From IMG/VR virus record IMGVR_UViG_3300046383_000019, positions 1 to 24,224 of that record: 24,224 nucleotides of DNA. One strand, given 5' to 3'. Shown in pieces: positions 1 through 24,224 of the stretch. A program made the position numbers and the translations under genes. Source of the DNA: a virus (Duplodnaviria > Caudoviricetes). The first letter of the stretch is position 1. Every line of letters begins with the position of its first letter. The notes under the pieces were generated by a model. That model made no database searches. It was not told the origin of the DNA and worked only from the letters and a program-made list of their open reading frames with translations.

Positions 1-1
1 C

Positions 2-562
2 GAAAACTTCGGCGCGGCCGTCGCTGACAAGGCGATGAAACCTGTAGAGGCGCTGATCGGCGCATTCCACGATCTCGCAAATGCCGGCCGCGGCGTCGCG
101 AGGTTCCTCGGCTTCGATGCGCCCGACCAGCAAGCCGACGCCATCGGGCGAGCGACCGGGCGAGGCCTCGGCGCCGATGTGATGACCGATGAGCAGCGGC
201 GCGCCGCGCGCGGCAGCGAGCTCGATGCCTCCGTGCGGCAGGGCGCAGCAGAGCGCGCCGCTGCGCGCGAGGAAATACGCAATCGCAAGTATGCCGCAGG
301 GCAGGGCATCGACGCCGGCACGCGAACCTTCGGCGTCGCAGCGCCGGCCGCCTCGGCGCCCGTGATCTCGGCCGCGGCCGCGCCGGTGCCGCCGCCTGCA
401 GCTGCTGCCGCAGGCGGCAAGTCAGTCGCGGTCAACAATGGTCCTGTCACGATCAACGTCGGCGCCGGCGCGAGCGCGAGCGATGCCGCTCGAGCGGCTG
501 CTCGAGCCGTGCAGGCCGAGCGCCGGCGCACGCAAGAGGCGATCGCAAGGACGGGCGGCTAG
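2..562 (+). CDS. Phage tail tape measure protein, C-terminal part (5'-truncated)
   Basis: Frame is open from position 2. Ala-rich, ends in '[32 protein letters not shown]', typical of tape-measure C-termini. Lies directly upstream of the Dit-like gene. Confidence 0.7.
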   Translation, partial: ENFGAAVADKAMKPVEALIGAFHDLANAGRGVARFLGFDAPDQQADAIGRATGRGLGADVMTDEQRRAARGSELDASVRQGAAERAAAREEIRNRKYAAGQGIDAGTRTFGVAAPAASAPVISAAAAPVPPPAAAAAGGKSVAVNNGPVTINVGAGASASDAARAAARAVQAERRRTQEAIARTGG

Positions 563-565
563 GCC

Positions 566-1414
566 ATGGCGAGGCAAGTCACACACCTCCAGATCGCCGG
601 CATCTGGATCGACGTGTCGATCAGCGAGCAGCACGGCTCGAGCGCCGAGGTCACTCGCCATCCGATCGAGGATGGTGCCGATGTCACAGACCATGTGCGC
701 ATCCTGCCCGACACGATCTCGATCGAGGGTCTAGTCACGAACCAGCCGCTCGAGGCGCCCGGCTCGCACAGCAACGATGCAGTCGCGCTCGAGTCAGGGT
801 CGCAGCTCATGACAGGCGATGGTCAGCCGATCATCGAGCAGCGCGAGCTCGGCACGACATCGACGCAGATCACAGGCGAGCCGATGGTCCCTGGTTACCT
901 CGGCATCGTGCCGGGCGTCTCGCAGATCAACGCCATCCTGCGCAGCCTCGGCGCCGACCTCACGCCGCGCCGGCGCTTCAACATGACTACGCCGCGCCGC
1001 TCGCCGCAGAGCGTCGCCTATCAATCGGTCGCCCTGCGCTTCGACCGCACATTCGATCGAGTGCGCGCCGTGCACGATGCCTTGCGCGCGACATTCGAGG
1101 CGCGGCAGCCCGTGCAGATCGTGACGGCGCTGCGCATATACGAATCGGTCGTGCTGGTCGACCTATCGATCGTGCGCGATGCCTCGAGCTCGGGCGCGCT
1201 GCGCTTCGGCGCGAGCGGCCAAGTGATCCGCATCGTGAAAAGTCAGTCGGCGATCGTCGGCAAGCCGGAGCCGACGCAGCCTCGCGCGCTGCCCGCTGTC
1301 AGCAAGGGAACCCAGAACACTACGCCGACCTCGCCGACCGAGGTGCCGCCGCGCAGCAAGTCGGCATTCCTGCAGCTCATGACATCGCTCGGCGCGATCT
1401 CAGGGTCAAACTAA
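566..1414 (+). CDS. Dit-like phage tail/baseplate protein
   Basis: N-terminal 'IDVSISEQHGSSAEVTRHPIEDGADVTDHV...PDTISIEGLVTN' and C-terminal 'VQIVTALRIYESVVLVDLSI' match this family. Synteny after the tape measure. Confidence 0.8.
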   Translation: MARQVTHLQIAGIWIDVSISEQHGSSAEVTRHPIEDGADVTDHVRILPDTISIEGLVTNQPLEAPGSHSNDAVALESGSQLMTGDGQPIIEQRELGTTSTQITGEPMVPGYLGIVPGVSQINAILRSLGADLTPRRRFNMTTPRRSPQSVAYQSVALRFDRTFDRVRAVHDALRATFEARQPVQIVTALRIYESVVLVDLSIVRDASSSGALRFGASGQVIRIVKSQSAIVGKPEPTQPRALPAVSKGTQNTTPTSPTEVPPRSKSAFLQLMTSLGAISGSN

Positions 1415-1740
1415 TGGCGAGCTGGCTCATCACGACTACGCCGGAGCCCGACACGACACAGCGTGTGCCGCTCGGCGAGCTCAGCTACTCGCTGCATATC
1501 TACTGGTCGCAACGCTGCGAGGCTTGGCACCTCGACCTCGCAGACAGCGTCGGCGCGCCGATGCTGCTCGGCGTGCGCATGGTGACCATGTTCCCGCTGC
1601 TTTACCGCTACAAATATCTCGTAGGCATGCCGCCCGGCGACCTCGTGTTCCTCGACCTGCGCGAGGAAGGCGCGCGCCCGACGCTCGAGGACATGGGCGA
1701 TCGGTTTCGCCTGTACTACGTGACGGATGGCGAGCTCTAA
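1414..1740 (+). CDS. Phage baseplate plug-like protein
   Basis: 108 aa with 'YSLHIYWSQRCEAWHLDLAD...LLGVRMV...LGDRF-like RLYY'. TAATG overlap with the upstream gene. Confidence 0.75.
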   Translation: MASWLITTTPEPDTTQRVPLGELSYSLHIYWSQRCEAWHLDLADSVGAPMLLGVRMVTMFPLLYRYKYLVGMPPGDLVFLDLREEGARPTLEDMGDRFRLYYVTDGEL

Positions 1741-1742
1741 CC

Positions 1743-2597
1743 ATGGCAACGCGTAACTACAGCGACTCGATCAACCTGTATGACCGCCGCTATAAGCTGC
1801 AGGTCGATACGCTGGTAGTGACTGAGCTGCAGATAGCGTTCGAGGTGAAGCGCAGCCTCTCGGCTAAGACTGCGAATGCGGCCGAGATCAAACTCACGAA
1901 CCTATCAGGCGAGACGCGCAAGCGCCTGCAGGGCATGCGCGACGTGTTCATCTCGCTCGAGGCTGGCTATGTCGAGGGCACGAGCGTCGTGTTTAGAGGC
2001 TTGCTGCACGAGGCATTCAGCGCGCGAGAGGGCGACGAATGGGTTACGACAGTCTCGAGCCAGGACGCCGCCAAAGAGCGCAAAACAAAACGCATACAGA
2101 AAAGCTTTCCGGCCGGCACAAAAGTCGGCGACATCATCGTAGCGTGCGCAAAAGCGCTCGAGGTCGGGCTCGGCAACGTACAGAACGCGGCCGGCTCGGC
2201 CGAGCTGGTCGGCGTGACGCCGAGCACGACACAGACAGGCTACGTCGCGAGCGGCGACGCGCTATCGGCGCTCGATCGAGTGTGCCGCAGCTGCGGCATC
2301 GAATGGTCGATCCAAGACAATCAGCTGCAGCTGCTGCAGCTCGGGCAGCCGACCGGAGAGCAAGGCATCGTGTTGTCGCCCGAGTCAGGCCTCATCGGGT
2401 CGCCCGAGCTCGGCAAGGGCGGCGTCGTGCGATGCCGGACCCTCATGATCCCGAACCTACTGCCGGGCAGGCGAGTCGAGCTGCGCACTCGCCACGTGAC
2501 GGGCGTCTATCGTGTCGAAACGACGCAGCACAAGGGCGACTTCGCGAGCGTCGACAATTGGGGAATCGAGCTCGAGCTAAAGACATTCAAGCAATGA
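1743..2597 (+). CDS. Baseplate hub protein
   Basis: Start taken at ATG 1743 (MATRNY). Motifs 'FEVKRS...[11 protein letters not shown]', 'LEAGY', 'WSIQDNQL', '[11 protein letters not shown]', 'GVYRV...HKGD'. Confidence 0.8.
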
Positions 2598-2607
2598 GGT
2601 GTGTGTG

Positions 2608-2943
2608 ATGGAGATCGTAACCGCGACAGAACCTAACATCGTCGATCTTGCGCAGCCGACCGCGGCCGAGATCCTACGGCGCCTCGAGCGACGCAAGGCG
2701 CTCGAGGCTGACCTTACAGCCGTCGCGCTCGCGCATGGCGAGCCGGCGCCCGTATACGGTCCGCCCGTCTCATGGAATCCGCCCGAGCCTGAGCCAGAGC
2801 CTGAGCCGGAGCCAGAGCCTGAGCCGGAGCCAGAGCCTGAGCCTGAGCCAGAGCCTGAGCCAGAGCCAGAGCCAGAGCCCGATCCTGAACCTGAGCCGCA
2901 GCCTGAGCCGCAGCCCGAGCCGCAGCCCGAGCCCGAAGCATGA
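2608..2943 (+). CDS. Hypothetical protein with long C-terminal (Pro-Glu)n tract
   Basis: GAGGT RBS before ATG 2608. Stop overlaps the next start (ATGA). Fills the gap in the operon. Confidence 0.65.
2782..2937 (+). repeat. Hexanucleotide tandem repeat (CCNGAG)n encoding a PE/PQ tract
   Basis: Directly visible: gagcct gagcca gagcct gagccg ... with third-position variation. Confidence 0.95.
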
Positions 2944-3698
2944 GCTACGCGACGCCCGAGCTCGGCGACCTGCTACAGGCGGCCGCCGAGCAGTCTCGAT
3001 TCGAGCTGCACACAGCGATGCCAGGGCAGATCACAGCCATCTACAGCGGCGAGGACAAGCTCCAGTTTGCCGACGTGCTGCCATGCCTGCGCCGGCAGCT
3101 GCCGACCGAGGTCGATAACCCGGCGCCGCTGGTCGATGAGGATCTGCCGATCCTGCCTCGTGTGCCGATCGCATTCGTGCAGGGCGGCGGCTGGTTTATC
3201 AGTGTGCCGATGAAAGTCGGCGATTTTGTGCTGGTCGTGTTCGCCGAGCGCTCGATCGATCGCTGGATTGCGACGGCGAAAAAGTCGAGCCAGGCGACGA
3301 TCTCGCCCGGCGATGTCGGCATGCACACGCTAGACGGCGCGATTGCGCTGCCAGTCGGGCCGGCGCCGAAGGGCGAGCTCCTGCAGGGCGTGTCGGCGAG
3401 TGAGCTCGTGATCGGCAAGTCGGGCGGCATCCTGATCTCGATGTCTGACAGCCTCCTGCAGCTCGGCGCTATCAGCGGCACAGACTTCGTCGCGCTCGCT
3501 GGCAAAACTAAAACGGAGCTCGACAGCTTCAAGTCTGACATCACGACCCTGAAATCTGCGATCGGCAGCGGCTTTACCGCAGTCGGCGTCGCCATGGCGG
3601 CGAACGGGCCGGCCGGTAAGACCGCATTCGACAGCGCGGCGGCATCCGTGCCGCACTCGCCTGCGAGCGTCGCCGCAACGAAGGTAAAGGCGATCTAG
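2940..3698 (+). CDS. Gp138-family baseplate spike (membrane-puncturing) protein
   Basis: 'LHTAMPGQI', '[38 protein letters not shown]', '[10 protein letters not shown]'. Confidence 0.85.
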
Positions 3699-3715
3699 CG
3701 TGGTAGGGTGACGCC

Positions 3716-3973
3716 ATGCCGATCGAGCCCGAAACAAGCCGCCGTAGCCTATGCCGCTGTGAGCTATGCGCGTTCGGCCGCTCGATCCGGCACATACGCG
3801 AGCACCTCGGATGGACGCTCGAGCAGAGCGCCCTGCCGCTCGGCCTGTTGCCTGCCGAGCTCGAGCAGCTCGAGCTCGGACACGATCGATGCCCGTCGCG
3901 CCTCGACCTCGCCGTCTATGCCTATCGGATCGCGCTCATGCATGGCGCCGAGCTGCTGCGCCGCGGCTCGTGA
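3716..3973 (+). CDS. Small XRE-type HTH protein with N-terminal Cys cluster
   Basis: 'FGRSIRHIREHLGWTLEQSA..LGL...ELEQLELG' HTH pattern; CRCELC at the N-terminus; paralogue at 13185. Confidence 0.65.
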   Translation: MPIEPETSRRSLCRCELCAFGRSIRHIREHLGWTLEQSALPLGLLPAELEQLELGHDRCPSRLDLAVYAYRIALMHGAELLRRGS

Positions 3974-4038
3974 AACCACTGGACAATCCGTCGCCCGGGC
4001 GACTTGCGCCGCGCGGTCGCTGCCGATAAGGGTCGCCC

Positions 4039-4431
4039 ATGGCTGATCTGCTGCTCGATGCGACCGGCGACCTCGCGATCGCGAATGGCGATCTGCAGCT
4101 CGCGACCGGCGCCGCGGCCGTCGCGCAGGACTGGAACCTGCGCGTCGCCGAGTTCAAGGGCGAATGGCCGCTCGATACACGCGTAGGCATCGACTACCAG
4201 AACCTCATCTTCGGCCCGAGGCCGCCCGATGCCGTGCTGCGCGGCATCTATGAGCGCGTGACGCGCGAGACTGCCGGCGTAAAAGACATTCAGCGGCTCG
4301 AGTTTTCCTTCGACCGCGCAACGCGCGCGCTGCGCGTCGATGCCATTGTCACAGCCGACACAGGCGAGAGTGTCGTGCTCAAGTACAGCAATATCCTATT
4401 CGTCGATCCGGCGACGCAGGTGCCGGCATGA
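4039..4431 (+). CDS. Baseplate wedge subunit (gp25/GPW-like)
   Basis: 'MADLLLD..GDL.I.NGDL', 'FKGEWPLDTRVGIDY', 'GV..I..LEFSFDRATRAL'. Precedes baseplate J. Confidence 0.8.
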   Translation: MADLLLDATGDLAIANGDLQLATGAAAVAQDWNLRVAEFKGEWPLDTRVGIDYQNLIFGPRPPDAVLRGIYERVTRETAGVKDIQRLEFSFDRATRALRVDAIVTADTGESVVLKYSNILFVDPATQVPA

Positions 4432-5621
4432 GCGGCCTCACGCCGCAGGGTTTCGAGGCTAAGACTGTCGAGCAGATCATCGATGAGCTCGAGGCGCAGC
4501 AAGCCTCGACCGTCGATGGCTCGCTCAACACGAGCAGCACGGGCGTGATCGCCAACCTGAACATGTCCTTCGCCCTGCAGCTCGCGCAGGTGTGGGAGCT
4601 CATGCAGGAGGTCTATGACTCGCACGACCCTAACTCTGCTGAGGGCGTCGCACTCGATCACAACGGCGCGCTGACCGGCTCGATACGCGAGCCGGCTGCG
4701 CCGAGCGAGGTCACGCTACAGCTGTCACTGACAGGGTCCGTCACTGTGCCGGCCGGCAGCATAGTCTCCGACCCGGCCTCGCCGACCGTGCGCTTCGCGA
4801 CGCTGTCAGCGGTTACGAACCCGAGCGGCACAAACAACTATCTCGTGCAGGCCGCCTCGACCTCGACCGGCCCGATCGCCGCAGCGGCCGGCACGCTTAC
4901 GAAGATCGAGTCGCCGATCCCCGGCTGGACTGCCGTCACAAACACGGTCGCCGCCGACCTCGGCAACGATGTCGAGACGGACGAGCAGTATCGGATCCGG
5001 CGCGCGCAAGAGATCTACGCGCAGTCGGGCTCGACCGTCGATGGCCTGCGCGCGGCGCTGCTGCAGGTGCCGGGCGTCATTGACTGCAACATCCTCGAGA
5101 ACGACACGGATTTTACTGACAGCGACGGCACAGGCTTGCCGCCGCACTCATTCGAGCCGGTCGTGCTCGGCGGCGCCGATGCCGACATCGCGCAGGCTAT
5201 CTGGCTCGCGAAACCAGCGGGCATCGAGGTCGCCGGCTCGAGCAGCTACGTGATCACGGATTCCGAGGGCGTGTCGCATCCGATGTACTTTACGCGCCCG
5301 ACTGCGATCGTGATCAACGCGAAATACGATGTCACGGAAGCCTCGCCGACAACCTACGTGCCTAACTCAGTCCGCACAGCGCTGATCGCTGCGAGCATCG
5401 ACCCGTCACACCCTGCCTACTTTGGCATCGGCACGACTGTCTACCTCGTGCGCTTGCTCGCCGTCGCACAAGCCGTGCAGGGCGTTGTCAACTTCAGCAT
5501 GGACATCGCGCTCGCGCCGACCGTGCCGCCCGATGCGATTCCAACGGCGCCGAGCTATCAGCTCGACATTGACTACCGCGCTTATGCGACGTTTACCGGC
5601 GCTACATGGTCCGGCCCGTGA
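4428..5621 (+). CDS. Baseplate J/gp47-family protein
   Basis: 'DPNSAEGVALD', 'VPAGSIV', 'G.DVETDEQYRIR', 'LLQVPGV', 'EN.T...D..GLPPHS', 'IAQAIW..KPAGI'. Confidence 0.9.
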   Translation: MSGLTPQGFEAKTVEQIIDELEAQQASTVDGSLNTSSTGVIANLNMSFALQLAQVWELMQEVYDSHDPNSAEGVALDHNGALTGSIREPAAPSEVTLQLSLTGSVTVPAGSIVSDPASPTVRFATLSAVTNPSGTNNYLVQAASTSTGPIAAAAGTLTKIESPIPGWTAVTNTVAADLGNDVETDEQYRIRRAQEIYAQSGSTVDGLRAALLQVPGVIDCNILENDTDFTDSDGTGLPPHSFEPVVLGGADADIAQAIWLAKPAGIEVAGSSSYVITDSEGVSHPMYFTRPTAIVINAKYDVTEASPTTYVPNSVRTALIAASIDPSHPAYFGIGTTVYLVRLLAVAQAVQGVVNFSMDIALAPTVPPDAIPTAPSYQLDIDYRAYATFTGATWSGP

Positions 5622-6220
5622 CGATCACGCAAAACACACAACACGTGACGCAAGGGCAGGCGCTGCCGATCTACGACCTGCGCAAGCCGAAGCTGCAGGC
5701 GCTGCTCGCGAGCTACCTGCAGCAAGTGCAGGACGCCGAAAACGCTGCCTACTCGCTCTATGTCGGGCTGCTCATCTTCTCGGCGACGGGCGATGCCCTC
5801 GACATGCTCGGCGATCTGGTCGGGCAGCCGCGCGACGGCCGCTCGGATGCTGTGTACCGTGTTTGGATCGAGGCGCGCGCTCGAGTGCTGCGCAGCAACG
5901 GCAAGCCGGAAGAGATCCTCGGAATCATCCGGCTCGTGCTCGACCCGAGCGCGAGCGTGACGCTGCTCGAGTTTGTCGAGGCGACCATTCGCATCACACT
6001 GATCGGCACGACTGTCACGCCGATCCTAGCGACGCAGGTCGCCGAGCTCGTGCGACACGCAAAAGCGCAGGGCATCACGCTCGACATGGCCTACTCGCCG
6101 ATCCCGGCGACGGATGTATTCACGCTCGGCGACTCGGCGACATGGTCAGCGAGCAGCACCACGAAGGGCATGGCCGATACGGCACTCACGACGGGCGGCA
6201 AGCTGACCGGCGCTGTGTAG
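5618..6220 (+). CDS. DUF2612-like baseplate wedge (gpI-like) protein
   Basis: GTG start overlaps the J stop (GTGA). 'ATGDALDMLGDLVGQPRDGRSDAVYRVWIEAR'. Confidence 0.8.
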   Translation: MTITQNTQHVTQGQALPIYDLRKPKLQALLASYLQQVQDAENAAYSLYVGLLIFSATGDALDMLGDLVGQPRDGRSDAVYRVWIEARARVLRSNGKPEEILGIIRLVLDPSASVTLLEFVEATIRITLIGTTVTPILATQVAELVRHAKAQGITLDMAYSPIPATDVFTLGDSATWSASSTTKGMADTALTTGGKLTGAV

Positions 6221-6227
6221 TCGATCG

Positions 6228-7295
6228 CTAGCTCGAGGGCGTGAGCAGGTCGCTTAGCTCTGACAGGATCATGCTTGCGCCCTGTTGCGCGAGCAGGAAG
6301 ACGACATCATCGGCGCGCACGATCGCGACCGGCGATCCGGTCACGCCGTAGTGAATGCGCGTTGTCGCCTTCAGCGGGTCGTAGGCGACGTTGAGCTGCG
6401 GCGCAGCGAGGTCCGGCGCTTTCGTGAGCATGCCGCACGATGACTTTGCGCCGGCCGTGCCGCCTGCGCCGTCGCCCGAGTAGACATACATAGGGCCGTT
6501 GTAGCGTGTCCACGTGCCGACCATCGCGGCCGTCGCGCCGAAGATTGTCGAGGTCGCGACGCTGCGGAAAGGGCCGGCGCCGCCCGTCGGCAGGACCCAA
6601 GTGCAGCGGATCGCGCCGCTCGGCAGCTTGAGCGTCACACACACCTGACTGAGCACCTCGTGATAGAACATGTCGAGCACTGTGCACGTGCCCTCGGGAT
6701 GCGTCTCGAGCAGCGTCGATGTCGAGGTCGCACTATCGAACGAGTAGATCGTGGTCGGGCCGGCGCAGACAAATGTGCCGCCGATGGTCCACACGACCTT
6801 AGTAAACAGCTTCGGCGCGGTAAGCATCGTGAGGCTTGATGCTGTGCGGAACTGATAGATCGCATCGGCATCGCTCGTGCCGCCGACGGCGAGCGCATAC
6901 TGCGCCGGTGCCCTGTTAGTCGCCGCGATCGCATTGAGCACATGAGCGGCCGAGCTCGCGCCGGCGACCAGCGACCAGCTCGTGCCGAAGGTCGACTCGT
7001 AAACAGCCTCCGTGTTGCCGACGGCCATAAACCGCGCAAATGGATCCGACCAGCATACGCCGCTCATGTTGTAGCCGGCCGCGCCGACGGTCGCACTCGT
7101 GAGCACCATCGTAAACGGATTGTAAGCGAGCGCGACCTGCGAGTTTCCGACCATCACGATCGCCTCGCATGGGCGCAGCGAGCTCGCGCGCACAGCGATC
7201 GCCTTCATGGTCGCGGCCGCGTTCGCGATCGGTCGCACCTCGGCGAGCGCTCGCATCTCGATATGCTTGAGCAAGCGGTACGGACCGATCGTCAC
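6228..7295 (-). CDS. Putative receptor-binding beta-propeller protein lacking an N-terminal anchor
   Basis: GTG at 7295 overlaps the upstream stop (GTGA) with a GAGG RBS. Asp-box-like 'YESTFGTSWS' and 'FMAVG', 'VVW..GTFVCAG' blades. The start resembles the post-anchor part of 7292..8476. Confidence 0.65.
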   Translation of the reverse strand: MTIGPYRLLKHIEMRALAEVRPIANAAATMKAIAVRASSLRPCEAIVMVGNSQVALAYNPFTMVLTSATVGAAGYNMSGVCWSDPFARFMAVGNTEAVYESTFGTSWSLVAGASSAAHVLNAIAATNRAPAQYALAVGGTSDADAIYQFRTASSLTMLTAPKLFTKVVWTIGGTFVCAGPTTIYSFDSATSTSTLLETHPEGTCTVLDMFYHEVLSQVCVTLKLPSGAIRCTWVLPTGGAGPFRSVATSTIFGATAAMVGTWTRYNGPMYVYSGDGAGGTAGAKSSCGMLTKAPDLAAPQLNVAYDPLKATTRIHYGVTGSPVAIVRADDVVFLLAQQGASMILSELSDLLTPSS

Positions 7296-8476
7296 GTGAC
7301 ATACCTCGATCCCTCGATCGGCGTGCCGCAGTAGATCCGCGAGAACGTGCCGACCCGCACAGCCGCAAACCATGTCGACTGCGCGTAGCGTAACCGAAAG
7401 AGGCCATTCGGCAGCACCATCGGAATGAGGTTTGCCTCGACCGTCGGATCCGGGCAGCGGTCGAGCCGGGTCAGGTTGTATACGAAGGTCGGGCTCGAGT
7501 TAGTCGGCGAGACAAACAAGCCGATCGTCTCATCGAGCGGCATAAACCACGTCGCGATGTTCGACGGCATCCAAGCCGTCGGGCTGACAAACGACTGCCA
7601 GCTCGTGCCGTCGGCGCTGGTCGACAGGCGCGCGATGCTGCCGCTCGTGCGCTGCAGCGTGAGGATCAGCTTCTGACTCGGCGCCCATACAACGTCGTAG
7701 ATACTGAGGTTCGCCGGCAGCGTAGTCGCCGCGCTCCATACCATTGTCGACGATGGCGTCTGACACACTTGACTGTTGTTGAAGCAGAAAAACTTATCGA
7801 GCGCCGGCGCATAGATGACATTGAACGGGCCGGTTGACATCGCCGTCACGTTCGCCGAGTTCCATAAAATGCCATCGGTCGACCAGAGCGCCCTTCCGGT
7901 CGAGCCGACTGCCACGTACTTTCCGCCGCCATAGGCGAGGCGGCCCCACGTAAAGCCTGCCGTGTTGAACCGGCGTGTCCATGTGATGCCGTCGGGCGAT
8001 GTTTGAATCTCGGCGGCCGTGCCGAGCGCGACGTACAGGCCGTTCGCCCATATCACGTCGCCGAAATTGCCCGCATAAGCGCTGCCAGCGGTCGGCATCG
8101 TGACCTCATCGCGCACGGCATCGTAACGCATGATCTTCGCCGCATCGCCGACGCCGACCATGTGCAGGATGGCACCTGCAGCGTTCGTCGCGACCGCGAC
8201 CGCGCTGATCGCCATGGTCGCGGTCGACTCGGCGACAAGGATCGCATTCGCGAGGCACTGACCCTCGATCTGCTGCTCGGGCACGAGCGTCGCAACGCGC
8301 GCCGTGTTCTGGATCCAGTCGTCGATATAATCGATCCAGTCCGACCCGAGGCCGAAGATCCAGTTGAATAGCTCGGCCGTCGGCGTCTGACCGGGCGTGA
8401 ACCCTGTTGCACGCTGCGCGAGCGTCGCCGCGATGCGTGTCCCGATCCAACTCGGCTTGCTCGCTGGTCTAGTCAT
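7292..8476 (-). CDS. Tail fibre / receptor-binding protein: N-terminal anchor + Asp-box beta-propeller
   Basis: N-terminal 'RP...W...A.R.GF.P...A...NW.....W..Y'. BNR/Asp-box repeats QTSPDGITWT, WSTDGILWN, STSADGTSWQ. Confidence 0.75.
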   Translation of the reverse strand: MTRPASKPSWIGTRIAATLAQRATGFTPGQTPTAELFNWIFGLGSDWIDYIDDWIQNTARVATLVPEQQIEGQCLANAILVAESTATMAISAVAVATNAAGAILHMVGVGDAAKIMRYDAVRDEVTMPTAGSAYAGNFGDVIWANGLYVALGTAAEIQTSPDGITWTRRFNTAGFTWGRLAYGGGKYVAVGSTGRALWSTDGILWNSANVTAMSTGPFNVIYAPALDKFFCFNNSQVCQTPSSTMVWSAATTLPANLSIYDVVWAPSQKLILTLQRTSGSIARLSTSADGTSWQSFVSPTAWMPSNIATWFMPLDETIGLFVSPTNSSPTFVYNLTRLDRCPDPTVEANLIPMVLPNGLFRLRYAQSTWFAAVRVGTFSRIYCGTPIEGSRYVT

Positions 8477-8484
8477 AGAGATTC

Positions 8485-9741
8485 CTACGGCTGCGCATAG
8501 GGCCGGTTCGCCTCGCGCGGCGCCGACGCATACAGCGCGCCGACGGTCGCGCTCGTTTGCCCGACTGCATAGATGGCGTTGCCGATGATCTTCGCGGCGC
8601 GGATGTTGGCTGCCGGCATCACATAGCGGCGAGGCCTGCCTACTGCAGGGTCAGGAGCCGATACACCTGCATTGCTAACCCAGTATGTCGAGGCGCTAAA
8701 CCCGCTGCCGTAGGTGACGATCAGCATCATCTGCGCCGAGACGCCGGTTGCGCCCGGCAGAGGCACGAGCTGCGCGAGGTTCGGCACGCCGGCATACGTG
8801 TTGTCGTAGATGCTCGTGCCGCCGCCGAATGTGCCGGCGACCGTCGATAGGACATACACTCGCAGGTTGAATGGCGACGCTGTGTAACCGGCGACGAATA
8901 CGCCGAGGTCCGGATGCCATCGGGCATCCGTGACAGCCTGCAGCGCGATCGTGTTGACCAGTGTCCAAGCGACCGTTGTCGGATCGGTCGACTGATACAC
9001 GCCCGTAGTCGTGACGGCATAGAACCGGCTGAAGGGCGCGCCGGCCCATACGATTTTGCGCGGCACGAGGTTTCCGGGCAGCGCGCGCGTTGTCCATGCG
9101 CCGCCTGCCGCATCGCCGATCAGCGTTGTTCCGTTCACGCCGCCCGCATCGAGGCCGCCGACACAGTAGCGATTGAGTGTCGAGCTATAGGCGATCGTCG
9201 TGAGCGTGCTCGTGCCGCCGAGCGCCGCGAATGCCTGTGTCCAGGTGCTTACCGCGCCATCGAGCGACCAGCGCACGTTGCCGAGGGTAGAGCAGGCTAC
9301 AAACCGATCGCTGCCGCGCACCATGTCGAGGATGTCGACGCTGCCGACGCCCCACGAGTAAGTCGCCGGCGCGGCGCTGGTCGCCGGCAGGAACTGCTGC
9401 AGCAAGCCACCGTTGCCGCCTGCATAGATGCGGTCGACTACGTTGCTGGTCGTGCGCGCGGCGAGGCATGTCGGCACGATCGTCGCTGACCACTGCTGCC
9501 GCATAGGGTAGCTGGTCGCAAACGGCGCCATGAGGTTTCCCGCTGCGAGGTCGCTTGCATAGTTGTTGTCGATGTAGTCGGCAGCGTATTTAGTCCAGTT
9601 GTCCCATGTGCCGATGAGGAAGTTCTTTGCCTGCGCCGGCGCGAGCTGCGAGACCGAGAAACCAGCGGCACGCTGGGCCGGATCCGGATCCGGCCCGTAG
9701 TTGTTCCAGTCGAAAAATGGAGGTCGAGCGACCGGCATCAA
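8485..9741 (-). CDS. Tail fibre / receptor-binding protein: N-terminal anchor + beta-propeller
   Basis: Same N-terminal motif (RPPFFDW...QRAAGF...PAQAKNFLIGTWDNW). Propeller-like blades WSLDGAVSTWT, YQSTDP..WT. Confidence 0.72.
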   Translation of the reverse strand: MMPVARPPFFDWNNYGPDPDPAQRAAGFSVSQLAPAQAKNFLIGTWDNWTKYAADYIDNNYASDLAAGNLMAPFATSYPMRQQWSATIVPTCLAARTTSNVVDRIYAGGNGGLLQQFLPATSAAPATYSWGVGSVDILDMVRGSDRFVACSTLGNVRWSLDGAVSTWTQAFAALGGTSTLTTIAYSSTLNRYCVGGLDAGGVNGTTLIGDAAGGAWTTRALPGNLVPRKIVWAGAPFSRFYAVTTTGVYQSTDPTTVAWTLVNTIALQAVTDARWHPDLGVFVAGYTASPFNLRVYVLSTVAGTFGGGTSIYDNTYAGVPNLAQLVPLPGATGVSAQMMLIVTYGSGFSASTYWVSNAGVSAPDPAVGRPRRYVMPAANIRAAKIIGNAIYAVGQTSATVGALYASAPREANRPYAQP

Positions 9742-9935
9742 TAGCCGCCGATGAATTCATCGAGCCATTTCTGCCACTGGTCGATATCCCACCATAGCCA
9801 GTTCGCCGTCGCCGCACTCATGCGCCCGAGCGGCGCGAAGCCGGCTGTTTTCTCGCCGGCGCTCGGCTCGATGCGAGGGTTAGGTGCGCCGGGCGCGCTC
9901 GACCAGTCGGAGGTGGTGCTCGGGCGTGTCGCCAT
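9738..9935 (-). CDS. Stand-alone tail-fibre N-terminal anchor domain (65 aa)
   Basis: MATRPSTTSDW...IEPSAGEKTAGFAP...AATANWLWWDIDQWQKWLDE aligns by eye with the N-termini of the two following genes. Stop overlaps the next start. Confidence 0.7.
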   Translation of the reverse strand: MATRPSTTSDWSSAPGAPNPRIEPSAGEKTAGFAPLGRMSAATANWLWWDIDQWQKWLDEFIGGY

Positions 9936-10077
9936 GGCGCACCCTACAGGCGGTCAGTCGGCTAGTCCACGGGTCGACTGGCTGCTCGAGCGACCGAGCG
10001 ACCAGCCGCCCGGCTGCTCGAGCCCGAGCTCGGGCCGGTTCCCTTTTCGCGCCCGGCGCAGTAGGCCGGCGAAGACC

Positions 10078-10512
10078 CTAGCGCCCGAGCGCCGGCTCGA
10101 GGCCGCCCGGCCGCTGCACGAGCAACATGCCGTGCATGATGGTCAGCGCCTCGCCCGCTGCATCGATGAGCCACACGACATAAGGCCAGCTCGCCGAAGG
10201 CCTCGTGCCGAGCAGCTCGCCCGACTGCGCCGAGGTCAGCTGCAGCAGCGTTGCGGCGCCCGGCTCGCCGCTCACCACGGTCCATTCAGCGACGGGCGGC
10301 GTCACGCCCTGATCGAGCAGCGGCGCCTCGATGGTCAGACCCTCGAGGTCGAGCGGCGCGCCCGAGGCATCGAGCAGCAGCAGCGGCACACTGATCGCCG
10401 AGCCGCCGACGAATCGCAGCTCGTGCGGCTGCGGCACACCGTCGTATACGGGCGCGCTCCCACACGAGACTACAGCATGCGCGGCTAGATCGACCGTGAT
10501 CGTGATGGTCAC
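10078..10512 (-). CDS. Putative virion protein, BppU-like beta-sandwich
   Basis: 'G.PLDLEGLTI', 'LQLTSAQS..L', 'YVVWLID..G...TI.HG.L.V' pattern. GTG 10512 is preceded by TATCGT-N6. Confidence 0.55.
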   Translation of the reverse strand: MTITITVDLAAHAVVSCGSAPVYDGVPQPHELRFVGGSAISVPLLLLDASGAPLDLEGLTIEAPLLDQGVTPPVAEWTVVSGEPGAATLLQLTSAQSGELLGTRPSASWPYVVWLIDAAGEALTIMHGMLLVQRPGGLEPALGR

Positions 10513-10600
10513 CGCGCCACGATACGCCGCCTCGGCGATTATGTCGATCACGCTATATATGCCCCTTGCGACGATCCATCGCGCGGCGATACTCGAGGGC

Positions 10601-10822
10601 ATGCTCGATGCATCGCAGCCGTTCGAGGTGTTCGCCGAGGCCGCCGCAGCACTGACCGAGGCCGGCTATGTCTTCGACCGGGACGCCCTCGTATGGCGCT
10701 CGAGCTCGGGCGCGCACGCTCGCATCGAGCGGCGCGACGTAGCCGTGCCCTCGAGCTCGGCGATCGTGCGGCGCTACTGGATACGCGATGTCAGCGCGGC
10801 CGCCCTGCTCGGGCGGCTATAG
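10601..10822 (+). CDS. Hypothetical protein (73 aa)
   Basis: Protein-like composition from ATG 10601, GATACT-N7 upstream, converges on 10817. Confidence 0.55.
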   Translation: MLDASQPFEVFAEAAAALTEAGYVFDRDALVWRSSSGAHARIERRDVAVPSSSAIVRRYWIRDVSAAALLGRL

Positions 10823-11035
10823 GTCGCGCCCGAGCATGGCGCTGCGGCAGCGCCCGATCGCGCGCAGCACCCTGATCGTGCGCTCGAGCTCGCCGCCGCT
10901 GTGCGCGACCTCGATCGCGAGCCGGCATGTCTCGATCACATGGCCGATCGAGCAGCCGTCGCGCTCGGCCTCGGCGCGCAGCCATCGCGCCGTGTCTCGC
11001 GACACAGCGATCCGCAGCCGCTCGCGCTCGCTCAT
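10817..11035 (-). CDS. Small possible ribbon-helix-helix protein
   Basis: 'RLRIAVSRDTARWLRAEAERDGCSIGHVIE' beta-alpha-alpha pattern. ATGA overlap places it in the par operon. Confidence 0.55.
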   Translation of the reverse strand: MSERERLRIAVSRDTARWLRAEAERDGCSIGHVIETCRLAIEVAHSGGELERTIRVLRAIGRCRSAMLGRDL

Positions 11036-11325
11036 GAGCCGCTCGCCTTGCCGCGGCCGAGGTAGGCCTCGATCGCCTCGGCGATGGCGATCGACAACTC
11101 GACACGCTCGCCGACGCAGTGCACGCGCAGCCGCTGCCCGAGCTCGAGCGGCAGGTAAGCCGTGATCCGGTCGACCTCGCCTCGAGGCCGGGCGAGCACG
11201 CCGCGGCGCTTGCGACCGCCGCCGCTCGCCTTCGGCGCCGGGCGCGGTTTGTCAGCGGCCATCACGAAGACATCGGCGCCGCGCGGCGGTCGCACCTGCG
11301 GCCGCGCTCGTTTCGAGCTGCTCAT
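11032..11325 (-). CDS. ParG-like ribbon-helix-helix centromere-binding protein
   Basis: Basic disordered N-terminal tail, then 'RITAYLPLELGQRLRVHCV.ERVELSIAIAEAIEAYL'. ATGA overlap with parA. Confidence 0.75.
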   Translation of the reverse strand: MSSSKRARPQVRPPRGADVFVMAADKPRPAPKASGGGRKRRGVLARPRGEVDRITAYLPLELGQRLRVHCVGERVELSIAIAEAIEAYLGRGKASGS

Positions 11326-12005
11326 GCCAAGCCTCCTCCGGCGCGATCGCGTCGCCGCCGCGATCTCTTGCCGATGAGCAGGTCGATCTCGCCGGCGAGC
11401 GACCGTATCTCGGCGGCGGCCGCGCCGGCACGCTGCCAGGTCGTGACGCCGGCGCCGGCCGCGCTCGCCTCCTGATAGTCCGTGCGATAGCCGATCTCGG
11501 TCGCGAGCACGCGCAGCTTCGTTTCCTCGAGCACGCTGCGCGCCTCGCGCGCGAGCACAGTGCGCGCGATCTTTTTGGTTACGAGGATCGCCGCCTCGAG
11601 CTCAGGCCGCAGCGAGCGCGCCTGCTCGAGCAGCTGCAGCGACTCGGCGAGCGCCCAACAATCATGAGCACTCGGCCCGCATGGCAGCACAGCGAGGTCG
11701 GCGATCATGAGCGCCGCTCGCTGCACGTCGCCCACGCCGGGCGGAGGGTCGATGATCACGACATCGAACCGCGGCGCGAGGCGCGGCAGCTGCGTCGGCT
11801 GATACATCGTGCCGCCCATGGCGACCAGCGTCGGCACAGCCCGGCCGCGCTCTTGCGCGATCTCGAGCCAGGTCGAGACCGTGCGCTGCGGATCGGCATC
11901 GACCAGCAACACGGATCGGCCCTTCTCGAGCCAGTGCGCAGCGAGCGAGATCGCGACGGTCGAGCGGCCGAGGCCGCCCTTTTGCCCGGACAACGCGATG
12001 ATCAC
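11322..12005 (-). CDS. parA: ParA/ParF-family partition ATPase (type Ib)
   Basis: 'SGQKGGLGRST' deviant Walker A, 'LLVDADPQ', 'DVVIIDPPP', 'ADLAVLP..PS..D'. GTG 12005 follows a GGAGG RBS. No N-terminal HTH. Confidence 0.92.
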   Translation of the reverse strand: MIIALSGQKGGLGRSTVAISLAAHWLEKGRSVLLVDADPQRTVSTWLEIAQERGRAVPTLVAMGGTMYQPTQLPRLAPRFDVVIIDPPPGVGDVQRAALMIADLAVLPCGPSAHDCWALAESLQLLEQARSLRPELEAAILVTKKIARTVLAREARSVLEETKLRVLATEIGYRTDYQEASAAGAGVTTWQRAGAAAAEIRSLAGEIDLLIGKRSRRRRDRAGGGLA

Positions 12006-12049
12006 TGCGCCCTCCAGAGTTTCCAGGGAACGAATATATTGCACATGAG

Positions 12050-12097
12050 CAGTAGCCTAGCACGTCAGTCGACCAGTCGACTAGACGGCCGGTCAAG
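12050..12097. promoter_or_regulatory. Candidate par operator/centromere: six phased 8-bp units
   Basis: CAGTAGCC TAGCACGT CAGTCGAC CAGTCGAC TAGACGGC CGGTCAAG directly upstream of parA. Confidence 0.55.
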
Positions 12098-12158
12098 TGA
12101 TATATTGATGCGTAGCAGTCGCTGCGATGGCGCCTGCGGTACCGCTGGAGGTGTGTGA

Positions 12159-13175
12159 ATGGGCCGGCTACATGCGCGCGATGAGCGCTGCGAGCACGAG
12201 GGTTTCACGGTCGGCTATGTGCCGCGCGACTGGCAGCCGCAGCCGATCGACACGCTCGGATGCAAGCGTAAGGTCGCTTGGCTCGAGCCTTATACCGCGC
12301 GCGGCGTGCTGCGCGAGGTCGGGCTGCTCGAGCATAACCTCGATATCGAGGTGCGCGGCATATGCGTGATCGGCCTCGGCTGCGCGTGTGGATGGCGCTC
12401 GCCATATTACGAGCTCGGGACGCAGGTCGACTGGTCGCCCTGCATCACGCATGCGCCCGAATGGCTCGAGGATCGCCTCTCGGCGAAATGGTGGACGCCG
12501 CATGTCGAGGCCGCGCTGCGTCTCGAGCCCGAGCCGAGCCTGCTCGAGCGGCTGCAGTCGCACCTGATCGGCGACCTCGAGGCGATCGCGCGGCAGCTCA
12601 TCGCCTCGCCCGGCTCGCGCGTAGTCGGCAGGCGCCTCGCGCAGCTCATCGACCGCGCGAAGATCGGCGCGCCGAACCCGGCGCCGGCGTCACGCTCGAG
12701 CGCCGAGCTCGCGCCGGTCGATGACCCGCAGACACACGATCGCGCCGTGTGCGACTGCCTCGACTGCGAGAACTGGCGAGCGGCCGAGGCCTCGCACGCC
12801 GAGCCCGAGCAGCGCTACCGCTGCGCCTCGCCGGCGTGCCCTGGTTACAGCTATCGCGCGAGCCAGTTTGCGCACCCTGCCGATACATGCGGCTCGCGCC
12901 CGGCCGAGGCCTCGACCTACAGCTATATCGAGCGAGCGCCCGAGGCCGGCGTGCGGCTCGAGGTCGAGCTCGAGCCCAAGGCTGCCGCCGCGCTGCTAGC
13001 GCTGCTCGATGAGCTCGGCATGTCGCACCTAAACTGGCTCCTTGCTCGCGATGAGGCCGGCCGGCGCCTCGAGTATCGCGTGTGCTCGATGGTCGATCCG
13101 CAGGCGCCGACGGTCGACCCGGCGTGCGACGCACTCGCCGAGCTCGACCGTGTGCTGCGGCGCGCCATCGAGTAG
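12159..13175 (+). CDS. Hypothetical protein with several Cys/His clusters
   Basis: GGAGG RBS, 338 aa, motifs CACGWRSP, CDCLDC, CASPAC...HP..TC. Confidence 0.65.
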   Translation: MGRLHARDERCEHEGFTVGYVPRDWQPQPIDTLGCKRKVAWLEPYTARGVLREVGLLEHNLDIEVRGICVIGLGCACGWRSPYYELGTQVDWSPCITHAPEWLEDRLSAKWWTPHVEAALRLEPEPSLLERLQSHLIGDLEAIARQLIASPGSRVVGRRLAQLIDRAKIGAPNPAPASRSSAELAPVDDPQTHDRAVCDCLDCENWRAAEASHAEPEQRYRCASPACPGYSYRASQFAHPADTCGSRPAEASTYSYIERAPEAGVRLEVELEPKAAAALLALLDELGMSHLNWLLARDEAGRRLEYRVCSMVDPQAPTVDPACDALAELDRVLRRAIE

Positions 13176-13184
13176 GCTGCCGGC

Positions 13185-13463
13185 ATGCCGCATCGCAGCA
13201 AGCCGCGCCCTGTGCCCGAGCTGCAGGTCACACGAGCCGAGCGGCTCGCCTTCGGCCGCGGAATGCGCATGGCTCGCGAGGCGCTCGGGCTGCCGCTGGT
13301 CGAGGTCGCGGTCGCGCTCAATATCTCGCTCGGGCAGCTCGAGCAGCTCGAGCGCGGCGAGCTCGAGCGCACTCGCGAGCAGTTCCGGCAGGCCGCATGG
13401 TGGCTGGTATACCTGCTCGGCGACGGCTGGCTCGAGCCCGGTAGCGCCGGCGAGTATCGTTAG
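13185..13463 (+). CDS. Small XRE-type HTH protein
   Basis: 'AFGRGMRMAREALGLPLVEVAVALNISLGQLEQLERGE'. Confidence 0.75.
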   Translation: MPHRSKPRPVPELQVTRAERLAFGRGMRMAREALGLPLVEVAVALNISLGQLEQLERGELERTREQFRQAAWWLVYLLGDGWLEPGSAGEYR

Positions 13464-14440
13464 AGCCCGATGTCCGCCGATGCGTTGCCCGTGTCGAGCA
13501 GGCGCGCCTCGCGCACATACCGATCGACCATCGATCGGCCGGCCCATCGCCCTTGCTCCATGATGCGGCGATCAGTCTTACCTGCTCGCGCGGCCGAGGT
13601 CGCGAGGCCTGCGCGCAGTGAATGTCCCGAGTAGTCGCCGGCGATGGCTGCGCGGCGAGTCGAGCGCTTTACGATCAGCGCGACGCTCGCGCCGCTCAAT
13701 GACTCGCCGACACGACCATCGCGCAGCACTCGCCGGAAGATGCGGCCGCGCCGCAGTCGGGCGGCCTGCAGCCAGGCCTGCAGCGCGCGCACAGGGCAGG
13801 TTAGCGGGTCAGCGCCTCGAGCGATGCCGATGCGCACGCCGCGCGCCTCCTGGTCTGTTTTGCTGCGGCGCACCTCGAGCTCGATGCCGCCCGTCACGAA
13901 CCGCACGTCGCCGAGCTCGAGCGCGACCAGCTCACTACGGCGCAGCGCGCCGGCGAGGCCGATCGCGAGCAGCGCCCGGTCGCGCTTGCCCTGCAGCGTG
14001 CGCGGCAGGATGCGCGAGATGGCGCGCAGCTCATCGGTGACCAGCGGCGCGACGCGTCGCTGCGCTGTGCCGAGCGAGCGCCGAATGCCGGACCATAGCT
14101 GCAGGACTGCAGGGTGACGGGTCGGCGCCTCGAGGCCTGCGGTCGTGTGCCGATGCGCGATCGCAGACAGCGCCATCGAGATCGAGGCGACTTTCAAGCG
14201 CTGCGCGAGCTGCGAGAGATACAGGGCGAGCGTGTCGGGCGCGCAGGGCAGCGACGCGCGGCCGCGCTCACGAGCCCAACGCTCGAAACGGCGCCATTGC
14301 CCGGCATACTCGGCGAGCGTGCGCGGCGCGCGGCAAGCAGCGACGTAGGCCATCGCGCCGCCCATGAGCTGCTCGAGCTCGCGCTCCGGCAGGGCGAGTG
14401 CGCTCGAGCTCGGCTGCGGTCGTGACTCGCGCCGGCTCAT
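13460..14440 (-). CDS. Cre-like tyrosine recombinase / resolvase
   Basis: Catalytic motifs 'RDRALL...GALRRSEL', 'RSKTDQ', 'SGHSLRAG.AT', 'GRW...MVDRY' (W in place of the second His, as in Cre). SAM-like N-terminal domain. ATG 14440 overlaps the upstream stop. Confidence 0.92.
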   Translation of the reverse strand: MSRRESRPQPSSSALALPERELEQLMGGAMAYVAACRAPRTLAEYAGQWRRFERWARERGRASLPCAPDTLALYLSQLAQRLKVASISMALSAIAHRHTTAGLEAPTRHPAVLQLWSGIRRSLGTAQRRVAPLVTDELRAISRILPRTLQGKRDRALLAIGLAGALRRSELVALELGDVRFVTGGIELEVRRSKTDQEARGVRIGIARGADPLTCPVRALQAWLQAARLRRGRIFRRVLRDGRVGESLSGASVALIVKRSTRRAAIAGDYSGHSLRAGLATSAARAGKTDRRIMEQGRWAGRSMVDRYVREARLLDTGNASADIGL

Positions 14441-14730
14441 CGCGGCTCCTGCTCGGCGGCGCCGTCGGCATCGAGCGCCTCGAGCCGCAGCTGCAGCGCG
14501 ATCGCGCCGGCCGTTACCGCTTCCCATACAGGGTCGCCCACAGCGCGGATCCCTCGCCCGATGCACCACCGCTGCCGGAATCGGGCGAGGTCCTCGAGCG
14601 TCGCGATATTCGCTCGCATGCCATCGCGCGCGGCCGCGATGAGCTCGAGCGCCCGGTCGAGCAGCTCGCCCGAGGGCGTGTCGCTCGAGCTCGGCGCGGC
14701 AGGCTGGCCAGGGTGCGGCGATTGACTCAC
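14437..14730 (-). CDS. Hypothetical protein upstream of the recombinase
   Basis: 97-aa ORF whose stop overlaps the recombinase ATG; start uncertain. Confidence 0.5.
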   Translation of the reverse strand: MSQSPHPGQPAAPSSSDTPSGELLDRALELIAAARDGMRANIATLEDLARFRQRWCIGRGIRAVGDPVWEAVTAGAIALQLRLEALDADGAAEQEPR

Positions 14731-14752
14731 ACTAACGGAGATTAGTGTAACT
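14725..14752. other. Candidate lox/dif-like recombination site (11-6-11)
   Basis: ACTCACACTAA-CGGAGA-TTAGTGTAACT; arms are 9/11 inverted-complementary; AT-rich; adjacent to the recombinase operon. Confidence 0.6.
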
Positions 14753-14883
14753 ATCTCGGGATGGCCATCCGGCTAACTCGAGCCATAACGGGCGGCGCCC
14801 GGCGATTATCTATATATAGATGCGCCCTCGAGCCCGGCGCGGCTCGGCTGCGCGCAGCTCGGGCTCGGTGTAGTCTCGGCCGC

Positions 14884-15159
14884 ATGAGTGGCATTGCCGA
14901 TGAGCGGCTCTCCGCTAGGCTGGCTGGTTTCGCGAGGGCATTCGAGGCCGTGAACCTAGTTGGCAACCTCGAGCGGCTCGAGCAGGATGCGCGCGCGCTA
15001 GCCGAGCAGCTCGCACGCATCACGCCGAGCGCGCTCGATGAGCTGCTCACGCCGGGCGATCGCGAGCTCGCCGAAAACCACGGCGCCGGGTTCGCACGCG
15101 CAGCCTATCCGCTGCTCGCCGAGCTCGCCCGGCTCGGGTTGTATCGCGCGACGCGGTAG
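14884..15159 (+). CDS. Hypothetical helical protein (91 aa)
   Basis: ATG 14884 preceded by TAGTCT-N7; protein-like composition. Confidence 0.6.
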   Translation: MSGIADERLSARLAGFARAFEAVNLVGNLERLEQDARALAEQLARITPSALDELLTPGDRELAENHGAGFARAAYPLLAELARLGLYRATR

Positions 15160-15168
15160 GAGGGCCGG

Positions 15169-15462
15169 CTAAATCCATATGCCGCAGATCCGCGGATCGT
15201 CGTCGGGATGCGGGCAGATGAGGGCGAGGTTCGGGAAGTGCTGCTCGATCCATGCTCGAGCATGGTCCTCGCGCTCGAATGCGAGGGCGCAGGGTGACGG
15301 CTTGTGCTCGGGCTCGAGGCCGGCCCATGCGCGCACTCCCCATGCAGCGGTCTGATCGTGGTGATGGTAGAGCGCGAGCATGAACCCCGGCTCGCGCTCG
15401 CGCGCATGCCAGTAAGCGGCCATGCGCTCGGGATGCGCGACATCGAAGGGCGGCCATGCCAT
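15169..15462 (-). CDS. Hypothetical protein (97 aa)
   Basis: ATG preceded by TAGACT-N6; Trp/His-rich, ends 'HPDDDPRICGIWI'. Confidence 0.65.
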   Translation of the reverse strand: MAWPPFDVAHPERMAAYWHAREREPGFMLALYHHHDQTAAWGVRAWAGLEPEHKPSPCALAFEREDHARAWIEQHFPNLALICPHPDDDPRICGIWI

Positions 15463-15659
15463 GTCGCGAGTCTAACCGCGCCGGCGTCGCCGCGCGCCCT
15501 CGAGGCTGCCGGGCTCGCGATGGCTGGCGCGAGCAAAGAGCGTGATCGGGTCGAGAGGCGAGAGTCGCGCGCGAGCTGCGCCGCGCCCTGATCTCTGTAG
15601 TTAACCTTATCCCCCCTCGATGCCCCTAAGAGTCTGCAGGATCCTTGTTTACTCAGGTG

Positions 15660-15857
15660 GTGACAGCTGACCGCGATCCGATCGAGCAGGCGCGGCCGCG
15701 GCCGTTTCGACTGCCGATCGGCACGCCCGAGCCGCTCGAGCTGCAGCGCGACCAGCCTCGGCGCGCCTGCAAACACTGCGCGGCTGCGCAGCAAGCGAGG
15801 CGACGGGCGCAGCTCGCCCTCGAGCGCCGCGCCCGTGATCGGCGATCGCAGCTGTAG
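15660..15857 (+). CDS. Small hypothetical CxxC protein
   Basis: GTG after AGGTG; 'ACKHC' motif; stop converges 8 bp from the stop of 15865..17034. Confidence 0.4.
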   Translation: MTADRDPIEQARPRPFRLPIGTPEPLELQRDQPRRACKHCAAAQQARRRAQLALERRARDRRSQL

Positions 15858-15864
15858 AGCGTGC

Positions 15865-17034
15865 CTACGTCGGCGCGATGGCACGGCGCAGCTCGGCGAG
15901 GCGCTCCTGCCCGTCGCGCGCAGCGCGGCGCACAGCGCGAGGGCGCAGCCGCGGAACCAGCGATACCACGCTGCGCGCGAGGTCGACTGCCAGCGCTCGC
16001 CCGAGCACCTCGGCGACGATCGGCGACTCGCAGTCCTCGAGCGGCGCGACCGTCGCGATCGTGTAGTGCGACACAGGCCAGCCGCTGCGGCCTACCTCGT
16101 GCGGATAGCAGTGCTGCTCGATCGCGGCAGGGTGTCGCCACTGCCAGGAGTCGATCGCGCCTGTGAGCCAGAGCGCCTGCAGGTAGCCGATGTCGCTATC
16201 GAGCGTGTCGCGCTCGAGCGGATCCCAGTGAGAGAGCGTGCGCTTGCTGACATGCGGCGTGCCGCAGTCACGACACACGCGATAGCCGCAGCCGGGCGGA
16301 CTCACGATCCGGGCGATCATGCATTGCGACGGCCGCTGCATGAGGCGGTCAGCCTCGCCGATGGCGACGGCGACCAGAGCGATCGCCCTCGCACGCCGGG
16401 CGTCGGACCCATGCCCGGCGAAATGGCGCGCTGCATGGCCATCCGTGCCGATGGCATGGGCGGCGAACCATGCGCGGCGCGCGAGCTCGGGCGCCGTGTC
16501 GGCGAGCCGCTCGAGCTCGCCGGCGACCGCCTCGCCGCTGACATCGAGCGCGGCGGCATGGGCGCGCGCGCTCATGTAGAGCTCGAAACGCCCTAACCCG
16601 AATGTGCCGTGCGAGAGGGCGTCGACCTCGCCGCTCGGCGAGCCGCCTGCTCGGCGACCCGTCGCGCCGTGCACGAGCTCGGCGAGCGACATCGCCTCGA
16701 TCTCTGCGCACGTGGCTGCGCGCCGCGCATGGCGCCGCTCGATCGCCGCTCGGCTCGCCGCTCGGCTCGAGGCGCCCTCGAGAGGCTGCCGCAATTGCGG
16801 GTCGCCATCGCCGGGCGAAATATTTTGTCGCGCGAGATCTGTTCCTGCGGCGCGCTCGGCCTGCCAGGCCGCAAAAGCCGCCGCGCGATCGGGCGCGTCA
16901 CGTAGCGCCATCTCGCGCACGGCAGCGGGCAGTCGGGCGAGCAGCCTCGCCTCGGCCTCGAGCATCGCCGGCAGGTCGCCGACTGTTGCTTTCGGCTGGC
17001 CTTTTCTGATGTCGTGCTCTAGTGTCCTGCTCAT
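15865..17034 (-). CDS. Hypothetical protein (389 aa) with Cys/His cluster
   Basis: Long ORF with a globular-looking C-terminal half (PPGCGYRVCRDCGTPH...GYLQAL..TGAIDSWQ...GWPVSHY). Function not recognised. Confidence 0.7.
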   Translation of the reverse strand: MSRTLEHDIRKGQPKATVGDLPAMLEAEARLLARLPAAVREMALRDAPDRAAAFAAWQAERAAGTDLARQNISPGDGDPQLRQPLEGASSRAASRAAIERRHARRAATCAEIEAMSLAELVHGATGRRAGGSPSGEVDALSHGTFGLGRFELYMSARAHAAALDVSGEAVAGELERLADTAPELARRAWFAAHAIGTDGHAARHFAGHGSDARRARAIALVAVAIGEADRLMQRPSQCMIARIVSPPGCGYRVCRDCGTPHVSKRTLSHWDPLERDTLDSDIGYLQALWLTGAIDSWQWRHPAAIEQHCYPHEVGRSGWPVSHYTIATVAPLEDCESPIVAEVLGRALAVDLARSVVSLVPRLRPRAVRRAARDGQERLAELRRAIAPT

Positions 17035-17055
17035 GCGACCCGCAGCTGTTGGCTG

Positions 17056-17172
17056 CGATTCGTAGGCGACGAACAGTGATTACTTCACACATCGTCGCTA
17101 GGGACCATCGACTGTTCTAGCAGTCGCTGGTCTCCGCCTATCGGCGCGAATCGGTGCTCTGACAATCAGAGC
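17056..17172. ncRNA. Candidate structured RNA (four-way junction plus extra hairpin)
   Basis: Closing stem CGATTCG/CGAATCG encloses hairpins 17066-17098, 17101-17134 and 17135-17146. A further hairpin GCTCTGA-CAA-TCAGAGC lies at 17156-17172. Confidence 0.5.
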
Positions 17173-17473
17173 GGTGTGCTGCTATTGGCGTACAGCGCGG
17201 CCGGCAGCTCAACCTTTATCTCCGTTGCAATCGATATATTGCGACTAGCGCGCCGTCACGCCCGTTGTGGCTGGCCTCGCGCCGGCCGAGGCGGCGGCAG
17301 GGCGGCCTCGAGCGAATTGGATCGGCGATCTGAGCCGGTCGATCCGGCGTCGATCGACGCCCGATCAGGTGCGCTGCCGGCGCAGCGACGCCGATAGCTG
17401 CGCCCATGTGAGCGATCAGCGACGCCCTCCGCCGACCGCGATCGGGGTACGATCTGTTAGTTGGGAGGGTGTA

Positions 17474-18313
17474 GTGAGCAGTAAACAGACCGTGTTTGCA
17501 GGTTGTATCGCCGGCGTAGTTGCGGCTTGCGGCGGCGCCGGGCTCGAGGGCATCGGCGACACCATGCGCGAGGCGGGCGAAGCGCTCGCCGGCGTCGGCG
17601 GCTCGATGGTCGCCGGCTCGGGCGGCGCCTCGGGCTCGGCTGCCGGCGTCGGCGGCTCGGTCGCCATGCGGCGGACTGTGGGCGGCATGCTCGCAGCTGC
17701 CGGCTCGAGCGTCGCCCATGCAGGTCGAGCGATGGCAGGCGCGGCTGCCGGCAGCGGCGGCGGCGTCGCCGGCGCCGCTGCGCAGGAGCCGCAGGCCGAT
17801 GCGCTGCCGCGGCCGCACTGGATCCTGCGAGACAAGCACGGCACGCCCATGCAGGTCGATGCGACGCCCGGCTATGCCGACACGACGCCCGGCTTCGGCG
17901 TGCAGCCTGATTGCGTCTCGATCACGCATGCCGGGCAGCGGCGCATCGGGCTCGGCTACATGCTGAGCACTGGCAAGGTCGCGCTGCCGGGCGAGTGCAA
18001 TGCGACGGGCGTGTATGATCAGCGCCCGAGCTGGCGCTCGAGCGGCGCGCTATGGTCCTTCGCCGACGCGCAGTGCGAGACGCCGCTCGCAACCTCCGCA
18101 GTGTTCATCGTCGCGATCGGCGACCAGCTTTATCACAGTCAGACAGGCGCGCCGACCGTGCCGAGCACCCTGTATCGGTGGGTTAGTGAGAGCGCGACCT
18201 GCGAGGCATTCGCAAACACGAGCAATGCGCGCATGTGGACATGGGCGCCGATGCCGAGCGAGGTCGCCGGGCTTCTATCGCAGGCGCCCTATACGCTCGA
18301 GCTCGCCTACTGA
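17474..18313 (+). CDS. Putative lipoprotein (moron)
   Basis: GGGAGG RBS, GTG start, signal peptide ending in lipobox-like VAAC, Gly/Ala linker, then a Cys-containing globular domain. Confidence 0.7.
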   Translation: MSSKQTVFAGCIAGVVAACGGAGLEGIGDTMREAGEALAGVGGSMVAGSGGASGSAAGVGGSVAMRRTVGGMLAAAGSSVAHAGRAMAGAAAGSGGGVAGAAAQEPQADALPRPHWILRDKHGTPMQVDATPGYADTTPGFGVQPDCVSITHAGQRRIGLGYMLSTGKVALPGECNATGVYDQRPSWRSSGALWSFADAQCETPLATSAVFIVAIGDQLYHSQTGAPTVPSTLYRWVSESATCEAFANTSNARMWTWAPMPSEVAGLLSQAPYTLELAY

Positions 18314-18326
18314 GATCCGCGCCCGA

Positions 18327-18602
18327 TCAGCGTGCGACCGCGGCCGGCTGCCGATTGCGATTGCGCCGGCGCAGCTCGGCCTCGAGCTCGGCGAGCTGTC
18401 TTAGGCTGGCGACGCCATGCGTCACAGTGCAGTCGAGCGTCTCGAGGTCGATGTCGCCGGCGCCCTGTGTCGGGCGGAAGCCGCCCGGCGTGCGAGGCTT
18501 GCCGAGCAAGAGAAACCGCCGCGCCCGGCGACGCACGATCGCCGGCACGAGTGCGACGCACTCGCCGAGCTGAACGCTCATCGTGGTTACGGTCGACGCC
18601 AT
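18327..18602 (-). CDS. Hypothetical protein
   Basis: ORF downstream of the early operon, CATGAT-N7-ATG upstream; start could be 18614. Confidence 0.45.
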   Translation of the reverse strand: MASTVTTMSVQLGECVALVPAIVRRRARRFLLLGKPRTPGGFRPTQGAGDIDLETLDCTVTHGVASLRQLAELEAELRRRNRNRQPAAVAR

Positions 18603-18650
18603 GCCGCCGATCATGACACGTCGCCGATCAGCGAGCTAGCAAGTGACTTG

Positions 18651-18968
18651 CTAGCGCTCGGGCGCCGCGCGCTGCCTCGAGCGCCATGCAGCCGCATCCG
18701 GGCAGCTCGCGAAATGTGACTGTCGCAGCACGAGCTCGTGACCAGCGAGCAGCCGCCGCGCTGCGCGGTCGAGCACGGTCGCCGCCCATACGCCGCGGCG
18801 ATAGGCGAGCTCGATCGTACCCTCGGCGCACGGGTCGCGGTCGACCGGCATGCGGCCGCCTGTGACAGTCAACGCCCATACGATCGGTTTGCCGCAGCTG
18901 CGGCAGGCGCTGACCGGCAGCTCGGGCTGCGGCGCCTCGGGTCGCTGCGCGGGTTTTATCGTCGGCAT
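18651..18968 (-). CDS. Phage zinc-binding hypothetical protein
   Basis: 'CRSCGKPIVWA.T..G.RMPVD..P' and 'SHFASCP.A..WR', a common phage motif. Confidence 0.8.
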   Translation of the reverse strand: MPTIKPAQRPEAPQPELPVSACRSCGKPIVWALTVTGGRMPVDRDPCAEGTIELAYRRGVWAATVLDRAARRLLAGHELVLRQSHFASCPDAAAWRSRQRAAPER

Positions 18969-19055
18969 ATATATCTCTCGGCTGGAAATGACTCGAGCCG
19001 AGGTCGGGCGCCGCCTGCGCCCTCGTGCCTCGGCTCGCGACGCTATCAGCAGCGA

Positions 19056-20297
19056 TCAGTGCGCAATAGCCTCATCGTCGGCGCCCGGCCGGCCGCTGCC
19101 ATTCAGATCCCAACCTAGGCCGGGCGCGCCCTCGAGGGCGGCCTCGCCGAACGGGTCACTGTCGCCGGCCGCCGCCTGCTCGCGCGCTCGAGCCGCCTGC
19201 AGAGCTCGCTGCACGCTGCTGCCGTGTTTGATGAGCGCGCGCAGGCGCGGTTTGTTTCGAGGGTTCGCGATGGCCGCATCGACCGCCGCGGCGTAGGCCT
19301 CGAGCGGCGCGACGCCGGCCTGCTCGAGCGGCCGGCCGGCCCATTCGCCCGAGCCCGACCAGTCGGCGAGGCGCGAGAATGAGGGCGGCTGCGCCGGCGC
19401 CTCGGTCGACTGGTCGACTGGTCGCTCGAGCGCTCGAGCGTCTGACTGCTCGGGCGCCTGATCGACTGCACGCCCGGCCGCTCGCTCGGCTCGAGCTCGC
19501 CGAGGGCGAGGCGCGGCCGCAGGCGCCGGCTGCGCGACGGCTGGCACCTGCGGCTCGGGCGCGCCCTCATTGAGCCAGGCGCCGAGCTGCGCGCCGAGCT
19601 CGCGACCCGGCCTCGCGATGGTCGCGCGGTCGAATAGCTCGCAGCGCGACTTGCTCACGAGCAGGTCGTGCGCGAGCGTGAGATCGCCGACCACGTCAAA
19701 CTCATACTCCAGTCCGTCGCGCTGTATGGGCGCTAGCCCGACCTTGCGCGGCGCCTTGCTCGAGCCGCCGCGGCCGTTGTCGACATCCTCGAGGACCCAT
19801 TCGGTCTTCGCCCGCATCGTGACGATCAGATGCATCGGCGCGGCCGTGAGAGCGTCGACTAGCCTGTTATGCTCGGGCGTGACCTCGCGCCATGCAGCAA
19901 AACTGTTGCCCGAGCGGCTGCGCGCGGTCGCCTGATCGACCATCTCGAGCGCGCCGTCGCGGCCGGCCCATGCTTGCGATAGGCCATCGACGATCAGCAC
20001 CTCGAGCCGCGCCTCGGCCGCCGCCCGGATGGCCTCGACATAGATGCGCGGCGCGAATGACTCGAGCGGCAGCGTGACAAAGTCGACGCCCTTGCCCGCA
20101 TGTTTCAGCGCCGAGCCGCGCTCGCTGTCTATGAGGCCGATGCGCGAGAGGCCGAGCTCGCGCGCGAGGCCTGCGGCGATCTGCAGGGCGGAATATGTCT
20201 TACCCGATCCGCTCGGCCCGATGAGGGCGAGCCGGGCAAGCGCACGCCGGCGCTCGGCCGGCACGAATCGCAGGGTCGATGCTGTGCTGCTCTGCAT
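19056..20297 (-). CDS. Phage AAA ATPase (AAA_24 / Sak4-like recombination protein)
   Basis: Walker A 'GPSGSGKT', 'IDSERGS', 'VLIVDGLSQAW.G.DG.L', 'HLIVTMRAK', 'GLAPIQRDGLEYEFD'. Alternative start 20309. Confidence 0.85.
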   Translation of the reverse strand: MQSSTASTLRFVPAERRRALARLALIGPSGSGKTYSALQIAAGLARELGLSRIGLIDSERGSALKHAGKGVDFVTLPLESFAPRIYVEAIRAAAEARLEVLIVDGLSQAWAGRDGALEMVDQATARSRSGNSFAAWREVTPEHNRLVDALTAAPMHLIVTMRAKTEWVLEDVDNGRGGSSKAPRKVGLAPIQRDGLEYEFDVVGDLTLAHDLLVSKSRCELFDRATIARPGRELGAQLGAWLNEGAPEPQVPAVAQPAPAAAPRPRRARAERAAGRAVDQAPEQSDARALERPVDQSTEAPAQPPSFSRLADWSGSGEWAGRPLEQAGVAPLEAYAAAVDAAIANPRNKPRLRALIKHGSSVQRALQAARAREQAAAGDSDPFGEAALEGAPGLGWDLNGSGRPGADDEAIAH

Positions 20298-20305
20298 GGG
20301 CGCCC

Positions 20306-20887
20306 TCATCGAAACCGCAGATGACGTTTGACCGGCGCGAGCTGCGCGAATGCGAGCTGCGCGCCGCCCTTGAGTGCGGCTGCGATGGCAGACAGCGACG
20401 GGCGGCGCTCGATCACGCAATATTCGTCCGGAATCTCGCGATCATCGAGCGCGAGCAGCTCGACTGTCTGCGGCGAGCGCTGCAGGTAGACAGTCACTGT
20501 CGGCGTCTTGAGCTTGTCTGTGCCGAGTTTCTCGAGCTCGGCCTGCAGCCGCTCGCGCAGCCGCCGCTGCTCGAGCTCGCGCGCCTGCGCCTTGCCGCGG
20601 TAGGCCTGCTCGAGCTCGTGATAGGCCTCGGCCTCGGCGCGCAGCCGCTCGCAGACATGGCCGTATGCCTCGACCTTGCGCTGCAGCGATAGGTTGAGCT
20701 GGTCGATGGCGCCGCCGAGCTCGAGGCGCACCTCGCCCGTGTCAGGGTCGACGCCCTGCTCGACCAGCTCGAGCAAATGGTCGACCAGCTCGCCGAGCGG
20801 CAGCGCCGCCGCGGTCAGGTTTGTCACTGCTTGCCGCAGCATCGTCGACAACTCGACAGGTGCGCGATCCGGTGTAGTCGCTTGCAT
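20306..20887 (-). CDS. Siphovirus Gp157-family protein
   Basis: AAGGAG RBS; coiled coil 'KVEAY....L.AEAEA', 'KLKTP..TV..Q.SP..V', 'IPDEY', 'AI.AALKGG', C-terminal 'HLRFR'. Confidence 0.8.
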   Translation of the reverse strand: MQATTPDRAPVELSTMLRQAVTNLTAAALPLGELVDHLLELVEQGVDPDTGEVRLELGGAIDQLNLSLQRKVEAYGHVCERLRAEAEAYHELEQAYRGKAQARELEQRRLRERLQAELEKLGTDKLKTPTVTVYLQRSPQTVELLALDDREIPDEYCVIERRPSLSAIAAALKGGAQLAFAQLAPVKRHLRFR

Positions 20888-21068
20888 ACAATACTCCTTA
20901 GCCGCGCGCCGATTGAAACGAGCTAGCGCGCGCGAGCAATATAGTGTGCGCGCTATATATCGAAGCCAAGGTGACGCGCACGAGTTTCCTTACAGCGGCG
21001 CACAAATCGCGGCGTGGCAGTATTTCTCGGCTTTACACGTACGCCACATTTGTCGACATTCTGCGCGG

Positions 21069-21386
21069 ATGCGGACTGACAGCGCGGCCTCCGACATCGT
21101 GACTGCGATCCTAGATGCCAGTGCGATCGGCGCGCCGCCGACGCTGCTCGAGCTCGCCCTCGTGCTCGAGGTCGAGCTGCGAGCGCGGCGAGGCGCGCCG
21201 CTCGAGCTCGAGCTCGAGCCGAAGCCGCGACTGACTTTTGACTCAGCGTCGCCGAGGCAGGACGCCCTGCTCGCCTTCGGCCTCGCGCGCTATCTCGCGT
21301 CGCTCGGCATGGAGGCGGCTGTGCGAGCGCTCGCCGCCGCGCTGCAGCGTGCATGCGTGATCGAGTGTCGGACCGTGTCTGGCTAA
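21069..21386 (+). CDS. Hypothetical protein, possibly a degenerate ImmA/IrrE-like domain
   Basis: 'L.FD...SPRQDALLAFGLARYL' resembles the 'RQRFTLAHELGH' region but lacks HExxH. CATTCT-N6-ATG upstream. Confidence 0.5.
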   Translation: MRTDSAASDIVTAILDASAIGAPPTLLELALVLEVELRARRGAPLELELEPKPRLTFDSASPRQDALLAFGLARYLASLGMEAAVRALAAALQRACVIECRTVSG

Positions 21387-21445
21387 CGGTTCCGGCTACA
21401 GCTGCGGCTCGAGACGGAGGCCGGGCTGTCTGGCTAACGCTTCCG
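21376..21445 (+). repeat. 19-bp direct repeat pair (1 mismatch) with 32-bp spacer
   Basis: TGTCTGGCTAACGGTTCCG (21376-21394) and TGTCTGGCTAACGCTTCCG (21427-21445). Confidence 0.85.
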
Positions 21446-22012
21446 TTTGCTGCTGCTGCTGCTGCTGCGCCTCGGCACGACGCCGGGCGCGACCGGCCGA
21501 GCGCCGCTCGCCGCGGCGCCGATCAGCGACTTCGCCACTAGCGCATTCGTGATCGCCTCATCGACCGAGGCGGCGCTCTGATCGAGCGCGTTTACAAATG
21601 ACTGGACATACGATCGGGTGACTCGCTGATAGCGACCATCCGAGCCGAGATGGTCAGCGAATGCCTTGCGAGCGCGCGGCGACGCGTCGATCTCACTCAG
21701 CAGTAACCGAATGTCAGCATCGGTCAGCTCGGGCTCGCGCCCGGCCGCAGGGTGTCGCCCGGCGTGTCCCCAGCATAGATTAGAGATGGAGACATCGAGC
21801 ACAGCGGCGACGCGCAGCAGCTGCGAGAGGCTAGGGCACGCAGTGCCGACATCCCATTTGTCGACGGTCGAGTAAGCCAGCTGACAGCGCCGACAAAACT
21901 CGGCGCGAGTAAACCCTCGCGCAAGATACATCGCCCATATCCGGCGCTGCAGCGTCGGCTCGCTAAGCGGATCGCTCGTGTTGGGCGCAGGTCGGGTCGG
22001 CTTCCGGCTCAC
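21434..22012 (-). CDS. CI-like XRE HTH repressor
   Basis: 'RGFTRAEFCRRCQLAYSTVDKWDVG...PSLSQLLRVAAVLDVSISNL'. Divergent from the Cro-like gene. GTG start inferred. No S24 peptidase domain evident. Confidence 0.8.
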   Translation of the reverse strand: MSRKPTRPAPNTSDPLSEPTLQRRIWAMYLARGFTRAEFCRRCQLAYSTVDKWDVGTACPSLSQLLRVAAVLDVSISNLCWGHAGRHPAAGREPELTDADIRLLLSEIDASPRARKAFADHLGSDGRYQRVTRSYVQSFVNALDQSAASVDEAITNALVAKSLIGAAASGARPVAPGVVPRRSSSSSSKRKR

Positions 22013-22095
22013 GGCGTTTGTGTAAGCGAGGTGCTGCCGCCGCGGCAAATATATTCGTTCAAGGGGGCCGGCTCGGCGCGCCCGCTGTGGCGCCG

Positions 22096-22130
22096 TTGCG
22101 ATTATCGCGCCGACGCTATATATCGACCGT
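22096..22130 (+). promoter_or_regulatory. Putative sigma70-type leaderless promoter of cro overlapping a candidate operator
   Basis: TTGCGA-N17-TATATC-N6-ATG; CGCTATATATCGA at 22114-22126. Confidence 0.55.
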
Positions 22131-22481
22131 ATGCAATTGCACGATTGGATCACTGCGCAACCTCGAGGCGCGATCACGAGATTGCACACGCGTACCGGCA
22201 TCGCATACGCGACCCTGCACAAAAGCTACCGCGGCAAGCGAGTGCGCTACGCGACCGCGGTCCGCATAAGCACAGCGACGGGCGGCGCCGTCTCGATCGC
22301 GGAGCTGTGCGAGCCGTCGCCGATCGCCGCGCTCGGCGACCTGCGGCGGCGCGCTCGAGGCGATGAGGGTCAGCCGCCGAAGGCGGCGATCCGCAAGCGC
22401 AAGGCAGCGCGCAAGCGCCGGAATAAGCGCTCGGCGAGCTCGAGCCGCAGCCTCGCAGGAGCCGCGCATGCAGCGGCCTAG
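22131..22481 (+). CDS. Cro/YdaS-like HTH regulator
   Basis: 'MQLHDWI...RGAITRL...TGIAYATL....G......AVRISTATGGAVSIAEL', plus a basic tail. Confidence 0.8.
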   Translation: MQLHDWITAQPRGAITRLHTRTGIAYATLHKSYRGKRVRYATAVRISTATGGAVSIAELCEPSPIAALGDLRRRARGDEGQPPKAAIRKRKAARKRRNKRSASSSRSLAGAAHAAA

Positions 22482-23895
22482 CCGGGCGGCTGCGCCGCAG
22501 CGCCGTGCCCTGCAGCGCTCGCAGCGCGAGCCGAACCCGAGCGACACTCGCGCCGATCAGTCGCCGGCGCAAGGGCGCGCTCTGCTGCGGCGCCCGGTCG
22601 GCAGGTGGGCGAAGAACTGGTCGACGTACTATGGCGCGCACTCGCCGCTCGATGGCTACGGCAGGTCAGTGCTCGCCGGCGTCACGCTGCTAGCGCAGGC
22701 ATGGGCGTCGCGTGTTGACAGTCAACAGGACAGTTCCCTGTGTTTGCTCGACCAGCCGCTCGAGGTCACGCGCAGAAAATCGTCGATGTATGAGGGCGTA
22801 TCACACAGTTTCTGCGCGCAATTCGCGTTTTGGCAGGGCAGAAAATACGCCGCCGCCGACGGGCCGAGCGAGCGCGAGGCCGAGGCTTTTGCCTACTCGG
22901 CAGCGGCGATCCGATGGCCAGATTCTGCGCCCTGCACGCTCACAGAAATCGCGCGGTATTGCGACCTGCCTCGAGCCCGAGTCGAGCGCGCGCTCGATGC
23001 GTTAGTCGACCTCGGCGAGGCCTATGTAAGTGTCGATGGCGCTTGGGTTTTAGTCAACTATTGGAGGTCGCAAGAGACGCCGAGCGCGCGCAGCAAACGA
23101 GCCGCTCGAGCAGGCGGCAGACGCGTTGACAGTCAACAGTCAGAGTGCGCGGAAAGTCACAGTGACAGTCGCGTTGACCTTCCGAGCGCCGGCGACGTTG
23201 ACAGTCCCGAGGACATTCCGTGTGACCTACAGAACAGAACAGATCTCAGAAGTAGAGATCTGCAGCGGCGGCGAGATCAGACAGGATCAGATTCTCGAGC
23301 CGCAGATGCGTGCTCGCCGGCCTCCGTACCGAGGTTGGCAACCAATTCGCGCGCGACCCTGCTCGAGCCCGAGCCGCTCGAGCTCGAGCGTGATGCCCGA
23401 TTGCGCGAGCGTGCCGATGGTTTGCTGCTTCCCGAGGCGATCGGCGCTAGCGATGAGCGGCCCGAGGTCGACGCGCCGCAGCCGGGCGCACAGGCGCCGC
23501 AACAGGGCGCGCCGATCGGCGACTCGGCGCCGGAGCATGTTGGCTATCACTGGCTACACGCCATCCTATGGCCGATCGCGACCGTGCCGGCGCCGAGCTG
23601 CGAGGGCAAATGGCGCAGCGCCTATCGCGAGATCGGCGAGCGACCTGCCGATGAGCGCGAGCGCGTCGCTGCATGCGTGCGCGCCGAGCTCATCGCCGGG
23701 CATCTCAAGCCTCGCATGTGCCATCCGCGGCATATCAGCGATCACTGGCTGTATTACCTCGCCGGCGAGCCGCCTCGAGGCAAGGGTGCGATCGCGAAGG
23801 CCGAGCAGCCGACGCAGCCGATAGCGGCGACGCGCGCAGAGTTTGTCGCCGCGGCCGAGCGGCTGCCGGCATGGATGAATGAGGCGGCGTCGTGA
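22468..23895 (+). CDS. Phage replication initiator (lambda O / replisome-organiser-like)
   Basis: AGGAG RBS; winged-HTH 'TLTEIARYCDLPRARVERALDALVDLG...DGAWVLVNYWRSQ', then 'SARSKRAAR'; internal iterons; followed by a loader ATPase. Confidence 0.75.
   Translation: MQRPSRAAAPQRRALQRSQREPNPSDTRADQSPAQGRALLRRPVGRWAKNWSTYYGAHSPLDGYGRSVLAGVTLLAQAWASRVDSQQDSSLCLLDQPLEVTRRKSSMYEGVSHSFCAQFAFWQGRKYAAADGPSEREAEAFAYSAAAIRWPDSAPCTLTEIARYCDLPRARVERALDALVDLGEAYVSVDGAWVLVNYWRSQETPSARSKRAARAGGRRVDSQQSECAESHSDSRVDLPSAGDVDSPEDIPCDLQNRTDLRSRDLQRRRDQTGSDSRAADACSPASVPRLATNSRATLLEPEPLELERDARLRERADGLLLPEAIGASDERPEVDAPQPGAQAPQQGAPIGDSAPEHVGYHWLHAILWPIATVPAPSCEGKWRSAYREIGERPADERERVAACVRAELIAGHLKPRMCHPRHISDHWLYYLAGEPPRGKGAIAKAEQPTQPIAATRAEFVAAAERLPAWMNEAAS
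23121..23295. other. Putative replication origin inside the initiator gene
   Basis: GTTGAC/TGACAGTC repeats at 23125, 23163, 23173 and 23197, followed by purine-skewed AGAAC/AGATC repeats. Confidence 0.65.
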
Positions 23896-24224
23896 GCACG
23901 CCCGAGCGGCTCGCGAATGCGATCACAGCGCTCGGGCGTGTGATCGTCAACGATGAGCGCGCCGCCGATGTCGAGCGCGAGCAGCGCGCGGCGGAGGCGC
24001 TGCGCGATCGCACAGCGCGCGCCGAGCGGCTCGAGGCCGAGCGTGTGCCGCTGCCCGAGGCCGATGTTCGGCTGCTCATAGATGGCAGGCTAAAGCCGAC
24101 GCTCGCAGCGCGCGCAGTGCGGCGCTGGCTATCGCTCGCGAGCGCGCCTCGCCTGCTCATGCTCCACGGCTGCAGCGGCAGCGGCAAGTCGCTCGGCGCC
24201 GGGCTCGCGATCGCAACGGCGGAC
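23892..24224 (+). CDS. DnaC/IstB-like helicase loader ATPase (3'-truncated)
   Basis: GTGA overlap with the initiator stop. Translates VSTPERLANA...VRRWL...LLMLHGCSGSGKS (Walker A). Runs off the window. Confidence 0.75.
   Translation, partial: MSTPERLANAITALGRVIVNDERAADVEREQRAAEALRDRTARAERLEAERVPLPEADVRLLIDGRLKPTLAARAVRRWLSLASAPRLLMLHGCSGSGKSLGAGLAIATAD

What the first reader, a model, noticed from the sequence alone, without database searches (positions are those of the whole stretch)
17041..17172. Cloverleaf-like structured RNA upstream of the unknown 389-aa gene
Seen: stem CGATTCG(17056-62)/CGAATCG(17147-53) closes three hairpins: GCGACGA-aca-GTGA-ttact-TCAC-aca-TCGTCGC, GGGACCA-t-CGACTG-ttctag-CAGTCG-c-TGGTCTC, and CGCC-tatc-GGCG. 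A further hairpin follows at 17156-72. An alternative hairpin CGCAGC-tgttg-GCTGCG (17041-57) lies just upstream of the start codon and overlaps the closing stem. No tRNA T-loop consensus. Inference: an antisense/attenuator RNA analogous to P1 C4, P4 CI RNA or plasmid copy-control RNAs, or a new cis-regulatory motif.
Basis: partly seen in the sequence, partly recalled or inferred. Interest (0 to 1): 0.7.

Follow-up and report, generated by a model that had tools for sequence, protein, structure and literature searches.

The report
Antisense hairpin RNA before phage rep
A 140-base run of five strong hairpins sits in front of an uncharacterised gene, predicted to encode a DNA-binding protein, in an uncultured soil phage; it likely acts as a small backward-transcribed RNA that limits this gene, which likely starts replication of the phage as a plasmid.

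Summary
The hairpins are real: z about -7 on both strands, the best-folding of 371 windows in the contig, with no Rfam or tRNA match. Hairpins H1-H4 are robust; the closing stem that makes the 'cloverleaf' depends on the RNA ends. The 389-aa gene belongs to a rare, unnamed family predicted to be winged-helix with a Cys-rich insert. It travels with a conserved non-coding tract downstream (origin candidate) through two phages, a 15-kb circular element and a plasmid-like contig. In both close homologues the leader is also structured and holds an intrinsic terminator pointing antisense (1 of 2 strict terminators in 45 kb; 1 of 1 in 17 kb). The sister phage shows a similar hairpin order on that strand. 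Hairpin H2 is also the contig's best array of an octamer repeat scattered through these ParA phages (likely parS/operator). Best reading: a plasmid-style copy-control antisense RNA of a phage-plasmid replicon (0.45). Against: no expression data, no covariation, no U-tract in this copy, covariance-model search misses the sister copy, and the initiator role is inferred. Not a C4/CI member. New variant of a known kind.

The parts
17034..17173 (+). Structured element, candidate antisense (countertranscript) RNA, five hairpins H0-H4
   Evidence: -71.3 kcal/mol, z -6.36 on +; -65.4, z -5.31 on -; rank 1 of 371 windows; six G-U pairs on + against one on - (my count from folds)
17034..17064 (+). H0, extended hairpin; on the mRNA strand its 3' arm ends at the A of the first AUG (17034)
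   Evidence: one contig of run X3 (depth 2.7, may be an error) has 17040 C>T, which adds a pair
17056..17153 (.). Closing stem P1 (17056-62 with 17147-53), competes with the lower stem of H0
   Evidence: probability 0.16-1.00 (+) and 0.42-0.77 (-) depending on RNA ends
17065..17099 (+). H1: 8-bp stem, 3x3 internal loop, 4-bp stem, 5-nt loop
   Evidence: X3 contig differs at 17084, in the loop
17101..17134 (+). H2 hairpin, which is also a four-unit array of the dispersed octamer (two full units at 17110-17125, one-base-short units on each side)
   Evidence: top 4-unit array of the contig (34.6 bits) with a matrix trained only on sister phages G001 and L021; 0 of 1500 simulated 172-nt sequences reach it
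17135..17146 (+). H3, 4-bp tetraloop hairpin
17156..17172 (+). H4, 7-bp hairpin at the position where the sister phage has its terminator; no U-tract here
17020..17025 (+). TAGTGT, weak candidate -10 box for the antisense RNA, inside the first codons of the gene
   Evidence: one of only two TAnnnT hexamers in 16950-17330 on either strand (about two expected by chance); no sigma-70 promoter passes the scan
17225..17244 (.). A+T-rich imperfect inverted repeat, candidate operator or promoter region of the leader
   Evidence: a 12-mer half is found 1 mismatch away near the homologous locus of G001
15865..17034 (-). 389-aa gene, unnamed family, predicted winged helix (about residues 208-330) with Cys-rich insert; candidate replication initiator; start could also be 16965
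   Evidence: 16 representatives besides the window's own protein at E<=0.001; no Pfam at 0.05 for it, no PHROG; AF2 pLDDT 72.4; best structural matches all winged-helix-type, Z 5-5.9, tied and modest
15803..15836 (-). Conserved hairpin about 30 nt after the stop codon
   Evidence: 12 of its 14 predicted pairs keep the commonest pair or a compatible one in all 3 loci, most with no variation
15590..15665 (-). Conserved lower-GC non-coding core 200-275 nt downstream of the gene, origin candidate
   Evidence: aligned in 3 loci; ACTCTT at +232, +220, +223, +205 in 4 of 4 loci, GC minimum 0.47-0.55 at +200-260

Best explanation
The hairpin row is likely the gene of a small antisense RNA, transcribed on the + strand from about 17032 across the leader of the 389-aa gene, that would pair with that gene's mRNA and hold down a protein predicted to be a winged-helix replication initiator of a phage that likely persists as a plasmid. 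Shown: the hairpins, their position opposite the leader and first AUG, the conserved downstream tract, the antisense terminators in two homologues, ParA and a Cre-like tyrosine recombinase nearby. Inferred: transcription, strand, initiator function, origin function. Because the RNA would reach the start codon and modelling shows no refolding effect, direct blocking of the translation start (or RNase III-type decay of the duplex) is more likely than attenuation. The octamer array inside H2 would let the small protein encoded after parA bind the same DNA and add a second layer of control.
For: (1) Folding far above chance with a modest + strand bias (6 vs 1 G-U). (2) Leaders of both close homologues also fold (best z -4.9 in L003, -5.0 in L004) whereas the three downstream regions do not (none below -2.6). 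(3) Antisense-oriented intrinsic terminators in those leaders: L003 7656-7629 and L004 7504-7475; under a strict scan these are 1 of 2 in the 45.3-kb G001 genome and 1 of 1 in the 16.9-kb L004. (4) The antisense strand of L003 folds as stem-internal-loop hairpin, one A, a hairpin holding an octamer unit, a small tetraloop hairpin, then the terminator, the order of H1-H2-H3-H4; that site ranks 22 of 1150 G001 sites for shape likeness to H1-H3. (5) Initiator-like module: predicted winged helix; gene plus about 330 nt of downstream non-coding DNA conserved at 71% mean identity in two phages and a contig with FtsK, ParE, Tn3 and IS21 genes; inverted relative to the recombinase between the two phages; a distant member lies on a complete 15.5-kb circle with a tyrosine recombinase and ORFs whose N-termini read like a ParA and a helicase (my reading, not scanned). 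(6) The complete G001 genome shows no polymerase, primase, replicative helicase or known initiator among the 49 ORFs scanned against PHROGs (tail/baseplate genes matched to the window were left out). (7) The layout antisense RNA - rep - ori downstream is that of pIP501 (PMC4981023, abstract and passages).
Against: No RNA run holds the stretch, so expression is untested. H4 has no U-tract and no terminator passes here; no sigma-70 promoter passes. No sequence homologue of the element was found, so covariation could not be tested; a covariance model of the element does not find the L003 copy (nearest hit 9 bits, E 2.3, out of register) and a plain alignment does not put the hairpins in register. 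The distant member L030 has no leader folding above z -2.1 and no strict terminator in its leader. The antisense terminators could instead stop read-through from distant opposite-strand operons. The protein has no named relative and winged helices are mostly transcription regulators; the window also has a second initiator-like ORF at 22363-23895 (weak primosomal-protein hit). 4 of 5 related elements lack the family.
Confidence: 0.45

Rival explanations
1. The element works as DNA: a cluster of palindromic protein-binding sites (H2 being a parS/operator array for the small protein after parA) and/or single-strand hairpins used as a priming or cruciform signal; RNA folding is a by-product.
For: H2 is the best octamer array in the contig, ahead of the array upstream of parA (34.6 vs 26.9 bits); G001 has an array at the same place in its leader (27222). 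Folding as DNA is as significant as folding as RNA and nearly symmetric between strands.
Against: Without H2 the rest still folds at z -4.9/-4.2. H0, H1, H3, H4 carry internal loops and G-U pairs and hold only one weak unit. The outer octamer units are each one base short, which keeps the hairpin but breaks the 8-bp phase. Homologous leaders end in U-tailed terminators, an RNA feature.
Confidence: 0.2
2. The structure acts only in cis in the mRNA leader (- strand): the closing stem and H0 alternate to hide or expose the translation start, without any antisense RNA.
For: H0 ends at the first AUG; the closing stem is favoured on the - strand (0.42-0.77) and competes with the lower H0 stem.
Against: G-U pairs favour the + strand; terminators of homologues point antisense; blocking the closing stem hardly changes accessibility of -12..+3 (for example 0.29 to 0.31); no ligand-binding motif in Rfam.
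Confidence: 0.15
3. It is an antisense RNA, but its target is an ordinary transcription regulator or immunity gene (P1 C4 / P4 CI style) and not a replication initiator.
For: Winged-helix matches are mostly regulators (Fur, PerR, TFE, MarR); a second initiator candidate exists in the window.
Against: The conserved long downstream tract and the movement of the module between phages and plasmid-like elements fit a replicon; no repeated loop-complementary targets; no C4-type Rfam hit.
Confidence: 0.12
4. The hairpins are incidental: a recent pile-up of terminator remnants and repeats at a recombination junction, since the module is inverted here relative to the sister phage.
For: No sequence homologue anywhere searched; the element lies at the edge of the inverted block; one low-depth contig of run X3 shows an opposite-strand joint 16442/16997 (may be a chimera).
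Against: z about -7, rank 1 of 371; structured leaders and antisense terminators recur in both close homologues.
Confidence: 0.08

Closest known systems
pIP501 RNAIII / repR / oriR with CopR (Inc18 plasmids; PMC4981023, abstract and passages)
   Same: Layout: antisense RNA of about 136 nt over the rep leader, rep gene, origin directly downstream; a DNA-binding protein adds a second control layer.
   Different: RepR is unrelated to this protein as far as searches show; RNAIII works by attenuation, for which no terminator is seen on this mRNA; no U-tailed end in this copy; here on a phage.
pSK41 RNAI / RepA_N and pT181 RNAI (PMC5703833, passages)
   Same: Small counter-transcribed RNA of 83-87 nt complementary to the leader of a rep gene; RepA_N has a winged helix.
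   Different: pSK41 ori is inside rep; those RNAs have two stem-loops; no Pfam RepA_N match for this family.
parABS cluster A mycobacteriophages such as Miko and RedRock (PMC7157519, part 2 of 8 of the text and passages)
   Same: Plasmid prophage with ParA, 8-bp repeat parS arrays and a 320-350-aa RepA-like gene with a helix-turn-helix; an extra parS lies beside repA in Miko and Rachaly.
   Different: No antisense leader RNA described in the passages read; their RepA family was not matched by this protein (no phage hit at E<=1); most of those phages use an RNA-based origin without Rep.
P1 C4 and P4 CI antisense RNAs (recalled; Rfam tested)
   Same: Multi-hairpin phage RNA of similar size.
   Different: No Rfam hit; no repeated target sites matching the loops; not beside a recognisable antirepressor; those RNAs are cut from the sense transcript (recalled).
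Type Ib partition centromere/operator repeats (TP228 ParG, pSM19035 omega; recalled, with a passage on pSM19035)
   Same: Short repeats in direct and inverted tandem, dispersed and present at the parA promoter region and in the control region of replication.
   Different: Unit GACYRGTC-like octamer; the binding protein is not identified (97-aa ORF after parA has no Pfam or PHROG hit); here one array doubles as an RNA hairpin.

Membership tests
Countertranscript-controlled plasmid replicon | Small RNA actually transcribed antisense to the rep leader | not testable with these tools
   only DNA runs hold the stretch
Countertranscript-controlled plasmid replicon | Antisense promoter at the downstream end of the leader | tested here: inconclusive
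   TAGTGT at 17020 is well placed but weak; no sigma-70 match
Countertranscript-controlled plasmid replicon | Intrinsic terminator ending the antisense RNA | tested here: inconclusive
   absent in the window (H4 has no U-tract) and in distant L030 leader; present in L003 and L004: 2 of 4 loci
Countertranscript-controlled plasmid replicon | Target gene encodes a replication initiator | tested here: inconclusive
   predicted winged helix, Z 5-5.9; no named Rep family matched
Countertranscript-controlled plasmid replicon | Linked origin | tested here: inconclusive
   conserved lower-GC tract downstream; function untested
Rfam ctRNA / CopA / RNAI families | Covariance-model score above the family cut-off | tested here: not met
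   0 hits at gathering; none among the 2 hits at E<=10
P1 C4 / c4-2 / P4 CI RNA | Rfam match | tested here: not met
P1 C4 / c4-2 / P4 CI RNA | Loops complementary to repeated target sites in the flanking transcript | tested here: not met
   exact matches of 9 nt or more to 17030-17215 are scattered genome-wide; the near ones are a 10-mer at 16796 and a 9-mer at 17389, single and of chance length
P1 C4 / c4-2 / P4 CI RNA | Processing by RNase P from a precursor | not testable with these tools
   needs RNA
tRNA / tmRNA | ARAGORN cloverleaf with T-loop | tested here: not met
   0 genes
DUF805 RNA motif | Rfam RF03081 score above 51.1 bits | tested here: not met
   15.4 bits, E 5.9
Type Ib parS/operator array (H2 only) | Tandem phased short repeats, also found upstream of parA and dispersed | tested here: met
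   arrays at 12071, 17110, 19408 in the window, 14 listed sites at 16 bits or more in G001, 5 in L021
Type Ib parS/operator array (H2 only) | Bound by the ribbon-helix-helix partner of ParA | not testable with these tools
   97-aa ORF 11032-11325 is 63% identical over 51 aa to its G001 counterpart; the ribbon-helix-helix label is my reading of the sequence, no library hit

The most novel reading that the evidence does not exclude
A new family of winged-helix/zinc-finger initiators defines an undescribed replicon shared by phage-plasmids, satellites and plasmids of GC-rich soil bacteria, and its copy-control RNA has a partition-protein binding array built into one of its hairpins, so the same 30 bases act as DNA operator and as RNA stem and tie segregation directly to the making of the replication brake.
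Probability: 0.2. Interest if true: 0.65.

Novelty: new variant of a known kind. Interest (0 to 1): 0.45.

Why it matters
Antisense control of initiator genes is a known design, so the mechanism class would not surprise a specialist. The value lies in the parts: an RNA absent from Rfam, an initiator candidate absent from Pfam, PHROGs and the plasmid and phage collections searched, and a compact module (leader, gene, downstream tract, about 1.8 kb) that can be tested directly as a replicon. If the host is a myxobacterium (my guess from GC content and gene style; not tested), it would matter for tools, since pMF1 was described in 2018 as the only endogenous plasmid found in myxobacteria (PMC6091211, passages). 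The dual DNA/RNA use of hairpin H2 would be an unusual way to couple partition and copy control.

Tried and rejected
Homologues of the element by sequence: none in phages or plasmids by distant blastn (best E 0.9 and 3); a gapped pattern in viral contigs gave 11 loci, all chance on inspection; none in G001 or ten stretches of related loci beyond a 28-nt octamer-array match. A single-sequence covariance model gave only weak hits (best 19.2 bits at another octamer array upstream of G001 parA; 22.3 bits in L027), not the syntenic copy. More loci for the gene: 1 viral, 1 metagenome, 0 GTDB genome loci; a pattern for the downstream hairpin found only G001; the other 13 protein relatives have no DNA context here. 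No RNA holder listed for the stretch; run X1 may be the source sample; X2 covers parts of the gene only; X3 has one 210-nt contig over 16997-17167 at depth 2.7, too thin to count as covariation. First structure prediction from 3 sequences was unusable (pLDDT 40); Foldseek on the better model gave nothing under E 1.6; the Atlas gave no usable hit. Rolling-circle/HUH initiator, suggested by the Cys motif, is not supported by the fold search (inconclusive). Integron attC and ssoA CS-6 readings were considered from memory and dropped: no matching core-site pair, and a single hexamer is chance-level. Antisense-induced refolding of the start region was modelled and not seen. Four literature searches listed nothing on this element or family; only listings were seen for papers other than the four cited, and no supplements were read.

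Full report
Setting. The window is a 24.2-kb linear virus record, about half complete, 61-75% GC. It holds baseplate and tail genes, a ParA ATPase (11322-12044), a tyrosine recombinase (13460-14569), an AAA_24/Gp157 pair and HTH regulators. The finding lies between the 389-aa gene (15865-17034, -) and a lipoprotein-like gene on the + strand. The host is not known; a myxobacterium is my guess and was not tested.

The observation. The stretch folds at z -7.06 (+) and -7.30 (-) as RNA and -7.55/-7.77 as DNA and is the best of 371 windows of the contig. There is no tRNA and no Rfam family. The real 5' boundary on + is 17034, where H0 extends over the complement of the first AUG; this longer H0 competes with the closing stem. 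H1-H4 are stable whatever the ends (0.98 or more on +), the closing stem is not (0.16-1.00 on +, 0.42-0.77 on -). Over 17034-17173 the + strand folds better than the - strand (-71.3 against -65.4 kcal/mol) and by my count carries six G-U pairs against one, a modest hint that the antisense strand is the selected one. The only TAnnnT hexamers within 16950-17330 are on +, one of them 14 nt before the element; about two are expected by chance, so this is weak.

The gene. Word-based searches found two relatives; the exhaustive profile search found 16 representatives, none with a Pfam family of note. With 17 sequences AlphaFold2 reached pLDDT 72.4, and the 50 listed structural matches are dominated by winged-helix domains covering about residues 208-330 (best Z 5.9, rmsd 3.6, 92 aligned; tied and modest). 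Cysteines C238, C254, C257 and H261 are invariant in the five closest members. No match was found in plasmid or phage collections.

The module. DNA context was obtained for three relatives: L003 in the complete 45.3-kb sister phage G001, L004 on a metagenome contig with FtsK, ParE, Tn3 and IS21 genes, and the distant L030 on a complete 15.5-kb circle, found through its tyrosine recombinase, with ORFs that read like a ParA and a helicase by eye. About 330 nt of non-coding DNA after the stop codon align in the first three (71% mean column identity over the 420-nt stretch that includes the last codons), with a conserved hairpin and a lower-GC core; ACTCTT sits 205-232 nt after the stop in 4 of 4 loci. 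The gene and tract are inverted relative to the recombinase between window and G001. G001 shows no known replication gene among 49 ORFs scanned. A DNA-binding gene that moves with its own downstream tract among ParA-bearing circular elements is what a plasmid replicon looks like; this is inference. Against it, 4 of 5 other related elements lack the family and the window has a second initiator-like ORF at 22363-23895.

The leaders. The element has no sequence homologue. Yet the leaders of L003 and L004 fold (best z -4.9 and -5.0) while all three downstream regions do not, and each holds a U-tailed terminator pointing away from the gene, that is on the antisense strand. Such terminators are rare in these genomes: 2 in all of G001, 1 in L004's 16.9 kb, and the leader copy is one of them in each. 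On that strand L003 folds as an internal-loop hairpin, one A, a hairpin containing an octamer unit, a tetraloop hairpin and the terminator, the order of H1-H4 here. The likeness is moderate: rank 22 of 1150 G001 sites by tree-edit distance, with the window size chosen knowing the site; a covariance model built from the window copy does not recover it. In the window H4 lacks the U-tract, and L030's leader shows neither strong folding nor a strict terminator.

The octamer. These phages carry dispersed tandem arrays of a pseudo-palindromic 8-mer (GACCAGTC-like), including upstream of parA. A matrix trained only on G001 and L021 scores the centre of H2 third among two-unit sites of the window and, allowing one missing base in each outer unit, first among four-unit sites (34.6 bits; 0 of 1500 simulated sequences). 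G001 has an array in the same leader. So H2 is at least partly explained as a DNA site, probably for the small protein after parA (binding untested; ribbon-helix-helix label from my reading). It does not explain the rest: without H2 the element still folds at z -4.9/-4.2.

Mechanism. The best-supported reading is a countertranscribed RNA over the leader and start of an initiator gene with its origin downstream, as in pIP501 (PMC4981023, abstract and passages) and, for leader-complementary RNAs of 83-87 nt, pT181 and pSK41 (PMC5703833, passages). Blocking H1-H4 or H2-H4 of the mRNA in silico removes the closing stem and firms H0 but leaves the start region about equally paired, so direct occlusion or duplex decay is more likely than a refolding switch. 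I put this at 0.45; DNA-level sites at 0.20; a cis-only leader at 0.15; an antisense RNA on a non-initiator gene at 0.12; incidental at 0.08.

Membership and novelty. It is not a member of any Rfam family, not a tRNA, and fails the C4/CI tests that could be run. It probably works like a plasmid countertranscript, but transcription, promoter, terminator in this copy, initiator and origin function are unproven. Plasmid prophages with 8-bp parS repeats and a RepA-like gene are known (PMC7157519, part 2 of 8 and passages). Four searches listed nothing on this family. Earlier AI notes of this scan describe similar designs in other genomes; they were read after my own tests, were not checked, and suggest the design is common among uncultured phage-plasmids. 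Verdict: real, new sequence and probably new initiator family, known kind of control; interest 0.45.

Noticed in passing
window 12047-12120, 9960-9990, 19400-19423; G001 14 sites; L021 5 sites: Dispersed tandem arrays of a GACCAGTC-like octamer in this phage group, one upstream of parA; likely parS/operator sites. L024 has a variant unit (GACTACTC) at 10971.
   Followed up: partly
window 15500-15860 (-); L003 8850-9200; L004 8890-9250; L030 downstream: Conserved non-coding tract after the 389-aa family gene with a hairpin, a poly-G run, ACTCTT and AGATC motifs; origin candidate.
   Followed up: partly
G006 (L025, L030), 15.5-kb complete circle: Small element with a distant member of the winged-helix family, a tyrosine recombinase and ORFs that read by eye like a ParA, a DEAD-type helicase, a Uma2-like protein and a head-protease-like protein; looks like a satellite-plasmid.
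   Followed up: partly
window 22363-23895 (+): Long ORF with weak HTH and primosomal-protein hits, a second initiator-like gene not matched in the sister phage G001.
   Followed up: no
window 6228-9935 (-): Three to four long genes without Pfam or PHROG hits lie opposite to the tail operon, also in G001 and L021; they read like beta-propeller tail-fibre or receptor-binding proteins.
   Followed up: no
window 2599-2943 (+): Short ORF with a long (Glu-Pro)n repeat between baseplate hub and spike genes.
   Followed up: no
window 17225-17244, 12034-12043, 12099-12109, 20950, 22113: Recurring GCAATATATC-like A+T-rich motif, inverted repeat at 17225-44; possible operator or promoter element, also near the homologous locus of G001.
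   Followed up: partly
window 16442/16997: One 210-nt contig of run X3 (depth 2.7) joins these places on opposite strands; chimera or local inversion.
   Followed up: no
window 2081-2210: Second-best folding window (z -5.75) inside the baseplate hub gene; an A-rich stretch probably inflates the score.
   Followed up: no
window 17474-18313 (+): Lipoprotein-like gene (Gly/Ala-rich N-terminus after a Cys) with a TACGAT hexamer upstream in both the window and G001; no Pfam or PHROG hit.
   Followed up: no
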